Made by a program: the position numbers and the translations under genes
Shown here: positions 1 to 64,000 of the stretch, piece after piece
Layout: each line of letters opens with the position of its first letter
Position numbering within the stretch: the first letter of the stretch is position 1
Virus record (IMG/VR): IMGVR_UViG_2974622612_000001
Span: 6,031 to 70,030 of that record
DNA from: a virus
Taxonomy: Duplodnaviria; Caudoviricetes
DNA: 64,000 bases
Reading direction: 5' to 3' (one strand)
The notes under the pieces: generated by a model
What the model was told of the DNA's origin: nothing
Seen by the model: the letters and a program-made list of their open reading frames with translations, nothing else
The model's database searches: none

Positions 1-1
1 C

Positions 2-154
2 CGTGCTCGTCCCCGCAAGCTCAAGGCCAGCCTGCGGATGGTCGGCGGCAAGACGCTGCTCGTCACACCCGGTCTCAAGAGGATTCGACCCAAGCGTTCT
101 CGGGCATCCTTGAAGAAAGCGCGTCAGATCGTGGACAAGATGGTGGACGAATGA
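2..154 (+). CDS. 3' end of a basic protein, truncated by the window edge
   Basis: Manual translation RARPRKLKASLRMVGGKTLLVTPGLKRIRPKRSRASLKKARQIVDKMVDE, stop TGA 152-154. Confidence 0.6.
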   Translation, partial: RARPRKLKASLRMVGGKTLLVTPGLKRIRPKRSRASLKKARQIVDKMVDE

Positions 155-173
155 TCGGCACAGGTGGTGACGT

Positions 174-380
174 ATGGCAAAAAAGAAAGGGCGGCGCAAA
201 GGTCCGTCGCGGTTCCACTCGAAAAAGCAGTGGAAGTGGTGCTTCGCGAATGGTAAAGAGTGGTGCCGCCGTCACGCGCACCGTACGCCGGGTGGGAAAA
301 AGGTAAGGTACCAGAAGCTCCCGAATTCAAAGCGTTCGGGACTGAAAAAGGTTTCAGGACGCAGGACTAGGAGTAAATGA
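174..380 (+). CDS. Small basic protein, 68 aa
   Basis: AGGTGG RBS; K/R-rich with an FHSKKQWKWCFA segment. Confidence 0.75.
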   Translation: MAKKKGRRKGPSRFHSKKQWKWCFANGKEWCRRHAHRTPGGKKVRYQKLPNSKRSGLKKVSGRRTRSK

Positions 381-523
381 TGATTCTGCTCGGTGTAGTG
401 CTTCTCATTCTCGGCCTGGTTTTCGGAATCACTGCGCTGTGGGTCGTAGGACTTGTCTTGCTGGTGCTCGGCGCGATTCTGGCGACCACGCATTCGGGTC
501 CCTTCAACGGTAGGTGGTACTAG
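377..523 (+). CDS. Small membrane protein, 48 aa (DUF6131-like); below the ORF-track cutoff
   Basis: AGGAG RBS; MMILLGVVLLILGLVFGITALWVVGLVLLVLGAILATTHSGPFNGRWY; ATGA overlap with the previous stop. Confidence 0.7.
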   Translation: MMILLGVVLLILGLVFGITALWVVGLVLLVLGAILATTHSGPFNGRWY

Positions 524-873
524 TGGCTCACCACGAAGCGCCTGATCCTGAACAGATTCCATTCTTAGAGTTCGGTCTGGAATTCGAATTCGCTGTCTCC
601 ACAGATGAAAACGGCGCCCCGTTGCCGGATACAGAGTGGTCAACGCAGCGCATTTCTGCCGGAGTCGGTCAGGCCGCTTTCGATTTGGCCGTGCTCAATC
701 TCTACGCCAATCGTCGCGCGATGGTGTGGCAGCCTCACGTTCGCAGTTGCAATCTGATCTGGTCTGAGCCGGTGCATTGGGCAACATGGCCCAACGATTC
801 ACTGCCGCCCGACCCCAACGCTGCAAACTACGACGAGAACGGTCAACCGATCACCGGAGACACCAATGCCTGA
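523..873 (+). CDS. Hypothetical protein
   Basis: GTG overlapping the upstream TAG; fills the operon gap. Confidence 0.65.
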   Translation: MAHHEAPDPEQIPFLEFGLEFEFAVSTDENGAPLPDTEWSTQRISAGVGQAAFDLAVLNLYANRRAMVWQPHVRSCNLIWSEPVHWATWPNDSLPPDPNAANYDENGQPITGDTNA

Positions 874-1180
874 CTACACGCTCAAAGACGCCAAGGGAAC
901 GGTCAAGATTCTCACTCCGCTTAACCTCAATTCCAAGCCGACCCCTGTCGAATCGCATTGGCGTCGATGGGGTTTCGTATGGCTTCTGCTGTTCGCTTTC
1001 CTTGTTTCATGGTCACTCCAACTCGTCGCGATGCTACCGGAGGTATCGGAAAAGGGTTGGCACGAATTTTGGGCAGCCACGTTTGAAAACTGGCAGTCCG
1101 AATTCCTGCAATTGGTAGTGCAGGCCGTGCTGATTCAAAGCTGGCTCTTTCGGTACGGTTTCAAGGCAAAGGATGAGTGA
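866..1180 (+). CDS. Membrane protein (DUF6766-like)
   Basis: Hydrophobic segments and a TFENWQSEFLQL motif. Confidence 0.6.
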   Translation: MPDYTLKDAKGTVKILTPLNLNSKPTPVESHWRRWGFVWLLLFAFLVSWSLQLVAMLPEVSEKGWHEFWAATFENWQSEFLQLVVQAVLIQSWLFRYGFKAKDE

Positions 1181-1551
1181 TGGCCCGCTACAAGATGACA
1201 GCGAAGCGCCGTGCGGCTCTGCGTAAAGCACAGCTAGCATCGGCGCGAAAGCGGCGTAAGGGTGGCGTGAAGCGTCGTGCAAAGCGCCTCGGTCGCAACG
1301 TAAACCGCGAGTACGCGCGTAAAACGGCTTACGCGAAGAAGCACTACAGCGGTCGGGGCGGTATGCACCGCAAGCACAAGGACATGGCCCGCAGTCGTGG
1401 TGCATACAAGAACAACTGGCGCGGAAAGCGTTACGGTCGCACCGCTCGCGTCGTCAACCGTGGTGCCGGAGCGTTTCTCATGGCGAATCCCGGCTACGCT
1501 GCGCCGATTCTGGCGTCGAAGTACCGTGGTCGCAAGCGTAAGAAGCGTTGA
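1180..1551 (+). CDS. Basic K/R-rich protein, motif copy 1
   Basis: TGATG coupling; MARYKMTAKRRAALRKAQLASARKRR. Confidence 0.8.
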   Translation: MARYKMTAKRRAALRKAQLASARKRRKGGVKRRAKRLGRNVNREYARKTAYAKKHYSGRGGMHRKHKDMARSRGAYKNNWRGKRYGRTARVVNRGAGAFLMANPGYAAPILASKYRGRKRKKR

Positions 1552-1553
1552 TC

Positions 1554-1853
1554 ATGGCAAAGCGTCGGATGACAGCACGCCAAAAGGCCGCACTTCGCAA
1601 GGCCCAGTTGGCTTCTGCGCGTAAACGCCGTCGCGGCTCGCGTACGAAAAAGCGCATCAGCCGCGTGAATCGACGCGCTGACAAGCGGATCGCCAAGCAA
1701 GGCCGCAAGGTTCAGGGCGGTTTGTATACGCATTCCACCAAGGGTGGCGTCTACATGACCGGTCGCGCCGTCAAGGCGTACAACAAGGGCGTGAAAATCC
1801 ACAACAAGCGCGTCCGAAAAGTGAACAAGCTCAAGAAGAAACGGCGTCGGTGA
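1554..1853 (+). CDS. Basic K/R-rich protein, motif copy 2
   Basis: MAKRRMTARQKAALRKAQLASARKRR. Confidence 0.8.
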   Translation: MAKRRMTARQKAALRKAQLASARKRRRGSRTKKRISRVNRRADKRIAKQGRKVQGGLYTHSTKGGVYMTGRAVKAYNKGVKIHNKRVRKVNKLKKKRRR

Positions 1854-2251
1854 TGGCTCGCAGCGCGAAACAGAAAGCGGCACTACGCAAAGCACAGCTT
1901 GCCAGTGCGCGTGCTCGTCGTGGGCGTAAGCGTTCGCGCTCGTCGGGACATCACTACGGCACCGGCAAACAGGGAAGGCGCGCAACGAGGCGTGCAACCT
2001 ACGGCAAGAAAAAGCACGGCCTTTCCATAGCGCAGCAGCAGCGTCGTCGGCAGCGTGCGAACAAATGGAAGCGTCGTGGCCGTAGCGCAATGGCGGCAGC
2101 CGGTGTGGCCGCAACGATCTACGCGAAATCGACTCCGCAGCAACGCAGTGCGGCCAAGGGCGCTGCAAAGGTCTACGGAAACCGGGTGAAAACCAAGTAC
2201 AAGTACCACCGTTCAGGGATGGCTCGACAGGTCAAGCGAGGGATGCGCTGA
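1853..2251 (+). CDS. Basic K/R-rich protein, motif copy 3
   Basis: TGATG coupling; MARSAKQKAALRKAQLASARARR. Confidence 0.8.
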   Translation: MARSAKQKAALRKAQLASARARRGRKRSRSSGHHYGTGKQGRRATRRATYGKKKHGLSIAQQQRRRQRANKWKRRGRSAMAAAGVAATIYAKSTPQQRSAAKGAAKVYGNRVKTKYKYHRSGMARQVKRGMR

Positions 2252-2721
2252 TGGCTCGCTCACACAAGATGACTCCAGCCCGAAAGGCTGCGCTTCGCAA
2301 GGCGCAGCTTGTTTCGGCGCGCAAACGTCGCCGTCGTGGGGTCAAAAACGAACTGAAACGTGCTGGAAGGCAGTCGCTTTCAGCGGCACGCGCTGGCGGG
2401 TCTGTCGCCGCACGCAAGGCCGTGAAGAAATTCAACTCGCCTGCCAACAGGGCGCGACGTAGGAAGGCGGTCAAGGTGGCCGCTGTTGGCGCTGGTGTGG
2501 GGACGGCTGCGGTGCTGGGAGCCAAGACTGCGCCGATGGCGAAGCAACTGTACGCCAGCCGCAACGTCAGCCGACCTGGCCGGTCCTACGTGCGCTCCGA
2601 ACGCGGTGTGGCTCCGCGCGCAGTCACCGGTACGCGCACACGTGCGCTTACAATGGGTCCGAAGGGCAAGGCTGCGATGCGGTCTCGCCGGTACCGGGCT
2701 AGAAAGAAAGCGTCTCGATAA
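2251..2721 (+). CDS. Basic K/R-rich protein, motif copy 4
   Basis: TGATG coupling; MARSHKMTPARKAALRKAQLVSARKRR. Confidence 0.8.
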   Translation: MARSHKMTPARKAALRKAQLVSARKRRRRGVKNELKRAGRQSLSAARAGGSVAARKAVKKFNSPANRARRRKAVKVAAVGAGVGTAAVLGAKTAPMAKQLYASRNVSRPGRSYVRSERGVAPRAVTGTRTRALTMGPKGKAAMRSRRYRARKKASR

Positions 2722-3359
2722 TGGCGTACAACCCACTGCAAGCGCGCGACAGAAAAGGACGCTGGGTTGCCAAAGCTGGCAACGCTGCGTTCCGTGGTGG
2801 TGCAAAAGCGTTGGTGGGCAGCGGAACCAAGGCACGACCTAGCTCGTCGTCGCGTTCTGTGAAGGGACGTGGTAAAGGTGTCAAGGGATTCAAGGCCAAT
2901 TTCGTTCCTTATGGCCGCGTCAACAAGCGTTCTCAGACAGTCGGTTTCAACGCTGGCACGGTCGTCACGAAACGTAAGCGCGTGGTCGTCGGTGCGTATG
3001 CACGCATTGAAAGTACAACCAAGCACACAACGGCTGACAAGATCGCTGGTAAAGCTGCAAGTAAGGTGCTACCGACCACTACTCGACGCGGACGGGCTGC
3101 GAGAGCTTTCAAGCGCAACTTCTCCGTTAATAATCCCGCACTACGAGCAACTATCGGTGGGAGTCAGGCTCGCCTTAGCACCTCTCGCGGTGCTGGACCC
3201 ACGATTGTGGTACGTCGAGGTAAGCACAAGACTCCACAGGCGAAAAGTGCTGCGGGCGTTCAGCAATACGACAACAGAATGAGAGCGATCGCAGGCAAGA
3301 AAGCTGCAAAGGTCAAGAAGCGGCCACAGCGGCGAAAGGCAGCACGAAAGAAGCGGTGA
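2721..3359 (+). CDS. Basic protein, 212 aa, with N-terminal NPLQARDRKGRW motif
   Basis: TAATG coupling; K/R-rich throughout. Confidence 0.8.
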   Translation: MAYNPLQARDRKGRWVAKAGNAAFRGGAKALVGSGTKARPSSSSRSVKGRGKGVKGFKANFVPYGRVNKRSQTVGFNAGTVVTKRKRVVVGAYARIESTTKHTTADKIAGKAASKVLPTTTRRGRAARAFKRNFSVNNPALRATIGGSQARLSTSRGAGPTIVVRRGKHKTPQAKSAAGVQQYDNRMRAIAGKKAAKVKKRPQRRKAARKKR

Positions 3360-3802
3360 CGATGACAACCGGACGCATCGATTCGCCTTCACACGGTAAC
3401 CACTTGATTCCAGTGGGGGACCGTAAGGTTGAACAGGTCTTCTACCCTGACACACCGTTGTCGGATGCTACGAAAAAGCGATTGATTCTGGACTGTCACA
3501 GTTCAAAGCACGAACTGTGTGGGTTGCTCGACATTCAAGAGAGCATCTACTACATCGAAAACGTCCATGAGATAAGCGAATCCAACTTTTTCTTCGACAA
3601 GGCCGAGTACGAAATCGCGATCAATGAGATTTTCGAGAACAACCCCGGCCATCAAAACCCGATTTTGGGCATTTGGCACACGCATCCTACTAACATTCCA
3701 TGGCCTTCCCCCAGAGATATACGCGGGTGGCCTGAGCCTCGTTTGCAGTGGCGCTACTTCATCGTGACAAACGAAGCCGTCCATGAGTGGCGACTTGTGT
3801 AA
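3356..3802 (+). CDS. JAB/MPN (JAMM) metalloprotease
   Basis: N-terminal E (HELCGL) and HTHPTNIPWPSPRD, matching HxH-x7-S-x2-D. Confidence 0.85.
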   Translation: MTMTTGRIDSPSHGNHLIPVGDRKVEQVFYPDTPLSDATKKRLILDCHSSKHELCGLLDIQESIYYIENVHEISESNFFFDKAEYEIAINEIFENNPGHQNPILGIWHTHPTNIPWPSPRDIRGWPEPRLQWRYFIVTNEAVHEWRLV

Positions 3803-3814
3803 GCTGGACTGACG

Positions 3815-4723
3815 ATGACCCGGCCATTGCCCTCCGATGACCAAACGTCTTGGGACACCCTACGGCGACGTTGGTTGACGAGATACGCACGGATTCAAGC
3901 GAAAACGGATACGAAAATCCGAACCGCTCTGACTGACGCTGCCGAAGATGCATCGAAACGACTCATTCTCGTAGGCCAAAGCTCCACGTTTTCAGCCGGA
4001 GTGCGTCAGGCACAGATTCGGCTTGCGATGAAAGAACTCAAGGAAGTTCACCGTGAACTCTTTGACGAACTTCTGCCGATAATCAGGGACGGTCAGGCCG
4101 ATGAAGCAGGCGCAGCAGTCGATGGACTCACTGAGACAGACCGACGCTACTTGCTTGCCGCCCTTCGTGACTCATCTTCTACGAAATACTTCGTTGAATC
4201 TCAACGACAGGCTGCCCGCAATGGCGTCGCTCACGCAATTTCGTCACTCACAAAAAGTCGCGAGCCTCTTTCAGCTAGAGTTTATCGAACCAGGAGTTTG
4301 GCGAATAACTGGGTACAGCGGCTAGTCACTTCATCCATCGTTAGGGGCGACAGTGCGCAAGACATCGCGAAGGCTGTCAGAGCACATATACGACCCGGCA
4401 CGCCCGGTGGGACGGCCTATGCGGCGATGCGTTTGGGAAGGACAGAGCTTAACAACGCTTTCCACGCCACTTCCGTCGAGATTTCAAAGGATCGTCCATG
4501 GATTGAAGGCATGCGCTGGAATCTCTCGAAAGTTCATGAGCCGCAGGGCGGTACAGAAGCTTGCGAGAGGCTAGCAGGTCAGATTTTCGCGGTTGAAAAC
4601 GTCCCGAAAAAGCCGCACCCACAATGCAGATGCTTTGTGACACCGAATCTAATTCCATTTGAGTTGTTTTTGACTCAACTTGCGTCGGGACAATACAGAG
4701 AGTGGACAGAAAATGCAGCATAA
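3815..4723 (+). CDS. MuF-like minor head protein
   Basis: RLGRTE...W...CERL...HPQCRC motif series; upstream of the scaffold. Confidence 0.8.
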   Translation: MTRPLPSDDQTSWDTLRRRWLTRYARIQAKTDTKIRTALTDAAEDASKRLILVGQSSTFSAGVRQAQIRLAMKELKEVHRELFDELLPIIRDGQADEAGAAVDGLTETDRRYLLAALRDSSSTKYFVESQRQAARNGVAHAISSLTKSREPLSARVYRTRSLANNWVQRLVTSSIVRGDSAQDIAKAVRAHIRPGTPGGTAYAAMRLGRTELNNAFHATSVEISKDRPWIEGMRWNLSKVHEPQGGTEACERLAGQIFAVENVPKKPHPQCRCFVTPNLIPFELFLTQLASGQYREWTENAA

Positions 4724-4766
4724 GGGTAACGTCAACAACAACCGGACAACGCGGAAGGAAAATCCC

Positions 4767-5549
4767 ATGAACGCAATGCCCCCCAAGCTTCTCGCTGCCA
4801 TCGATCCCAAGCGTGCCGCGTTGAATGCGTGGCCGATCTTCGGTGGTTCATCGCCAACGCCTCCGGCTCAGCCCGATCCGGCGCAGCAGGGCCAACAGCC
4901 TCCCGTTGGTCAGCCTCCGGCTGCAACGCCTCCCGCGCAGCCTCAGCAGCAGGCCGCTCCCGCCTCTGGCGGGGCTGCCAACATCGACGTGAATCAGCTT
5001 CTCGCACAGGTGCAGACGCTCTCGCAGCAGGTGCAGACGCTCACCGACGAGAACAACGGCTACAAGCAGAAGGAAACCGACGCTGAAAACGCGAAGAAAA
5101 CGCGTGAACAGCAGTTGGAGCAAACCATTCAGCAGAAGGACGCGCAAATTGCCGCTGCGCAGAACTTGATTGCGCAGAAGTCGTTGGAGAACGCACTTCT
5201 CACGCACAAGGATTACCAGTGGCACGACGCGACCGACGCGTTGCTTTCACTCAAGGACGCCGAAGGCGTGAAAGTCACGGTGGACATCGACAAGCAAATC
5301 GCCACCGTCGAAGGTCTCGACAACGCGATCAAGGACTTGGCGACACGCAAGCCGTGGATGTTGGCGAAAGGTCCCGAGCAGCAACAGCAGCAGGACCCGA
5401 ATCAGCAGCAGCAGCCGCCCGCACCGGGGCGTCCATCGGGCCGTCCCCCGGCTTCGAACAACGGTGACGCGACCAAGGTTCAGCAGCGAGCCGCACTCGG
5501 CAACAAATACTCAGCAATTCGACGCGCCCCGGTAATTGCCGGGGGCTAG
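4767..5549 (+). CDS. Capsid scaffolding protein
   Basis: P/Q-rich low-complexity ends, coiled-coil centre, position before capsid; GGAAGGA RBS favours ATG 4767. Confidence 0.75.
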   Translation: MNAMPPKLLAAIDPKRAALNAWPIFGGSSPTPPAQPDPAQQGQQPPVGQPPAATPPAQPQQQAAPASGGAANIDVNQLLAQVQTLSQQVQTLTDENNGYKQKETDAENAKKTREQQLEQTIQQKDAQIAAAQNLIAQKSLENALLTHKDYQWHDATDALLSLKDAEGVKVTVDIDKQIATVEGLDNAIKDLATRKPWMLAKGPEQQQQQDPNQQQQPPAPGRPSGRPPASNNGDATKVQQRAALGNKYSAIRRAPVIAGG

Positions 5550-5561
5550 ATTCGGGCGTGT

Positions 5562-5606
5562 TTCGCGACTGATCCTGTAGCCTTCGGTGTTAGGATCAGT
5601 CGCGAA
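5562..5606 (+). promoter_or_regulatory. 15-bp perfect inverted repeat containing an extended -10 (TGT-TAGGAT)
   Basis: TTCGCGACTGATCCT 5562-5576 / AGGATCAGTCGCGAA 5592-5606. Confidence 0.55.
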
Positions 5607-5627
5607 CTGCCAGACGTGGAGGAAGAA

Positions 5628-6101
5628 ATGACGTTCCCGAACCTGACGACCAAGCCTCGGTGGGACAAGTACGACGGATATGTCGGCAACTTCCGCGCGC
5701 CGCTGGCAGCCGCCGTCAATCTCGCCACTCAAGCCAACCGCGTTCTGCCGGTGGGCATCAACGCGCAGGGCGCAGCCGTCCTCGGTGGGGCAGGCCAGAC
5801 CGGCATCGTCGGTGTGGTCATCATCCCCGTAGGTACCGACATGAACGGCAACCTGCTCGACGGTGGAATCAACACCGGAGTCGGTGACATCTGCGACGTG
5901 GGAAAGCACGGTGAAATCGTCAACTTCCGCACGACGGCGGCTGACGGAACGACCGGCGCTCCCGCAGCGGGCACCAAGTATTACGCCCACCCCAACGGCG
6001 CAATCGACGCGGCCAAGGGCGCGGACGGCGTTTACATCGGGCACACGGTCGAAGCCGACCGGCTCATCGTGAATGTCAACGAGGAAGACGCCGCAGCGTA
6101 A
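5628..6101 (+). CDS. Probable capsid decoration / minor capsid protein
   Basis: GGAGGA RBS; Gly-rich, beta-type composition; between scaffold and capsid. Confidence 0.6.
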   Translation: MTFPNLTTKPRWDKYDGYVGNFRAPLAAAVNLATQANRVLPVGINAQGAAVLGGAGQTGIVGVVIIPVGTDMNGNLLDGGINTGVGDICDVGKHGEIVNFRTTAADGTTGAPAAGTKYYAHPNGAIDAAKGADGVYIGHTVEADRLIVNVNEEDAAA

Positions 6102-6160
6102 TTGCGGTCGGAACGCAGCAGAAACAGTCTGGAATTTAGGAAAGAAACGAAGGGAACGCC

Positions 6161-7435
6161 ATGACGACGGCACTCTTGGAGCGGCCCAGCGGTTCTGCGC
6201 GGTCGGTCTCTGACCTCGAAATCGTGCCCCCGCATGATCCGCGCTTGATGGCGCTGTCGGCGTGGGATTACCTCGGTGGTGGTACCGCTCCGGTACGCCA
6301 AGAGGGGATCATGACCGGTGGCGATCTGGTCACCGCCACCGCTGACGGTACCGACCTCAACGCTCTGTGGAATGAGTTCGCGCTCACCACGGAGATTTAC
6401 AACGAGGAAATGGACCGCCTGATCGAACTTCTGACGTTCAACGTCGAAGTTCCGGTGGAACCGGTCGTGCAGATCGGTGAGGTCACGTTCGAAGAAGCAT
6501 CTGAGCTTGGCGTGCCGCGAGGCGCTGGCCTGCCCATCGATGTCTTCCAGATGGGCTACGACCTGCGTCACTACGACAAGCGCAACGCCTACACGTGGAT
6601 GTTCCTGGCCGACGCCGATGCGCGTCAGGTCGAGGCGATCCACAACGCGATTCTGTGGGCGCACAAGCGGCTCGTTTTCCGCAAGGTCATGGAGGCGATT
6701 TTCGACAATCGCGTCCGTCGCGCGAACATCCGCAACCAGGCGTACAACGTCTACCCGCTCTACAACGGCACGGACGGTGTTGCACCGCCTCCGTTCGCCA
6801 ACAACACATTCGACGCGAGCCACACGCACTACGTTCGCTCCGGCAACACCGCGCTTGATCCAGGCGACCTGGACACGCTTTACATGCTGCTGGCCGAGCA
6901 CGGTTACAGCGCGGAGGGCGGCACCGAATTCCTTCTGCTGGTCAACAAGGCCGAAGCAGATGTGATTCGCACCTTCCGTCGCGGCGTGATGACCAACGGC
7001 GTCACGGCGACCTACGACTTCATTCAGTCGCCGGGTCAGCCCGCCACAGTGCTCCCCAACGCTGAGGGTCTACTGGGCACTCAGCCGGGAGACGTGTTCC
7101 GTGGCATCCCGATCATCGGCAAGTACGGGCACCTGCACATCGCTGAGAACACCTACATCCCTGCGGGATACCTCGTTCTCATCGGTTCCGGTGGCCGGTT
7201 CGATCTGCGCAACCCGGTCGGCCTGCGTTCTCACCAGAACCCGGCCATGCAGGGGCTTCGCATCATCCCCGGCAACTACCAGCGGTACCCGCTGATCGAC
7301 GCGTTCTACGCCTGGTCGGGCGGCACCGGCATTCGTCAGCGCGGCGGTGCAGCCGTCATGCAGCTTGGCGAACTGCCGCACAGCAACTACGTCATCCCGA
7401 CGCAGTTCCGCAAGGGTGGCGGCTTCCTGGTGTAA
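6161..7435 (+). CDS. Major capsid protein
   Basis: 424 aa, strong GC3 bias, after scaffold/decoration gene, followed by a stem-loop. Confidence 0.85.
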   Translation: MTTALLERPSGSARSVSDLEIVPPHDPRLMALSAWDYLGGGTAPVRQEGIMTGGDLVTATADGTDLNALWNEFALTTEIYNEEMDRLIELLTFNVEVPVEPVVQIGEVTFEEASELGVPRGAGLPIDVFQMGYDLRHYDKRNAYTWMFLADADARQVEAIHNAILWAHKRLVFRKVMEAIFDNRVRRANIRNQAYNVYPLYNGTDGVAPPPFANNTFDASHTHYVRSGNTALDPGDLDTLYMLLAEHGYSAEGGTEFLLLVNKAEADVIRTFRRGVMTNGVTATYDFIQSPGQPATVLPNAEGLLGTQPGDVFRGIPIIGKYGHLHIAENTYIPAGYLVLIGSGGRFDLRNPVGLRSHQNPAMQGLRIIPGNYQRYPLIDAFYAWSGGTGIRQRGGAAVMQLGELPHSNYVIPTQFRKGGGFLV

Positions 7436-7443
7436 TCTGGTCA

Positions 7444-7470
7444 GGGCCGGGGCGATTGAAACCCCGGCCC
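7444..7470 (+). terminator. Stem-loop after the capsid gene
   Basis: GGGCCGGGG/CCCCGGCCC 9-bp stem, no strong U tract. Confidence 0.55.
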
Positions 7471-7508
7471 TACCGGACAAAATCGAATTGCGTTGAAAGG
7501 CAGAGGAA

Positions 7509-8312
7509 ATGAGCCTGGTTCTGGACCCGAATCGTCCGTGGACGAAGGAAGAAAAGGAATGGGCGCGTTCGTCTGGCCGTGGCTACATGGTCGAGACGAA
7601 TGAGCGTCGATTCCCCGGTGGCAAGGCGAAGAACGCCGCGCGCCACGAAAAGGCCGGAGAGCCACCGGAATCCGCGCAATTCGGCGCTCTCGGAGAGCAG
7701 GCACGACAGGCTGCCGTCTATGACGTGGGCGGTGTCGCTCTGCCGGGAACCACGCTGGACTACGACACCGGTCGGGCATTGCAGTTCGATGCCGAAGGCA
7801 ACGGAGTGGCCGTCGAGCCGAACATTCCGGTCAACTCCCCCGGCGCTTTCGCCACCGTCGCTCTGCGTCAGGAGTCGGAAGGCTTTGGGTCCTACAGCGA
7901 TTCGGGCGATGACATCGATGACGACATCGTTGACTACGTTCTCGGATTGAAGACGAAGGCCGACGTTCAGAAGGCTTTGGACGAGGCCAACGCCAACGCA
8001 CCCGAGCAGTTCCGGCAGTCCTACACCAAGAGCGAAGATCGCGATTCGCTCAACGACAAGCTCGCTCTGGTATTGCAGGACACCCGGCACCCCGAGGCAG
8101 CCGCGCAGGCACGGCAGATGGCGCAGCACACGCAGCCTCCGGCGCTTGACGCCGAGGACGAATCGATGCTGGAAAAGAACACCGGTTTCACCGACGACTT
8201 CGCTGACGACGAAGCCTCCCCGGCTTCCGGCGAGGGCGACGACGCCGAGAGCCAGCAGCAGAACGACGGGCCGGAGACCGACGCGGAGCCGAAGAAGTCC
8301 AGCAAGAAGTAG
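7509..8312 (+). CDS. Acidic hypothetical virion-associated protein
   Basis: GAGGA RBS, phage-like codon bias, after capsid. Confidence 0.65.
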   Translation: MSLVLDPNRPWTKEEKEWARSSGRGYMVETNERRFPGGKAKNAARHEKAGEPPESAQFGALGEQARQAAVYDVGGVALPGTTLDYDTGRALQFDAEGNGVAVEPNIPVNSPGAFATVALRQESEGFGSYSDSGDDIDDDIVDYVLGLKTKADVQKALDEANANAPEQFRQSYTKSEDRDSLNDKLALVLQDTRHPEAAAQARQMAQHTQPPALDAEDESMLEKNTGFTDDFADDEASPASGEGDDAESQQQNDGPETDAEPKKSSKK

Positions 8313-8321
8313 GAGCGAATC

Positions 8322-8654
8322 GTGGCAGAACAGTCTGCGATTGACGCCGTAAAGCTCCAACTTGCTGACGAAGCAAACGATCTGGGCATCACCGATGTTG
8401 TCATTGGTGGCTGGCTGGACTCCGGTCTGACTGAGACGAAGACCATCCTGGCGGGTTGGCGAGCCATTGCGGCTAAATCCGCTGCGACGGAAGACGTTTC
8501 AGAGTCGGGGTCCAGCCGTACCATTCGTTTGCACGAACGTGCCATCGAAATGATTCGCGACTGGCAGTCCCGCGCTGACGCCGAAGACAAGGCGACTATG
8601 ACCGATCCGCTGGGACGAGGCCGTTTCGCTTCGCATCGCATTACGAGGGTGTAA
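8322..8654 (+). CDS. Head-to-tail adaptor (probable)
   Basis: Size and position; DVSESGSSR segment. Confidence 0.6.
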   Translation: MAEQSAIDAVKLQLADEANDLGITDVVIGGWLDSGLTETKTILAGWRAIAAKSAATEDVSESGSSRTIRLHERAIEMIRDWQSRADAEDKATMTDPLGRGRFASHRITRV

Positions 8655-9037
8655 TGAACGCGGCAGAACTTGCGTTGCATCGCAAGGGAACTCGCGATTT
8701 CATCAACCGAGACAAAACCACTTTGGTTTTGTACCCGTCGAATGAAGTGTGGGTTGCGGGCACAAAGGAATTCGCAGACGTTCCTCCGCGACCCCCGCAG
8801 GATTTCAAAGTCATTTACCCTGGTGCTGACTCCGGTGGAAAGACGGCCACCGACGAGGGAACCGAAACAGCGCGATACGACTTCATTCTCGTTGGAAATT
8901 GGGACGCCACGGTAGCTATTGGCGATCACTGGTCCGAGGGTGAGCAGACCTACGTCGTAGAATGGGTGCAGCCCTACAACGAGTACGAGGTCAAAGCCGG
9001 TGGAGTCAGTCACGGAAACACGCCAGCCCACGGCTGA
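8654..9037 (+). CDS. Head-to-tail stopper (probable)
   Basis: Synteny; beta-rich with GDHW/YVVEWV. Confidence 0.55.
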   Translation: MNAAELALHRKGTRDFINRDKTTLVLYPSNEVWVAGTKEFADVPPRPPQDFKVIYPGADSGGKTATDEGTETARYDFILVGNWDATVAIGDHWSEGEQTYVVEWVQPYNEYEVKAGGVSHGNTPAHG

Positions 9038-9188
9038 GCGGTATTGCGCCAACGATCAGTGTGGAATCCTGTTGGAATTCCACTCTGTAATGGTTGAACC
9101 CGGTGTTTTTCTCTGCCAGAAGTGCTTTCGGGAACGACGCAAACTCATCTTCATGGATGAAAGGCGAGCGAACCCATGGCAAAGGTAA
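9000..9188 (+). CDS. Small Zn-finger protein
   Basis: CANDQC...CQKC; overlaps both neighbours. Confidence 0.5.
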   Translation: MESVTETRQPTAERYCANDQCGILLEFHSVMVEPGVFLCQKCFRERRKLIFMDERRANPWQR

Positions 9189-9547
9189 GTTTCGAGTATG
9201 ACGCTCAAGAGCTTCGCACTAACATTCGCAACCTTGATCGTCGCATGGAAAGTGCCGTCGATGCGCTTATGGATTACGAGGCAGCGTACGCTACGGGCCA
9301 ACTCAAGATGCGTGCCCCATGGACCGACAGGACTGGTGCAGCGAGGTCCGGTCTGCTAGCTGTTGCAAACAAGCTGGGACCCGGCGCACATGAACTGATC
9401 ATGTCCTATTCTGTTCACTACGGAATCTGGCTCGAAATCGCAAACTCCGGTCAGTACGCGGTGATTGGACCGTTCCTGCCTGTGATGGGGCGACAACTCA
9501 TGCATGACTTGGAGCACTTGATCGACCGACTAGAAAGGGCGCGCTAA
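9176..9547 (+). CDS. Tail completion / neck protein (HK97 gp10-like)
   Basis: APWTDRTGAARSGL and YGIWLE motifs. Confidence 0.7.
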   Translation: MAKVSFEYDAQELRTNIRNLDRRMESAVDALMDYEAAYATGQLKMRAPWTDRTGAARSGLLAVANKLGPGAHELIMSYSVHYGIWLEIANSGQYAVIGPFLPVMGRQLMHDLEHLIDRLERAR

Positions 9548-9969
9548 TGCACCCCGCAGTGTTGTACGACAAAATCGTCCACGATCCCGAAATGAATTCA
9601 CTGGGAATTACCCCCAGTCGATTCAAGGAACTGGATTCAATCGATAAGCGCCCCTTTGACTCTGGCTACTTCATCGTCACACGTTGGTTGGATCAGGACT
9701 TGCATCCGACGATCAACCGTGGACCGCGCGACCTCATGGTCTGGGTCCACACACCCAAGGATCGCAGCCGAAACTTCCTGATTCTTGAGCGAATCTTGGA
9801 GCGTATCAACGACATTTGGGCGAGTGTCGAGGCCGAAAGCGGCACAGACGGTGTTAGAGTGACAAGCGTCAAACGTCGAGGTCAGAGCGGAAATCTGGAA
9901 GACGAGGGCTGGAAAACCATCGCACGAAACGCGACATTCAGCGTGTTGTACGACCGAAACACCGTGTAA
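9547..9969 (+). CDS. Tail terminator (probable)
   Basis: Synteny and size. Confidence 0.6.
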   Translation: MHPAVLYDKIVHDPEMNSLGITPSRFKELDSIDKRPFDSGYFIVTRWLDQDLHPTINRGPRDLMVWVHTPKDRSRNFLILERILERINDIWASVEAESGTDGVRVTSVKRRGQSGNLEDEGWKTIARNATFSVLYDRNTV

Positions 9970-10012
9970 TGACCTAAGATCGCAACTGAGGCCCGTCATC
10001 GAAGGGAAGATC

Positions 10013-10441
10013 ATGGCAGAGAGCAAGACCCCGAAGGCACCGCTGGCAGGCGATGTGCAGGCCACGCCCAAGAGCGTCGGCCCTGCTGCGGAGCTTTCGC
10101 CGGAGGAACAAGAGGCCGTGCGTCAGTCCGACAAGCGCGACGTTTCCCCGCGTGCGGCTGGGCCGGATACCAGCGGACGGCGCGTGCGCTACATCCCCTA
10201 CAAGGGCGGCACCCACGTCGAGCTTCGCAAGGGCGACTTCAAGCAGGCGTTCGGCATCGATCACCCGACCGTCCAGGCGAATTTCCGCAACAACGTCTTC
10301 ACGTTCGAAGTGGGCGACGGCAAGCGCGGAACGCTTTCGCAGGAAGCCGCCGACCTTCTCACCGAGAAGTTCCCGACCATGTTCGAATATCTCGACAACG
10401 GCGCGGATCAGTCGGAGCCGGAACCGGCTGAGAGCAAGTAG
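10013..10441 (+). CDS. Hypothetical protein
   Basis: GGGAAG RBS; biased codon usage. Confidence 0.7.
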   Translation: MAESKTPKAPLAGDVQATPKSVGPAAELSPEEQEAVRQSDKRDVSPRAAGPDTSGRRVRYIPYKGGTHVELRKGDFKQAFGIDHPTVQANFRNNVFTFEVGDGKRGTLSQEAADLLTEKFPTMFEYLDNGADQSEPEPAESK

Positions 10442-10447
10442 CCACAT

Positions 10448-10648
10448 GTGCCTGAAATCCGTTGCGCCAACAAGAAGTTCGGTGTCGTTACCGACAACGC
10501 CACCGGAATTTTCGAGGCGCTTTGCAACTCCCGCTTCTGCGGGGCGAGCAAGACGACGGTAATCAGGCACAGGTGGGACTTGAGCAAGCCGACCCACGGT
10601 TCACCGCTTTTGCCCTACGAGACAACTGAATTCAAACGACCGAAGTAG
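10448..10648 (+). CDS. Small Zn-ribbon protein (Mu Com-like)
   Basis: EIRCANKKFG...FEALCNSRFCG pattern. Confidence 0.5.
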   Translation: MPEIRCANKKFGVVTDNATGIFEALCNSRFCGASKTTVIRHRWDLSKPTHGSPLLPYETTEFKRPK

Positions 10649-10660
10649 GAGAAGAAACAA

Positions 10661-11506
10661 ATGACCGCACCAGTTTCGACTGCACTTCCGTACGGCTGCA
10701 ACGATGTCAAGCTGACGGAGTACATCGACGCGTCTGGTCAGGTGCTCGGGCCGACTTCGGTCGATCTGCCCTACATCCAGACGCTGAACTTCGCCGAGGC
10801 CGAGGAATTCCAAGAGCTTCGCGGCGACGACAAGCTGATCACCACGCGCGGTCGCGGTGCATCGGTGAACTGGGACCTCGAATCCGGTGGTATGGCAACC
10901 GAAGTGTGGGCCATCCTCACCGGTGGCGATGTCATCGAACGCGGCCTGCCTCCCTACCGCGAGGTCGAGGTCCGCAAGCGTGGCACGCAGACCCGTCCGT
11001 GGTTCCGCATCGACGGCAAGATCATTTCGGATTCAGGCGGCGACGTGCTGGTCCGAATCTATCGGTGCCGCGCGAACGACAACATTCAGGCCAACTTCGC
11101 TGACGGTGAATTCACCACCACCAGCGTCAGTGGCGTCGGCTACCCGCTGCTGGACGACACCAACGATCTGCTCTACAGCATCTTCCGTCGTGAGACTTCC
11201 AGCGCGATTTCGCTGACACCGGAGCCGAATCCCGTTCAGTCGCCGCTCAACCTGACCGCAGGCACCGTCGCCTCCGGCCAGGCGCAGCTTCTCTGGACGC
11301 CGGTTGTGGGTGCCACCGAGTACGGCATCTACGTGTCCGACGACCAGGACGGCCCGTTTGAGGAAGGCACCCCGGCCACGTCGGTCAGCGCCAACGTCAC
11401 TCAGACCGGGCTGGCCGCTGGCCCGCACTGGTTCCAGGTGACGGCCACCGTGGGCGGCGTCGAGAGCGATCCCTGCCCGCCGATCCTGGTTACCGTCCCG
11501 GCGTAA
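10661..11506 (+). CDS. Major tail protein with C-terminal FN3/Ig-like domain
   Basis: AGGAG RBS; ELRGDD motif; C-terminal PLNL...LLWTPV...YGIY...WFQVTA. Confidence 0.85.
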   Translation: MTAPVSTALPYGCNDVKLTEYIDASGQVLGPTSVDLPYIQTLNFAEAEEFQELRGDDKLITTRGRGASVNWDLESGGMATEVWAILTGGDVIERGLPPYREVEVRKRGTQTRPWFRIDGKIISDSGGDVLVRIYRCRANDNIQANFADGEFTTTSVSGVGYPLLDDTNDLLYSIFRRETSSAISLTPEPNPVQSPLNLTAGTVASGQAQLLWTPVVGATEYGIYVSDDQDGPFEEGTPATSVSANVTQTGLAAGPHWFQVTATVGGVESDPCPPILVTVPA

Positions 11507-11514
11507 CCAAGCAC

Positions 11515-11561
11515 CGAGGCTGCCGGGGAGCGGACACCACCGCGTTGATCCGGCAGCCTCG
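11515..11561 (+). terminator. Stem-loop after the major tail gene
   Basis: CGAGGCTGCCGG/CCGGCAGCCTCG 12-bp stem. Confidence 0.55.
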
Positions 11562-11604
11562 TTGAAAACAGAAGACATTGCACTAGGAGACCAAGGAGTC
11601 CGCA

Positions 11605-12216
11605 ATGGGAAATCACGCCAGTTCGAATCGCTACGCAGTTCAAACGAAGTGGGAGAAGTCCCGCGAGTTCAAGCTGCCCTTTGACTACATCATCGGCGTA
11701 GGTCCCGCCGAAGATGAAGCGGCAGCGGATGCCGCTGAGTCAGAGGGCAAGCAGGTCGTCCAGCTTCGCCGGATGGACATGGGCGACCTGATCAAGTGCG
11801 GGATCGCAGAGGAATTGGACTTCATGTCCAAGGCTCTGATGACCGACGATTCCAAGCAGAGCGGCGAAAAAGCCGCCGAGGCCGTCAACCGCGCAATCAT
11901 GAAGGCCGACAACTACTCCCGCATGGAGAAGATGGTCAACCTCGTCGTGCAGGCCGGTGTCGTGCAGCCGCAGCTTCACCTTCCCCCGCGTGATGAAGCC
12001 GCGAGGCAAAAGGGTCTGATTTACGTCGATTGGCTTCCGTGGGATGACCGCATGGAGCTTTTCGCGGTGATCTTCGAAACCGAGGGACTGTCCACGTTTC
12101 GCCCAGAACAAGAGGCTGGTGTGGGAAACGTGGAACATGAGTCAGGCGTACAACTGCCTTCCGACGGACCTGTGGCACTTCGATCCGACGACCCCGAAGG
12201 GGTTTTACTTCAATAG
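11605..12216 (+). CDS. Tail assembly chaperone (G)
   Basis: Between major tail and tape measure; AAGGAG RBS. Confidence 0.8.
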   Translation: MGNHASSNRYAVQTKWEKSREFKLPFDYIIGVGPAEDEAAADAAESEGKQVVQLRRMDMGDLIKCGIAEELDFMSKALMTDDSKQSGEKAAEAVNRAIMKADNYSRMEKMVNLVVQAGVVQPQLHLPPRDEAARQKGLIYVDWLPWDDRMELFAVIFETEGLSTFRPEQEAGVGNVEHESGVQLPSDGPVALRSDDPEGVLLQ

Positions 12217-12481
12217 AGGCGTCTACTATTTCGGACGCAAGGTGCAGTCCGAAATGGACGAAGCCGAAGCTCGCTCACGGAAAGGACGCAAGGCCGGTGC
12301 AGGAACAGACGCCCTTGCAAACGGAGCGAGACTCGCTGCTCTTGAACGGAACATTGGCGTGAAAATCAAACGTCACCGTGAGCCGGATAAGATCGGGAGC
12401 TTCGGCGGCAGTGGGCAATTCGTTGATCAACCGGGCAAGCAGAAAGCAGAAGGTACCGTAGTCTGGCGAGAAATGGGGTGA
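12101..12481 (+). CDS. Tail assembly chaperone T-domain in the +1 frame (probable G-T fusion)
   Basis: Frame open 12071-12481; overlaps G; ends 6 nt before the tape measure. Confidence 0.65.
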   Translation, partial: AQNKRLVWETWNMSQAYNCLPTDLWHFDPTTPKGFYFNRGVYYFGRKVQSEMDEAEARSRKGRKAGAGTDALANGARLAALERNIGVKIKRHREPDKIGSFGGSGQFVDQPGKQKAEGTVVWREMG

Positions 12482-12486
12482 GATAG

Positions 12487-19501
<7,015 letters not shown>

Positions 19502-19505
<4 letters not shown>

Positions 19506-21145
19506 TCACGGATCGTCTGCGGTGGACGGTCATAGAGGCCAACACCAACCGGATTCTCACCCGAGACCTCAACGTGGTTGAGCCAGAGGTCATGATCGGC
19601 TTGAGCGAGCCGAGCCACATGGCGTTCAAACTGCCGCCGACAGAACAGTATCGAAGCTCAGCCGGAATCGACTGGAAAACGAACGGGCAGTTGGTCGTTT
19701 GCGAAATCGAAATCGATTACGAACGCAGGGTGTTCGGCATCGGAATCACTCAGGCTCCGAAGATCGATCCGGCCAGCGGTACCATGCAGGTCGAGCTTCT
19801 GGGACCCATGGGCTATCCCAAGGGCGAGCCGTGGTTGGAGAATTTCAACCCCATCGCCGTTGATCCTGCCGAGGTCTTTCAACGAGTCTGGGCCTACTTA
19901 CAGTCATTTTCCAACGCGCAGTTGGGAATTGAAGTGACTCCGGCCTCCACCGGAACGCAGATGCTACCCGGCTACGGATACGACGGATCGATTCTGTCGT
20001 TTGACTTCTTCGCTATGTTCATTCGCGCTGTTGACCTCCCAGACGCCGGAGACGTTCTCATGGGTCTGGCGCGAGACATTCCACTGGATATGTTCGAACG
20101 TGCGTGGTGGAACGAGGATCGGACAGAGCTTACTCGCAAAATCGAAATCGCTTACCCCTACGGTGGATTGCATCAGGATCATCTTGCTTTCCGCTCTGGT
20201 GAGAATATCGTTCAGGCCGAATTGGCTGAGGAAATGGACATTGAACCGGTGTCCGACATCATCATTCGGTCGTGGCTGCCGGGAAAGATGATGAGCGCAC
20301 GGTTGTCCAACGCCGATCCGACGCGCTACCGCAAGACGGCAATCGAAGAAGACGCCAAGATCGATTCGACAGAGCGTGCGATGGCGTGGGCGAAGCGAAA
20401 GTTGCAGCGCCGCAACATCCCTCTGAGTTTTTCCAAGATCACTGTCATTCCCGATCACCCGCACGCGCCATTCGGCACCTATGACGTGGGTGATTCGATC
20501 TTCGTGGAATACTACGATTATCCGTGGAAAGGCGACATTCAGCAGTGGCACCGGATCACCAGCATTACCTACGATCAGGACGCCGGAATCGTTGAACTCG
20601 GACTCAAGGTCGAGGGTGCATTCAACTACGATCCCATCGAATACAACCCCGATTGGGAGGAAGAACCGCACGTCGATCCCAACCGACTTTTCAACGGATA
20701 CTTCGATACAAACCTGTCGGGCTGGAAATCCAATGGGGGACAGTGGTTTCGGGTCGGCAACATCACGTTCGACACCGAGATTCAACCCAACGCGGGGTCG
20801 GTGCGCGTCGATCTGGACGACAACGGCGCACGGTTCCGATCCAGCCGTGCTCATGTCGTCCCAGGTGAGACCCTATCGCTCATGGCAGCAGTGCGCTGGC
20901 AGGAAGTCGAGATCAACACCGGAGCATTCCGGCTCATGGCCCACACTTCATACAACGGCACGGCAGTCGGTTCGTTCGTTGTCGATGAGTACGTGAATCC
21001 TTCTGGCACACACGCTTTCGAGCTTCTGACTTCGAATTGGACTGTGCCAGAAGGGGTTAACGAGGTCGCGCTTGAATTCATCGCGACACCGGAAGTTCAG
21101 GGCGGCATGTCCTGGTGGACGTACGCGAGGGTGATTCCAGCATGA
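19502..21145 (+). CDS. Minor tail protein (hub-like) with C-terminal carbohydrate-binding-like domain
   Basis: Synteny; NRLFNGYFDTNLSGW CBM-like start. Confidence 0.8.
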
Positions 21146-24100
21146 TGCCAGGTGGTGCAGCAGCGTACGGCGGCTACAAAGCGGAGTCGTCGGAGAGCCG
21201 CGCGCTGCGGTCCTTCGCTTCCGACAAGTTCGACTACCGTGATCAGGGTAAGAACCTGATCCAACTCAACAACGCTGTCGGCTTCATTTCCGGCATGATG
21301 CGCAAGCAACAGCGTGCGATTGACCAGGCGAACCAGAACTTCATACAGCAATTACAGTCTCTCATAACGGATTTGATCGTTATGTTGGGCGGTGGTGGTG
21401 ACACCGGCCTTGACTTCGGTGACCTCAAGTACGTCATTCAGGCCATCGGCGCGATGTTCGGCTTCGCAGATGAAAACGGTAACATCACTGTGCCCGTTAA
21501 CATCTTCAACGCCGCATGGCATTTCTTCTCGAATTACCTTGGGGGAACTGCCAACTTCCGCGAATTGATCGATCAGCTTATTGATAACGCAATCGCCACG
21601 GTTCTCGACCTGTTCGGTGAGGTCCCGATTGCCGGTCAAGCGTTACAGCAGTTGGCCGTATTCATTAGTGACATCCGTGATCTGCTTTTGCCGGTCGTGG
21701 ACGCGCTGCAAACCCTGTTGGATTCGCTCAACATTCAGCTTGACGACATCCAGGGGATCGCAGACTTCTTCGGACCTCTGAAACCGTTGGTAGACGCGCT
21801 CTTTGAAGCCTTGGAGGGTATCGACCTTCCCGACTTCTCGGCTGCGCTGCGCATGTTGATTCAGCTCGGAACGCCGCTGATCAACTTGATCGCGAAGGCG
21901 ATACTCGCAGTCGCAGCGTTTATCAAGATGCTCACCGGCCAGGGTACGATTCAACAGTTCGGGGACGCACTGGCAGCCATGACGCTGGCTGTTGATCCCA
22001 ATGCGGGCGGTGGAAATGGCCTGAGCTTCGGTGACATCGGTCAGGGGCTTCTCCAAACGGTGCTGGCCGACATGCTCGGCGGTGCCGATTGGACAGAACT
22101 GTTCCAAGAACTCACCGGCCAGTCTGGCGGGTTGGCCGATCTGGGAAACTGGTTGAAAACCAACCTGTTTGGGCCGATTCTCCCCAGCCGTTTGACTTCG
22201 ATTCCGGTTGCATCGATTGCTAACACCGGACAGAACGCACTGATCAACCCCAGCTTCACTGGGCCAGACAGTGTGGAAACCATCGGCAGCTTCACCCACG
22301 ATGCCGTGGACGGCCACTCAGCAGCCGGTTGCGCGTCGGTCACCGCAGACGGGACACGCAAATCGATTGTCTCCAACTTCATTCCAGCAGTCGAGGGCCA
22401 GAAGTGGGACATTCACGCGTGGACGAAGTACATCGGTTTGGTTGCCACGGCAGGCCAAAATGCCATCCGGCTCAATGTGATTGGCTACAACAACAATACG
22501 TTGGTCCGCACCGATATGGTCACGTCGATCACGTCACCGACCGGAACCTCTGCCAACGGAGCGCCGCACAACAACTTCGTACAGATTCCACCGGTTTCCT
22601 ACATCGTTCCGGCAGGCGTGAATCGCTTTGTGCTGGAAGCAATGGTGACCGAAGCGGCGACCGCAGGCACAGTCAAGTTCGATGACGGTTGGGTTGCGCC
22701 GACCGGGCTTCTGCCACAGTGGCTCGTCCAAAACCTGCCCCAAGACCTACAGGATACGATTGCGTTCGCGCAGACGATCATCAACAAACTGTGGACTACG
22801 TTCTCCGGCTTTGAATCTCCGGTGGACATCCTGATCGAAGAACTGCAAGACATCATGTCGTCCATCCCGCCCGATCACGTGCAGGGGCTTTCGGGTGGCA
22901 CGATCATCGATACCTTCCAGAACACGATCAACGCGTTGTGGAATGGCTTTGCACGTGCGACCGGTCAGGTCAACAAGTCCATCATCGACGTTGCCAATCA
23001 GGCGTCAGACACCGTTGACACCGCAGTCACCAGTCGTGACCTCGGTGAGTGGAATAACGCGATCCTCGGCATTCGGGATGCAAACGGATTCTTTTCCGGC
23101 ACTGATCCCACGGCGAAGTCGATGTATCCGATTCCTGACTGGCCCGCCAGTGGTGACCCGGTAGCGGTTACGGCGTCGTCTTCGAATGTGCCCATTGCGT
23201 TTTGGTTCGCAGAGGAAGACGCCAAGCGCGGTTCGGTGCAGTGGTTCGGCAAGGGCAACGCCAACATCACAGCGTTTTTCGTTGACGTGTATAAGATCAA
23301 CTACACGACGATGCAGTTGGAATTCCTGCACACGTCTCCCGATCTTCTGCCGCAACTGTCTGCCGGTTGGAAAAAGATCACCTACAACATGCTCACGGCT
23401 GATCGCGTTGACGTGGTTCACGGCGACGTGCTCGCGTTCGCATTCCGCGTCACCGGTACCGGAACGCATCAGATTCAGGTCAAACCGCTGGGCACCATGC
23501 CCAACGACACCACTCGGCATCCGTTCCGACCCTGTGCAATTCGAACCGGCGTCGGCACGATTAATCTCGCCAGCCTCAACTACACCGGCGATTACCCTTG
23601 GGTCACAGTCGGAATCGTAGAAGGCGACGTTGCACCGCCGTTCTACGCCCCTCGCACAACGCAATTCAACTCGGTCGGCACGTTCGTTTACGACGTTCCT
23701 CCGTGGGCCAAGTACGTTGACGGCGTTCTCTGCGGTGCTGCCGGTGGTGGTAAGGGCGGTAACGGCGGCGACACTCGTCCCGGTTACGGTGGTAACGCAG
23801 GCGAATGGCGCGGAGAAACGCTCGTCCGTGGCATCGATTTCCCCGATATTCCCAACGCGCAGATCATCTTTGACATCGGCGCTGGTGGTCAGGGTGGCAA
23901 CAAGGAGCAGAACGGCTCCACTGGCGGGGTTACCCGTCGCCGTGCAATCTCTGGCGGCAAGGCCGAATTGAATGCTCCGGCTGGTGCTGGTGCAACTCAG
24001 TACGGTTCCGGTACCGATCCTATGAGCACTGGTCGCAGTCCTGGTGATTTCACCTTCGCTGGAAAGCTTTACAACGGCGGCATCGGTGGTACCGGTGGCC

Positions 24101-24228
24101 GTCCTGGTGCGAATGGTGGATCGCCTGGTGCCGGTGGTGGTGGTGGCTACGGCGGTATCTACACAGTGGCTTACGCTGGTGGCGACGGTGGCCGTGGTGC
24201 TGGCTGGGCTACAGCAAGGCAGAGCTAA
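21142..24228 (+). CDS. Large minor tail protein (CBM-like and Gly-rich domains)
   Basis: NALINPSF...KFDD CBM-like segment; GAAGGG/GGGGG collar-type repeats; ATGA overlap. Confidence 0.8.
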   Translation: MMPGGAAAYGGYKAESSESRALRSFASDKFDYRDQGKNLIQLNNAVGFISGMMRKQQRAIDQANQNFIQQLQSLITDLIVMLGGGGDTGLDFGDLKYVIQAIGAMFGFADENGNITVPVNIFNAAWHFFSNYLGGTANFRELIDQLIDNAIATVLDLFGEVPIAGQALQQLAVFISDIRDLLLPVVDALQTLLDSLNIQLDDIQGIADFFGPLKPLVDALFEALEGIDLPDFSAALRMLIQLGTPLINLIAKAILAVAAFIKMLTGQGTIQQFGDALAAMTLAVDPNAGGGNGLSFGDIGQGLLQTVLADMLGGADWTELFQELTGQSGGLADLGNWLKTNLFGPILPSRLTSIPVASIANTGQNALINPSFTGPDSVETIGSFTHDAVDGHSAAGCASVTADGTRKSIVSNFIPAVEGQKWDIHAWTKYIGLVATAGQNAIRLNVIGYNNNTLVRTDMVTSITSPTGTSANGAPHNNFVQIPPVSYIVPAGVNRFVLEAMVTEAATAGTVKFDDGWVAPTGLLPQWLVQNLPQDLQDTIAFAQTIINKLWTTFSGFESPVDILIEELQDIMSSIPPDHVQGLSGGTIIDTFQNTINALWNGFARATGQVNKSIIDVANQASDTVDTAVTSRDLGEWNNAILGIRDANGFFSGTDPTAKSMYPIPDWPASGDPVAVTASSSNVPIAFWFAEEDAKRGSVQWFGKGNANITAFFVDVYKINYTTMQLEFLHTSPDLLPQLSAGWKKITYNMLTADRVDVVHGDVLAFAFRVTGTGTHQIQVKPLGTMPNDTTRHPFRPCAIRTGVGTINLASLNYTGDYPWVTVGIVEGDVAPPFYAPRTTQFNSVGTFVYDVPPWAKYVDGVLCGAAGGGKGGNGGDTRPGYGGNAGEWRGETLVRGIDFPDIPNAQIIFDIGAGGQGGNKEQNGSTGGVTRRRAISGGKAELNAPAGAGATQYGSGTDPMSTGRSPGDFTFAGKLYNGGIGGTGGRPGANGGSPGAGGGGGYGGIYTVAYAGGDGGRGAGWATARQS

Positions 24229-25256
24229 TGTGGTTTGATCATCCACCGCTGGAAACGCTGGCGAAAGCACCGACAACGGGGTGGTTTTCGCAGCCGACCG
24301 ATCCGGTCACGCCTCCACCCGAGACCGGCTGGTGGGAGATATTTCACGCCGTTGCAACAGGATTGGGTATCGGTTCTGGTGACGCTACTGCACTCGCCAA
24401 GCTGATCGCTCAATCAACCGGGTCGGGGTCTGGTATCGGTGCAACCTCGATCCTGTTGACGGCCTTCGCAATTGCAAATGGCAGTGGCGCTGCCCTTGCA
24501 ACGACGATTTCAAAACTGATTGCGGAGGGATTCGGAGCCGGTGCAGGTACGGCAGGCATCATCGGTCGTCAGGCCGCAGTGGGTGCCGAAAGCTCTGGTG
24601 TTGGGCCAGGATCGGCGGCATTCCTAGCGAATCTACTTGCAATTACAGAAGGAAGCGGTGTAGGTCCCGGCTCTCTTGTCATTCCTGCGCAGACTCCGGT
24701 TACTTATCAGCAGACGGTACCTGGGACTTTCACTATCGATTTGCCGTGGTGGGCAATGATCCCCGGCGTGCTGATTGATTACGCTCTACTCTCTGGTGGT
24801 CGTGGCGGTCGTGGTGGTGCTTTCATTGCCGGTGGTGGTGGTGGTGCCGGAGAATGGGCCACTGGAACTTTGACTTACGGGAATCAGATTCCAAACGGAA
24901 CCACTCAATTGCAGCTTTACATCGCTCCGCAGTCTCCCGGTTCTGCTGGAAACATCAACCCACAGAATCCGAATCCTGAACCGGGACCGACGATTTTACG
25001 CTTGACCAATGGGACAGCACTTGCGACGGCTCCTGCTGACAATGACGAATCCGGCTCTCAGAATGGCGCTTCTCGATCTTCGGTGACCTACAATGGTGTG
25101 ACTTACCCCGGTGGTAACGGTGGTACAGGCAACGGTGGTAGTGCAACTGGAAACGGTGCCGGTGGTGCTGGTGGTAACGGATCGTTCTTCGGTACAGGTA
25201 GTCGTGGTGGCAACGGCTCTCCCGGTAGAGGCAACTTGGTAATCAGACAACCGTAG
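24228..25256 (+). CDS. Gly-rich minor tail protein
   Basis: GGGGGAG repeats; TAATG coupling. Confidence 0.75.
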   Translation: MWFDHPPLETLAKAPTTGWFSQPTDPVTPPPETGWWEIFHAVATGLGIGSGDATALAKLIAQSTGSGSGIGATSILLTAFAIANGSGAALATTISKLIAEGFGAGAGTAGIIGRQAAVGAESSGVGPGSAAFLANLLAITEGSGVGPGSLVIPAQTPVTYQQTVPGTFTIDLPWWAMIPGVLIDYALLSGGRGGRGGAFIAGGGGGAGEWATGTLTYGNQIPNGTTQLQLYIAPQSPGSAGNINPQNPNPEPGPTILRLTNGTALATAPADNDESGSQNGASRSSVTYNGVTYPGGNGGTGNGGSATGNGAGGAGGNGSFFGTGSRGGNGSPGRGNLVIRQP

Positions 25257-25283
25257 GAAAACGAACTAGGAAACGAGAGAAAA

Positions 25284-25658
25284 GTGCCTGCATCTGACGC
25301 CTTCAAAATTGAACAGGCTCGGCAAGCTGGACTCCAAGGTGCCCTTGTCGCTTTGCATTCCAGCGCCGTCAACCCCGCTTTACCCAACACCAACGAGGTT
25401 GCCGGTTCTGGCTACGGACGACTGACGACGGTCTGGGGAACTCCGGTCATCGGCTCTGGCGGGGATGCTGGCAAGGCCGTAATGACCGGCAGCACAATCC
25501 GTTTCACGGTTCCCGCAGGGCAGACCGCTTCGCATTATTCGGTGCGAAAGAGCGACGGAACATTCCTATGGGCCGACGCGTTGGATTCGTCGCTGACGGT
25601 CAATTCCGGTTCGGCACAAGTCGATGTGACACCGCGCTACAAATACACCCACGCTTAG
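25284..25658 (+). CDS. Small virion structural protein
   Basis: NEVAGSGYGR motif; end of tail module. Confidence 0.6.
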   Translation: MPASDAFKIEQARQAGLQGALVALHSSAVNPALPNTNEVAGSGYGRLTTVWGTPVIGSGGDAGKAVMTGSTIRFTVPAGQTASHYSVRKSDGTFLWADALDSSLTVNSGSAQVDVTPRYKYTHA

Positions 25659-25699
25659 TTTGATCCGCTAGACTAGGCTGAAACCGGACGGAGGTTCTT

Positions 25700-26755
25700 G
25701 TGTCCAGACGTGGTGACGCAGTTTGGCTCCCTGACATTCTCAGGAGTGCAGGGCTGCCCGTACAGGTGGCCGAGGGTGCCAACAACAGGGGTCATGGCGA
25801 CATGGCCGACGTGTGGGGCGTTGTTGATCACCACACCGGCAGCGACAACGCTTCGTGGCAGTCGATTGCCTATCATCCCAGTCTCGGTCTTGCATCCCAG
25901 TTGCACCTGTCCTTTTCAGGACTGTTCACGGTCTGTGGGGTTGGCATTGCGTGGCACGCCGGAAATGGATCATGGCCGGGTCTGGGCACGAACAATGCCA
26001 ACCCCCGCACAATCGGAATCGAAGCGGCCAACGACGGCGGTGGAACACCGGGCCGACCGCATCGCGCCGATTGGCCTGCGGTTCAATACGATCACTACGT
26101 TGAAGGCAACGCGGCGATCCTCAAGTTCTTGAACGAACCGGTCACGCATTCCATCGGCCACAAGGAATGGGCTGGTGCCGCACAGGGCAAATGGGACCCA
26201 GGCGGTATCGACATGAATCTGTTCCGAAAGGACATCGAATCCGCAATGCGCGGTGCGGTGCCCATTCTGAACGCGATTGACGAGCACGCGAAAGTTGCTG
26301 CGTGGCTTGGCAAGCGGTTGCATCCTGGCGAGAAGCCCACGGCTGACGGCAAGGGTCGCTTCGCTCAGTTCGAACGCGGCTACATCTACTGGTCGGCTGA
26401 GACCGGAGCGTTCGCGATCCCGTCTCATTTGATGGAGACCTACGCTGAACTCGGTTGGGAAGCAGGCGCTTTGGGCTATCCCATCGCACCACACGCAGTC
26501 ATTCCCGACGCTGGCGACGTGCAGGCATTCCAACGAGGCGTGCTCTACCGCAAGTACGGGCAGCCCGGTCACTTCATCACCGGAGCAATCGGTAACCGTT
26601 TCCGGTTGAATGGCTGGGAAGCCGGTTGGCTCGGTTGGCCGACCACGAACGAAACGAAGCAAGGCGGCATGCTCTGGCAGGGATTCGAGCACGGTCGCAT
26701 TGCTTTCTCCGCTGACGGCACAGTTGTTTTGAACGAACGGAACGAATTCGTATGA
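25700..26755 (+). CDS. lysA: Lysin A: Zn amidase (Amidase_2-like) with C-terminal LGFP repeats
   Basis: VDHHTG, IGIEA, IGHKE amidase motifs; AQFERGYIYWS, ALGYPI, WLGWPT repeats; GGAGG RBS. Confidence 0.9.
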   Translation: MSRRGDAVWLPDILRSAGLPVQVAEGANNRGHGDMADVWGVVDHHTGSDNASWQSIAYHPSLGLASQLHLSFSGLFTVCGVGIAWHAGNGSWPGLGTNNANPRTIGIEAANDGGGTPGRPHRADWPAVQYDHYVEGNAAILKFLNEPVTHSIGHKEWAGAAQGKWDPGGIDMNLFRKDIESAMRGAVPILNAIDEHAKVAAWLGKRLHPGEKPTADGKGRFAQFERGYIYWSAETGAFAIPSHLMETYAELGWEAGALGYPIAPHAVIPDAGDVQAFQRGVLYRKYGQPGHFITGAIGNRFRLNGWEAGWLGWPTTNETKQGGMLWQGFEHGRIAFSADGTVVLNERNEFV

Positions 26756-27834
26756 CCGCCCCTCTGGAAGTTGTTGCCAATCAGGTCTCGGAAGGCTGGC
26801 ATCCTGCGCGCGAAGTCGGGGACATCGATCCTCTGATTTCGGACGCGAAGCTGTACCTCAAGCGGTTCAGCTACGGTCAAGCTGAGGGTCTGGGAACGGT
26901 TGACACCGACGACACCTACACTGAGGGATTCGGTCGTGCGCTGGTGAAATTCAAAGAGGCCACGAAGATTCTCGTTGAACTCGGACGCGTGGCCGGTCCT
27001 GCAACCGACACCGACACTGAATTCGACTGGGCCACGAAGAAACAGATGCAACTTCTGTCGGATCAGTCTCCGACGCCGACAACCCCGCCAGGGAGCAAGT
27101 TGCCTCCGCTCTACATCACCGTCGAAGGCCACGAATCCGACATGTGGATCGGGCCAGCGGTGGAGGTCGGAAAGCGTTTGGAGAAGGAAGGTTTGGTTCA
27201 GCTACAGCCAACCTTCTACAACAACAAGGGAATTCCGTTCAAATCGGATACCGGTGTGGCTGAAATCTGCCGGTTCTTCCTCGACCCGGTGAAGATGCCC
27301 GAAGGCCGCAAGTTCTTCCTGTCGGGATTCTCCGAGGGCGATATTGTGGTGTCGCGCTTCCTACTTCGCCACGTCCTCAACCCCAAGGGTCAGTTCCATC
27401 ACCGGCTCAAGGATTGGATCGGCTGCCTGGAATACGGCGCACCGTACCGACCTCTGGACTACATGGGACCGGTGCTGCTGGTGTCTGATCCTCCCAAGCC
27501 GAACACGTCGGGAATCAGCCCCGAACGGCTTCCGATTCTCAACAACGTCGCGTACGTCTGCCGTACGAAGGACATCTACACCGAGAACGAAAACAACTCG
27601 GTCGGAAAGAAGAAGTCCGCGATCTACGAAGTGGTCGCGAATTCCAATCCGGCAGCGGTGTTCTGGGAGCTTTTGGCAGTCGGCATTCGTCCGACAACCG
27701 AAGTGCTTGCCATCGCCGCTGCAATCGGATCGGGGCTGCTGTTCGTTGCCAACATGGACCCGCACGGCGGCTACGTTTTAGAGCCTGGTCAGAATTGGGC
27801 CAGGGGTATGATCAAGGCTGCAATCGCAGCGTAA
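26752..27834 (+). CDS. lysB: Lysin B (cutinase-like esterase)
   Basis: Follows LysA; SGFSEG nucleophile elbow, YGAPYR, DIY, DPHGGY. Confidence 0.8.
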   Translation: MTAPLEVVANQVSEGWHPAREVGDIDPLISDAKLYLKRFSYGQAEGLGTVDTDDTYTEGFGRALVKFKEATKILVELGRVAGPATDTDTEFDWATKKQMQLLSDQSPTPTTPPGSKLPPLYITVEGHESDMWIGPAVEVGKRLEKEGLVQLQPTFYNNKGIPFKSDTGVAEICRFFLDPVKMPEGRKFFLSGFSEGDIVVSRFLLRHVLNPKGQFHHRLKDWIGCLEYGAPYRPLDYMGPVLLVSDPPKPNTSGISPERLPILNNVAYVCRTKDIYTENENNSVGKKKSAIYEVVANSNPAAVFWELLAVGIRPTTEVLAIAAAIGSGLLFVANMDPHGGYVLEPGQNWARGMIKAAIAA

Positions 27835-27846
27835 AGGAGCACGATC

Positions 27847-28155
27847 ATGGCAAGTGAATTTGTAGACAAGGTTCAACAGGCTGGCAAGGCAGTGGCCGGT
27901 GGTGTCGCTGGCGCGTTGGTTTCGGTGCTGTTCACCAGTGTCACCGATCCCGACGCAGCGGTGAACCCCGATGGGCCGGGATCGGCTGCCGTGCAGCTTC
28001 CCAACACCCAGGCTGAGTGGGTCGCTTTCGCCACCGCCGTCATCGTCGGCTTCTTGCTGCCGTTCCTCAAGCGCAACTTCCCCAGCGTCTTGCAGGCGCG
28101 GACGCAGTTGGCCGAAGCGGAACGACGCGTGGCTGAGAACAAGCAAGTGCGCTGA
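27847..28155 (+). CDS. Holin (probable)
   Basis: Two hydrophobic segments, charged C-terminus, after lysins. Confidence 0.7.
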   Translation: MASEFVDKVQQAGKAVAGGVAGALVSVLFTSVTDPDAAVNPDGPGSAAVQLPNTQAEWVAFATAVIVGFLLPFLKRNFPSVLQARTQLAEAERRVAENKQVR

Positions 28156-28430
28156 TGTCCAAGGAGACTCGGCTTGAACGGTGGCAGAGAACGGGTGCGC
28201 TTCAACTCGCAACCGCTGCCATCGTTTTTGCCACATGGGTCTACTTTCAAACTCAGTACACCGCAGCGGAGCGACCGGTGATTCTCAACGAGGTTCTGCT
28301 GATCGTATTGGGTTGGGTCGGTTTGAAATTCGCCATGAACAAGAGCGAAGACAAAGAGAAGAAGGAACCGGATACCGACTCGTCTTCCCCCGAGCCGGAG
28401 CCGGAGAGCAGAGGACGACATGCTAGGTAA
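28155..28430 (+). CDS. Membrane protein of the lysis cassette
   Basis: Two hydrophobic segments; TGATG coupling. Confidence 0.65.
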   Translation: MSKETRLERWQRTGALQLATAAIVFATWVYFQTQYTAAERPVILNEVLLIVLGWVGLKFAMNKSEDKEKKEPDTDSSSPEPEPESRGRHAR

Positions 28431-28935
28431 TCTGCTCGACTTCGATGCAAGCGATTTTCTCTCGCTTTTGGTTGGATTCTTTCTGGCTTTGTTCGGTGAA
28501 CCAATCTGGTGCTTCGTAAGGAACAAGATGGACGGCAAACATCGCAAGGTCAAGATGCCCACGGCAAAGCAGATCATTTACGTTCTGATCCTTGCCGGTG
28601 TTCTGTGGAGTCTGTGGAGCACCAACCAGATTCAACACGAAATCACCAAGAACTCTCGACAGGCTTTGGTGACCTCAGAAGCCGTTTGCGAGGAACAGAA
28701 GCTTCGCGCGCTGGAAAACCAGGCGGGCCAGAAGCTTTTCTTTGAAGGCGTTTTCAACGTACCCGCTGACATCAAAACCTTGCCGCCCGAAGACCCACGA
28801 AAGGTCGCCTGGGGGCAGAATCTCGTCAACGAGTACCTGAACACTTTCAAGTACACCAACGACCGTCGCGCGCAACTCGCAGAGGAATTTCGTACGAATC
28901 CTCCAACAGAACCGCGCTGTGGAATCGCAGGGTGA
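28420..28935 (+). CDS. Membrane protein of the lysis cassette
   Basis: Two N-terminal hydrophobic helices and a helical C-terminus. Confidence 0.65.
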   Translation: MLGNLLDFDASDFLSLLVGFFLALFGEPIWCFVRNKMDGKHRKVKMPTAKQIIYVLILAGVLWSLWSTNQIQHEITKNSRQALVTSEAVCEEQKLRALENQAGQKLFFEGVFNVPADIKTLPPEDPRKVAWGQNLVNEYLNTFKYTNDRRAQLAEEFRTNPPTEPRCGIAG

Positions 28936-28936
28936 A

Positions 28937-29128
28937 ATGCGGTGCCGACATCCGCACTGCGGCAAGCCAATCAAACGGCTTGACAGTACGGACGGCCCAA
29001 GCGTGTGGGTGCATGTCGAGCCAGACAAGCCCCCGTACAAAGAGTGCGAAGGCTCTACGGTAGCCCAGCCTCCGAAAACAATCGGCGAATGGTGGGCCGA
29101 GTTAACCGGGCAAATCAAGGGAGACTGA
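28937..29128 (+). CDS. Small Cys/His protein
   Basis: CRHPHC...WVH...EC; compact operon fit. Confidence 0.5.
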   Translation: MRCRHPHCGKPIKRLDSTDGPSVWVHVEPDKPPYKECEGSTVAQPPKTIGEWWAELTGQIKGD

Positions 29129-29129
29129 T

Positions 29130-30032
29130 ATGGTTACCTACGTGAAATCGCACAAGATCGTAAGCCTACTCACAGCAGTTTTGCTGATTGCCGTTGGCTG
29201 CATGGCGGGCATGGTCATCCACGACGCACGCAGCGAGCCGGTGCAGTGGATCGTGTTCGGCGGCAACACCGACCCCGGCGACGGCCAAGGTGGTGGGCAG
29301 GCGAAAGATCAGCTTGTGGCAACCGGATGGGTTGCGCCTGAGAACGTATTCCAAGTGCAGTGGCGAGCCGATATTGGTTCTGGCACAACGCAAGCAACCG
29401 CTGACGCAATGCCTGCCGGTCACGACGCTTACAACCGGTTGTGTCAAAACGGTTGCATCATCGCAGGATTCAGCTTGGGAACGATGCCAGCGATTCAATT
29501 GCGCGCAGAGACCGGCCACCCACCCGACAACCTCTACATCTTCGGTGGACCCGAGCAGAGCACAGGACTTTGGCACCAGCAGTACCAGGACAACCCATTC
29601 GTTCAGCCATGGGTACAACACGTAGGCAAGCTTGACCCGAATCAGTTGCCCCCGGCTGGAACTCACGCCTGGTATCACTTACGCGATCCATACGCCAACG
29701 CAGCGCCACAGTGCAGCGGACCCGGCCTCTACGCCTTGACTTTGGCAGAACACCGCATCGTTTCGCGCGACGAGGCGAACCACGTGTGGACAGGACCCGA
29801 TGGAGTCGTGAATCACGAAGCCGGGTACACCGGCCCGATTGGCTTGCCCGCCAGCGGTTCCGATCCATCGCAGCCCTGGGCGGGATGCTTGTTCAACGAC
29901 TGGAAATCAACGCCCAACTCGCCGGGGGATGAGACCACCGAAGGTGAGTTGCCATTGGGCGGCAATGGCGGTCCTCTGCCGGTACCCCCTGGCGGGTTGC
30001 CCGAGCCTGCCATTCCCGGCGCTGGCGGGTAG
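29130..30032 (+). CDS. Secreted/anchored serine hydrolase (PE-PPE/cutinase-like) with Pro-rich tail
   Basis: N-terminal hydrophobic signal; IIAGFSLG (GxSxG), later RDPYAN and AEH. Confidence 0.6.
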   Translation: MVTYVKSHKIVSLLTAVLLIAVGCMAGMVIHDARSEPVQWIVFGGNTDPGDGQGGGQAKDQLVATGWVAPENVFQVQWRADIGSGTTQATADAMPAGHDAYNRLCQNGCIIAGFSLGTMPAIQLRAETGHPPDNLYIFGGPEQSTGLWHQQYQDNPFVQPWVQHVGKLDPNQLPPAGTHAWYHLRDPYANAAPQCSGPGLYALTLAEHRIVSRDEANHVWTGPDGVVNHEAGYTGPIGLPASGSDPSQPWAGCLFNDWKSTPNSPGDETTEGELPLGGNGGPLPVPPGGLPEPAIPGAGG

Positions 30033-30042
30033 GATTGAAAGC

Positions 30043-30390
30043 ATGAGTAGGCCAGCCCAATCCACAGCCATGCAGGCTCCGATTCCAGAACGTGACGAGG
30101 AAGGGCGCGCGATCTATCTCGCGCTCTTGGAGCGTCAAAACATACTCCTTTCGCGTGAAAACCTGCGCTTAAGAGCGTGTTTGGAACGCGCAACTGGAAC
30201 AAGCTGGGACTCAACGGATTTGGCAGACCCGACGCCGGAGCAATTGGACGAAATGGTTGCTCAAGATATGGCGAGAGGTCTGCGAATGAGCATCGAAGAT
30301 GCAAGGGAACTCGTCAGCCAGAATAAAGCAATGGCGAATCCTACGCAGGTTGAAACGCACGAGGATCGCGCGTCCAGCCCTGATGTGTAG
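30043..30390 (+). CDS. Hypothetical protein, probably leaderless
   Basis: TAGGAT 7 nt upstream of ATG 30043. Confidence 0.65.
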   Translation: MSRPAQSTAMQAPIPERDEEGRAIYLALLERQNILLSRENLRLRACLERATGTSWDSTDLADPTPEQLDEMVAQDMARGLRMSIEDARELVSQNKAMANPTQVETHEDRASSPDV

Positions 30391-30550
30391 CCCCGGCTAC
30401 CTCATGCGCGATGAACTGCGTTCATCCACCGAGAATGATTCTCTTGGCCGCGCATTATGCGCAGGGCTAGGGCTGCGCGTTAAAACCAACGTCGTTATGC
30501 GCGCGATAAACGGATCGCGTAATGCGCGCGATTATCTCCGCGCACACGTG

Positions 30551-30828
30551 CGGGTTTTTGTCGCGCATACACAGCCGCGATTCCCCGCATGCACACAGCC
30601 GCGATTCCCCGCGTCACACAGCCGCGATTCCCTGCGAGTGCGCGCAGTATTGTCGCGCACGTATGCATGCGATTCCCTGCGGCGTGTGCGCAGTTTTGTC
30701 GCGCCTGCGCGGATGCGATTCCACGCGCCACACAGGCGCGATTCCCTGCGCATGCAGGTCGCGATTCCACGCGCATGTGCGATGCGCGATTCCCTGCGCG
30801 CATGTGTCGCGCGATTCCCCGCGCGTAA
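30551..30828. repeat. Degenerate ~23-bp tandem array (GCGATTCC core x9, TTGTCGCG variant x3)
   Basis: Cores at 30577, 30601, 30624, 30669, 30715, 30738, 30761, 30786, 30811. Confidence 0.85.
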
Positions 30829-30863
30829 CGCGCGTACGTTGCTTCCAACAGTTGACCCAACAA

Positions 30864-30905
30864 AAAGCCTTACCGAAAGCCCAACCGTAAGCCCAACCGT
30901 AAGCC
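30864..30905. repeat. Short 12-bp tandem repeat (AAGCCCAACCGT-like)
   Basis: aaaagccttaccg aaagcccaaccg taagcccaaccg taagcc. Confidence 0.65.
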
Positions 30906-31253
30906 TTTCTGTTAGGGTCGCCTAACTCGATTTTCGACTGGCAAGCGCAAACCTCTGACCAGGCAATATAGGTTCTCGATGTAAGCCAGCAAACAAGATC
31001 AAACACCCATCTACCAGCAGGTTCTCCCAAAAAGAAGGGGAAACGGCCTCGAAAACCTCGGTGTGACCCAGATCACAAAAGAAATTTGTTGGCTGGTCAG
31101 AGGCATGATCGATCTTGATGCTGGGGGCGTTCTTAGGGTACCCTTCGTTGCTTTGCTGGCGAAAAAGACCAGGCTGGTGTCAGGTCGTCCCGCCGTGGGG
31201 CGACCGGGGCGGGCCGGGTGGCTCGCTCCACCGCCAGCCGAAAGGTGCATGTC

Positions 31254-31730
31254 ATGTCCGAGTTCAAGATGCCCGCCGTTGGGACCGCCGAGTACGACGC
31301 GCTGATGACCCGTTGGGCCAGCAAGCCGGTCACGTTCGGCCAGTGCAACCGGCTCAAGTCGCTGTTCAAGCAGGTCGCAGACCAGGGCGGCTACGCGGGC
31401 AAGGTTCCCGCGAAGACCGCGAAGGCGTGGGACGTGCTCACGACACGCGACGAAGACCGGCGCTGGACGGAGCTTCGCTCCGACAAGCTCGCTGGCAAGA
31501 TGACCATGAAAGACGCGCATGAACTGGGCGTCAAGCTCGAATCGCTGCTGACCAGCGACGATGCGCCCGTCACGGTCACGCAAACCAAGCCCGCGAAGAA
31601 GCCCGCGAAGGCCGCCGAAAAGCCCGCTGACCAGGCCGTTTCGGTCAAGTCGGGCGACGTGATCTTGCTCGACGGCGAAGCCGTGGTGATCTTCCGCTCC
31701 GGCAAGCGCATTTACGGCAAGCGGGCGTAA
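31254..31730 (+). CDS. Hypothetical protein, probably highly expressed
   Basis: AAAGGTG RBS; very strong GC3 bias; PVTFGQ...MTMKDAHEL helical pattern; K/A/P linker. Confidence 0.8.
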   Translation: MSEFKMPAVGTAEYDALMTRWASKPVTFGQCNRLKSLFKQVADQGGYAGKVPAKTAKAWDVLTTRDEDRRWTELRSDKLAGKMTMKDAHELGVKLESLLTSDDAPVTVTQTKPAKKPAKAAEKPADQAVSVKSGDVILLDGEAVVIFRSGKRIYGKRA

Positions 31731-31743
31731 AACCGCAGGTCAG

Positions 31744-31773
31744 GACCCCCGGCAGCTTCGGTTGCCGGGGGTC
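31744..31773 (+). terminator. 13-bp stem with C(UUCG)G tetraloop
   Basis: GACCCCCGGCAGC TTCG GTTGCCGGGGGTC. Confidence 0.7.
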
Positions 31774-32176
31774 TCGCCATTGCGCGTGTATGCCCGCACG
31801 CGCCTGCACACGTCACACGTCCATGCGTGTATATGTGCGTTCGGCCTCGCTGAATCATTAATTCAGCAGCGAGGCCCAACGCGCTTATATGGTGCATGCG
31901 ATGAGCACACCCATAACTACACAGCGACCGTTGAACGCACGGATAACATGAGTGCGTGCAAAACGTGCATGCGATGAGCACACGTAAGCACACGCGCGAC
32001 AGGTGGACGCCGCCCGAGTGGGGGATCATATGCGGTATACGGGCCGATTCAAAGGCATTTGAATCGGCGAAATAATGCGTGCGTAGAAACGCACGTGCCA
32101 GCGAACGGCTGCAAAGGGTTGACTTGTCCCCAATGCGATTTGTGGTGATAGCTGGATAAATGCACACATACATTAA

Positions 32177-32252
32177 GCGGGCGCGTTGTAAAGACAACGG
32201 GAATGTCATTCTGGATTGCCAGAGCATGCGAGTTCGATTCTCGCCGTCCAAC
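32177..32252 (+). ncRNA. tRNA-like cloverleaf (degenerate; not a canonical tRNA)
   Basis: Perfect T-arm GCGAG-TTCGATT-CTCGC; 5' GCGGGCG partly pairs with CGTCC; two further hairpins; 76 nt, intergenic. Confidence 0.45.
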
Positions 32253-32283
32253 GGAGCGTGAAATACACGCAAGTTAGGAAATG

Positions 32284-32574
32284 ATGAGTGCAAGAAATTT
32301 CGAACGCATTGAAGACGCGACTGATTCGGAGGGATATATTCTCCCCGGTTATTCGCGGTGGGATTGCGAGAAGTGTGGCAACGAAGTCCGCAGGTATCGC
32401 GGCGAACGCGATGCAAGCTGCAACGAATGCGGCGCGCAATACAATGCCGGTGGGCAACGTCTGCGCGACGATTGGCGGGACAACCCGGCCTGGTCGGATG
32501 ATTCGATCAGCGACATGGATGGTTACGAAATGGCCGCGCTTCGTCGTGACGCCGAGTTGGATGGGATGTACTGA
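32284..32574 (+). CDS. Zn-ribbon protein
   Basis: CEKC...CNEC; AGGAA RBS. Confidence 0.7.
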   Translation: MSARNFERIEDATDSEGYILPGYSRWDCEKCGNEVRRYRGERDASCNECGAQYNAGGQRLRDDWRDNPAWSDDSISDMDGYEMAALRRDAELDGMY

Positions 32575-32576
32575 GC

Positions 32577-32792
32577 ATGAAAAGCACACCCATTCACACG
32601 AATCATGTTGGCGACTGCAAGGTCTCGACGGTTTTCATCGAACCGTGGCGTTATTACGAGACCGCGATACTGCGCAAGGGGCAGGCAGTCGAGGTCCGCG
32701 AGTCGGGCATAATCAGCGCGGATGACGCACTGATCGCACACGAAAAGGCCGTAGAATTGGCCGAAAAGGCACTCCGATACAGGGAGCGTTGA
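32577..32792 (+). CDS. Hypothetical protein
   Basis: Compact operon fit. Confidence 0.65.
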   Translation: MKSTPIHTNHVGDCKVSTVFIEPWRYYETAILRKGQAVEVRESGIISADDALIAHEKAVELAEKALRYRER

Positions 32793-32794
32793 TC

Positions 32795-33475
32795 ATGGAT
32801 AAATTGGAAGCCGCGCAAAGACTGATCAACGTGGTCTGCGGCGAACGCTGGGGCGATGGATCGCTGGTGATGAACGTCGGTGTGGGTTACGCCGAGCCGG
32901 GTTATCACGACGACGAAACCGTTTGGGTCCTGGGCAGTTGGTGGGTCCGTAAAAACGGAGAACTCGAAATCCACAGGCTCTCAGCAGCTTTGGAGCGCGT
33001 GGGCGTGGAGGTCGAGTGGCACGACGAGTGGGAGCAATGCTCGCACTGCCAGCGCATTTTCCGCGTGTCGGGCGATTCGTACATGTGGAAGCAGTTCGGG
33101 ATGCTTCTGGACGACGGGGATTGGTTGTGCGGTGATTGCGCCATCGATCCCGAATTCATCGATGACGTGCTGGCACCGTTGATCAACAATCCACACAATC
33201 GCGTTGCATTCTGTGACGCAAGCGTGTTGGAAGCGCAAGGGTGGACGCGATACAACACCGAGAAGTACCAGAGCGGTTGGCATCCCGGCATGGACGCCGA
33301 CCCCAGTATCGTGTTCGCGGAGATTCAGGAGCGCATGCCCGAGCATGATGTCCTGTTCTTCAAAGACGAAGCGTCCCAGTTCTATTCGGAATGGAGCGCA
33401 TTCACGAAGCCCAAACCCGTTGAAGACGACGGGGATATGTACGTGGGATACGCGACAGGAGAGTACGGAGAATGA
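32795..33475 (+). CDS. Hypothetical protein with internal Zn-finger
   Basis: GGGAG RBS; CSHC...CGDC. Confidence 0.75.
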   Translation: MDKLEAAQRLINVVCGERWGDGSLVMNVGVGYAEPGYHDDETVWVLGSWWVRKNGELEIHRLSAALERVGVEVEWHDEWEQCSHCQRIFRVSGDSYMWKQFGMLLDDGDWLCGDCAIDPEFIDDVLAPLINNPHNRVAFCDASVLEAQGWTRYNTEKYQSGWHPGMDADPSIVFAEIQERMPEHDVLFFKDEASQFYSEWSAFTKPKPVEDDGDMYVGYATGEYGE

Positions 33476-33666
33476 GCACACCCACGAAGACGATCCGCGT
33501 GTTGACTCGCGCGGATCGTTGCGACCGATGCAGTGCAGCGGCAACCGTTGCGCTGCAACTCAAGTCCGGCGAACTCATGTTCTGCGGGCACCACTACACG
33601 CAGCACCATCCGGTGCTGTTGACCAGCGGAGCAATCATCGTTGGTCAAGCCGGGGAGGAATCCTGA
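33472..33666 (+). CDS. Small actinobacterial-type Zn-binding protein (DUF7455-like)
   Basis: LTRADRCDRC...ELMFCGHH. Confidence 0.65.
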   Translation: MSTPTKTIRVLTRADRCDRCSAAATVALQLKSGELMFCGHHYTQHHPVLLTSGAIIVGQAGEES

Positions 33667-33980
33667 TGGACCCCGACGCAACGCTCGCGGAACTGCGCGG
33701 CGCAATCGCAGAAGGCGACTTCGAAACGGCGGCAACGCATTTCGAGGCGCTAGACGCATGGCTGAGCCGTGGCGGGTTCGTCCCCCACGACTGGCAACAC
33801 CGACAGTCTCCGGCCATGATCGTGGTCGAGGACAAAGAGCAAATCAGCGCGCTCACTGAGGCATTCGTGATGAGCGACATGCACAAGCTGCGCGTGTGGA
33901 TTGACGGAGATCGCGTCAAGTTCAAGGTCAACGAGCACTCATGGTCACCACCCATGGGCCGGATACAGGAGCCGTACTAA
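33666..33980 (+). CDS. Hypothetical protein
   Basis: TGATG coupling; MDPDATLAELR...WLSRGGFVP. Confidence 0.7.
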   Translation: MDPDATLAELRGAIAEGDFETAATHFEALDAWLSRGGFVPHDWQHRQSPAMIVVEDKEQISALTEAFVMSDMHKLRVWIDGDRVKFKVNEHSWSPPMGRIQEPY

Positions 33981-34282
33981 TGCACATCGATCTAGACTGC
34001 ACGACAGTCTCAACGTCCGAGCGCACGATCAGCTTGGACATGATCGCGGACGAAATCGACCGGGCCGCAAACAATCTTTACAACTCAGTCACAACGTTCA
34101 AACGTCACCCGACGTACGACAGTCGGGCGAACCTGCTGGCACGTGCCAACGAGCTTTCCGGCATGTTTCACCTGGCGCTGAAACTCAACGGGTACAACGA
34201 ATTCAGCGCGCAAACCCGCCAGAGAGTGCAGGCTGCACGTGAGGCAGTCGAATCGCTCTACAAAGCGAAGCCAATCACATAG
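33980..34282 (+). CDS. Hypothetical protein
   Basis: AGGAG RBS; TAATG coupling. Confidence 0.65.
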   Translation: MHIDLDCTTVSTSERTISLDMIADEIDRAANNLYNSVTTFKRHPTYDSRANLLARANELSGMFHLALKLNGYNEFSAQTRQRVQAAREAVESLYKAKPIT

Positions 34283-34289
34283 CACGGAG

Positions 34290-34323
34290 GCCGTGTTGGG
34301 GAACTGGGTCAAACCAACACGGC
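34290..34323 (+). promoter_or_regulatory. Conserved-loop hairpin, copy 1
   Basis: GCCGTGTTGG-GGAACTGGGTCAAA-CCAACACGGC. Confidence 0.75.
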
Positions 34324-34373
34324 GCGACGGGTATACAACAGGGATACCCGCACGGTTGATAGGAACCGGACAA

Positions 34374-34691
34374 ATGAACGACAAGATTAAGACGCTTCGC
34401 CCTCGTTTCGTCGGCAAAAGCGAAGTGCGAGCGACCATTCAGCGCATCGGTAACACGCGCAAGATCAAGGTCACGGTGCTGACGTACTCGCCTCTGGGCG
34501 TCACGTTGGCAGCCGTCGAGAGGCGCGCGAAGGAACTCGCGACCGCCGAGGCAATCAAGCGCGGCGCTTCTAGCGCCGACTGCACCGTGCTCCACGGTGG
34601 AGAAATCCGGCACAACGCGACGGACTCGACCGGCAAGTCCAGGCCGATCCGCGTGCGTTCGCAGACGTTCTACTTCGCTGCGGTCGATTAG
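34374..34691 (+). CDS. Hypothetical basic protein
   Basis: AGGA upstream; lies between the two conserved hairpins. Confidence 0.7.
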   Translation: MNDKIKTLRPRFVGKSEVRATIQRIGNTRKIKVTVLTYSPLGVTLAAVERRAKELATAEAIKRGASSADCTVLHGGEIRHNATDSTGKSRPIRVRSQTFYFAAVD

Positions 34692-34725
34692 CCGGTGCCT
34701 GTCAGACGCCAGGTGTAGCGTCGGA

Positions 34726-34759
34726 GCCGATCAGGGGAACTAGGTCAAACCTGATCGGC
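34726..34759 (+). promoter_or_regulatory. Conserved-loop hairpin, copy 2
   Basis: GCCGATCAGG-GGAACTAGGTCAAA-CCTGATCGGC. Confidence 0.75.
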
Positions 34760-34812
34760 GCGAGAATGCTCACGGAATTCAGAGCGTTCTTAAGTGGACT
34801 AGCCCAGTTGGA

Positions 34813-34821
34813 TGCTAGGCT
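34813..34821 (+). promoter_or_regulatory. Extended -10 promoter element TGC-TAGGCT
   Basis: Intergenic, 52 nt before ATG 34874; the same ATGCTAGGCTGG occurs at 60347. Confidence 0.5.
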
Positions 34822-34873
34822 GGTTCGTGAGTCGGAAAGACCGGCTCACAATCGCAAGAGAAACGGATTCGAA

Positions 34874-36361
34874 ATGACACAGGAAACCATTCCCTACCTG
34901 CACGGAAACTGCATGATCGGTGGCGTGATCGGTGGCGCGGTTCTGCTCAACAACGGGCTGAGCGCGTACACGGACGCCAACGGTGTGCTGGTGGTGACCG
35001 ACAGCAAGGGACAGGTGCTCCCTCCGGCCATGCTGGACGCCAAGAAGCACGCGGAAATCGAAGCCGCGCGGGCCAAGCAGCCCGGTTGGCGACCGCCGTC
35101 GTGGTGGTTCGACGGTCGTCTGGAAGACCCCAAGCGCCCGTCGCACTACGCCGGGTACCTGCCCGTCTCGCTCGTCAAGGAGCGCCTGTTGAACTGGCAG
35201 GCTCTCGACGGCAACGTGAAGGTGTCCACGATGCTCGACGTGGTTGATCCCAACGGGGACGGCACCAGCTACATCAAGGTGCCCGTCGAATTCCCGGTGT
35301 CGATCTACAAGGGCGTCATCCGCGAGGACAAGCTGCGCGACCTGTACGAAAGCTGGTGGGCCACCGGCCAGGTCGATCAGGACGCGCTCAACGCGGTTGT
35401 GCTGGGTATGCACTCGGACGAGTACACGCAGCACCAGCTCGACCAGACGTTCATCACGGAGACCGCGAACATCATCGGCGCTGCCGGTGGCGAACTCGGA
35501 ATCACCAGCGCGTTGGTCCTGCGCGGTGGTCGTGTCGCTTCCATGGAAATCTCGATTCCCGAGGAACTGCACGACGAGAAGACCGGGTTCGCGTTCCGAC
35601 CGAATCTCGTTGTCAGCACGTCGTTCAACGGCACGCTGCCGACAAGCTGGACTCGCACCATCACGGCGACCGTCTGCGACAACACGTTGCAGTACGCGTT
35701 GTCACAGGCGGGCGAGACTGGCAAGTACAAGATTCGGCACACGAAGAACTCGCTGGTTCACATCCGCGATGCCGTGCAGGCGTTGGGTCTGATCCACCAG
35801 CAGGCCGACACGTTCACGGAGACCCTGCGCAGTTGGTCCGAGACCGAGGTCACCGAGAAGCATTTCCAGTCTTGGCTGGACGCAATGTATCCGGTGCCCG
35901 ACGTCAAGACCGAGGTCATCCTGTCCGAGCAAGGCGAGAAGATCGGCGAGAAGGTCAAGACCAACTCGCAGTCGCTCGTCCTGAACAAGCGCGACCGTCT
36001 GATCCAGATGTGGGATTCGGACCCGCGCGTTGTCGGTCCCGAGGGCCAGTGGAAGAACTCGAAACTGGCTCTGGCGCAACTGGTCAACACGTTCCAGCAC
36101 CATGAGCAGATGGTCAAGGGCGTGAAGGCGTTGGGCGGCAACAAGTTGCAGGCGCGTGTCGAGACGAACGCGTTCAAGGCGCTCAAGGCCGACCGCAACG
36201 GCGAGTCCGAATTCGCCAAGGCCGACCGGCTCGCCATGGAGAAGCTCGACCTGATCCTGGCGAACGACGAAGCCGCGCAGAAGGTGGCCGTGCCGGTGGG
36301 CGCTCCCACGACGAAGGCTCCGGCCAAGTCGCGCGCCAAGAAGGCCGCTGCCAGCAACTAA
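34874..36361 (+). CDS. DUF932 / TIGR03299-like phage-plasmid protein
   Basis: LRGGRV...STSFNGT...TVCDNTL...IRHTKN motif series; strong codon bias. Confidence 0.8.
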   Translation: MTQETIPYLHGNCMIGGVIGGAVLLNNGLSAYTDANGVLVVTDSKGQVLPPAMLDAKKHAEIEAARAKQPGWRPPSWWFDGRLEDPKRPSHYAGYLPVSLVKERLLNWQALDGNVKVSTMLDVVDPNGDGTSYIKVPVEFPVSIYKGVIREDKLRDLYESWWATGQVDQDALNAVVLGMHSDEYTQHQLDQTFITETANIIGAAGGELGITSALVLRGGRVASMEISIPEELHDEKTGFAFRPNLVVSTSFNGTLPTSWTRTITATVCDNTLQYALSQAGETGKYKIRHTKNSLVHIRDAVQALGLIHQQADTFTETLRSWSETEVTEKHFQSWLDAMYPVPDVKTEVILSEQGEKIGEKVKTNSQSLVLNKRDRLIQMWDSDPRVVGPEGQWKNSKLALAQLVNTFQHHEQMVKGVKALGGNKLQARVETNAFKALKADRNGESEFAKADRLAMEKLDLILANDEAAQKVAVPVGAPTTKAPAKSRAKKAAASN

Positions 36362-36370
36362 TCGCACACT

Positions 36371-36408
36371 GAATGGGCGGGGATGCTTTCACAGGTCCCC
36401 GCCCATTC
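36371..36408 (+). terminator. 13-bp stem-loop after DUF932
   Basis: GAATGGGCGGGGA/TCCCCGCCCATTC. Confidence 0.65.
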
Positions 36409-36452
36409 CCCTACCAATCCAAACTCAAACTCTCACAGAAAGATTCACAATC

Positions 36453-36776
36453 ATGCGCAAATTCATCGCAGGTATCGCGATCATCGGGGCTGCCCTGGCG
36501 GGGTCAACGGCAGTCGCCAACGCGACACCAGCACAGGATGCGCAGTTCTTCGCGCTGCTCGAAAGCGAGGGACTGACGTACGTCAGCGCCGACGTGGCAA
36601 TCGCACAGGCTCGCGCCATGTGCGCCGACATGGACTACTCCGGCTTGAATGCCGGTGAAATCGTCCAGGCCGCAATGCAACTGTGGGACATGGACTACGA
36701 GACCGCCGTGTCGCTCACAGCCATTTCCATCGTCGTCTACTGCCCCTGGAACGATCCGCGTACCACACAGGCGTAG
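36453..36776 (+). CDS. Secreted DUF732-like protein
   Basis: Signal peptide ending ANA; QDAQFFALL...AMC...AISIVVYCP. Confidence 0.75.
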   Translation: MRKFIAGIAIIGAALAGSTAVANATPAQDAQFFALLESEGLTYVSADVAIAQARAMCADMDYSGLNAGEIVQAAMQLWDMDYETAVSLTAISIVVYCPWNDPRTTQA

Positions 36777-36785
36777 AGAGCCGAA

Positions 36786-37058
36786 ATGAACCGGTATCTC
36801 TACGTTTTCAACGTCCACGGTCGCAGCAACTTCCCGATTGACATGCTGCGCTATGACCGTGCGACACCACACAGCGAGCGCGATTCCAAACAGATTGTGC
36901 CCGCAACAGGCTGCCATTCCGGTGGAACCATCGCCGGATACGACATCGAATTGCAGTCGAATCGTGAACCGACCATAGGGCGTTGGCGCTCATTCGGTTG
37001 GGAAGTGACCGACGTGCAGAAAATTCGCCTGAATGAAACCGGACGGAGTGGTTGGTGA
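36786..37058 (+). CDS. Hypothetical protein
   Basis: FPIDMLRYD segment; operon fit. Confidence 0.65.
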   Translation: MNRYLYVFNVHGRSNFPIDMLRYDRATPHSERDSKQIVPATGCHSGGTIAGYDIELQSNREPTIGRWRSFGWEVTDVQKIRLNETGRSGW

Positions 37059-37148
37059 AAGCCTTCCTACACGTTGTATGGGCAGTTATCCGCGAGATTG
37101 AATGGGAATTTGAACCCATTCGAGTCACCATGAAAGGACCGCAGCACC

Positions 37149-37337
37149 ATGGGACTGGGTATACCGAAGGACGCGCAGAAAGCAATCGATGCCGTCCCCG
37201 AAATCGTCAGTGAACTCAAGGCAGTTCGCAGGCTCTTAGAGCGCCTGTTGGACGAAGACGACACCACGCAGGCACCCGGTAAGGGACTCCGGTTGCGTCG
37301 TGTCGGTGAACCACACGCGGCGTTCGAACAGCCATGA
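37149..37337 (+). CDS. Hypothetical protein
   Basis: AAAGGA RBS. Confidence 0.6.
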   Translation: MGLGIPKDAQKAIDAVPEIVSELKAVRRLLERLLDEDDTTQAPGKGLRLRRVGEPHAAFEQP

Positions 37338-37717
37338 GCAAGCGCAAGTGGCCGGTGGGGAGCTTTGTGCCGTGCTCCCCCCGGCACTTGCACTGCTCAC
37401 CGGCACACGCAGAATTCGTGCGTAACTACAGGATTGAGCGTCACCGGCAGGAAGTCGAGCACGAACACATCCTGTCCAATCCGCAAGAGCGCGCCATTTG
37501 GCGTGAAAACGGAGGCGAAATCGTCACGTTCAAGTCGTGGCTGATTACACATAAAGGCTCCGGCATTCAACACCAGCGCGAAGTCTGGGAATCTGCACAA
37601 CGCGCAGAGGCGTCGGCATTGGCGCTCAATGGCCGCGCGGAATGCATTGCGTCCGTGGACGACATGAATCAATGGCGCCAATGGGCCTGGGACACAATAG
37701 AACACGCGTCAGCATAG
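37334..37717 (+). CDS. Hypothetical protein
   Basis: ATGA overlap. Confidence 0.65.
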   Translation: MSKRKWPVGSFVPCSPRHLHCSPAHAEFVRNYRIERHRQEVEHEHILSNPQERAIWRENGGEIVTFKSWLITHKGSGIQHQREVWESAQRAEASALALNGRAECIASVDDMNQWRQWAWDTIEHASA

Positions 37718-38003
37718 GTGTGCGGTATCCGCGCGCGCCCCTCCCTCTTTTTGATTGGGTGGGAGGACCCTACACGGACCACCAGACCCATCAGATCAGC
37801 GCGTGGCGGGCATGCATACGCGGAGGGCGGGAAATCCCAAGGGTGGGATTCCCCTTATTTCCCGGTGCGCAGCAAACATACGCGACCAGGCACAACGCGC
37901 TTGCACCCGGTAGACCCCTACGCTTGCACCCGGCACTATGTAATTACATCACAAGTGATTAGCTAACTAGTTTCGCTAGCGATTCCAAGCAAAATTGGCT
38001 GGA

Positions 38004-38081
38004 AATCCGAAATGATAATTTCGGATTCTAAACATAAGGTTTCTCTAAGGTCCGTTGATTGACGTACCCCGGTGTTAGGAT
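38004..38081 (+). promoter_or_regulatory. Operator-like palindrome plus extended -10 (TGT-TAGGAT)
   Basis: AATCCGAAAT-GATA-ATTTCGGATT 38004-38027; TAGGAT 38076-38081, 7 nt before GTG 38089. Confidence 0.55.
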
Positions 38082-38088
38082 CGTACGC

Positions 38089-38358
38089 GTGAGTGAAGTT
38101 ATTAAGGTTGGACGAGTCCTCGCGAATCAGCCGCGTGCTGTACGAATTCGCGAGCCTGAAAATCAAGACTCTGCGCACAGTGCCGTCCACGGCGGTATCA
38201 ATATCCTGACGAATTCCGCTTCGGATACCAGGAAAATCATGGCCGCTTGGTCTGAAATCGCAGAGGCTTTGGCCTCGAAAATCGAAGAAGTTTTGGACCG
38301 GGAGACCCCGCCAGCCGAGGACGCCCCTAATAAGAAGGAAAGCGACGACGGCCAGTGA
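38089..38358 (+). CDS. Hypothetical protein, probably leaderless
   Basis: In-frame GTG at the predicted transcription start. Confidence 0.6.
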   Translation: MSEVIKVGRVLANQPRAVRIREPENQDSAHSAVHGGINILTNSASDTRKIMAAWSEIAEALASKIEEVLDRETPPAEDAPNKKESDDGQ

Positions 38359-38651
38359 CCCGACGCATCGGCTTCGAACCTGTACCAGACTTCACCGACG
38401 CCGAGCTTGTCGAATTCCTAAAGAAAACCATCACGAATGACACCGATCATCTTCTGGAAATTCTGGAAGATTTGATTGGAACTGTCGAAGAAACAAAAGC
38501 GAATGGGCAAGCAGAGGAATTCGCTTATGCCAAGCTGATGAACTATCTGACGCAATTGCCGAAACCTGTTAGGATTCATTTGTGCGCTGCGGCGCTGTGG
38601 AAACTACACGGACAGGAGAACGCAGACCTTCGCGTCTTGCGCTACGAATAA
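38355..38651 (+). CDS. Hypothetical protein
   Basis: GTGA overlap. Confidence 0.7.
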   Translation: MTRRIGFEPVPDFTDAELVEFLKKTITNDTDHLLEILEDLIGTVEETKANGQAEEFAYAKLMNYLTQLPKPVRIHLCAAALWKLHGQENADLRVLRYE

Positions 38652-38666
38652 GGAAGGCACCGGACA

Positions 38667-39212
38667 ATGCCTCACAAATCGAACGACCTTCTCAACACTT
38701 GCCTGGCTCATGAGTGGAAGGCTCAGATAAAGCCAGAGAACTTGGGTGGAAATCCCGAGGAAATAATCTGGAATCTGTACGCATTGCGGAACAAAGAAAC
38801 GCTTCACGTGGTATGGGTGGGCAACAGGATGCAGGGTGCCACCTACACCTACGGCGACCACTATTGCTTGAAGCTCAATTGGCGCAATCAGGTGCTCAAG
38901 CTCGTCACCGGCAGGCCCGATCCCCGCAAACTCAAGGACGACGACACCGACAAGCTCATGGCCGACAGGTACGTGCCGTGGGACGCCGATACACCCGACG
39001 AGAAAATCCTTGCGGCTGTGATCGGATGCAAAATCAGTTGGGTTCGCAGCATAGATCGTGAGATTTGTGACGCAACCATTCCGGCAGATCGCACTCACAA
39101 GCATTTGCGCATCATCGAAAGCCCTCCGAATTCAGGCCGAAAGGTTTTGGAATGGGCCGACCCCTTTGGTTTTCATGCGGTCAGGCTCGATTCAATCATC
39201 GAAGTGAGTTAG
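38667..39212 (+). CDS. Hypothetical protein
   Basis: AAGGA RBS. Confidence 0.7.
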   Translation: MPHKSNDLLNTCLAHEWKAQIKPENLGGNPEEIIWNLYALRNKETLHVVWVGNRMQGATYTYGDHYCLKLNWRNQVLKLVTGRPDPRKLKDDDTDKLMADRYVPWDADTPDEKILAAVIGCKISWVRSIDREICDATIPADRTHKHLRIIESPPNSGRKVLEWADPFGFHAVRLDSIIEVS

Positions 39213-39221
39213 GCTAGAACA

Positions 39222-39491
39222 ATGGCAGCACCGACATGGGCCGACAACACCACACAGGATCGGCTCGAAAAGATTGCAGAAGAAAAGGGCTGGAAAGTTC
39301 TCACCAGCACCAGCACCCAAACCGTATTGAAGCGGTGGCCGGGAACGCTGACGGTGAATTTCGAGACCCGAGAGCAGAACGGACAGATTCGCACTGTCGT
39401 CCATTCTCTTTCCCTCGAAATTCCACACGATTCCTTCAACAAGTTCGACCATGCCGTCGAACTGCTCGACCTTTTGGGGAACCACAAGTGA
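39222..39491 (+). CDS. Hypothetical protein, probably leaderless
   Basis: TAGGCT 6 nt before ATG. Confidence 0.7.
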   Translation: MAAPTWADNTTQDRLEKIAEEKGWKVLTSTSTQTVLKRWPGTLTVNFETREQNGQIRTVVHSLSLEIPHDSFNKFDHAVELLDLLGNHK

Positions 39492-40261
39492 CACCCAAGC
39501 AAACTGCGGAGAAAATGTACCGCGATTGGCGTGCGCTCTACAAGAAGACGCCCGCTCTGGTGGATCAATTCAAGGCGTGGGGTCCACCCGAGCCTCTGGA
39601 CGCAGAGTTGAAAGAGCATCTGTACGACTCTTTCTTGGGCATTGCCCTCAAGCATCCGCTGGTGTTCGGCATCCCGTACTTCGCCCAAGAGAATCCGCGC
39701 TACAACGCTTGCCTGAAATGGAAGCGGGAGTGCCTGGAAAAGTACATGTCTTCGCGTGACTTTTCACAGGTGATTCATGCGTTCGAACGTCCCTACCGCA
39801 TCGACGCAATCGGCTACGTCATGGAGCACTGCGGAGACGTGACCGGAATCGAAATGTGGACGATGCTGCGCGTTGCGTGGACGGACAGCGAGAACATCTG
39901 GCAAAACGAGCAGCAATGGCGTGATTTGTTCGAAGAATGGTACGACGATTCGCGCGAGTTCTTCATGACCTCTGAGAGCGCCCAGGAGTGGGCAATGCTG
40001 CCCGACGACCAGCCGGTGCCCGTCTACCGTGGGTTCAGCGTGGACGGACGCGAACAGGGCATGTCGTGGACGACCGATAAGATACGGGCCAAGTGGTTCG
40101 CTCGCCGGTTCGCCAACGACGGCCACGGTCGCGGCGCAGCCCGGTTGGCGATTGGAACGGTCATGAAGTGCGATTGCATCGGATACGTCAACGAGCGCAC
40201 CGAAAGCGAAGTCGTTGTGTTTCCAGAGAAAGTGGACATCGTTCGCATCGGAGAAGTGTAA
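39488..40261 (+). CDS. Putative ADP-ribosyltransferase-fold protein (R-S-E type)
   Basis: GTGA overlap; VYRG, GMSWTT, AKWFA, ESEVVV in canonical order. Confidence 0.55.
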   Translation: MTPKQTAEKMYRDWRALYKKTPALVDQFKAWGPPEPLDAELKEHLYDSFLGIALKHPLVFGIPYFAQENPRYNACLKWKRECLEKYMSSRDFSQVIHAFERPYRIDAIGYVMEHCGDVTGIEMWTMLRVAWTDSENIWQNEQQWRDLFEEWYDDSREFFMTSESAQEWAMLPDDQPVPVYRGFSVDGREQGMSWTTDKIRAKWFARRFANDGHGRGAARLAIGTVMKCDCIGYVNERTESEVVVFPEKVDIVRIGEV

Positions 40262-42225
40262 TGACCACTGCCACAAAGACATTGCGAATGCGGATGGGAA
40301 AGCACTCGCAAAAACCTCTGATCTGGGTGACTTTTCCCTACGATCCCGAGGTAACCGAAATGCTCAAAGACACGGTTCAGGGCATTCGGTGGGTCAAGAA
40401 AGACGGCATGTGGACGGCTCCGCTGGACATGGAAACCGCGCGTGACATCCGTGCCGTGTGCCGACACTTCAACGGCCAATTGAAGATTGAGCCGGAGCTA
40501 GGCGTTTGGGCTACGAAAGAACGCCAAAGGCTCGCGAATCTGTTGCGCCCTGACGACATCATGGGCGACCACGACAAGTTGCTTCCACTTGTGCAGCAAC
40601 GGTATCCGCACATCTTCGCGGCCATGAAGGAACGGAAACCCTGGCAGATTCCAGGCGCAGCCTTCGTGGTCTCGCAGCGTGAAGTCGTGGTGGCCGATCA
40701 ACCGGGGTTGGGCAAGACCCTACAGGTCATCGCCGCGCTGTTGGAATTGCAGGTCACCGGGGCGATCCTGGTGGTGGCTCCCAAGACAGCGGTCGAGGTC
40801 ACGTGGCCGGATGAAATCGCACGGTGGATCGGGCCGAATGAGCACGTGTTCATCATCAACGCAGAGTGCAAGCCCGAGGAACGAGCGCACCGAGCAAGGG
40901 AAGCGAAAAAGCTTGCAGAACAAGGCGAAAGAGTCTGGGTTCTCACCGGCTCTAGCTACATCCGCATCAAGGCCGAGTTCGATGACTACGGCAACTACCT
41001 GCGGGATGAACGCAAGCAGAAGATCATTCGCGCAGTCGGCCACACGGTAGCCGACCTGTTTCGCATGCCGTATTCGGCTGTGATCGTAGACGAATCGCAG
41101 GAAGTTCTCGCGACCTCCACCGGCAACAAGAAGAAGTGGAGTGCGCAGAGAACCGGCATGGGTGCGCTCGACATCGTTCCTGGCGCACCGCGAATCGCTA
41201 TCTCTGGCACGCCGTTTCGTGGCAAAACGGAGAACATGTGGGGAACGCTCAACTGGCTTGCCCCGAAGAAATACACGTCGTATTGGAAGTGGGTTCGCAG
41301 ACACTATGGCGTGGTTGATAATTGGGACTCTGGCGAAGCGCACATGGAGAAAGGCGATTCGATCAAGGACGAGGCTCGATTCTTTCAGGAACTACGCCCA
41401 ATTCTCATTCGACGTACGCACGCCGAGCTTCGCAGGCAAGGTTTCATAACCGGCGAAAAGCTTTACGGCGGTACGCCTCTGGACCCGAACGACCCGAAAT
41501 CACCTGTGGCTGTGTGGCTTCCACTCACGCCCAAGCAACAAAAGCAGTACAAGCAGATTCAGGATGACGCGGTAATCACGCTCGAATCCCTGGCGGGTGA
41601 GCGAGACGAGGTTGTCGTCAACGGGTCGCTGGCCGAAATGGTGAGGCTCAAGCAGGTCGCCGGATCGTGCCTTGGGTTGGACGTGAAGCCCGATCTGCCG
41701 AGCAACAAAATCGACTGGGTAAAGAACTTCCTTACCGAGCGAATTTCAGCAGGAACGAAAACCGTTGTGGCAAGCCAGTTCACACAGTTCCTAGAGCTTT
41801 TGAGCAGAGAGTGCGACAAGGCCGGAATCCGGCACTACCTCTATACCGGCAAGGTCAAGGGCAGCGAGCGAGCACGGATCAAGCACGAATTTCAAGACGA
41901 ATCCGGTGAAATGGTGATCCTTTTGAACACAAAATCGGGTGGCCTCTCGCTCACTTTGGACGCAGCCGACGATGTAGTGGTATGCGATCAGACGTGGATT
42001 CCCGACGATCAGGAACAGGTGGAGAACCGTGCCTATGGTCGAGAGCGCGACCACGACGTAAACATATGGAACCTTTGCTCTTTGGGAACCATCGATGAAG
42101 ACATTGCGGTGCTAAACTCAGAAAGGCAGGGAGACATCTTCGCCGTTCTCGACAGCGCACGTGGCGTCTCCTACGTCAAGCAACTCGTTGCGATGACGCA
42201 AAACCGGGCAGAGGATGCAGCATGA
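40261..42225 (+). CDS. SNF2/DEAD-like DNA helicase
   Basis: DQPGLGKT, IVDES, SGTP, GLSLTL, QVENRAY; TAATG coupling. Confidence 0.9.
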   Translation: MTTATKTLRMRMGKHSQKPLIWVTFPYDPEVTEMLKDTVQGIRWVKKDGMWTAPLDMETARDIRAVCRHFNGQLKIEPELGVWATKERQRLANLLRPDDIMGDHDKLLPLVQQRYPHIFAAMKERKPWQIPGAAFVVSQREVVVADQPGLGKTLQVIAALLELQVTGAILVVAPKTAVEVTWPDEIARWIGPNEHVFIINAECKPEERAHRAREAKKLAEQGERVWVLTGSSYIRIKAEFDDYGNYLRDERKQKIIRAVGHTVADLFRMPYSAVIVDESQEVLATSTGNKKKWSAQRTGMGALDIVPGAPRIAISGTPFRGKTENMWGTLNWLAPKKYTSYWKWVRRHYGVVDNWDSGEAHMEKGDSIKDEARFFQELRPILIRRTHAELRRQGFITGEKLYGGTPLDPNDPKSPVAVWLPLTPKQQKQYKQIQDDAVITLESLAGERDEVVVNGSLAEMVRLKQVAGSCLGLDVKPDLPSNKIDWVKNFLTERISAGTKTVVASQFTQFLELLSRECDKAGIRHYLYTGKVKGSERARIKHEFQDESGEMVILLNTKSGGLSLTLDAADDVVVCDQTWIPDDQEQVENRAYGRERDHDVNIWNLCSLGTIDEDIAVLNSERQGDIFAVLDSARGVSYVKQLVAMTQNRAEDAA

Positions 42226-42566
42226 AAGCGGTGAATCGCGGTGTGGCCCATACTCAAGCCAACCTCGTTGGGATTCCACACGGAAGGGACAGGCGCGATC
42301 CTCGTCTGCCTCCCCCGTCCAACGAGAGCGACGACTACACCATCGCGCTCCACGGCAGTGAAGGCAATAGCTTAACTCCGGTGAAATTAAGCAGATCGCA
42401 GCTTGAGACGATCTTGAAGCTGGAAGACCGGATCAACGCTGCCGCAAAGCTTTCCGGTTACTACCCGAAATTCGTTGTGTACCACGGTGGTTTGCGCAAC
42501 GTCGGAACCAAAGAAGACCCGGTATGGGAACCGGCAGGACGACCAGTGAGGAATCAGCGCATATGA
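42222..42566 (+). CDS. Hypothetical protein
   Basis: ATGA overlap. Confidence 0.6.
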   Translation: MKAVNRGVAHTQANLVGIPHGRDRRDPRLPPPSNESDDYTIALHGSEGNSLTPVKLSRSQLETILKLEDRINAAAKLSGYYPKFVVYHGGLRNVGTKEDPVWEPAGRPVRNQRI

Positions 42567-42907
42567 AAACGATCTACAAATACACCCTGAATCCAGGCGA
42601 AGCCAACAGGTTTCGCACCAAAAGGCTGCTGCAAGTCTGTCACGTTGCGCCTGTGATCGATGAGGAAGTTCGCCGCGAAATGGTTCAGCACGGACATCCC
42701 AGTCGCGAAGCCAACATTCGTGCCGAAAGGATTAACGTTTGGTGTCTGGTTGATCCCAGCGCAGAGCAGATCAGTGACTTCGTGATCTTCGGCACCGGCC
42801 ATCCCATCGAAGGCGACATCGTTTTCTGCGGAACCGCCGTCATGGCAAGCGGTTTGGTCTGGCATCTGTTCGTGCCCGACAAGGACTTTTACGTGGGGTC
42901 CCGATGA
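42563..42907 (+). CDS. Conserved phage hypothetical (DUF7352-like)
   Basis: MKTIYKY...GTGHP...GTA...LVWHLF. Confidence 0.7.
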   Translation: MKTIYKYTLNPGEANRFRTKRLLQVCHVAPVIDEEVRREMVQHGHPSREANIRAERINVWCLVDPSAEQISDFVIFGTGHPIEGDIVFCGTAVMASGLVWHLFVPDKDFYVGSR

Positions 42908-43308
42908 GTCAGTGGCCGATCTACGTCTGGCTTGGCGGGTTGACCGCACAGTCCATTGCTGTTGAATGGCGGAACTGGCGTACTTTTCGGCCTGCTCGCG
43001 CTCTGATAACCGCTGAGACCGAGCGGAAAGTCGCCCACACCAAAGCATTCGAAAAACTCACCGATCCTGACCAGATTCTTGAGGAATTCGAGGCCAGTGG
43101 GGAGCGAAACGCAAAGCAAATAGAGGCGATTCAGGCAGGACGAACCACCGAGCCACGCGAAGGCGCTGGGCCGCACGCCATCATCCATCGACCTCGCAAG
43201 ATGCGACCAGTTACCCCACGTCGTTGGAACCCGCCAGCGGACTACTCAGACCGCGTGAGGGACATGACAGAGCGGCGCAACCGGGGAGAGGGCTACCCCG
43301 ATGCTTGA
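42904..43308 (+). CDS. Hypothetical protein
   Basis: ATGA overlap. Confidence 0.6.
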   Translation: MSQWPIYVWLGGLTAQSIAVEWRNWRTFRPARALITAETERKVAHTKAFEKLTDPDQILEEFEASGERNAKQIEAIQAGRTTEPREGAGPHAIIHRPRKMRPVTPRRWNPPADYSDRVRDMTERRNRGEGYPDA

Positions 43309-43525
43309 GCGCGCCGAAATCACCGACATAACAGTACGTCCCGTTGCTCCGAAGCCGGACAAAGGGGTTGAAAAAGCAGACGAAACTTTCTGCGATTTCG
43401 TCAGGGATGGTCGGGCCGAAAACAGTTGCATCCTGGTTCACCGGAGGCGCATGGCCCAATGGTGCGACGGTTGCATCAATTTCGCCAAAGAAAAAGTCAT
43501 CCAGAAGTACCAGCGGAAGCAATGA
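43301..43525 (+). CDS. Small Cys-containing protein
   Basis: Operon fit; C..C..CDGC. Confidence 0.6.
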   Translation: MLERAEITDITVRPVAPKPDKGVEKADETFCDFVRDGRAENSCILVHRRRMAQWCDGCINFAKEKVIQKYQRKQ

Positions 43526-43598
43526 CGTGGTAACGTAGTCATTGCAAAACACCGGACACATCGTCCGAATCACCAACCGACACAAGAAAGATCGAATC

Positions 43599-44126
43599 AT
43601 GACTGTCACGGACGAATCAGTAGCAGTGGAACCGGAGACCGAAGCCGTCGCGACCGACGTGGACAACGGCAACGATTCCGGCGAACCGGACAAGGACAAC
43701 CGCGACCGCGATTTCACGAAGTACCGCAAGCTCCACGAAGACCTCGCGAACTACGTCAACGCGCACAGCGGACTCGACCCGGTGACCCCGAATCAGGTCA
43801 AGGCGATCCTGTACCTGCGTCCCGACTTCAACAACACGCCGGAGCAGAAGGCCGAGCGGGACGCCCGCAAGGCGCGCAAGGCGGCTGAGGAAGCCGAGTA
43901 CGCCGGTCTCACCGACGAGCAGAAGAAGGCCAAGAAGGCCGCGAAGCGTGCCGCCGAGCAGGCTCAGCGGATGGCCGCGCGTGCCGCCGAGGCTCAGGCC
44001 GAGGCCGAACGTCTGCTCGCTCAGTCGCAGGGCACCGAGGACATCGCCGCACAGGTGGAGTCGGCGCAGGCCGACGCCAGCGAACCGGAGCCGGAGCGGC
44101 GTCCCCGCATCAGCAAGCGCCGGTAA
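43599..44126 (+). CDS. Acidic/coiled-coil protein, probably abundant
   Basis: Strong GC3 bias; own TGG-TAACGT extended -10 at 43528-43536. Confidence 0.75.
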   Translation: MTVTDESVAVEPETEAVATDVDNGNDSGEPDKDNRDRDFTKYRKLHEDLANYVNAHSGLDPVTPNQVKAILYLRPDFNNTPEQKAERDARKARKAAEEAEYAGLTDEQKKAKKAAKRAAEQAQRMAARAAEAQAEAERLLAQSQGTEDIAAQVESAQADASEPEPERRPRISKRR

Positions 44127-44144
44127 GCTCCCCGCGCGGGTGAA

Positions 44145-44192
44145 GGGGTACCGGTGCGGAATGTCTGCCACAACATTTCGCACCGGTACTTC
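44145..44192 (+). terminator. Long stem-loop after the 43599 gene
   Basis: GTACCGGTGCGGAATGT/ACATTTCGCACCGGTAC. Confidence 0.6.
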
Positions 44193-44292
44193 CGAAAATC
44201 GTTGGGTAGTTTCTCCCCGAATCCGTTTCTCCCCAACGATTCTCAGAAGTAACACCCCGGAAGATAGCGACACCGATTCGAAAGGAAATCGC

Positions 44293-44421
44293 GTGGGAAT
44301 GCAAGACCACTACCAACAGTGGGAAGACAAACAGCGGGCAATGGGCAGGCCGTATCAGCAGCCAATCGTCCCGATCCCCGAGTTCTACTGCAAGCCGGAG
44401 GATTCCAATGGCGACGACTGA
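44293..44421 (+). CDS. Small hypothetical protein, 42 aa
   Basis: AAAGGA RBS before GTG. Confidence 0.45.
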   Translation: MGMQDHYQQWEDKQRAMGRPYQQPIVPIPEFYCKPEDSNGDD

Positions 44422-44683
44422 AACGCTTCTGATCACCGTTGCCTGTGACATCCCCGGTTGCGGCAACACCATCGCGTGCGGGAATTCGTTCACGTACGCA
44501 GAGGAAAATGGGTGGCATCTGACTGTGCCCATTGACGATTCGCACAAGGACTTGTGTCCTTCGTGCTACGGCGACCTCAAGGCGTTCGTTGAAGGCAACG
44601 ACGACGACGAGTCCGACATCATGGACTTGAAAGAGGTTCTGGCCGGAGAGCAGCCGCGACCGGAGGACGCCGCGAATGACTGA
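44408..44683 (+). CDS. Small Zn-binding protein
   Basis: CDIPGC...CPSC. Confidence 0.65.
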   Translation: MATTETLLITVACDIPGCGNTIACGNSFTYAEENGWHLTVPIDDSHKDLCPSCYGDLKAFVEGNDDDESDIMDLKEVLAGEQPRPEDAAND

Positions 44684-45950
44684 TCTCATCCCCCTTCCTT
44701 TGCTTCGGAATTCGGAGCGAAAGGACTTCAAAACCTGTCAGGCCAAGTGGAATTGGGCCTGGAACTTCGGCCTCAAGCTCAAGATTCCCACGCAAAGTGC
44801 CGCGTGGTTTGGTACCGGCTGGCATCTGGTGTGGGCCGAATACTACACGCCCCCACCGGGTAAGGACGGTTTCACGCGATCCGAGAAGGACCCGCACGAA
44901 ACCTGGGCCGAATACTGCAAGGGTGAATACGCTTCGATTTCAAGCGGACCCTACTGGGATGAAGTAGCCGAGAAGGAGTGGCACGACGCAGAAACGTTGG
45001 GCCACATCATGATCGACAACTACCTAGAGGAATACGGAAACCCTGCCGATCCTCACTGGGAAGTGCTGATGCCCGAGCAGCGTTTCCGCGCCAGAATTCC
45101 GTTGAACGCCCGCCAGCAGGCGATGCCCCTTTCGAGGCGAATTGCATTGGGATTGGACGGGAAACACTTCATCACCGACCTACGCGGCACGTTCGACATG
45201 CCGGTGCGCGATCACAGCTTCGACCCTCCCCGCGTCGTGGTGGTGGATCACAAGACCACCAACAAGAAAGAGAACGTCCGGTGGCTCACCAAGGACGACC
45301 AGAGCGGAACCTACATCACCATCGGCACTCAGTTCCTCCGGCGCAACGGGTTGATTCTGCCCTCTGAATCAGTCTGGGGAGCCATCTGGAGTTACGCCCG
45401 AAAAGGTAAGAAGCCCGACGACGAAATTCTGGACAGTCAGGGTCGGAAACGAAACAAACCTGAGAAGAAACACTACGCAGAACAGTTGGACGGCATGACG
45501 ATTGCCGGTGCCTTCTACTCTGCGGAGACGCTGATGGGCATGCCCATCACGTCCAAGGTCGAGTCCAAGATGACCTTGGAAAAACTCGCTCAGATCGCAG
45601 GAGTCCGTGTGTTGGGCGAGGTTTCAAAGCAACAGCCTTCCCCACTGTTCTGGCGCGAACCGGTGGAACGCGGACGCAACAACCGCATGCGACAGTTGGA
45701 GCGCATCGCTGACGACGCAGAGCAAATGGCTGCGATTCGCAACGAGCTTGCACCGGTCACGAAAAACCCCGGCGAGCACTGCAACTGGTGCCAGTTCTCG
45801 GACCTGTGCGATCTGGACGAAAACGGCGATGAGACAGACGAATACATCAAAGCCGTGTATGACGTGGTTGATCCTTACGCGGATCACCGTGAAGGCGCAC
45901 GGAATTCGAAAGAAACCGTGCAGGCAAAGAAAGCGACTGGTGTGCAATGA
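44676..45950 (+). CDS. Cas4-like / RecB-family PD-(D/E)xK exonuclease
   Basis: N-terminal SERKDFKTC, GTFD...VDHKT, C-terminal CNWCQFSDLC. Confidence 0.8.
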   Translation: MTDLIPLPLLRNSERKDFKTCQAKWNWAWNFGLKLKIPTQSAAWFGTGWHLVWAEYYTPPPGKDGFTRSEKDPHETWAEYCKGEYASISSGPYWDEVAEKEWHDAETLGHIMIDNYLEEYGNPADPHWEVLMPEQRFRARIPLNARQQAMPLSRRIALGLDGKHFITDLRGTFDMPVRDHSFDPPRVVVVDHKTTNKKENVRWLTKDDQSGTYITIGTQFLRRNGLILPSESVWGAIWSYARKGKKPDDEILDSQGRKRNKPEKKHYAEQLDGMTIAGAFYSAETLMGMPITSKVESKMTLEKLAQIAGVRVLGEVSKQQPSPLFWREPVERGRNNRMRQLERIADDAEQMAAIRNELAPVTKNPGEHCNWCQFSDLCDLDENGDETDEYIKAVYDVVDPYADHREGARNSKETVQAKKATGVQ

Positions 45951-46063
45951 GTTGGGTCCTGTTCTTCCAGCTTCTCGTCCTGATCGGATGGACCGGCTTC
46001 TGGCTGAGTTTCGTTGCCCAACAGGGTCGTCGGCATATCGTGGTGAACAACCGTGAAAACTAA
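45947..46063 (+). CDS. Small membrane protein, 38 aa (not in the ORF track)
   Basis: MSWVLFFQLLVLIGWTGFWLSFVAQQGRRHIVVNNREN; ATGA overlap. Confidence 0.5.
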   Translation: MSWVLFFQLLVLIGWTGFWLSFVAQQGRRHIVVNNREN

Positions 46064-46280
46064 GGCGAAACTGGCTGAGGCCAAACGAAAGAGACCTCAC
46101 CTTGGCGAACCCAAGGTGACTGTCACCCCGAACCCGAAAAAGGTTCTGTGGTGTCCGTTCTGCGACTGGCGACACAGCGACAGCTTCACCGGCAGACGCA
46201 GGCTTGGGAACCACTGTGCGGACGCGCATTACGACGAAGTTGCGTTCGACCAGGGAGAGGAACCACCCGACCTTGAGTGA
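46053..46280 (+). CDS. C2H2-type Zn-finger protein
   Basis: CPFC...H...H. Confidence 0.6.
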   Translation: MKTKAKLAEAKRKRPHLGEPKVTVTPNPKKVLWCPFCDWRHSDSFTGRRRLGNHCADAHYDEVAFDQGEEPPDLE

Positions 46281-46332
46281 CCTCAACGCGTTCAAAAATC
46301 ACATCCGATCCAAGATGAAAAGGAAACGAATC

Positions 46333-46677
46333 ATGGTGCAATCACCACCGAACGAGCTGAAAATCGTTGCGATCACGGAGTTCACGCGTTCGTACAAGAA
46401 CGACGAGTGGTACTGGACAACCAAGTCTCCCAACGGCGATGTCGTCGGTGACGGCTCCGAGGGATACAAGGAGCTTCGGAAAGCCCTGGCGGGCTTCGAC
46501 GCTCAGCAGGGCGGTTTGTCGGCGTCCTACAGTAAGCTTGTGAAGGTGAGCGACAGGGAGTACCACATTCGCAAGTACGCCTTGGGTGCCCCCGATCCGT
46601 TCGACCCGACGAATCCGCTCGCAACTGTCAGCACCGGCTGGCAGCCACCGGAAGCGCAGACGGCTACCGCAGAGTAG
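46333..46677 (+). CDS. DUF1508 (YegP)-like protein
   Basis: EWYWTTKSPNGDVVGDGSEGY; AAAAGGA RBS. Confidence 0.55.
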   Translation: MVQSPPNELKIVAITEFTRSYKNDEWYWTTKSPNGDVVGDGSEGYKELRKALAGFDAQQGGLSASYSKLVKVSDREYHIRKYALGAPDPFDPTNPLATVSTGWQPPEAQTATAE

Positions 46678-46709
46678 TCCGACTGCAAACGCACAGAAAG
46701 TAGTTACGA

Positions 46710-47726
46710 ATGCCAGTTCCAACTACCAAAAAGGTCAAGGACAACGTAAAGCATTGGAACTTCCTGCTTTACGCTGATTCCGGCGCAGGGAAAACCGTCT
46801 ACGCTCTGAAAAAGGGCGGCAAGCGAATCCTCGTCATGGCGATGGGTGCCGAGGACGACGGTCTCATGAGCGCGGCTCGACTGGGTACCGAAGCGGACCA
46901 GATCGAAACGAACGAGTGGGAAGACGTGATGAAGGCGAACAACGACCTGTGGTCGCCGGAGGGGTTGGAGTGGTTGCAGGACAACTACGACATCCTCGTC
47001 ATCGATTCCCTGACAGAAATGGATTCGATGATCATGCGCTACATCCTGCGTATGACACGCGAGCAGAAGTTGTCCAAGGACACCGATCCCGACCAACCCT
47101 GGATCGATGACTACGGCAAGCGAAACATCATCTTGGAGAAGTTCGTTCGCTCCATGAACGACCTCCCGATCAACGTCTTCTACACGGCGCTGCCGCGTAT
47201 CGCGGAGGACCCCGACAAGAAGGAATTCGTTGTGCCTGCGATTGGTGGCAACAAGCCCACCGATTTCCGGTTCGCAATGAAGATCGTTTCGCTGATGACC
47301 TCCTACGGTTACATGCGCGTGGAGGAAGTCACCGAACCGGCACCGACCGAGGACGATCCCGAGCGCAAGCGCAAGGTCAAGCAGCGCGTGATCTACTGGG
47401 AGGACACGTCTTTCAGTAAGGGCAAGGATCGCACGGTCTCGCTCACGCCGAAGACGGTCAACTTCAACATTCAGAAGATGGCACTGTGCATCGAAGGCCG
47501 AATCGACAGGGATGGCAAGCCGAAGCAGGCAGAACGCCGACCCGCTGTGAAAGCCGTTGCACCGCCGAAGAAAGCCGCGCCGCAGGCTAGTCCAGCCCCG
47601 GCAAAAGCGGTAGAGTCGAAGTCGGAGCCACAACCGGCTCCGAAGCCGGAACCGAAACCGGCTGAAAACGCACCGGAAGGGGAAACCGACGACGCAGCAA
47701 TCGATCTGGTGACCACAGAACCGTAA
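46710..47726 (+). CDS. AAA_24-type ATPase (recombination module)
   Basis: YADSGAGKT Walker A; LVIDSLT Walker B. Confidence 0.8.
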   Translation: MPVPTTKKVKDNVKHWNFLLYADSGAGKTVYALKKGGKRILVMAMGAEDDGLMSAARLGTEADQIETNEWEDVMKANNDLWSPEGLEWLQDNYDILVIDSLTEMDSMIMRYILRMTREQKLSKDTDPDQPWIDDYGKRNIILEKFVRSMNDLPINVFYTALPRIAEDPDKKEFVVPAIGGNKPTDFRFAMKIVSLMTSYGYMRVEEVTEPAPTEDDPERKRKVKQRVIYWEDTSFSKGKDRTVSLTPKTVNFNIQKMALCIEGRIDRDGKPKQAERRPAVKAVAPPKKAAPQASPAPAKAVESKSEPQPAPKPEPKPAENAPEGETDDAAIDLVTTEP

Positions 47727-47784
47727 CCACTACAAGAGTCGGCATAGCAACAACTCTGAAAACACACTGAAAAGGAACACCGAA

Positions 47785-48504
47785 ATGCCGAAGTTCGATC
47801 TGGACATCAATGGCGTAGACGACGGAGTAGCCGAGGGCTACGAAGTGTGGAGCGGCCCGCTTCCCACTCCCGGCGTCTATGACGGCAAGCTCAAGGTCGC
47901 GCAGATTGTTGTGATCGATCCCGATGGGACGAAGCACAGCAAGAACGCTGGCAAGAACCGCGTGAAGATCGGCGTCGAACTCGCTGGAAACACAGGCGAA
48001 AAGGCGCAGTTCAACGGGTTCACTGCATGGGGCGGGGTCAACCTCGTTGACTCCGGCAAGCCCTTCATCAATCAGTGGCTTCTCGCCCTGACCGATGGCT
48101 CCGACGAGGAATTCCTCGCGATCAAGAAAGCCTTCTACGAGGGCGGCATTCGCGTGGACGAGAAGAAGGAGCACATCACGGCCATTGGCCGGTGGTCGGT
48201 CGAGTCGCCCAACGGCGAGTTGCCGATCAAGCTCTCGCTCAAGCATCGCCAGTTCACCAAGACGCTGGACGACGGCACGAAATCCACACGGACTCAGGTG
48301 GATATTGCCGCGTTCCTGCGTCGGGACGGCGGTAGCTCCGCTGGCGGGGCTGTGAGTGAGGACGAACCGGCAGCCGAGCCGACCGACGACGAGGACTACG
48401 GCGACGACGGCACCTACGAGGACGCCGACGTGGACATGTCCGACGCGGGCGAATTCGATGAATCGGTGCTCGACGCCGAAGACGAGCCGGTGCAAACCGG
48501 CTAG
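47785..48504 (+). CDS. ssDNA-binding-like protein with acidic tail
   Basis: PTPGVYDGKLK beta motif, D/E-rich C-terminus, follows the AAA ATPase. Confidence 0.6.
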   Translation: MPKFDLDINGVDDGVAEGYEVWSGPLPTPGVYDGKLKVAQIVVIDPDGTKHSKNAGKNRVKIGVELAGNTGEKAQFNGFTAWGGVNLVDSGKPFINQWLLALTDGSDEEFLAIKKAFYEGGIRVDEKKEHITAIGRWSVESPNGELPIKLSLKHRQFTKTLDDGTKSTRTQVDIAAFLRRDGGSSAGGAVSEDEPAAEPTDDEDYGDDGTYEDADVDMSDAGEFDESVLDAEDEPVQTG

Positions 48505-48770
48505 AAACTCAGGAGCTACCTTCCTGGGATGGTGAACCGGGGGAGCGAGGGCAACAAAACCCGAACTCCCCCGGTTTCCAACAGAAATGCGGTGGAAATG
48601 TGTATAAATTCTGGCTCTGCACCTTCTGTGGAGCAAGCAATCACGCCTCAAGCGACCGCTGTTTCAAATGCCATGCACGACGACCATGACCGCTGCGAGT
48701 GCGGTTGCCCCCGAGTTTGGACAAAGCACGGATGGCTTTGTCTCCACTGCGATTTGAATAGGATTCCAGC

Positions 48771-49103
48771 ATGAAGGTTGAAGGAACGCAGGACAGCAAG
48801 ATCGTCGAATCGGTTTCAGCGGCAACTGATTCCAAGCTCGTTTTCAACGACGCCATCACCGCATGCACGCTCAGCGACGGTGCCATGTACCACATCAAGC
48901 CGGGAAGCTTTCACATCCACAAGGCGCGTGCTGGCAACAATCCGCAGAGCGGCCCTCCCTTCGTGCGCTTCATCGCGATCATGGAAGGCGCGTCAGGCCG
49001 ACCCCATGAGACCATGGTCGAAACGTTCCTCACGTCGCTGGTGGCCGTGTTCTATCCGGTGCCCGAGGACAAGGCCGACGACGAGACTGACGAGAAGTCA
49101 TGA
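48771..49103 (+). CDS. Hypothetical protein, probably leaderless
   Basis: TAGGAT 6 nt before ATG. Confidence 0.7.
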   Translation: MKVEGTQDSKIVESVSAATDSKLVFNDAITACTLSDGAMYHIKPGSFHIHKARAGNNPQSGPPFVRFIAIMEGASGRPHETMVETFLTSLVAVFYPVPEDKADDETDEKS

Positions 49104-49501
49104 GCCTCGAAAGCGTGCTGGAACGTATAGCGATTGCGTTGGAAAACCCACCGCAAATCGTCAACGTCTCGGAAGCGAACAAAGACGACGACGATCTGGA
49201 CCCAACTTTCGCCGCGCTCGCCGGAGCCTGTTATTCCATGGCAGAGCAACTTGAAAAGGTGTTGGACGAACCGGATCAGTTTAAGAAAGCACAGGGTTTG
49301 CGGAACTTGGTTCGCCAAATCCGTTCCCTGGCTGACAAATACGCCGAACAGGCGCAAGCAGAAGACTACCGGCATGTCATGCAATCGCGGATTCGCAAGG
49401 TAGAATCGAACGATGAACCGGAACCGGAAACACCGGTAGTCGAGCCTGATCCGAGGTACAAACCCAAGGGTCAGTGGAAGGGTCCGCAAGGCGGTGAATA
49501 G
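49100..49501 (+). CDS. Hypothetical protein
   Basis: ATGA overlap. Confidence 0.65.
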   Translation: MSLESVLERIAIALENPPQIVNVSEANKDDDDLDPTFAALAGACYSMAEQLEKVLDEPDQFKKAQGLRNLVRQIRSLADKYAEQAQAEDYRHVMQSRIRKVESNDEPEPETPVVEPDPRYKPKGQWKGPQGGE

Positions 49502-49503
49502 AT

Positions 49504-49944
49504 GTGAAGATCGAAAGCATCAGTAGCTACGGAATAGCGGCTGGAATCGTAGTCGCTTGCGCTGCAACAGTTCTGTGGTGGACTCCGGCGAGTACCAACG
49601 TGGAGACCCCCGACTTCGAACAGTCGAACAACTTCTTTCCCGATGCACCGGCCAACGTCGTCATCCCTCCGCGCAACTTGCCGCAGACGCCGTTGCAGCC
49701 GTCCCCTGCGCCTCCTGGTGGATCACCGATCCCCAGCGCCGAAGGCAACATGCCTCCGCGTCAACAGCCGAACACGCGGCCTCCTGGGCAGCTACCGGGG
49801 TTGAATTCGCCTCCCTCGCCGCTGCCGGTGCCGTCTGGACCGCCGATCACGCCTCCCCCACCACCGTTGCCGGAGCCAGATCGCAACCCCTGCCCAATCG
49901 GGTTGCGGCTTGATCCGCTGCTGGGTATCTGCATCAAGCTATGA
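49504..49944 (+). CDS. Membrane-anchored Pro-rich protein
   Basis: N-terminal TM helix and PPPPP tracts. Confidence 0.6.
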   Translation: MKIESISSYGIAAGIVVACAATVLWWTPASTNVETPDFEQSNNFFPDAPANVVIPPRNLPQTPLQPSPAPPGGSPIPSAEGNMPPRQQPNTRPPGQLPGLNSPPSPLPVPSGPPITPPPPPLPEPDRNPCPIGLRLDPLLGICIKL

Positions 49945-52900
49945 GCGTCGAACAGGATACGAAACGGATGAAATTCGTTTCGTTTCATACGCACAACACC
50001 TACTCGTATGCAGACGCTCTGTGCATGCCGAGTATTCATGCCCAACGCGCTGCCGACCTTGGCATGTGGGCGCTGGGAACGTCCAACCACGGCAACGTCA
50101 ACGACCACGCATCGTTTGAGCGTGAGTGTATTGAGCGCGGAATCAAGCCGATCTTCGGTTGCGAAATCTACTTCGCCCCTGTCGATGAAGACAACAAGAC
50201 GCGTCGTAAAACGCACCTGACCATCTTCGCGATGAACGAGCAGGGCTACCGGAATCTGAATCGCATTGTGACGCAAAGCTATGTGGATTCTTACCAGTTT
50301 CCCACCGTTTCCTGGGAAACCCTGACCAAGTACAACGAAGGACTCGCTGTGCTTTCGGGATGCGCCGACTCGCTGCTTTCCTGCACGATGTTGGGCGGCA
50401 AATACCTTGGGGAACAACGCAGTTACGTCACCGAAGACGACTTGAGCAACGCCCGCGTTCTGATCGAACGGTATGTGGATGTATTCGGAGACCGTTTTCA
50501 CCTAGAAGTGCAACGCTTTCCGCACTACGACCGTACCCGCCAGTTGAACCCGGCACTGGCAGACCTGTCGGCGCGCACTGGTGTGCCGCTGATCGCCACA
50601 GCAGACGTTCACTACCCGTTCCCCGACCAGAACAAGCTGCAAGCCTTGTTGCACGCCGCACGCTGGAAAAGCACGCCAGAATTCGCCGCAGAAGCATCCT
50701 GGGAGCATGACGCAAAACTCACGTACCCGTTGGACGACAACGAAATTCATGACGATCTGGTGGAAACGGGCCTGGATTCGGCTGACGCGTGGCGGGCAAT
50801 CCAACACACGTCGATACTCGCTGAGCGATGCACAGTCACACTGCCTAAAGCAAAGCCCCTACGGTTCAAATGCGAACCGGGATTGACTGCAAAGCAACAG
50901 CTTTCGCGTGAGATTGCACGCGGTTGGAAATACCGCGTTGCACAGCGGCCCGACATGGCTCGACGCAAGGCCGAGTACGTCAAGCGGTTGCAGTATGAGT
51001 ACAAGATCATCACCGACAAGGACTTTGGAGACTACTTCCTGGTCATCAGCGACCTTGTACGGAGGGCCAAGGACCGATCAACAGACGTTGGGCCTGCACG
51101 TGGGTCGGCTGCCGCGTCGTTGATTTCGTACCTGCTGCGCATCACCGAGATTGACCCGCTTCACCCTCTGTTCGACAAGATGGTGTTCGAACGATTCATT
51201 GATCCCAACCGTTCGGATTACCCCGACATCGATCTGGATTTCGATGACGAAAAGCGTTGGGAGACAGAGAAAGATGCCCGAGACCTCTACGGACCAGAGA
51301 ACGTGGCGAACGTGGCTAACCAAACCGGTTACCACGGCAAGAACACACTCAAAGATGTCGCTAGGGCTTATAAGCTTCCACTGGAAACCTTTAAGGCAAT
51401 CGCCAAGCGAACGACCGTGCGCGTTGAAACGGACGATAAGCGCAACGATTCAATTTCAGATGTCCTCGAAAGCTATGCGACTCACCCTGAGATTGCAGGA
51501 CTCATCGAAGCACATGCAGATAAGTTGGCGATGGCCGTCGCGCTCGAATCCGGTTGCGGTGACGGTAATCTTCACTCGTCATCAGTACACGCTTGCGGCT
51601 ATGTAATCGCTTCCGATCCCATCCCCGATGTCTGTGCGATCTACCTCAAGGACAAGGGAACCGGTTCGAAAAAGACCAAGGTTCAGGTGATTCCGTACGA
51701 CAAGCGGGACGCTGAGAGCTTGGGCATGCTCAAGGTGGACTTCCTGGGGTCCTCGACCATGGGCGCAATTGGCTTGATGCGCAAGTGGTCTCGCGTGGAA
51801 TTGGAAGACCTTTACCTTTCAATCTACAAGGACTACGAGCACTGGATTCGTGTGCAGCGCCGGAAGAAAGCCAACCCCGACAAGAAAAACATGTTCACTG
51901 CCAACCGATTTGACAACATTTTGGCCCGTTTCCGTAAGGACGATGTTGTCGGAATCATGCAGTTCGAAGGCGGTACAACCCGCCAAGTGTGTCGAAACGT
52001 CCAGCCGGTCAACTTTGACGAGTTGGCAGCATGCACGGCGCTGAGCCGTCCCGGCCCGTACTACGGCGGTCAGTACACCGAGTACGTCGCAGTCAAGAAC
52101 GGCGAAAAGGATTGGCTGCGAATCCATCCCGAAGGGTTTGATCGGCATGTGGCTTTCACTTTCGGCCAAATTGTTTATCAAGAGCAGATCATGTGGATAC
52201 TGCGAGATTTGGCTGGATTCGAGAACGCGGAAGTGCTGCGCGTTCGCAAGATTATCGGGAAGAAGTTGGGGGAGTTTCAGTTTGAAGCAATCAAACAGCA
52301 GTTTGTCGATGGCTGCGCGGCCACGTGTGGCATCGATGCTGATACGGCCCTACGTGTATTCGGTGCGATCCGTACGGCTGCCGGTTACGCGTTCAATATC
52401 GCTCACGCTTACGCTTACGCGCTTATCGCGTACTGGCAAATGGGCTTCAAAATCGATTACACCACAGAGTTTTTCGCAGGTACCCTCTACAAAAACGGAG
52501 ACGGAAAGAAAGAGATTCCGAGGCGTACTGCGGTACTTCAAGACGCAGAAGCACACCGTATCGGTATCGGTGGCTGGGACCTCAACCTCTCCGAAGCGAA
52601 CTGGCGACCGCACTACTCAGTGAACATGCCAGCGCGCTACCGTGGAATGGTTCTGCCTGGGTTTCAACAGATTCCCGGCATAGCCGAGGCCACGGCCAAG
52701 GCGATCTTGGACTGGCGCTACAACCTGCCGTGGCAGGACATCCCCACAGCCGACGACTGGCACGTGCTGGGGCTGGACAACAAAAAGGGTGGCTGCCCTG
52801 GAATCGGCGTCGATACCGCTGAAAAGATAAAGGCTTTCGTCTCGAAACCAGATGCGTTGGGCGTCAACAGAACTGCCAACCAGCTTGGCGGGTTCCGCAA

Positions 52901-53303
52901 GCAGCTAGCCAACGGCGATTTCGACTCCACTGGCCTGCCGACAAGCGACTACGCGCTTTCCAACGCGCTGCCAGCGGTCGCGAGTACGGCCTTCGTCGGG
53001 TTGGTTGCCAACATCGTTTATCGCGACGAGATTGAAACCATTCGCTCACGAACTGGGCTGGCCGTCGATGTGATCAAGGGTCAACTGGAAGACCCTGAAA
53101 TGACTAAGAAAGCAACGATTTTCGCTTACGATGAGTACGGCGAGATAGCTTTACGCATTTCAAGATGGCAGTACCCACGGCTAGCTAGTAAGCTTGAAGC
53201 TATACGCAACGACCACCACATCATCGTCGTGTGGGGACGGACGTACGAAGCTAACGCCAATTCCATTCAAGTAAAAGCCCTTTGGGTTTTGCAGCCAGAC
53301 TAG
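49941..53303 (+). CDS. dnaE: DNA polymerase III alpha subunit
   Basis: PHP (HTH, NHG, GCE, DVH), GPARGSAA, PDIDLDF, KVDFLG, YAFNIAHA. Confidence 0.97.
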   Translation: MSVEQDTKRMKFVSFHTHNTYSYADALCMPSIHAQRAADLGMWALGTSNHGNVNDHASFERECIERGIKPIFGCEIYFAPVDEDNKTRRKTHLTIFAMNEQGYRNLNRIVTQSYVDSYQFPTVSWETLTKYNEGLAVLSGCADSLLSCTMLGGKYLGEQRSYVTEDDLSNARVLIERYVDVFGDRFHLEVQRFPHYDRTRQLNPALADLSARTGVPLIATADVHYPFPDQNKLQALLHAARWKSTPEFAAEASWEHDAKLTYPLDDNEIHDDLVETGLDSADAWRAIQHTSILAERCTVTLPKAKPLRFKCEPGLTAKQQLSREIARGWKYRVAQRPDMARRKAEYVKRLQYEYKIITDKDFGDYFLVISDLVRRAKDRSTDVGPARGSAAASLISYLLRITEIDPLHPLFDKMVFERFIDPNRSDYPDIDLDFDDEKRWETEKDARDLYGPENVANVANQTGYHGKNTLKDVARAYKLPLETFKAIAKRTTVRVETDDKRNDSISDVLESYATHPEIAGLIEAHADKLAMAVALESGCGDGNLHSSSVHACGYVIASDPIPDVCAIYLKDKGTGSKKTKVQVIPYDKRDAESLGMLKVDFLGSSTMGAIGLMRKWSRVELEDLYLSIYKDYEHWIRVQRRKKANPDKKNMFTANRFDNILARFRKDDVVGIMQFEGGTTRQVCRNVQPVNFDELAACTALSRPGPYYGGQYTEYVAVKNGEKDWLRIHPEGFDRHVAFTFGQIVYQEQIMWILRDLAGFENAEVLRVRKIIGKKLGEFQFEAIKQQFVDGCAATCGIDADTALRVFGAIRTAAGYAFNIAHAYAYALIAYWQMGFKIDYTTEFFAGTLYKNGDGKKEIPRRTAVLQDAEAHRIGIGGWDLNLSEANWRPHYSVNMPARYRGMVLPGFQQIPGIAEATAKAILDWRYNLPWQDIPTADDWHVLGLDNKKGGCPGIGVDTAEKIKAFVSKPDALGVNRTANQLGGFRKQLANGDFDSTGLPTSDYALSNALPAVASTAFVGLVANIVYRDEIETIRSRTGLAVDVIKGQLEDPEMTKKATIFAYDEYGEIALRISRWQYPRLASKLEAIRNDHHIIVVWGRTYEANANSIQVKALWVLQPD

Positions 53304-53310
53304 GAGCATC

Positions 53311-54195
53311 GTGGGTAAGAAGAAGAAGGCCAAGAAGAAGCCTCAGCCGTCGTTGGGAGGCGGCGTGCTCAACGCTGCGTTCGCTCAACTGCGTGAGCGC
53401 ATGGCCGACCCCGAAGTTCAGGCGCGCATGGCAGCCAGTTTCTCCAAGCTCCGGCCACAAGTCGAAGCGATCAAGGAAGAAATGGGCAAGAATCCCAAGC
53501 GAACTCGTTCCGAAAACGAGGACGGTGGGCCTGACATCCCAGTGCTGGAAGGCACATTGCTGCGACCGATGCACGAAGTCACTCGCGCACGCGTCATCAA
53601 CTGGTATTGGACAACCGAGGACTACGCGGTGGTCGCGACGTTCGCTCTGGCCGACTCTGAGCGCACCACGGACGTGCTCAAGGGCATTCCCGGCGCACGA
53701 AAAGGCGACTACGCGGTCTCTGTGTTCGGTCGAAACGGTGGTTCTATCACGAATCTCACGCCAACTGTGGCGAAATCGCTTGGCGAAGCGTTGCTTTCGG
53801 CTCACGGCTGGGAGCACGTGTGGCCCAAGCACTACCAGGAACCGGACTTCACGACCGAAGGCGGGGAAATGGCCTACATTCCCCACGACGATCCCGGTCC
53901 AACCATCCCCGCATCGCATCTGCCTCCCATGGCAACTGGCGTTGATTACGTCAGCATGCAGCGTCAGCACGAAACGACTCGCGACGAGGGTCCTGCTATC
54001 GTGCCGCTGGCCGAGCAGATGCAACCAGACATCCCCACCGGAGAATCAGGGCAACCGGACTGCCTACGATTCCCCGGTGGGGGTCAAACAGAGGCCGAAT
54101 TCCTTGGAAACACAGGGGGATTCGGCGATTCGGAAGCGCCTCCGGCTGCACCGGACGACGACGAGTGGGATTTGAGGAACCGCAATGGGGGCTAA
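53311..54195 (+). CDS. Hypothetical protein
   Basis: AGGAG RBS. Confidence 0.7.
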   Translation: MGKKKKAKKKPQPSLGGGVLNAAFAQLRERMADPEVQARMAASFSKLRPQVEAIKEEMGKNPKRTRSENEDGGPDIPVLEGTLLRPMHEVTRARVINWYWTTEDYAVVATFALADSERTTDVLKGIPGARKGDYAVSVFGRNGGSITNLTPTVAKSLGEALLSAHGWEHVWPKHYQEPDFTTEGGEMAYIPHDDPGPTIPASHLPPMATGVDYVSMQRQHETTRDEGPAIVPLAEQMQPDIPTGESGQPDCLRFPGGGQTEAEFLGNTGGFGDSEAPPAAPDDDEWDLRNRNGG

Positions 54196-54454
54196 CGAGA
54201 AGCTGGCTGCTGCCACCCACGGCAAGCACACTTGTCACGCGCTGCGCTGTAACACCGAGGTACCGCCGAAGCTGCTGATGTGCGGCAAACACTGGCGAAT
54301 GGTACCGAAACCTCTACAGGATCGGGTGTGGCATCACTACCGACCCGGCCAAGAGGTCACCAAAGACCCGTCGCACGAATACATTCGGGCGGCGATGGCA
54401 GCGGTCAACGCTGTCGCTGACAAGGAGGGAATTCCTCATGGAACAACCGTCTGA
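54185..54454 (+). CDS. Small Cys/His protein
   Basis: CHALRC...MCGKHW. Confidence 0.65.
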   Translation: MGANEKLAAATHGKHTCHALRCNTEVPPKLLMCGKHWRMVPKPLQDRVWHHYRPGQEVTKDPSHEYIRAAMAAVNAVADKEGIPHGTTV

Positions 54455-54665
54455 AACAGACCACGTGCCCAACGGTGCGTGCCTGCCCTGCCCGCATGTC
54501 CACTGCGATTACTGCGAGAACGTCATCCCCACGGTTCCGTGCCCGACCGAGGCGCTGACCGAAATGCTGATCCACCTTCGGGATTCGCACCGCGAACAGT
54601 GGCTCAGCCCCGAATGCGCCGAATACCGTGAATTCGCACCGATGTACGGGGTGGAATCGCTGTGA
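54438..54665 (+). CDS. Small Cys-rich protein
   Basis: GGAGG RBS; several CxxC. Confidence 0.6.
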   Translation: MEQPSETDHVPNGACLPCPHVHCDYCENVIPTVPCPTEALTEMLIHLRDSHREQWLSPECAEYREFAPMYGVESL

Positions 54666-54805
54666 AAGACATCTACGTTGTGGTGCCGAAGGGCACCAAA
54701 ATCCATGCTGCTGCCGACGACTTCGACCGAGCGTCCATGAGCATGGCCGGAGCGACCGAAGACCTGGAAGTGGTCAACGTCGATCTGCTGGAAGAAGGCG
54801 ACTGA
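54662..54805 (+). CDS. Small protein, 47 aa
   Basis: GTGA and TGATG coupling at both ends. Confidence 0.5.
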   Translation: MKDIYVVVPKGTKIHAAADDFDRASMSMAGATEDLEVVNVDLLEEGD

Positions 54806-54951
54806 TGCGCAAACTTTCACGCGCAGAGGAACTGCGCGACATTTCGGAGCAGAACACCGAGCGAAATCGCGCTGAACGCCAAGAGTCAAGGGACGCATAC
54901 GATTCCATGAGCGAAATGGAACGCGCCTACTTCGATTCGGACATGCACTGA
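54805..54951 (+). CDS. Small protein, 48 aa
   Basis: TGATG coupling at both ends. Confidence 0.5.
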   Translation: MRKLSRAEELRDISEQNTERNRAERQESRDAYDSMSEMERAYFDSDMH

Positions 54952-55697
54952 TGGCTCTTGTTTCAGTGGTGGCGTTCGACCCCGGCGAGACAATCGGCTG
55001 GGCTGCCATGACAGTGGATTCGATCAACCTCACCGACGTGAACACTCGCGACCTCAACGACGCGATCCTGCACGTGGACGGCGCTGGCTGGCGCTGGGGA
55101 CAGATCGATACGCGCCACCTGGGCAGCAACGCTGCCGGGGTGGGCGTCCACCGTGGACACAGCGCGTTGAATTTCGTGGGTGAGAACACCGCAGTCGATC
55201 AGATGATGAATCTCGTTCTGCACGACTACCCCGAATCAGCCGTGATCCTAGAGAAATTCGTGCTCGATCCCAAGGCAGCCAGCGGCAAGTTCGACTTGCT
55301 CTCGCCTGTGCGGGTAATCAGTGCGTTCTCCTACGGATTGCACGCAGATGCCATGAGCCGTGGGCCTTTTGACGACAACGGGGAAGACGTTTTCCTGCGC
55401 GACCCGTATAATCGGTTCTATCTAATCAACCGGGGTGACCCGAAACGCACATGCACCAATGAGCGTCTGACACGATGGGGGTTCGGTTCCGTTGTCTCCC
55501 ACGCAACTCGCCATGCTGCTGACGCTACTCGGATTGCCTACTATTTCCTGCGCGATTGTCGTGGGCAGAGCATGGCTGCACGCGAAGCGCGTTGGCGTGC
55601 GTGGCCTCATATCTTCCGAGACCCGATGGCGGGATTGGCAGTACAGAGTAGCCGCAAAAGCCGACCGAAAGCGCGCCCAAAAGGAGAGAGAATCTGA
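54951..55697 (+). CDS. RuvC-like Holliday junction resolvase
   Basis: VVAFDPGETIGWA, VILEKF, HAADA. Confidence 0.75.
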   Translation: MALVSVVAFDPGETIGWAAMTVDSINLTDVNTRDLNDAILHVDGAGWRWGQIDTRHLGSNAAGVGVHRGHSALNFVGENTAVDQMMNLVLHDYPESAVILEKFVLDPKAASGKFDLLSPVRVISAFSYGLHADAMSRGPFDDNGEDVFLRDPYNRFYLINRGDPKRTCTNERLTRWGFGSVVSHATRHAADATRIAYYFLRDCRGQSMAAREARWRAWPHIFRDPMAGLAVQSSRKSRPKARPKGERI

Positions 55698-55981
55698 TGA
55701 GTGAAATCGATGACGCCTACGCGAAAATCCGTGCGTCGGAACAGTCTTCGTACTTCAACCTGACGGCCAATGACCAATCCGAATTGGGTCTGGCTCTCAA
55801 GGACGCGCTGTTTCCCGGTGGTGTGCGTAACCCCGACACCCCCAACCCCGAAATCACTCTCGAAATCGACGGGAAACGCTTCCGATTCCGTATGAACTCG
55901 GATTCGGAACTGCGCATGGACAGTTCCGTCATGCACTTCTCTCTGCTGTTCCAAGGCGGGATACCCGATGGCGCGCACTGA
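55697..55981 (+). CDS. Hypothetical protein
   Basis: TGATG coupling. Confidence 0.6.
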   Translation: MSEIDDAYAKIRASEQSSYFNLTANDQSELGLALKDALFPGGVRNPDTPNPEITLEIDGKRFRFRMNSDSELRMDSSVMHFSLLFQGGIPDGAH

Positions 55982-56168
55982 CGCCGAAAAGGTCGCTGCC
56001 ATACGAGAACTGCACTCGCCCGTACAGCCTCCCGAGGGGCATATCTGGATGGGCGCACGTCCCGACCACACTGACGACGTGCCGTGTGCTGGCTGTTCAA
56101 CCGGCGACCCCTACATCGATCAACCCTGGCCGTGCGAAACGAGGAAAATCTGTGACGACGATGACTGA
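55968..56168 (+). CDS. Small Cys/His protein
   Basis: IRELH...CAGC...WPCET. Confidence 0.6.
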   Translation: MARTDAEKVAAIRELHSPVQPPEGHIWMGARPDHTDDVPCAGCSTGDPYIDQPWPCETRKICDDDD

Positions 56169-56379
56169 TGAAATCCACCAGATCGCGTTGTTCATACATC
56201 GCGATCCCAAACACCCATCTGGCCGCAAAATCAAAATCAAAGCCGATGGAATTCCAGGCGCAATGTGGTGCTCTGAGGGTGAAGACTACGAGGATTTGGC
56301 AACCAAATGGATTGCCGCAGTCATGGGTTGGCCGGAGCACCTGATCTACGCCTATAACGTCAATGGTGCGTCGGGCTAG
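56161..56379 (+). CDS. Hypothetical protein
   Basis: Overlap with the previous gene. Confidence 0.55.
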   Translation: MTDEIHQIALFIHRDPKHPSGRKIKIKADGIPGAMWCSEGEDYEDLATKWIAAVMGWPEHLIYAYNVNGASG

Positions 56380-56401
56380 GCCAGTGCGGTAAGCTAGAAC
56401 C

Positions 56402-56599
56402 ATGGACGGCAAGCCCATCATCAAAGCCAACGAGCCTCGCGACGAACACAACAAGTTCTACTCGGAGGCGTCATTCAAGGCTGCCGTCAAAGAGTTTCAA
56501 TTTCGTGAAGGGTTGCCCTCCTATTCGCAAGCCCTTTACACGCTCGTTCTGCTGGGGTTCCAATCCCCCGGTGGCTTCGGCGGTTACGAAATAAGGTAG
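56402..56599 (+). CDS. Small putative ribbon-helix-helix DNA-binding protein, leaderless
   Basis: TAAGCT 6 nt before ATG; strand-helix-G-helix pattern. Confidence 0.5.
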   Translation: MDGKPIIKANEPRDEHNKFYSEASFKAAVKEFQFREGLPSYSQALYTLVLLGFQSPGGFGGYEIR

Positions 56600-56604
56600 G
56601 TGCG

Positions 56605-56985
56605 GTGGATGCTGGCACATGGATTGCGCTCGCGATGGTCGTCGCGGCATTCGGAATCTTCGGACTCGCAGAGGGTTTCGGCAAGTGGTGCGAGTGGCAG
56701 TCAAGACGGTTCGATTTCCTCAAGCGCAGAGCCTTCCGGCTTTATGTCGAAACTGGCACGGAAACTGAGGCATTTCATGCTCTTTCTCGTCGTGCTGTTC
56801 AGGCCGCTGAAAGACAGCGAGTGGCTGTCCTACGCGAAAGAAGCTGCCAAACACGGCACTTTCAGGCTGAATCTGCTTGCCCTTCCTGCACGCGCGTAGG
56901 GCTGCACTGGATCGAAAACACTTCCGACAGACACGTCATCCGGCAGTGCCGTAGCTGCCAACACACATGGAGAGAGGAAATATGA
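56605..56985 (+). CDS. Membrane protein with C-terminal Zn-ribbon
   Basis: TM helix; CPSC...CRSC. Confidence 0.6.
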   Translation: MDAGTWIALAMVVAAFGIFGLAEGFGKWCEWQSRRFDFLKRRAFRLYVETGTETEAFHALSRRAVQAAERQRVAVLRERSCQTRHFQAESACPSCTRVGLHWIENTSDRHVIRQCRSCQHTWREEI

Positions 56986-57689
56986 CCGTCGATCTGGGAC
57001 GCCGAAAGCTCCACGATCCACGCTCGCGCAACTTCGCCTACCCGGTAACGCGCAGTACGGTGGACATTGGTAGCCGGTCGATCACTCACCGCATGGACTC
57101 TGACCACCTGGACCAGTTCTATCTCGGTGCGTGCGTTGGCTTTTCCGGCGCGCAGCTTCTCAACTGCCGCATCGCGAAGAAATCGCGAATGGTAGCCAAC
57201 ACCAAGAGCAAACGCACCGCGTTCGACTACGGCTACATGAACAACGACGACGGGATCGAATTCTATTCGAACTCAACCCTTCTCGATCCGTTCGACTGGG
57301 TATACCCGCCAACGGACGAGGGCAGTAGCGCACTGGGTCTGATGAAGTCCTGGCAGGAGCTGGGCATCATCCGTTCGTATCGCTGGGCGTTCACGTTCGA
57401 TCAATTCCTCTCGGCGCTGGGCAAGCAACCGGTGTTGGTCGGCACCAACTGGTATTCGGGCATGAGCGAACCAATCCGACGCAACGGACGCTGGCTGGCC
57501 GTACCAGGCGGCACCCCTCAAGGCGGGCACGAATACCTCGCCACCGGCATTCTCGGCCCGTCCAAGCTGATCCGCTGCGAACAGTCGTGGGGAGAAGGCT
57601 TCTACGCCAAGACGTTCTACATCACATTCGACAACATGCGCTGGCTTCTCGACCAAGGCGGCGACGTGGCAGTACCGGAGTTGATATGA
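56982..57689 (+). CDS. Papain-like (C1A-type) cysteine protease
   Basis: QFYLGACVGF (Q-x5-C), GGHE, QSWG; GAGGA RBS. Confidence 0.75.
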   Translation: MTVDLGRRKLHDPRSRNFAYPVTRSTVDIGSRSITHRMDSDHLDQFYLGACVGFSGAQLLNCRIAKKSRMVANTKSKRTAFDYGYMNNDDGIEFYSNSTLLDPFDWVYPPTDEGSSALGLMKSWQELGIIRSYRWAFTFDQFLSALGKQPVLVGTNWYSGMSEPIRRNGRWLAVPGGTPQGGHEYLATGILGPSKLIRCEQSWGEGFYAKTFYITFDNMRWLLDQGGDVAVPELI

Positions 57690-57967
57690 CGAATTTCATC
57701 ACAGTCACAACCAAAGACGTTTCCCAATTCACCGGAAAGCCCAAGCTTTTCGCGATCAACGTGGATCGAATCGTGACCGTGGAACCGGCGCTTTTCGAAA
57801 TCGCTCGCGGCATGGACGCGGTTGACACCGTGGAAGGGTGCTCAATCATCGTGTTCGCCAACGAGGCTCACGTTCTGGAAGTGGATTGCCGAGACCCGTT
57901 CGATCACGTCATGTTCCGCATCGGCAAGGCTGGCGGGATTGTCGATGTCACCGAGGTTGCCTCATGA
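57686..57967 (+). CDS. Hypothetical protein
   Basis: ATGA overlap. Confidence 0.6.
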   Translation: MTNFITVTTKDVSQFTGKPKLFAINVDRIVTVEPALFEIARGMDAVDTVEGCSIIVFANEAHVLEVDCRDPFDHVMFRIGKAGGIVDVTEVAS

Positions 57968-58260
57968 ACGTGCAACTGGGACCGATTGACGATCCCGATG
58001 TGCCGTGGCCTCCGGCGACCTCCGGTCAAGTGGTGACGCTGCCCGAGGAAGGTCTCAGTGCCGAGCAGATTCGTGCGTACTGCGTCGAGCAGGGTAGGCG
58101 CATCGCACGCGACCGGCAGGGACTTGACGTAGCCTACGAGACCTACAAAGACTCCGATCCGGCTAAGGCCCACGAATTCGAGCGCGTTGACTGGCTGCGT
58201 CAAGGTGAGCAGATCGCGCTACGAAATCTGTTGGAATACTTCGGACTCAACCACAAGTAG
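57964..58260 (+). CDS. Hypothetical protein
   Basis: ATGA overlap. Confidence 0.6.
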   Translation: MNVQLGPIDDPDVPWPPATSGQVVTLPEEGLSAEQIRAYCVEQGRRIARDRQGLDVAYETYKDSDPAKAHEFERVDWLRQGEQIALRNLLEYFGLNHK

Positions 58261-58265
58261 GAATC

Positions 58266-58481
58266 ATGGCGAATACAGAACAGAAACCACAGAAGTACAC
58301 CGTGACTGCCGAGGTCGAACTGTCCATCACGGCCACGTCGATCCCGGCTGCCTACAAGGAATTCACCAACTACATGGCGAAGATTTTCAACGACGCTTTC
58401 GCTCAGACCAACGAGCCGGTCATCGTCGCGTCTTCGTTCGAAGGGTTAGCAATCGCAAGGGATTTCGCCAATGAGCAGTGA
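58266..58481 (+). CDS. Hypothetical protein
   Basis: AGGA RBS. Confidence 0.6.
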   Translation: MANTEQKPQKYTVTAEVELSITATSIPAAYKEFTNYMAKIFNDAFAQTNEPVIVASSFEGLAIARDFANEQ

Positions 58482-58971
58482 CTTCAAACCGTCAGGCAAC
58501 GTCCACGGAGAAACCGATCACGTCCAATCAACAGACGTTCACCGGACTGTGGAGGCTCCGGTAGGCGTGTGGACCGACGTGCGCGCTGGACAGGTGACAG
58601 CGGAGGGAACCGTGACGCGTCCCGAGTGGCCGGGAATCCTGTTCGACGCCGACGATCCGACCAAGGTCATCGTCTGGCACCTGAAACCAGCCGTATTCGC
58701 CTGCGGACGGCGCAACATCAAGCCAGAGCAGGTCGTTTTCGAGGAAGGTTCCGGTGCGCCATGGTGCCCGACATGCCTGCACAAAAAGAAACAGATTCTT
58801 CGCAAATCCAAAGTGAAAGGCGGTCGAAAAAAGAAGCAACTTCTCGACCGACTGCACGCGCAAACGGAAGCCAAGCGGTTACCGATCAAAATGCCGCCGA
58901 AGAATGCCACGGACAAATCTACCGACTCTGAAATCGTTTGGCGTGAGAACGATGAAAGAACTGGAAGGTAA
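58471..58971 (+). CDS. Hypothetical protein with basic C-terminus
   Basis: Operon fit; C...CPTC. Confidence 0.55.
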   Translation: MSSDFKPSGNVHGETDHVQSTDVHRTVEAPVGVWTDVRAGQVTAEGTVTRPEWPGILFDADDPTKVIVWHLKPAVFACGRRNIKPEQVVFEEGSGAPWCPTCLHKKKQILRKSKVKGGRKKKQLLDRLHAQTEAKRLPIKMPPKNATDKSTDSEIVWRENDERTGR

Positions 58972-59161
58972 AGCACCGCAAACCTTCAAGCTCATTGGAG
59001 GTCCCTGCGGTGGTGAGACTTTCGAGGCCATAGAGCCGAAGACGATCATCAAGTGTCGCCAGCCGGGAAAAACACCACCGCGATACTGCGTGTATATGCG
59101 TAAGATGGATACAACCGAATACCACCACATCACCGGATGTTGCAACAAAGGAGCAATCTAA
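58952..59161 (+). CDS. Small hypothetical protein
   Basis: LIGGPCGG motif. Confidence 0.55.
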   Translation: MKELEGKAPQTFKLIGGPCGGETFEAIEPKTIIKCRQPGKTPPRYCVYMRKMDTTEYHHITGCCNKGAI

Positions 59162-59382
59162 TGCGAGCGCAAATCTTCACCGTTTTCAAGAAAACCACGG
59201 TCCAAGACCCGCAGTATGCGGCGCAACTGGGCCGCGATGTCGAGACCGAAGGCGCAGCCGTCGAGGTCTACCAGTTCATGTTCTCGACCATGGACGAGGA
59301 ACACGCAAAGTTCGTGTGCCGCAACGAGGATGCGCGCTACGTGTTCACGTCACAACCGATCTGGTTCGGTGAACTCGCCTAA
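59161..59382 (+). CDS. Hypothetical protein
   Basis: AAGGAG RBS; TAATG coupling. Confidence 0.6.
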   Translation: MRAQIFTVFKKTTVQDPQYAAQLGRDVETEGAAVEVYQFMFSTMDEEHAKFVCRNEDARYVFTSQPIWFGELA

Positions 59383-59620
59383 ACGTTATCGCCGTATCCC
59401 AACTGAAATCAACGCGATTCAGTGGACCGGCGATAACCAATTCGACATCGAAGCCTTCGGCGCGAACGTCATCGTTGAAAACGGCTGTCTGACACTGTAT
59501 GTCGCGGCCAACAACGCGTGGTTGCCGTTGGAACGCGGCGAGTGGATCGCCCAAGACGAGCACGGTTTCTATCCGATCAAAGACGACCAGGGGCGTCCTT
59601 TCAACTACCAAGAGGCGTAG
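59369..59620 (+). CDS. Conserved phage hypothetical protein
   Basis: YRRIPTEINAIQWTG...GEWI...FYPIK. Confidence 0.65.
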   Translation: MNSPKRYRRIPTEINAIQWTGDNQFDIEAFGANVIVENGCLTLYVAANNAWLPLERGEWIAQDEHGFYPIKDDQGRPFNYQEA

Positions 59621-59623
59621 GCC

Positions 59624-59980
59624 ATGGGCGACAAAATCTTCATCCCGTTCACCGAGGATGGGTTTGAAAACGGAGGCCAAGCCTACGGAGAACGCACCTT
59701 GCGTTCTGGCCGAGACACTTTCAACGAACGTGGCGGGGCTACCGCTGCTTTCGTGTTGCAGTACACCAACCGCAACCCATGCCCACGGTGCGGTCGGCCA
59801 CTGCTGCGAGGCCAGTACGGGCGCTTCCACCGCGACTACGGCGACGAGCTAGTCCACGACGGCTGTAGCGACTACGAGGCAGCCCATGAGCACCGTGACC
59901 GCAAGTATCGCGTCAGCGGCGCACGCAAGCCCAAGCTGTGCCCCGACTGCCACATGGAACACAACGGAGAGTGCCCCTGA
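59624..59980 (+). CDS. Cys-rich hypothetical protein
   Basis: GAGG RBS; CPRC, CPDC. Confidence 0.6.
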   Translation: MGDKIFIPFTEDGFENGGQAYGERTLRSGRDTFNERGGATAAFVLQYTNRNPCPRCGRPLLRGQYGRFHRDYGDELVHDGCSDYEAAHEHRDRKYRVSGARKPKLCPDCHMEHNGECP

Positions 59981-60123
59981 TGTACGCCTACTGCGTTCAC
60001 TGCCCGATGAATTTCACTTCGGAATCCGTTGACGCCACCGAATCGTGGGCGTTCGACCACGAAATCATGGGTGGCCCAAAGCATGTCGTGAAAATCGAAG
60101 GATACGAGGACCAGGCGTCATGA
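59980..60123 (+). CDS. Small protein
   Basis: TGATG coupling; CVHC. Confidence 0.5.
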   Translation: MYAYCVHCPMNFTSESVDATESWAFDHEIMGGPKHVVKIEGYEDQAS

Positions 60124-60323
60124 CGATCAAGGTGTGCATGGACTGCTTCAACAAGCGATTCCCACACAAAATGCCTTCGATTTACACCTGGGGTCGGCAG
60201 TGCGCCGACTGCAAGAAACCCTGTGCCAGTAGGGGATTGCTCATCAAGATCGACGTACGTCCGAATGCGGAGCCACCACAAGATGTAGGGGTCGTCGCTG
60301 TGGACATGCGGCACAAGTTGTGA
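60120..60323 (+). CDS. Small Zn-finger protein
   Basis: CMDC...CADC; ATGA overlap. Confidence 0.55.
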   Translation: MTIKVCMDCFNKRFPHKMPSIYTWGRQCADCKKPCASRGLLIKIDVRPNAEPPQDVGVVAVDMRHKL

Positions 60324-60328
60324 TACGC

Positions 60329-60356
60329 GCAGGTCAGATGACCTGCATGCTAGGCT
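60329..60356 (+). promoter_or_regulatory. Palindrome GCAGGTCA-GA-TGACCTGC abutting extended -10 TGC-TAGGCT
   Basis: Perfect 8-bp arms, upstream of the primase-helicase operon. Confidence 0.6.
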
Positions 60357-60389
60357 GGCTGGTCTAGCCTACCGGACGGAGCTAGAGGT

Positions 60390-60644
60390 ATGGACCCCGA
60401 CGAAGTTTCGGCACGCGCCAAGTTCGAATTCGAAGCTCGCGCAGCGATGTTGACCGAAAACATGCAGACGGTTGTCAACTTCATGCAGCGCATCGTGGAA
60501 GAAATGCCTAAGAAACAGGCGCAGATGGAAAGGATGCAGCATGGTGACATCTTCGCTTTCGCCAACTGGCTCAAAGATTTTGAGCGTGAGTCGGTCCTTT
60601 TCGCTGAGCTTGCACAGGTAATCCGCAAGCATGAGCATGCCTGA
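60390..60644 (+). CDS. Hypothetical protein
   Basis: GAGGT RBS. Confidence 0.7.
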   Translation: MDPDEVSARAKFEFEARAAMLTENMQTVVNFMQRIVEEMPKKQAQMERMQHGDIFAFANWLKDFERESVLFAELAQVIRKHEHA

Positions 60645-63390
60645 GAAGAAACAACCTCGTTCACTTTCACCCTTCCGAGACAGTTGGAAGCTGTATCGGA
60701 AGGCGAATTGGTTTGGAACGCTGCCGCTTCCAGCGAAGAAGAAGAACCCGCCACCGACAGGCTTCACCGGTCACGCGGCACCTTGGCCGCAGAAGGCCGA
60801 GTTTGAACGTTGGCTCAACGGCGAGGACGCCGACAAATACCGTCGCGGCAACATCTGCCTACGGCTGGGCGGCGTTGATTCCGAGTATGAAGTCATCGGA
60901 ATAGACGTAGACCATTACCTCAAGGGAGACAAGGAAAAACGTGGTGGAGAACAGCTACAAGCACTTGAGAATGCACATGGTCCGCTGCCTGATACGTGGA
61001 TTAGTTCGGCGCGAACTGACGGCGTATCCGGCATTCGATATTACCGGGTCCCTAGAGGGCTGGCATTTCGAGGTCAGGTCGAAAAAGACATCGAATGCAT
61101 CCAGAAGGGCCACAGATTCGCAGTCGTTTGGCCGTCGTTCAACCCCGACTCTCAGAGCGATTACTGGTGGTTTCCACCAGGAACGCCGCTCACAACGCAG
61201 GGCAGGCTAGCTTGGACGCCGGGGGAAATCCCTGACGCAAAACAACTTCCGCTACTGCCCGACCAATGGATCGACTTCCTGACGCGTGGCCGCATGGAAG
61301 CGGGCAAGGTCGAAATCGACATGGATTCGTCGGTTGACGACATCTATGCGTGGGCCGATGAGAAATTCGGTAAAGACGAAGACATGTGCTTTCGGATGAA
61401 AGAGAAGGCCGAGACTCATGTGAAAAAGATCGAAACCGAAGCCACATCGCATCCTCTGTTGATTGCTGCTCACCGCAACATCTTTCATTTGGCCTGTGAA
61501 GGGCACAAGGGGTGGGCATCTGCCGTCAACATGATTGAACAGGCGTTCGTGAAAGTTGTCACTGAGCGTGATAAACGATCTATCGATGAACTGCGTGGAG
61601 AAATTTTCCGCAGCAGAATCAACGGACTCCGCAAAGCCAAGGCAACCGTGGACGCCAAGATTGCTGCCGGTGCCGAGGGCGTACCGGCTCGCGATCTGGA
61701 ATGTGGGTCCAACGACGACCAGGGCATACCGCTGTTGGGAGGGTCGGCATCCCCGCCAGGGTCGAACCTGTTCGACATTCCACGAAAACAAAGCAGTCCT
61801 GCGTCGGAATACAGACAAAACGACGATGGCAACGCGGATCACTTCATAGACATCTGGTCCGATGCAAACGTGGGACCGGCTGTGCGCTACGTCGAAGGCT
61901 ATGGCTGGCTGATTTGGCACAACGGCGATCACGGTGAGCGTCAACCACACTGGGAAGTGGACCCCGAGGGTCAAGGCACCATGCGCCAGATGTTTCGATA
62001 CGTGCGCGACAAGCAAGAAGACTACGCCGAGAACCTGCACGTTGATTACGTCAATGCAGCACGTGCGCTCGCGCAGCAGACACCAGGCGTGAGCGCACAG
62101 GATGTGCGTGACGCCAAGAGTGCATGGAGTGCGTGGAACAAGTTCGCGCAGTCGAGTGGAAACAATCGCAACGCAGACAACGCGATCAAAGCGATTCGTA
62201 CGCACGCTGGCATCTGTGTGGACATCAATAAGTTGGATGCACGGCCTGAGTTGCTTGGTGTCGCCAACGGTGTGATTGAACTCAACCCCGATGGCGCGAA
62301 GCTGCGACCAGCAGAGCCAGAGGATTACATCACGCTTAACACTGGTGTACCTTGGCTTGACCCGAAAGAGATTCCAAACACAGGCCAGAAGCTCTGGAAT
62401 GACTATCTTGACAAGTTTCTGCCGGATCAAGAGTACCGCAAGGTAGTACAGATGATCCTCGGTCACGCGTTGATCGGTGGAAACCCGCACAAGAAGCTGA
62501 TCTTCTTCCACGGACCTACGAACACAGGCAAATCGGTTTTGGCATCGATGCTCAATGAAGTGTTGGGCGACTACGCGAAGATGGTCAACAAGACCATTTT
62601 CCAGAATCACAAGCTCAATCCGATTCTGGCAGAAGCTTTGTCGAAGCGTGTAGTCATTCTCAACGAGATTTCGGGAGACAATCGCAACGGCTTCGCACCC
62701 GATGTAATTAAGTCGCTTTCTGGTGGATCGGATACGGTACAGGCAGAACTCAAGGGCAAGAACGCCACAGTTGATAAAATCCCGATGTTTCTGTCTATCG
62801 TTGTAACCAACGTGGCTCCCAGCATCGAAGGGCTTGACAAGGCTCTTATTGAACGTATCCGCGTCATCAATTTCGATCACTCTGAAGAAAACCCTGACGA
62901 CACAATCGCAGCACGAATGCGCAGAGAATCACCTGTGGCCGTGCTCAATTGGTTGATCGAAGGCTACAACCTGTACTGCAAGCAAGGCAGGCGCTTCCCA
63001 GAACACGAACGGATGCTGCAAGCGACCAAATCATTTACGTCATCCATGGACATGATTGCAGCGTTCATCGAAGACGAAGTTGAAACGCACACCCACATGG
63101 GACGCGTCAACGTGCGCTGGCAAGACAGTCCCGAATGGGTACTCACGCCAGCGCAGATGAATACGGCCTACGAACAGTGGTGCGAAACAAATAAGATTCC
63201 ACACAAGGAACGCATTTCTCAGTACCGACTCACTTCACGCCTACAGGAATTGGGATTCATTTACCGACAGGCGCGAATTCAGAAGAAATCCAGCAAGTAT
63301 TTCTTGGGCGTCAAACTCAAGCACAAACAATTCGGAACCAACGTCAAACCGGACGGCAGTCTGAATATCCCAGGAATCACAGGAGATTGA
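60631..63390 (+). CDS. Primase-polymerase / SF3 (D5-like) helicase fusion
   Basis: N-terminal IGIDVDH and SSART; RQNDDGNA, ELLGVANGVIEL, GPTNTGKS, ILNE, IVVTN. Confidence 0.9.
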   Translation: MSMPEKKQPRSLSPFRDSWKLYRKANWFGTLPLPAKKKNPPPTGFTGHAAPWPQKAEFERWLNGEDADKYRRGNICLRLGGVDSEYEVIGIDVDHYLKGDKEKRGGEQLQALENAHGPLPDTWISSARTDGVSGIRYYRVPRGLAFRGQVEKDIECIQKGHRFAVVWPSFNPDSQSDYWWFPPGTPLTTQGRLAWTPGEIPDAKQLPLLPDQWIDFLTRGRMEAGKVEIDMDSSVDDIYAWADEKFGKDEDMCFRMKEKAETHVKKIETEATSHPLLIAAHRNIFHLACEGHKGWASAVNMIEQAFVKVVTERDKRSIDELRGEIFRSRINGLRKAKATVDAKIAAGAEGVPARDLECGSNDDQGIPLLGGSASPPGSNLFDIPRKQSSPASEYRQNDDGNADHFIDIWSDANVGPAVRYVEGYGWLIWHNGDHGERQPHWEVDPEGQGTMRQMFRYVRDKQEDYAENLHVDYVNAARALAQQTPGVSAQDVRDAKSAWSAWNKFAQSSGNNRNADNAIKAIRTHAGICVDINKLDARPELLGVANGVIELNPDGAKLRPAEPEDYITLNTGVPWLDPKEIPNTGQKLWNDYLDKFLPDQEYRKVVQMILGHALIGGNPHKKLIFFHGPTNTGKSVLASMLNEVLGDYAKMVNKTIFQNHKLNPILAEALSKRVVILNEISGDNRNGFAPDVIKSLSGGSDTVQAELKGKNATVDKIPMFLSIVVTNVAPSIEGLDKALIERIRVINFDHSEENPDDTIAARMRRESPVAVLNWLIEGYNLYCKQGRRFPEHERMLQATKSFTSSMDMIAAFIEDEVETHTHMGRVNVRWQDSPEWVLTPAQMNTAYEQWCETNKIPHKERISQYRLTSRLQELGFIYRQARIQKKSSKYFLGVKLKHKQFGTNVKPDGSLNIPGITGD

Positions 63391-63391
63391 A

Positions 63392-63625
63392 ATGCGAGCA
63401 CACATCGTTGACGAAGACGCAGGCACACCGGCAGGCCGGTCCAACATCGTGATCGTGCTGCCCGATGGCCGCAGATGGGCGCGTGGGGACATGGACACGG
63501 CGCTCTACGAGGCGCGATGGGACGAGTACGACCGGTCGGGACGCTGGCTGCCGGAGCATGTGCTGACCGACGAGGAAGACCTGTGCCTGTTCGCCGAGTG
63601 GCTGTGGAAGCTCGGTCAAGCCTAG
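63392..63625 (+). CDS. Hypothetical protein
   Basis: GGAG RBS; operon fit. Confidence 0.6.
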   Translation: MRAHIVDEDAGTPAGRSNIVIVLPDGRRWARGDMDTALYEARWDEYDRSGRWLPEHVLTDEEDLCLFAEWLWKLGQA

Positions 63626-63628
63626 TTT

Positions 63629-63928
63629 TGTTTCAGATAAGTGAAACACTTAGGAAAAAGTGAAACACCTAAAACCGCAGGTCAAAGGCAGATTGTTTCA
63701 ATGTTTCAATGTTTCAGATTTTTCATAATTCTTCTCTACACGAGAACTCAGTACCCCAGGTATCGCACATATGTTCACTCGCGTTTTCACTGTGAGAGCC
63801 GACTGTGCGCAAAATCTGAAACAGTGACACAGCACAGCCTGAAAAACGCCTCTGACCTGCGACGATGGGGTGTTTCAACCTCCGTGGCGGGGTCTGCAAA
63901 AGTGAAACAGCGGCTCCAAACTGAAACA
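63629..63928. repeat. Array of 10 TGAAACA/TGTTTCA heptamers in an AT-richer non-coding region
   Basis: + strand at 63642, 63661, 63817, 63903, 63922; - strand at 63629, 63694, 63702, 63710, 63871. Confidence 0.8.
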
Positions 63929-64000
63929 GTTGGCTCGCGCCACCCTTCGTCAACCCGTCTCGCGCGTATAAGATGTAATCCAAGAAACTTTGGAGGTAAT

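Follow-up and report, generated by a model that had tools for sequence, protein, structure and literature searches.

A coupled array of polycationic proteins with a conserved N-terminal helix in the head module of a Barnyard-like mycobacteriophage

Results

Organization of the polybasic gene array

The window, by which we mean the whole 64-kb stretch of DNA that was analysed, is by comparison of its genes the head module of a Barnyard-like (cluster H) mycobacteriophage. A preliminary description had reported five consecutive, mostly overlapping, K/R-rich ORFs, and the ORF list of the window and the junction sequences bear this out, with five strongly basic ORFs on the + strand at 1180-3359. 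Gene limits were set by comparing starts across the whole family and by reading the junction sequences, which gives the following layout.

2..154, + strand: small basic ORF, 3' part; Barnyard gp8 orthologue
174..380, + strand: 68-aa basic protein, net charge +25; Barnyard gp9, Patience gp10, Gumball gp9; phrog_1375
1180..1551, + strand: tagged polybasic protein 1, 123 aa, 36% K+R; Barnyard gp13 orthologue; motif core 1213-1248
1554..1853, + strand: tagged polybasic protein 2, 99 aa, 40% K+R; motif core 1587-1622
1853..2251, + strand: tagged polybasic protein 3, 132 aa, 32% K+R; motif core 1877-1912
2251..2721, + strand: tagged polybasic protein 4, 156 aa; Barnyard gp15 orthologue; motif core 2287-2322
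2721..3359, + strand: fifth basic protein (ORF5), 212 aa, net charge +52; Barnyard gp16, Patience gp18, phrog_12708
3356..3802, + strand: stand-alone JAB/MPN metalloprotease; counterpart of Patience gp19 'protease'
3815..4723, + strand: MuF-like head morphogenesis protein (context gene)
4680..5549, + strand: scaffolding protein; PF06810; P-I-F-G-G at 4833-4847
5616..6101, + strand: homologue of Patience gp22, a trimeric minor capsid protein (context gene)
6161..7435, + strand: major capsid protein (MCP); Patience-type HK97 fold

The four tagged genes are translationally coupled: stop and start overlap by 1-4 nt (TGATG, TAATG or GTGA) at five of the six junctions, with a 2-nt spacer at the remaining one. 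Lys and Arg together make up 30-40% of each tagged product, and the net charge per array protein ranges from +39 to +52. Tagged polybasic protein 2 has orthologues in Barnyard gp14 and a Predator protein (phrog_16007). Protein 3 contains no acidic residue at all, and no Barnyard orthologue was found for it, while protein 4 has an uncharged hydrophobic stretch rich in Gly and Ala at residues 76-91 (nt 2476-2523). Comparison with the Barnyard orthologues gave dN/dS values of 0.15-0.26, which establishes the array frames as real genes under purifying selection and rules out that the array is an artefact of the long antisense ORF at 1494-2168.

The two upstream basic ORFs that the preliminary description had added at 2-154 and 174-380 are likewise real and conserved, the first being Patience gene 111-like. 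Its resemblance to gene 111 is weak; gene 111 itself is listed as a particle-associated peptide (Patience Table 1). The 174-380 product is a conserved core gene of the Barnyard/Patience-type head module, and the AALRKAQ motif described below is absent from it. A Pfam scan of the five array proteins and ten long family members returned no family match beyond two weak sub-threshold ones, in PHROGs the array proteins match only small groups of unknown function (Patience/cluster H), and a search of the ESM Atlas gave no usable neighbours.

A conserved 23-residue helix at the N-terminus

An invariant AALRKAQL-[AV]-SAR-x-RR is common to the first four array proteins and to Barnyard gp13, gp14, and gp15. 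The alignment upholds the earlier placement of this motif at the start of four ORFs, but its extent had been drawn too short, as the conserved unit spans about 23 residues and opens with an aromatic-basic-Met-Thr-Pro stretch. A motif HMM run on the 64-kb window recovers these four copies alone (E 2e-13 to 3e-9), with no further tagged protein elsewhere in the window or elsewhere in the whole Patience genome. The codons reported for the four copies proved exact (second Leu CTA/TTG/CTT/CTT; Ser TCG/TCT/AGT/TCG); 8-11 of the 36 core nucleotides differ between paralogue pairs, mainly at third positions, and conservation of the core is at the peptide level. Between phages the tag hardly varies, while the scaffold (27-35% identity) and the portal (25-58%) have strongly diverged. 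In 95 of 95 family proteins of the Barnyard/Patience-type head module, the motif begins between residues 1 and 25 (median 7), and among the 150 best database matches nearly all have it close to the N-terminus; in a few other lineages (L029-L032, L034), it is found at the C-terminus, after a hydrophobic run.

AF2 models the tag as a confident helix (residues 9-28, pLDDT about 90-97) and predicts no globular fold (pTM 0.32). On a helical wheel, basic residues occupy all sides, interspersed with Ala, Ser, Gln, and Thr, and in our reading such an all-round basic face may recall the arginine-rich helices that bind nucleic acids. Searching PDB sequences with the tag profile gave no match, and membership of the bZIP family was rejected, as the array proteins match no bZIP or other DNA-binding family in Pfam even at E<=1. 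A Tat signal or signal anchor was rejected as well. Although R-R/K-A-A-L-R/K-K looks like the core of a Tat signal, 25-30 strongly basic residues lie between it and the hydrophobic run, which is missing in about one member in three, and what would be the 'mature' part is polycationic. In the family alignment, the tag is frequently followed by Gly or Gly-Gly, and no cleavage site like the Patience processing sites is evident behind it. The motif was not found in full-text literature searches.

ORF5 and a second tag

The AALRKAQ motif is missing from ORF5, which carries another tag, Y-N-P-x3-R-D-x2-G-R-W, at nt 2727-2765, ahead of a conserved domain of about 150 aa whose fold is not recognised. 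Over the aligned region, ORF5 is 49% identical to its orthologue Patience gp18. Its homologues have either an AALRKAQ-type tag (most of them) or an N-P-x-Q-x-R-D-x2-G-R-W tag, and this second tag is also used by the basic proteins that occupy the same slot of Nocardia phage P3.1 and of two other loci (L041/L042). A scan of IMG/VR for the second tag with a narrow pattern recovered mostly ORF5 homologues. Judged from sequence, the AALRKAQ tag is a modular N-terminal unit that heads both unrelated tails and the ORF5 domain and is swapped for another tag in related phages.

In several cluster H phages, GenBank names ORF5 homologues capsid maturation protease (phrog_12708). This assignment is unsubstantiated for ORF5, which has no Pfam match at E<=1, an AF2 pLDDT of 59, and no fold match, and a profile search of PDB sequences found nothing relevant. 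The MuF domain (PF04233) is absent from the array proteins and present only in the separate gene at 3815-4723.

Extent, architecture, and gene context of the family

The preliminary description had suggested building an HMM of the motif and following its gene context. The tag profile matched 960 protein clusters among 1.84 billion representatives, and no confirmed copy was found in 185,579 bacterial and archaeal species-representative genomes. Gene context was sampled in 40-odd loci. Tagged genes are grouped there in arrays, with 2 to 12 or more genes per array, and the arrays nearly always have the portal gene on one side and the MuF gene on the other. This is a large family, confined to phages and linked to the portal-MuF slot, and by its profile matches the tag defines a previously undescribed family outside Pfam and PDB. 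A word-indexed homologue search on the tag region returned 17 close matches, and a search for longer, fused forms of the tag returned none, a weak result given the short query.

Family members usually open with Met-Ala-Arg/Lys and the basic helix of 23 residues and end in a fast-evolving basic tail, in many cases with a Gly/Ala-rich hydrophobic helix in between; 50 of 94 tails have no detectable relative. The hydrophobic run comprises 15-22 uncharged residues (Gly/Ala/Val; mean Kyte-Doolittle 1.0-2.2), usually starts at about residue 42, and often ends in Tyr. It is present in 58 of 95 family proteins and, in another set, in 114 of 161; a clear run is missing from three of the four window proteins and from about 30-40% of the family. 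The motif and this hydrophobic run remain paired even where their order is reversed. This second recurrent element, like the other tag of ORF5, had been overlooked in the earlier account.

The order TerL, portal, array, ORF5, JAB, MuF, scaffold, minor capsid protein, and MCP is kept in about 25 loci, in agreement with the head-module membership first proposed. A distant lineage (L028), with a portal 25% identical, has the portal, three tagged genes, and a weakly MuF-like minor head protein, so that an array is present without JAB or ORF5; cluster D phages have JAB without an array. The share of the head operon spent on tagged polycations amounts to 2-5 kb, including in cultured mycobacteriophages of clusters H and U. 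The gp6 ADP-ribosyltransferase of cluster D has a degenerate tag scoring only 8.5 bits with strong composition bias, which is a hint at most.

Virion proteins of Patience and comparison of capsids

Mass spectrometry of purified particles identified Patience gp11, gp13, gp14, gp15, gp17, and gp18 as virion proteins (PMC4324244), and all six carry the tag. One of them, gp15, is among the three major SDS-PAGE bands of purified particles (PMC4324244), where the assigned band has the full-length mass of 32 kDa, and it could not be fitted into the cryo-EM density of the Patience capsid (PMC7150772). Homologues of the array proteins are virion proteins, one of which is abundant yet outside the ordered shell, and because the tagged Patience virion proteins are absent from the cryo-EM shell models, we infer an internal location for them. 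Patience particle proteins whose genes lie elsewhere (gp1, gp4, gp79, gp86) do not carry the tag. The Patience paper flags gp86 and gp21 as likely contaminants, and the tagged proteins are not among these (PMC4324244). In Patience, the MCP is known to be cut after Gln82 and the scaffold after Gly34.

The same head module, minus the array, is found in cluster D phages, and among them Adjutor has the same 63-nm capsid. Genomes measure 64.5 kb in the array-less cluster D versus 68-71 kb in array-bearing phages, a comparison that involves very few independent lineages. The DNA density in these capsids is already normal to high, which limits the room for internal protein. The scaffolds are acidic and Gln-rich.

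Discussion

The results reported here suggest that the N-terminal helix probably serves as a previously undescribed tag on proteins packed in the capsid with the DNA. We would give about an even chance to a fuller explanation, in which four genes in a Barnyard/Patience-type siphophage head encode virion-internal tagged polycations, with the tag as a shared docking element and the tails as counter-ions. Each product would be a three-part protein, comprising an N-terminal cationic helix of about 23 residues, a Gly/Ala-rich helix in most members, and a fast-evolving polycationic tail with no globular fold. The tag would dock these proteins in the procapsid before DNA packaging, at a conserved inner-capsid, scaffold, or portal-proximal site, and after DNA entry, the tails would act as fixed counter-ions for the dense 70-kb genome. 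As extended unfolded proteins, they could also exit via the portal and tail alongside the DNA. It is docking by the tag, internal location, charge neutralisation, and ejection that we infer. The cluster D phages, as a natural control, speak for this explanation. Against it stand the C-terminal motif of a few other lineages, the untagged Patience particle proteins encoded outside the array, the lack of an evident counterpart of the Patience cleavage sites behind the tag, the DNA density of the capsids, and the small number of lineages behind the genome-size contrast. The preliminary description had cast the array as an 'address tag + polycation' system; its virion location, from Patience mass spectrometry, and its modular tag both stand, while targeting, DNA condensation or capsid lining, and ejection stay putative in that proposal. 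A stronger form seems rather unlikely, in which the AALRKAQ helix would be a dedicated capsid-interior docking peptide pinning interchangeable polycations to the inner shell, with neutralisation of DNA charge like that by protamines or adenovirus cores and with supersized T=7 capsids exceeding by about 10% the DNA content of cluster D relatives that have the same shell but no array.

The closest relatives of the array are Patience gene 111 and gp10-gp18, which are direct homologues located between portal and protease (PMC4324244), although the window phage differs in having four tagged genes and an ORF5 with the other tag. In the Patience paper, gp10-gp18 appear mostly as orphams with no assigned function, and a shared motif is not mentioned there (PMC4324244). 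A precedent is provided by the internal proteins of T4, diverse proteins sharing only a capsid targeting sequence (PMC3012670). T4 IPI, IPII, IPIII, and Alt, which occupy the interior of the mature head, resemble the array in that a short N-terminal peptide is common to unrelated basic phage proteins. However, the comparison with this targeting sequence drawn in the preliminary description does not extend to sequence, as PHROG, Pfam, and PDB reveal no relation, and the tag is about 23 residues long and strongly basic versus about 10 residues in T4. The head also differs, being of the HK97-type T=7 siphophage kind with a separate scaffold and with no T4-type core or gp21 protease, and most tagged proteins add a hydrophobic helix and carry low-complexity polycations as payloads, not folded inhibitors. 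T4 Alt is paralleled by the hinted tag on the cluster D ADP-ribosyltransferase. Adenovirus VII, V, and mu and phiX174 protein J, all small virion proteins, are polycations with a presumed role in neutralising packaged DNA; protein J has, beside its basic part, a hydrophobic one that anchors it to the coat protein. These offer an analogy only, as their sequences are unrelated and they enter the capsid with the DNA, not a preformed procapsid via the portal. MuF-linked polyvalent proteins (Iyer et al. 2017, PMC5512222) are head-module cargo delivered with DNA, and the array adjoins a MuF gene, but the array proteins have neither MuF nor a recognisable enzymatic domain.

A different reading of the helix, possible but on balance unlikely, is that it is no address at all but a nucleic-acid-binding basic region (bZIP-like or an arginine-rich motif), the proteins entering through electrostatics with the acidic scaffold and the helix later clamping a specific feature of packaged DNA or an RNA. 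The near-total conservation of the 23-mer across highly diverged head modules would be easier to understand if the ligand were itself unchanging, as DNA is, than if it were a protein site that co-evolves. Basic residues around the whole helix, scaffolds that are acidic and Gln-rich, and a C-terminal motif in some other lineages are also consistent with such a role. However, Pfam (E<=1) and PDB offer no relative of the tag, a non-specific DNA binder need be neither invariant nor N-terminal, and the rest of each protein is polycationic already. An unrelated N-terminal tag in homologous slots is also explained more easily by an address than by a DNA-recognition helix.

It is more doubtful that the array encodes ejection proteins whose Gly/Ala-rich helix inserts in the host cytoplasmic membrane while the cationic tag anchors on acidic lipids, aiding a DNA conduit, with charge neutralisation as a side effect. 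The frequency of the uncharged run and its pairing with the motif even in reversed order fit this account, and the Patience proteins are virion-borne and, as extended helical models, could pass the tail channel. Yet three of the four window proteins have no clear run, strongly basic flanks on both sides violate the usual membrane topology rules, and the channel former of siphophages is usually the tape measure protein.

Processing gives a further and improbable explanation, that the tag is chiefly a propeptide which JAB or the ORF5 family, as the protease of the module, would cut off, as gp21 does with the targeting sequence in T4. Translational coupling of the array to ORF5 and the JAB metalloprotease, the processing of the Patience MCP and scaffold, and the Gly or Gly-Gly behind the tag would all agree with it. 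Nevertheless, JAB and arrays are separable, as seen in cluster D and the distant L028 lineage, gp15 migrates at its full-length mass, and no conserved site resembles the two known cleavage contexts. Finally, membrane-anchored or nucleoid-associated proteins of the infected cell might adhere to DNA and capsids and so come along with particles on purification, extreme charge being sticky and the build resembling a signal anchor, but this is very improbable given that gp15 is a major band, that all six tagged Patience proteins were detected in particles, that the genes lie in the head operon in every lineage, and that the contaminants flagged for Patience exclude the tagged proteins.

Internal head proteins are well understood in only a few model phages (T4, P22, T7, and giant phages). 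If the tag is a loading signal, as the docking explanation holds, it would account for the decade-old 'orpham virion proteins' of Patience, provide a candidate identity for unassigned cryo-EM density, such as the unmodelled helix beneath the local 3-folds, and link capsid charge balance to genome capacity. The AALRKAQ and R-D-x2-G-R-W tags would then also be handles for loading cargo into mycobacteriophage heads, and as mycobacteriophages serve as genetic tools and therapeutics, such cargo packaging would be useful.

Gene content and order of the head module

The window begins just 3' of the portal gene and is related to Mycobacterium phage Barnyard (cluster H), with 80% nucleotide identity across 76% of the first 6.2 kb. 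It encodes five consecutive ORFs for basic proteins, the bounds of which were set by comparison of starts across the family and by reading of the junctions:

1180-1551, + strand, tagged polybasic gene 1
1554-1853, + strand, tagged polybasic gene 2
1853-2251, + strand, tagged polybasic gene 3
2251-2721, + strand, tagged polybasic gene 4
2721-3359, + strand, fifth basic gene (ORF5)

Stop and start overlap by 1-4 nt at five of the six junctions, including that into the downstream JAB gene, and the block is therefore translationally coupled. Net charge is +39 to +45 in proteins 1-4, which contain 30-40% Lys plus Arg and at most two acidic residues, and +52 in the fifth; none of the five has a Pfam match, even at E≤1. 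The third tagged gene (1853-2251; compared interval 1850-2251) is without a counterpart in Barnyard (L001), where gp15 directly follows gp14; even phages with 80% identity differ in array copy number. Three genes separate the small basic genes from the array, and five head genes lie downstream of the latter:

377-523, 48-aa membrane-helix protein, kept in Barnyard
514-873, 119-aa acidic protein, kept in Barnyard
866-1180, 104-aa protein with membrane helices, weak DUF6766 match
3356-3802, stand-alone Prok-JAB metalloprotease
3815-4723, MuF-like protein
4680-5549, scaffold
5616-6101, homologue of the Patience trimeric minor capsid protein
6161-7435, major capsid protein (MCP)

The genes follow a strict order: TerL, portal, small conserved basic protein, array, ORF5 family, JAB, MuF, scaffold, minor capsid protein, MCP. 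The distant lineage L028, whose portal is 25% identical, likewise has three tagged genes between the portal gene and that of a weakly MuF-like minor head protein, in a module without JAB and without ORF5. Linkage of the motif to head modules, proposed in the preliminary description, is upheld by the motif HMM and gene context, which nearly always place its homologues in the slot between portal and MuF. L028 also encodes a PfkB-family kinase directly upstream of the portal (1254-2120) and a type IB topoisomerase directly after the MuF-like gene (5939-6802).

Conservation and distribution of the tag

The sequence AALRKAQL-[AV]-SAR-x-RR is invariant in window proteins 1-4 and Barnyard gp13-15 (alignment A1), and a motif HMM run on the whole 64 kb recovered these four copies only. 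The codon usage previously described for the motif copies was exact on checking, and across the 36-nt core, paralogue pairs differ at 8-11 nt, mostly at third positions. The dN/dS of the array genes relative to Barnyard is 0.15-0.26, comparable to, though somewhat higher than, that of the neighbouring JAB and MuF genes (0.09-0.12), and the array frames are therefore coding. Together, the codon differences and dN/dS bear out the earlier proposal of purifying selection on the peptide: it is the peptide that is kept, and not the DNA.

A motif scan of IMG/VR yielded 33 loci, in which an HMM scan identified 95 distinct complete proteins from head modules of the Barnyard/Patience type. Tandem arrays range from 2 to at least 12 genes, the latter a lower bound as that array, on an 8.5-kb contig, runs off the contig end; 11 genes are present on one 69.5-kb contig. 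The proteins begin with Met-Ala-Arg/Lys and a few basic or aromatic residues, followed by a 23-residue unit in which almost all positions are conserved (aromatic, basic, Met, Thr, Pro, x, Arg, Arg/Lys, AALRKAQ core, x, Ala, Ser, Ala, Arg, Lys, Arg, Arg/Lys), with the motif starting at residue 1-25 (median 7, 95 proteins). In 58 of the 95, an uncharged Gly/Ala/Val run of 15-22 residues, often with Tyr as its last residue, begins farther on, at about residue 42; of the window proteins, only the fourth shows it clearly (residues 76-91). Family medians are 27% for Lys plus Arg and 2.7% for Asp plus Glu. The tails past the tag are mostly unrelated: for 50 of 94 no relative was detectable, and orthologous groups are few and small. 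An AF2 model of the fourth protein (149-sequence alignment) is made up of long helices and lacks a globular fold (pTM 0.32); the helix of the tag is predicted with high confidence (residues 9-28, pLDDT ~90-97).

Against 1.84 billion representative proteins, the tag profile matched 960 clusters at E≤0.001, and in nearly all of the best 150 of these the match is near the N-terminus. There was no confirmed copy in bacterial and archaeal genomes (one each for 185,579 species) and no relative in the PDB, and the motif is absent from the searchable literature. On low-GC contigs of other phage types (L029, 7608-8117; L030-L032, L034), the motif is at the C-terminus of a basic protein and immediately preceded by a Gly/Ala-rich hydrophobic run, so that the two elements are in the opposite order to that in the window; the L029 gene adjoins that of the large terminase.

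ORF5 and a second tag

The ORF5 family shares a conserved domain of ~150 aa (alignment A4), headed in 9 of 13 aligned homologues, including Patience gp18, by an AALRKAQ-type tag that is often degenerate. ORF5 of the window (tag at 2727-2765), Barnyard, Predator, and locus L012 starts instead with aromatic-N-P-x-Q-x-R-D-x2-G-R-W. The small basic proteins that occupy the portal-MuF slot of Nocardia phage P3.1 and loci L041/L042 have, in place of the first tag, variants of this second one (R-D-x2-G-R-F/W, close to the N-terminus). The two tags are therefore exchangeable, and the window uses both; in homologous modules, proteins of one kind occupy this slot, headed by either peptide. A broader form of the second tag, aromatic-N/D-P-x3-4-R-D-x2-G-R-W/F, occurs at L019, L012, L039, L041, L042, and L043. 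It heads ORF5 in cluster H phages and, in the slot from portal to MuF, the small basic proteins of P3.1 and of a 67-kb IMG/VR contig.

A Ser inside a largely conserved G-T-S-R-G, a His 14 residues further on, and a Glu are invariant in the family (A4). GenBank (cluster H1) and PHROGs label its members 'capsid maturation protease'; this name is unsupported here, as the AF2 model of ORF5 is poor (pLDDT 59) and a fold search gave no match, nor was a family match found by Pfam, structure, or PDB profile search.

Scaffold and MCP processing

The scaffold (4833-4847) and the MCP N-terminus (6269-6283) have in common a hydrophobic-x-G-G motif, with Ser/Thr and Pro after it, in the forms P-I-F-G-G and Y-L-G-G-G, respectively; both Patience gp21 and gp23 (L002) have P-I-F-G-G. 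A cut after Gly-Gly is expected of a JAB/MPN protease, and the stand-alone JAB (3356-3802) may therefore be the processing enzyme. The first peptides of the Patience scaffold begin at residue 35, directly past Gly-Gly (PMC4324244). The reported MCP cut after Gln82 (V-V-Q / I-G-E, window 6464-6481) is at a different type of site.

Virion location and proposed role of the tagged proteins

Patience gp11, 13, 14, 15, 17, and 18 are all tagged. On the basis of mass spectrometry of purified particles, genes 111 and 9-18 are listed as encoding virion proteins (the text of that paper, however, states that gp9 itself was undetected), and gp15 (32 kDa) is among three major SDS-PAGE bands; the shared motif is unmentioned there (PMC4324244). 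A first cryo-EM study weighed gp15 as a capsid accessory protein for its abundance, and the fit failed (PMC7150772). In a later high-resolution study the shell consists of MCP, 420 minor proteins, and gp4. Thus, gp15 is abundant yet missing from the ordered shell, as expected of an internal, disordered component. It is speculation that an unassigned inner helix in cryo-EM corresponds to the tag common to several different proteins. That the Patience proteins are virion proteins is already known; the shared tag, family size, restriction to phages, alternative tag, and architecture appear undescribed.

We see roughly an even chance that these are internal head proteins, with the tag docking them in the procapsid ahead of DNA packaging and the tails serving, after packaging, as counter-ions for the packed genome. 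In its workings, such a system would resemble the internal proteins of T4, which have a capsid targeting sequence. It is not, however, a member of that family: sequence is unrelated, head type differs, the payloads are polycations of low complexity, most of which include a hydrophobic helix, and tag cleavage is only putative. Considerably less probable, though the main rival, is that the tag helix is a basic region that itself binds nucleic acid. The tag is nearly invariant across modules whose scaffold and portal are down to 25-35% identity, which points to an invariant ligand, basic residues occur on all sides of the helix, and in a few other lineages the motif is C-terminal, after a hydrophobic run. 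The Gly/Ala helix is the basis for a slightly less favored reading as membrane-active ejection proteins. A processing signal is improbable, being weakened by the finding of JAB and arrays each without the other, and it is very unlikely that the proteins are co-purifying contaminants.

Cluster D phages (Gumball, Adjutor) have the same module without the array and without ORF5. Upstream of the terminase gene, they and others encode the 802-aa gp6 (Gumball L036, 2145-4553), with a C-terminal ADP-ribosyltransferase exoenzyme domain (PF03496) and a basic N-terminus bearing a degenerate AALRKAQ-like stretch (8.5 bits, biased composition), a combination that recalls T4 Alt, as a weak hint. Internal diameter is 63 nm in both Patience and Adjutor, with 70.5 kb and 64.5 kb of DNA, respectively. 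All genomes seen with the array are 68-71 kb, and nearly all of cluster D are 64.5-65 kb, with Hawkeye (67.4 kb) as an outlier. The larger genome accompanying the array is circumstantial support for the reading as internal head proteins, with few independent lineages behind the contrast. The extended, unfolded build of internal head proteins of this kind would also permit their exit with the DNA.

What the first reader, a model, noticed from the sequence alone, without database searches (positions are those of the whole stretch)
32177..32252. tRNA-shaped RNA with a perfect T-arm but no decodable anticodon arm, leading the early operon
Seen: 76 nt; GCGGGCG 5' end (as in tRNA-Gly); 5 of 7 acceptor pairs with CGTCCAA; hairpin CGTTGT-AAAG-ACAACG in the D position; TCTGG-ATTG-CCAGA in the anticodon position (TTGCCA present, but in a 4-nt-loop stem); canonical GCGAG-TTCGATT-CTCGC T-arm. 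It lies 57 nt after a TTGACT hexamer and about 30 nt before the first early gene. Inference: not a working tRNA, but the preserved hairpins suggest a tRNA mimic (decoy for anticodon nucleases or tRNA-sensing defence, RNase P/Z processing signal, or mRNA stabiliser) rather than plain decay.
Basis: partly seen in the sequence, partly recalled or inferred. Interest (0 to 1): 0.7.

Follow-up and report, generated by a model that had tools for sequence, protein, structure and literature searches.

The report
Expanded tmRNA-like mini-tRNA in phage leader
The 76-base tRNA look-alike ahead of this mycobacteriophage's early genes is real and kept by selection, and it is a one-off, enlarged relative of an uncatalogued RNA element (the top half and elbow of a tRNA, closest to the tRNA-like end of bacterial tmRNA) that sits 8-12 times between the early genes of related phages, probably as a cutting and stabilising signal for the phage's messenger RNA.

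Summary
Window 32177-32252 folds into a four-arm, tRNA-sized structure with a canonical T-arm, and no tRNA finder or Rfam model accepts it. It is not decay. Barnyard keeps it with two compensatory pair changes and a rewritten but still paired "anticodon" arm.

It is not tRNA-derived in the simple sense. It descends from one copy lineage of a compact about 46-nt element: a 5-6 bp closing stem, an AAYGGUUUUCG linker, a 6-bp T-stem, a UUCGAUU loop and an AC(G) tail. That element occurs 8-12 times per genome, always on the + strand and just after stop codons, in Papyrus, Fowlmouth, MrMiyagi, Cuke and Indlulamithi, and also in M. abscessus prophages and many IMG/VR contigs.

Covariation in 30 copies is overwhelming. 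The linker matches the D-loop analogue of actinobacterial tmRNA. In the window, two insertions (12 and 20 nt) turned this minihelix into a cloverleaf look-alike.

Best reading (inferred, untested): a cis signal for host tRNA/tmRNA end-processing enzymes that leaves a hairpin-protected early mRNA. Anticodon-nuclease decoy is disfavoured.

Earlier agents of this scan noted comparable mini-tRNA punctuation on other phage DNA. I found no Rfam family and no paper. Interest is moderate to high.

The parts
32044..32067 (+). Upstream conserved hairpin A (CCGATTCAAA-GGCA-TTTGAATCGG). Context: probably the end of the preceding transcription unit.
   Evidence: Barnyard has GCGAATTGAA-GGCA-TTCAATTCGC, with the stem changed on both sides and pairing kept. 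Function not tested.
32077..32096 (+). Upstream conserved hairpin B (GCGTGCGT-AGAA-ACGCACGT).
   Evidence: Barnyard has an unrelated sequence that also forms a hairpin (CAATCCC-AGA-GGGATTG) at the same place. The terminator scan flags the stem only on the - strand.
32119..32124 (+). TTGACT hexamer, a possible -35 element of the early promoter (unverified).
   Evidence: Conserved in Barnyard. No -10 at 16-18 nt, and not called by the promoter scan.
32179..32183 (+). 5' strand of the closing (acceptor-like) stem S1, GGGCG.
   Evidence: Pairs with 32245-32249 in the MFE and in RNAalifold. Identical in Barnyard.
32184..32199 (+). D-position hairpin CGUUGU-AAAG-ACAACG. Its 3' strand is the family's conserved ACAACG linker. 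Its 5' strand and loop lie in a 12-nt insertion (GCGCGTTGTAAA as MAFFT places it, or CGCGTTGTAAAG one base on: the junction is ambiguous).
   Evidence: MAFFT alignment with family copies shows a 12-nt insertion here. CGTTGT is the inverted copy of ACAACG (read from the sequence).
32200..32202 (+). Unpaired GGA. The two G are candidate G18/G19 analogues that would dock on the T-loop.
   Evidence: GG is invariant in 30 of 30 family copies and unpaired in the MFE. The tertiary contact is inferred.
32203..32227 (+). Variable bulged stub arm in the 'anticodon' position. It sits where tmRNA helix 2 would leave the tRNA-like domain.
   Evidence: The sequence is largely rewritten in Barnyard, yet both fold as about 9-bp bulged hairpins. 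MAFFT places it as a 20-nt insertion relative to the family.
32228..32244 (+). T-arm GCGAG-UUCGAUU-CUCGC.
   Evidence: G-C to A-U compensatory change in Barnyard. The loop is invariant across the family, and the stem co-varies at 5 of 6 pairs in 30 copies.
32245..32249 (+). 3' strand of S1, CGUCC.
   Evidence: Nearly the same as GUCCC of the GGGAC copy lineage in five other phages.
32250..32255 (+). Single-stranded tail AACGGA holding the family's conserved AC(G). Candidate cleavage site between the two structures.
   Evidence: ACG follows S1' in most copies. Actinobacterial tmRNA genes also keep AC after the acceptor. Mycobacterial RNase E prefers RR^CNU in single strands (PMC10641625). Cleavage itself is not shown.
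32256..32270 (+). Second hairpin GCGUG-AAAUA-CACGC, a candidate 5' protective hairpin of the mature early mRNA.
   Evidence: Identical in Barnyard. A hairpin lies at the same relative place after family copies, with compensated stems such as CAACG/CGUUG against CAACC/GGUUG.
32276..32574 (+). RBS AGGAAA and the first early ORF (a small zinc-ribbon-like protein, homologue of Barnyard gp49). Start at ATG 32281 or 32284.
   Evidence: The gene body is only 30-48% identical to Barnyard while the leader is about 80%. In Indlulamithi the homologous gene lies upstream of the element.

Best explanation
The element is the Barnyard-group (Cluster H-like) representative of an uncatalogued family of phage RNA elements. 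These mimic only the acceptor/T-arm helix and the elbow of a tRNA. In sequence they are closest to the tRNA-like domain of actinobacterial tmRNA.

In relatives the compact about 46-nt form sits in nearly every gap between small early genes: 5-14 nt after a stop codon, followed by an AC(G) tail, a second hairpin and a strong RBS. In this genome a single copy survives in the long leader of the first early gene. Two insertions have made it look like a cloverleaf.

Proposed mechanism (inferred). The element is transcribed as part of the early mRNA. Its elbow and 10-12-bp stacked helix are recognised by host tRNA/tmRNA end-processing enzymes. RNase P would cut at its 5' edge. RNase Z or RNase E would cut in the single-stranded A-A-C-G tail. 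The cut would release an mRNA whose new 5' end is protected by the hairpin at 32256-32270. In multi-copy relatives, the upstream message would be left ending in a stable tRNA-like cap.
For: Shown: the structure is real and selected.
- The MFE is a cloverleaf.
- Window against Barnyard gives 2 compensatory pairs and a rewritten but still paired arm.

Shown: the family exists.
- An exact-pattern scan of IMG/VR returned only four roughly 70-kb mycobacteriophage genomes.
- BLAST and a descriptor scan found 9-13 copies per genome in the fetched early regions.
- In 30 copies aligned by MAFFT, 95.4% of cells pair against 58.7% in shuffles. There are 119 double-sided changes, and the covariation score is 0.84 against 0.18, with at most 0.20 for slid partners.
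- Invariant bases are the GG of the linker plus G, UUC, A and C of the T-loop. These correspond to the tRNA elbow set G18, G19, G53, T54, psi55, C56, A58 and C61.
- The linker class co-varies with T-loop positions 57-60 in 77 distinct copies.
- Covariance model census: Indlulamithi 11, Fowlmouth 8, Papyrus 10, all on the + strand.
- There are 66 hits in other IMG/VR contigs, and M. abscessus prophages carry it too.

Shown: the link of the window copy to the family.
- It shares GCGGG..GACAACGG, the T-loop, CCGTCC.ACG, a following A-rich-loop hairpin and an RBS with the GGGAC copy lineage.

Shown: likeness to tmRNA.
- Rfam tmRNA aligns one copy at E = 6.8e-7.
- 27 published actinobacterial tmRNAs begin acceptor-AACGGTTTCGAC and end GGGTTCGATTCCC-acceptor-AC.

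Anatomy that fits processing.
- The element is placed just after stop codons.
- A conserved single-stranded AC(G) lies between two structures.
- The window tail AA^CGG fits the mycobacterial RNase E preference.
- t-elements give a precedent.
Against: - No RNA data.
- The window copy fails the family model as a whole: only a local T-arm hit of 11.9 bits, E = 1.6.
- Its closing plus T helix is 10 bp, not 12.
- It follows a 450-nt gap rather than a stop codon. It could therefore have a different role from the compact copies, or none.
- Only two Cluster H sequences were available, because close relatives are masked.
- The base before the closing stem is mostly A, not the U preferred by well-studied RNase P enzymes (own knowledge).
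- Nothing excludes a protein partner other than a nuclease.
Confidence: 0.45

Rival explanations
1. tmRNA-pathway mimic. The elements bind host SmpB (and possibly EF-Tu or AlaRS after CCA addition). They would act as sponges or poisons of trans-translation, or recruit SmpB-linked factors to phage mRNAs.
For: The linker AACGGUUUUCG matches the actinobacterial tmRNA D-loop analogue AACGGUUUCGAC in its first 8 nt, and that analogue is part of the SmpB-binding face (SmpB contact from own knowledge). 8-12 copies per transcript would be an effective sponge. In the window, the 5-bp stem read from 32179 gives G-C, G-C, G.U followed by A, an alanine-identity-like set (read from the sequence).
Against: The 3'-side GGAC segment that forms the G.A pairs next to the tmRNA T-arm is absent. 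No G3:U70 is conserved across family copies, and no CCA is encoded. The G.U in the window is one pair in two identical sequences and may be chance. The resemblance may reflect only the minimal way to build a stemless D-loop.
Confidence: 0.12
2. Stand-alone trans-acting tRNA mimic. The RNA is excised and accumulates. It would act as a decoy or inhibitor for host factors that recognise the tRNA acceptor/T-arm/elbow, for example tRNA-directed toxins of defence or toxin-antitoxin systems.
For: Strict conservation of the elbow nucleotides and tRNA-like size. Stable, abundant non-coding early leader RNAs are known in Cluster A mycobacteriophages (PMC5712189).
Against: The rigid placement between stop codon and RBS, and the paired second hairpin, point to a cis role. 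Anticodon-directed nucleases are excluded as targets, since the arm is variable or absent. No defence partner has been identified.
Confidence: 0.12
3. Generic structured spacer. The fold serves only to keep untranslated RNA structured (blocking Rho loading or exonucleases, or pausing transcription), with tRNA likeness inherited from its ancestor and not recognised as such.
For: Elements fill untranslated gaps. Other gaps of this genome carry unrelated conserved hairpins, at 34290-34323 and 34726-34759.
Against: Invariance of exactly the tRNA elbow bases, and the linker/T-loop co-variation, are not needed for a mere hairpin.
Confidence: 0.1
4. Non-functional relic: a decaying tRNA, tmRNA or attP fragment, or the last remnant of the multi-copy system in a lineage that lost it.
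For: A single copy, altered by insertions. No compact copies in this genome or in Barnyard. T-arm-like hairpins are not rare by chance.
Against: Outside the variable arm, 32155-32284 is about 95% identical to Barnyard while the adjacent gene is 30-48%. The only two substitutions in the T-arm are a compensating pair. The variable arm keeps its pairing.
Confidence: 0.07

Closest known systems
tRNA-like domain (TLD) of bacterial tmRNA (Rfam RF00023)
   Same: Both have an acceptor-type closing stem, a stemless D-loop analogue beginning AACGGUUU, a T-arm GGUUCGAUUCC and a tail starting AC. One family copy is aligned by the tmRNA model at E = 6.8e-7. In the window, a stub helix leaves the domain where tmRNA helix 2 does.
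   Different: There is no message part, no pseudoknots, no tag reading frame and no encoded CCA. No G3:U70 is conserved. The closing stem is 5-6 bp. The element occurs many times per genome inside mRNAs. The best score, 25.6 bits, is below the family's 47-bit threshold, and the window copy gets no hit at all.
t-elements of plant mitochondria (Forner et al. 2007, PMC1920247) and mitochondrial tRNA punctuation (own knowledge)
   Same: Both are non-decoding tRNA-like folds placed next to mRNA ends and read as cis signals for RNase P and RNase Z. The intercistronic placement is the same.
   Different: The system (organelle against phage) and the sequence family differ, and t-elements have mapped transcript ends. 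Here no ends are mapped.
RNase III processing sites of the coliphage T7 early region (own knowledge)
   Same: Both are repeated structured elements between early phage genes, where a host endonuclease would cut a polycistronic early RNA and leave protective structures.
   Different: T7 sites are bulged double-stranded hairpins for RNase III. These are tRNA-elbow mimics, implying a different enzyme.
Stable non-coding Pleft leader RNAs of Cluster A mycobacteriophages (Dedrick et al. 2017, PMC5712189)
   Same: Both are non-coding RNA from the early lytic leader of a mycobacteriophage. The Cluster A RNAs are abundant and stable, and their function is unknown.
   Different: There is no sequence relation, those RNAs are about 500 nt, and no tRNA-like fold was reported for them.
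Canonical phage-encoded tRNA
   Same: Both have a T-arm, a size of 76 nt and a four-helix junction.
   Different: 5 of 7 acceptor pairs; a 4-nt D loop; no 7-nt anticodon loop; the anticodon is not conserved; ARAGORN and Rfam reject it.

Membership tests
Canonical tRNA (ARAGORN / Rfam RF00005) | Detected by tRNA finders at standard thresholds | tested here: not met
   ARAGORN found 0 genes. Rfam gave no tRNA hit even at E<=10. Only ARAGORN at an 80% threshold calls it.
Canonical tRNA (ARAGORN / Rfam RF00005) | 5-bp anticodon stem with a 7-nt loop and a conserved anticodon | tested here: not met
   The arm is a bulged hairpin with a 4-nt loop. Relaxed calls give GTC in the window and CAA in Barnyard.
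Canonical tRNA (ARAGORN / Rfam RF00005) | 7-bp acceptor stem and a D-arm with G18 G19 in the loop | tested here: not met
   5 of 7 positions pair. The D-position hairpin has the loop AAAG, and the GG lies outside it.
Canonical tRNA (ARAGORN / Rfam RF00005) | T-arm: 5-bp stem, loop UUCRANN, G53-C61 | tested here: met
   GCGAG-UUCGAUU-CUCGC at 32228-32244, compensated in Barnyard.
tmRNA (Rfam RF00023) | Score over the family's gathering threshold (47 bits) | tested here: not met
   No hit in the window or the whole genome. One Indlulamithi copy reaches 25.6 bits.
tmRNA (Rfam RF00023) | Tag reading frame and pseudoknot body between the TLD halves | tested here: not met
   Only 44 nt (window) or 10-12 nt (most family copies) lie between the closing stem and the T-arm.
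tmRNA (Rfam RF00023) | TLD sequence signature: stemless D-loop analogue plus T-arm plus acceptor and discriminator A | tested here: inconclusive
   The family linker matches AACGGTTT of 27 actinobacterial tmRNAs. In the window, the motif AACGG is present but half of it is paired in the inserted hairpin.
Mycobacteriophage mini-TLD / tRNA-elbow minihelix family (model R1, defined here) | Full-length significant score with covariance model R1 | tested here: not met
   Only the T-arm matches locally, at 11.9 bits and E = 1.6. The two insertions break the compact linker.
Mycobacteriophage mini-TLD / tRNA-elbow minihelix family (model R1, defined here) | Closing stem enclosing the AAYGG motif and a T-arm with loop UUCGAUU, then tail AC(G) | tested here: met
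   GGGCG ... ACAACGG ... GCGAG-UUCGAUU-CUCGC-CGUCC-A-ACG. Flanking words are shared with the GGGAC copy lineage.
Mycobacteriophage mini-TLD / tRNA-elbow minihelix family (model R1, defined here) | Followed within a few nt by a second hairpin, then an RBS and a start codon | tested here: met
   Hairpin 32256-32270, AGGAAA, ATG at 32281/32284. Family copies show the same layout.
Mycobacteriophage mini-TLD / tRNA-elbow minihelix family (model R1, defined here) | Placed 5-14 nt after the stop codon of the upstream gene, many copies per genome | tested here: not met
   The upstream ORF ends at 31730, 450 nt away. There is one copy in this genome and in Barnyard.
t-elements / tRNA punctuation (functional class) | Mapped mRNA 5' or 3' ends at the tRNA-like structure; cleavage by RNase P or RNase Z | not testable with these tools
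   No RNA data could be reached.

The most novel reading that the evidence does not exclude
The window RNA is cut out, receives CCA and works as a message-less tmRNA mimic. Its closing stem read from 32179 gives G1-C72, G2-C71, G3.U70 plus discriminator A, the alanine identity set. Its linker carries the tmRNA D-loop analogue. It could therefore be alanylated, bind SmpB and enter stalled ribosomes without offering a resume codon. That would let the phage block or redirect host ribosome rescue. The multi-copy relatives would be SmpB sponges built into every early message.
Probability: 0.07. Interest if true: 0.9.

Novelty: new variant of a known kind. Interest (0 to 1): 0.62.

Why it matters
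Mycobacteriophages are among the best-sequenced phages, yet their early regions are annotated as strings of small ORFs with "empty" gaps. Some GenBank ORF calls even run over these elements.

If the elements are processing and stabilising signals read by host tRNA/tmRNA maturation enzymes, this would be a bacterial-virus counterpart of mitochondrial tRNA punctuation and plant t-elements. It would explain how long early transcripts are turned into individually stable messages in mycobacteria. It would also give a compact, portable cassette (minihelix, hairpin, RBS) for expression engineering in mycobacteria.

The sequence-level likeness to tmRNA opens a directly testable link between phage infection and ribosome rescue.

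For this window, the finding shows how such an element can grow by inverted duplication into something that looks like a whole tRNA.

Tried and rejected
- tRNA gene: rejected.
- Known Rfam family: none found in the window, and for compact copies only a sub-threshold tmRNA alignment.
- Anticodon-nuclease decoy: rejected, because the arm is variable and absent from the family.
- attP or tRNA 3'-fragment: unlikely given many same-strand copies in relatives with individually co-varying stems. I did not search the genome for an integrase. A 23-nt T-arm match in phage DS6A was not followed.
- Link to the downstream gene: rejected. A 100-kb IMG/VR relative has the gene without the element, and Indlulamithi has the element after the gene.
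- R1 hit at 32620-32666 (E = 0.25): rejected. It lies in the gp50 reading frame, has no T-arm, and its stem is broken in Barnyard.
- Metagenome pattern scan: no hit.
- The patterns GTTCGANTCNNNCCGTCC (viral contigs) and GGTTTTCN6GTTCGATTCC (bacterial genomes) were too loose. They returned single scattered matches in unrelated taxa, presumably true tRNAs, and I did not analyse them further.
- Promoter: the scan does not support TTGACT with a canonical -10.
- The GATGAGCACAC repeat upstream has two exact copies but is not enriched overall.
- Literature: nine searches (and the text search) found no description of this family. One of them was wasted on an ambiguous phage name.

Full report
**What the window is.**
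The stretch around the finding is about 80% identical to Mycobacterium phage Barnyard (genus Barnyardvirus; Cluster H from my own knowledge). It matches no other record shown. The window is bases 6031-70030 of a 70,030-bp virus record that CheckV rates complete. All genes near the finding are on the + strand. The neighbours are small proteins of unknown function, a DUF7455 protein and a DUF932 protein.

**The observation.**
The minimum-free-energy and centroid structures of 32177-32252 are a four-way junction:
- a 5-bp closing stem GGGCG/CGUCC;
- a 6-bp hairpin with loop AAAG stacked directly on it;
- three free bases GGA;
- a bulged 9-bp arm;
- a perfect T-arm.

The energy is -26.7 kcal/mol, z = -2.2. 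ARAGORN and Rfam do not call it, not even at E<=10 on a 601-nt slice. Relaxed ARAGORN calls it tRNA-Asp(GTC) here and tRNA-Leu(CAA) in Barnyard, so no anticodon is conserved.

On its own the T-arm is only mildly unusual. A strict version is expected 0.1 times per window. A strict T-arm with a closing helix at tRNA distance occurred in 0 of 200 shuffles. The weight of the case comes from comparison with other phages.

**Conservation in Barnyard.**
The orthologous place (L001:3475-3548) is identical in the closing stem, the first hairpin, the T-loop, the tail and the following hairpin. It carries a G-C to A-U double change in the T-stem. The third arm is largely rewritten and still folds as a bulged hairpin. 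RNAalifold on the pair returns the cloverleaf plus the trailing hairpin, with two compensated pairs.

Outside the variable arm, 32155-32284 is about 95% identical. The body of the next gene is only 30-48% identical.

**A family behind it.**
A weak BLAST match of the T-arm and 3' strand led to phage Fowlmouth. An exact pattern built from the two (GTTCGATTCNNNCCGTCCNACG) hit only four contigs in all of IMG/VR: Barnyard, Fowlmouth, Cuke and Indlulamithi.

BLAST with the Indlulamithi copy then showed several places per genome, and also copies in Cluster R-type phages such as Papyrus, Send513 and Weiss13. A descriptor scan of the fetched early regions listed 9-13 copies each in Indlulamithi, Cuke, MrMiyagi and Fowlmouth.

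The module reads, in order:
1. the stop codon of the upstream gene;
2. a few bases;
3. a 5-6-nt strand S1;
4. the linker A-A-Y-G-G-U-U-U-U-C-G;
5. a 6-bp T-stem;
6. the loop UUCGAUU;
7. the T-stem 3' strand;
8. S1';
9. the tail A-C-(G);
10. a second hairpin;
11. an A-rich spacer;
12. the RBS AGGAUGG;
13. the start codon.

In Papyrus, 11 of the 12 copies start 5-14 nt after an annotated stop codon; the copy after gp60 starts 133 nt after it.

**Strength of the structure.**
Thirty distinct copies aligned by MAFFT, not by a structure model, give these figures:
- 95.4% paired cells against 58.7% in shuffles;
- 10 of 11 pairs with double-sided changes;
- 119 such cells;
- a covariation score of 0.84 against 0.18, and at most 0.20 when partners are slid.

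The invariant columns are the GG of the linker and G, U, U, C, A, C of the T-loop region. From established tRNA structure, these are the elbow bases G18, G19, G53, T54, psi55, C56, A58 and C61.

In 77 distinct copies, the bases after GG co-vary with T-loop positions 57-60:
- UUUU goes with GAUU;
- CAGA, CAUA or AAUA go with GAGU;
- UAUU, GUAU or UCGU go mostly with (G/A)ACU; one UAUU copy has GAUU.

This is what a D-loop/T-loop tertiary contact predicts.

A covariance model (R1) gives this census:
- 11 copies in Indlulamithi, 8 in Fowlmouth and 10 in Papyrus, all on the + strand;
- none in this genome or in Barnyard;
- 66 hits in other IMG/VR contigs, up to 12 per locus;
- one of those contigs is related to M. 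abscessus prophages.

Rfam 15 has no family for it, and I found no paper on it.

**Likeness to tmRNA.**
The only Rfam alignment to any copy is tmRNA at E = 6.8e-7, below threshold. It pairs the linker with the tmRNA D-loop analogue and the T-arm with the tmRNA T-arm.

Twenty-seven published actinobacterial tmRNA genes begin acceptor-AACGGTTTCGAC (with variants ACTGG, AATGG). They end GGGTTCGATTCCC-acceptor-AC, often without a full CCA. The phage linker AACGGTTTTCG shares the first eight bases.

The family is thus best described as a tmRNA-type tRNA-like domain without the tmRNA body. It differs in having no conserved G3:U70, no CCA, and no 3'-side GGAC segment.

**How the window copy relates to the family.**
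MAFFT places the Cluster H copies on the family with two insertions, of 12 nt and 20 nt.

Read from the sequence, the 5' word GCGGG^ACAACGG of the GGGAC copy lineage is split in the window by CGCGTTGTAAAG. (MAFFT writes the same 12-nt insertion one base earlier, as GCGCGTTGTAAA; the junction is ambiguous.) That lineage comprises Papyrus 39357, MrMiyagi 34909, Fowlmouth 34981, Cuke 31079 and Indlulamithi 35709. The CGTTGT of the insertion is the inverted copy of the adjacent ACAACG. That creates the 'D' hairpin and a new 5' strand, GGGCG, which pairs with CGUCC.

An extra G (AACGGG) leaves two G unpaired. The 20-nt insertion forms the tip of the stub arm. The T-loop, the 3' strand, the ACG tail, the A-rich-loop hairpin and the RBS are retained.

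The window copy does not pass model R1 as a whole. It also does not follow a stop codon. I therefore file it as a derived relative, not a typical member.

**Mechanism.**
Nothing about function is shown; all of this is inference from anatomy.

The conserved surfaces are exactly those used by enzymes that measure the acceptor/T helix and dock on the elbow: RNase P, RNase Z and the CCA-adding enzyme (own knowledge). tmRNA precursors themselves are matured by such enzymes.

The conserved single-stranded AC(G) between two stable structures is a natural cleavage site. It could be cut by RNase Z after the discriminator, or by mycobacterial RNase E, which cuts before C after purines in single strands (PMC10641625). 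The window tail reads AA^CGG.

One cut there would leave the upstream RNA capped by a tRNA-like fold. The downstream message would start a few bases before a hairpin and a strong RBS. This resembles the logic of T7 RNase III sites and of plant mitochondrial t-elements.

In this window the released upstream piece would be the leader plus the 76-nt RNA, which may itself be stable. Cluster A mycobacteriophages give a precedent for abundant, stable early leader RNAs of unknown function.

I put this reading at 0.45. The rivals are:
- a tmRNA/SmpB mimic: 0.12;
- a trans-acting decoy: 0.12;
- a generic structured spacer: 0.10;
- a relic: 0.07.

**Relation to earlier notes of this scan.**
Several earlier agents reported mini-tRNA or tRNA-elbow elements punctuating early genes of other phages (e1-5625646, e1-5714504, e1-5805956, e1-5356619). 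A sequence look-up with a family copy found no overlap with them. These are unchecked AI notes and are not independent evidence.

My result agrees with their general reading. It adds the mycobacteriophage family, its tmRNA-type linker, the linker/T-loop co-variation and the expanded Cluster H form.

**Limits.**
- Close relatives of this genome are masked, so the Cluster H form rests on two sequences.
- No RNA data were available.
- Hosts of most IMG/VR contigs are unknown.
- The E-values of model R1 are rough.

Noticed in passing
window 34286-34325 and 34722-34761: Two long hairpins with different but fully complementary 10-bp stems and the same 14-nt loop GGAACTRGGTCAAA. Each lies in an intergenic gap. 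The first is followed by another hairpin, an RBS and a start codon, the same layout as the mini-tRNA cassette of related phages. They may be this lineage's substitute for, or a collapsed form of, that element. There are only two exact copies in the window.
   Followed up: partly
window 32044-32067 and 32077-32096: Two adjacent hairpins upstream of the putative early promoter are kept in Barnyard through changed stems; the second is changed completely. Neither has a U tract on the + strand. They could be factor-independent stops of the preceding unit or another RNA element.
   Followed up: no
window 32285-32574: The first early gene (a small CxxC...CxxC zinc-ribbon-like protein) is only 30-48% identical in DNA to Barnyard gp49, while both flanks are 80-95% identical. 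This is a mosaic swap bounded on the left by the RNA element. Its homologue in Indlulamithi lies immediately upstream of the orthologous element copy.
   Followed up: partly
L006:2443-2580 (Fowlmouth gp43), Cuke 31068-31142, L350:5640 (Papyrus gp46 start): GenBank ORF calls overlap the RNA elements: a 46-aa 'hypothetical protein' in Fowlmouth, a hypothetical protein in Cuke, and an annotated start inside an element in Papyrus. These calls are probably spurious or start too early.
   Followed up: no
window 31900-31910 and 31973-31983: Two exact copies of GATGAGCACAC lie 73 nt apart in the long gap upstream of the element, and related GCACAC words occur at 32165 and 32583. The word is not enriched in the window when mismatches are allowed.
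   Followed up: partly
L153:828-878 (Indlulamithi 40298) and L144:1115-1170 (Indlulamithi 35313): Two family copies carry extra structure in the linker. One has a tRNA-like D-arm (GCUC-UGGU-GAGC). The other has a short stub helix where tmRNA helix 2 would be. So expansion of the middle, as in the window, has happened more than once.
   Followed up: partly
L167 and M. abscessus prophage records (e.g. OQ417975, OQ417973): The same element family occurs in a contig related to temperate prophages of Mycobacterium abscessus. It is therefore not confined to lytic M. smegmatis phages.
   Followed up: no
NC_023744.1 (phage DS6A) 28529-28551: A 23-nt match to the T-arm in an unannotated spot of phage DS6A. 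It may be an attP core overlapping a host tRNA or tmRNA 3' end rather than a family member.
   Followed up: no

Follow-up and report, generated by a model that had tools for sequence, protein, structure and literature searches.

What is a hairpin doing that occurs twice beside small phage genes, with nearly the same 14-nt loop displayed on two different stems? The locus lies in a 70,030-bp virus record, of which bases 6031-70030 form the 64-kb stretch analysed here (the window). The window phage is a Barnyard-like (cluster H) mycobacteriophage. Mycobacterium phage Barnyard itself belongs to subcluster H2, and the DNA identity between the two is ~84% over the region of interest. All genes in the hairpin region of the window are on the + strand, and the features around the two hairpins are as follows.

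33941-34282, + strand: upstream gene, Barnyard gp54-like (PHROG 21856), with a homologue in Wildcat gp168
34290-34323, + strand: hairpin copy 1, 10-bp stem, 14-nt loop with G at position 7, trailer G-CGA
34328-34367, + strand: two small hairpins predicted by folding, at 34328-34349 and at 34352-34367, in the space from copy 1 to the gp55-like start
34374-34691, + strand: bracketed gene, 105 aa, Barnyard gp55-like, between copies 1 and 2
34726-34759, + strand: hairpin copy 2, 10-bp stem, 14-nt loop with A at position 7, trailer G-CGA
34762-34791, + strand: hairpin B, 2 nt past copy 2, with a U-rich end (UUCUUA); its position is conserved (fold and ten-phage alignment)
34794-34821, + strand: promoter-like site of the DUF932 operon, with the -35 within the near-palindrome TGGACTAGCCCA, then an extended -10 (TGC TAGGCT)
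34874-36361, + strand: DUF932 gene (PF06067, domain match E 8e-24)

The two hairpins and their constraint in the window phage

The initial annotation described two hairpins whose loops agree at 13 of 14 positions and whose stems differ by four compensated pairs, bracketing the gene at 34374-34691 upstream of DUF932, and both the hairpins and the bracketing are confirmed. Each stem has 10 perfect Watson-Crick pairs; the four central pairs all differ between the copies, and all are complementary. Copies 1 and 2 fold at -22.7 and -22.0 kcal/mol (z of -3.5 and -4.1) with the loop left open, and they score 66 and 64 bits with the covariance model R1. The loop is present at only these 2 sites in the whole 70,030-bp genome, where the chance expectation of an exact 14-mer is ~1e-3 each and two exact matches are far above chance. 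The flanks, which were also thought to be shared, agree on the 3' side, where GCGA follows both stems (GCGACG and GCGAGA); on the 5' side CGGA precedes both, with a 1-nt offset in copy 1 (CGGAG vs CGGA).

Copy 1 starts 7 nt after the TAG stop of the gp54-like gene (34280-34282), and copy 2 starts 34 nt after the gp55-like stop. The first of the two small hairpins (34328-34349) begins 4 nt past the copy 1 stem. A second TAG (34716-34718) stands nine codons past the gp55-like stop, in its frame and exactly 7 nt ahead of the copy 2 stem. This is the spacing seen at the other copies, as if the linker between this gene and copy 2 carried its own stop codon. No homologue of the gp55-like gene was found in the other hairpin-bearing phages. 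The start of the DUF932 gene is ATG 34874, rather than the upstream ATG 34766, based on alignment to Barnyard gp56.

The window and Barnyard are collinear across both hairpins. Copy 1 is 100% identical in Barnyard, as are the small hairpins at 34328-34367. In an 18-kb comparison (28-46 kb), the longest run of perfect identity is the 114 nt from 34274 to 34387, against a background of ~80%, and this run is exactly the gap that holds copy 1 and the two hairpins following it. Barnyard copy 2 retains its stem, which has 12 pairs including 3 G-U and is the same as that of the uncultured contig L199; its loop has decayed. The hairpins were annotated as intergenic, which agrees with the ORF layout of the window. 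In Barnyard, the annotated start of gp55 (L001:4271-4666) is a GTG inside copy 1, and the intergenic status of copy 1 there depends on re-calling this start at the ATG equivalent to window 34374. That ATG is probably the true start, since the 78 nt before it are 100% identical to the window and the element is non-coding in the other phages examined. A practical result of this analysis is to correct this likely mis-called start.

One loop on many stems

The same loop is found on different, fully paired 10-bp stems in Barnyard, in cluster V phages and in two uncultured lineages. A first scan of the viral collection, using an 18-nt pattern made of the loop and its closing GG/CC, identified the loop in three lineages beyond Barnyard that lack DNA similarity to the window at this locus, each with its own, entirely different stem. 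The cluster V carriers are Mycobacterium phage Wildcat and its close relatives Cosmo, EniyanLRS, Azrael100 and MaryV. The uncultured carriers are the contig L009/L199 and the group L010/L156/L168/L179 (L010-type phages). Searching with model R1 turned up one more copy per lineage. Wildcat copy b differs at one loop base, in L199 copy b loop position 10 is altered and one pair is G-U, and copy b of Cosmo and EniyanLRS has yet another stem. Further covarying homologs, which the initial annotation proposed to seek with a covariance model, therefore exist in cluster V and in uncultured lineages. The loop consensus is GGAACU-R-GG-H-CAAA, with 12 of its 14 bases invariant.

Alignment A4 contains 9 copies with 8 distinct stems. 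Its pairs are 100% standard, and in 8 of the 10 both partners have changed. Covariation scores 0.93, vs 0.22 for shuffles and <=0.11 with the partners slid by 1-3 columns; the shuffle test is not independent because the aligned sequences were chosen for having stems, and the unbiased control is the distribution of pair counts around loop matches. Scans with 14- to 18-mers of the loop over viral, metagenome and genome collections gave many matches, and the number of flanking pairs around them is bimodal, either 0-4 (chance) or 10-11 (real), with all cases of 10-11 pairs in the five lineages. Loop matches outside these lineages are accordingly taken as chance, and in the genome collection none of the 29 loop matches has a stem. 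The hairpin is a real structured element whose loop is sequence-specific and whose stem covaries. The loop itself is under selection: 12 of its 14 bases stay constant in phages whose DUF932 proteins (those of the window, L199 and L010) share only 32-37% identity. A dispersed repeat was also considered and rejected, since each genome has only 1-2 copies.

Wildcat and Cosmo are 98% identical over the region, and their copies b (L197:3087-3120 vs L223:2493-2526) differ by four compensated pairs and one loop base. Cosmo copy b may be a patchwork of Wildcat copies a and b, arising by gene conversion between copies.

No known family was recognized in the initial annotation, and that view is upheld: Rfam 15 has no match at gathering thresholds in the whole window, and none over either hairpin at E<=10 (34200-34900). 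A search of 151 Mycobacteriales genomes (a sample) with R1 gave no match, and a full-text literature search for the loop strings returned unrelated primers only. The hairpin family is apparently undescribed. The loop may resemble an ECF-sigma -35 (GGAAC) and a sigma-E -10 (TCAAA), and also a segment of 23S rRNA and the tRNA D-loop pattern A-R-Y-Y-N-G-G-N-N-A, where its two variable bases fall at the D-loop variable positions; the last serves as a lead only. Three further ideas for the loop were set aside. For tmRNA mimicry, a 10-nt identity with E. coli tmRNA has no counterpart in Wildcat's own tmRNA. Loop-loop kissing through CUAG would involve only 4 bp and is not conserved in copy 1, and no conserved complement is seen for a pseudoknot with the flanks.

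Strand, position and the elements that share the slot

The conserved loop is on the coding strand in all lineages, including Wildcat, where genes 143-172 are leftward. G-U pairs are present in L199 copy b and in the decayed Barnyard copy 2; these would be C-A mismatches on the opposite strand, which favours sense-strand RNA as the functional form. In the other lineages the distances from stop codon to stem are these.

Wildcat copy a: 7 nt
L010-type copies: 7 nt
Wildcat copy b: 8 nt
Cosmo copy b: 8 nt
L199 copy b: 11 nt
L199 copy a: 19 nt

Of the eight distinct copies, five thus have the stop codon 7-8 nt ahead of the stem, two have it at 11 and 19 nt and one at 34 nt. All copies have a C at +2 after the stem, so that the trailer reads N-C-G or N-C-U. 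In most copies a second small hairpin begins 2-5 nt past the stem; the L010-type copies and Wildcat copy b have a weak one at best. The next start codon is 50-115 nt away.

The spacing of 7-8 nt matches that of known downstream recoding stimulators, and one frame gives the same six loop residues in all copies, with the two variable bases at third codon positions. A signal that stimulates read-through or stalls ribosomes is nevertheless highly improbable. TAG, TGA and TAA are all used as the stop, the frame of the loop relative to the stop varies (spacers of 7, 8, 11 and 19), copy 2 runs straight into another stop and Wildcat copy a does so shortly afterwards, there are no start codons, and the residues encoded by the stem change radically while pairing is kept. 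In view of the stops and the missing start codons, the shared six-residue reading is probably a coincidence, of roughly 1 in 4-5. A coding role was rejected.

Complete lineages carry the hairpin twice, at a separation of 436-920 nt, and the one or two genes bracketed in this way are non-homologous between lineages. In the cluster-H-like lineages one hairpin copy lies 0.1-1.7 kb upstream of DUF932. The window, L199 and the L010 group have in common the gene order of a long replication module (DUF932, helicases, exonuclease, polymerase). A functional tie between the hairpin and DUF932 was considered and rejected: the two share only gene order in the cluster-H-like lineages, and Wildcat has the hairpin without DUF932. 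In Wildcat the copies occupy intervals 161-162 and 159-160, at a depth of 3-5 kb within the early arm.

Operator hairpins bound by proteins classically combine a sequence-specific loop with a stem conserved only in structure, and the two copies per genome lie within early transcripts. This would suit the nut/put-like antitermination that was first suggested, or another regulatory site at which a phage or host protein binds the loop and modifies RNA polymerase or translation. Such a role is quite unlikely, and the antitermination proposal in particular finds little in the data. The copies are deep in operons, directly after stop codons, and in Wildcat they are kilobases from the early promoters; there is no boxA-like partner, and neither the dimensions nor the geometry is that of boxB. 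Clustering of ORFs revealed no co-occurring protein family that could serve as the partner. At 50-115 nt from the next start, the hairpins do not overlap ribosome-binding sites.

The arrangement of genes around the hairpins also raises a role at the DNA level, either as a portable intergenic linker for cassette exchange or as a single-stranded DNA hairpin site (attC-, IS200- or origin-like). The copies form direct pairs that bracket variable cargo genes, and the element is found in the otherwise unrelated clusters H and V. In the L010-type phages the whole stop-to-start linker is present as two identical copies. The near-identical uncultured phages L156 (L156:5023-6469) and L168 (L168:1-1042) have genes rearranged around the hairpin linkers: one gene precedes copy 2 in one phage and follows it in the second, and just one of the two carries an additional Wildcat-gp164-like gene. 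The duplicated linker and the shuffled genes suggest that copies arise by gene insertion at the linker. Later compensatory divergence of the stems, as in the window and Wildcat, would then lower deletion by recombination and mispairing between copies. A DNA-level function as such is very unlikely, since no recombinase or HUH enzyme is encoded nearby, cluster H phages are lytic going by their annotation, and the window and Barnyard do not differ in gene order through both hairpins. Recombination alone would not maintain pairing by compensatory changes. The G-U pairs in two copies and the strict co-orientation with transcription point to RNA and speak against the single-stranded DNA hairpin that the initial annotation listed as an option.

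Expression data are published for Wildcat (Ko & Hatfull 2020, PMC7474061). Genes 143-171 are transcribed leftwards, early in infection, and 11 of the 15 gaps in 155-170 are 80-100 bp. RNA-seq coverage has a 'shark-tooth' form that drops to minima at the ~100-bp gaps, where neither promoters nor terminators are recognisable. Wildcat 168 is among the most toxic genes tested (PMC7474061).

The 215 nt before the DUF932 start were aligned in ten phages. The layout is conserved: hairpin A, GCGAG, hairpin B ending in UUCUUA, a palindromic -35 block, an extended -10 (TGCTAGnCT), a leader hairpin and a ribosome site. The promoter-like block is conserved in all ten of these distantly related phages (the window and the sites in L198-L206), and its conservation suggests that 34794-34821 may act as the promoter of DUF932. 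The -35 sits in a palindrome of 12-14 bp with the consensus TTGGGCTAGCCCAA, which looks like an operator for a dimeric regulator.

The hairpin might be a U-tract-less or factor-assisted terminator or attenuator, which would insulate the bracketed gene or genes and the DUF932 promoter from read-through. The stem is GC-rich and stable (-22 to -23 kcal/mol) and lies right after stop codons, copy 2 and its orthologues are ~35 nt before the conserved promoter-like block, and coverage dips at the Wildcat gaps (PMC7474061). This reading is unlikely. As the initial annotation stated, the hairpins are not ordinary terminators: neither copy, nor any copy in the other lineages, has a U tract, the loop has 14 nt vs 3-8 nt in terminators, and the terminator scan lists neither window copy. 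Termination would also leave the 12 invariant loop bases unexplained. The genes after copy 1, after the Wildcat copies and after the L010-type copies have no recognisable promoter, and full termination would silence them.

The ten-phage alignment places different elements in the hairpin A slot. It holds copy 2 in the window and L199, the decayed form in Barnyard, and a plain hairpin in L200 and L202. In Predator and Konstantine the slot is filled by a stem no longer than 12 bp, with a T-loop (UUCGACU) at its tip and the same GCGAG trailer after it, a look-alike of a tRNA acceptor/T-arm minihelix. The other ~95-nt gaps in Predator share a frame, stop-CACGGnn-[element]-ACGA-[second hairpin], in which the element is an acceptor-plus-T-arm, and window copy 1 has the same spacer and trailer as this frame. 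A scan for T-arms identified seven in the 9-kb Predator locus and six in that of Konstantine, all on the coding strand. L156 and L168 have four or five, adjoining the hairpins and within 2 kb of one operon. Within the window the scan gave a single intergenic case, at 32228-32244. This one has the T-loop TTCGATT in a tRNA-like fold (within 32177-32252), lies before the first early gene and is conserved in Barnyard.

The trailer can be compared with those of real tRNAs. The 22 tRNA genes of Wildcat (L225, Wildcat 58812-63253) have no encoded CCA, and nearly all have a C after the discriminator, then G or T; N-CG is found in about half and N-CT in most of the others. The aligned site, the shared flanks and the N-C-(G/U) trailer together indicate that the hairpin fills the same kind of slot as the tRNA-shaped cassettes. 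The hairpin itself has no T-loop, the T-arm scan picked out other sites only, and covariance models gave no tRNA, tmRNA or other Rfam match to it (E<10). It is an additional, non-tRNA-shaped class in these slots, and the gaps thus use at least two interchangeable kinds of structured core. Since both the T-arm elements and the hairpin occur in one operon in L156 and L168, the two types may not be redundant.

A further hairpin in the window, a perfect 13-bp stem with a 12-nt loop (36371-36408), begins 10 nt past the DUF932 stop. The window-Barnyard alignment breaks exactly at this stop, and the corresponding gap in Predator holds a T-arm element. The hairpin looks like another swapped linker core.

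A putative RNA boundary element and its relation to known systems

The reading that we prefer, and hold tentatively, is that the hairpin is a sense-strand RNA punctuation element for processing or end protection in early polycistronic transcripts, with a loop that docks a factor. A processing or stabilising signal was among the options in the initial annotation, and it is the one that the genomic context favours. It builds on the observed structure, covariation, strand, position and interchange with T-arm elements, and from these we infer cleavage or protection and a reader of the loop. The coverage minima at the Wildcat gaps (PMC7474061) count in its favour as well.

Stem-loops at 3' ends obstruct 3' exonucleases, and bacterial mRNAs are protected by stem-loops at the 5' terminus that leave few bases unpaired. 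The GC-rich 10-bp stem past a stop codon would give the upstream message a nuclease-resistant 3' end, and/or it might set an endonucleolytic cut within the N-C-(G/U) trailer. The second small hairpin that follows in most copies would shield the message downstream at its 5' end. With a cut at the 5' base of the stem, even the minimum spacer of 7 nt would spare sufficient RNA past the stop codon for translation to terminate normally. The near-invariant 14-nt loop would be the docking surface for a trans-acting factor, for which our leading guess is a host RNA-processing enzyme. Interchange with the T-arm minihelices makes the enzymes of tRNA maturation the first candidates, while the coexistence of both element types in one operon and the invariant loop make a distinct reader quite possible. 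Clustering of ORFs at blastp sensitivity between six hairpin-bearing and six hairpin-lacking genomes or loci, in which negatives are partial, found no family with the distribution of the hairpin. One feature that counts against the boundary role is that simple punctuation does not account for there being 'always two per genome'. The probability left over from the readings given here belongs to none of these.

It is possible, though doubtful, that the loop is the recognition site of a novel RNA-binding or RNA-cutting activity of actinobacteriophages, which would act alongside the tRNA-shaped cassettes to punctuate and differentially stabilise early messages, with the paired copies excising or insulating a cargo segment, often a toxic early gene. 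If true, the element would represent a new class among the mRNA-processing signals of phages, and not a variant of tRNA mimicry or termination. The early regions of mycobacteriophages consist of small, often toxic genes with gaps of 80-100 bp, and a 34-nt element offers a handle on how their transcripts are organised. Its size suits direct genetics and pull-downs, and it could also be used as an insulating or stabilising part in mycobacterial expression constructs.

Several known systems resemble the hairpin in part. Motif 1 and Motif 2 of Wildcat (intervals 162-165, 168-169 and 166-168; PMC7474061) are in the same early array (143-171), with the same 80-100 bp gaps and coverage dips. They occupy other intervals, and the hairpin in 161-162 and 159-160 is not described in PMC7474061. 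Intrinsic terminators, including the U-tract-less ones proposed for mycobacteria, also have a GC-rich stem after a stop and sometimes before a promoter; the hairpin differs in its sequence-invariant 14-nt loop, in the lack of a U tract and in having downstream genes without promoters of their own.

The attC sites of integrons and the subterminal hairpins of IS200/IS605 likewise have conserved unpaired bases and variable stems, and flank cassettes in direct orientation. They function as single-stranded DNA, served by a recombinase or transposase of their own, whereas the G-U pairs and co-orientation of the hairpin point to RNA, and no integrase or Y1 transposase is annotated in the flanks or genome parts examined. 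The nut boxB of lambda and the put sites of HK022 are likewise small RNA hairpins in early transcripts; they too have a conserved loop and occur twice per genome. boxB has a 5-bp stem and a 5-nt loop, beside boxA and right after the early promoters, whereas the hairpin has a 10-bp stem and a 14-nt loop, is stop-proximal and lies deep in operons. An N-like partner was not found for it by ORF clustering of hairpin-bearing and hairpin-lacking genomes or loci.

The t-elements of plant mitochondria (Forner et al. 2007, PMC1920247) and the T-arm mini-tRNA cassettes of cluster H are, like the hairpin, structured elements in short co-transcribed gaps, after stops and with an N-C-(G/U) trailer, and the hairpin occupies the same aligned site as the T-arm minihelices of Predator and Konstantine. 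It differs from them in having no T-arm and no cloverleaf, and in its own 14-nt loop cap. The hairpin belongs with these intergenic structured elements that punctuate or stabilise transcripts, and there is a fair chance that the mechanism by which its loop is read is new.
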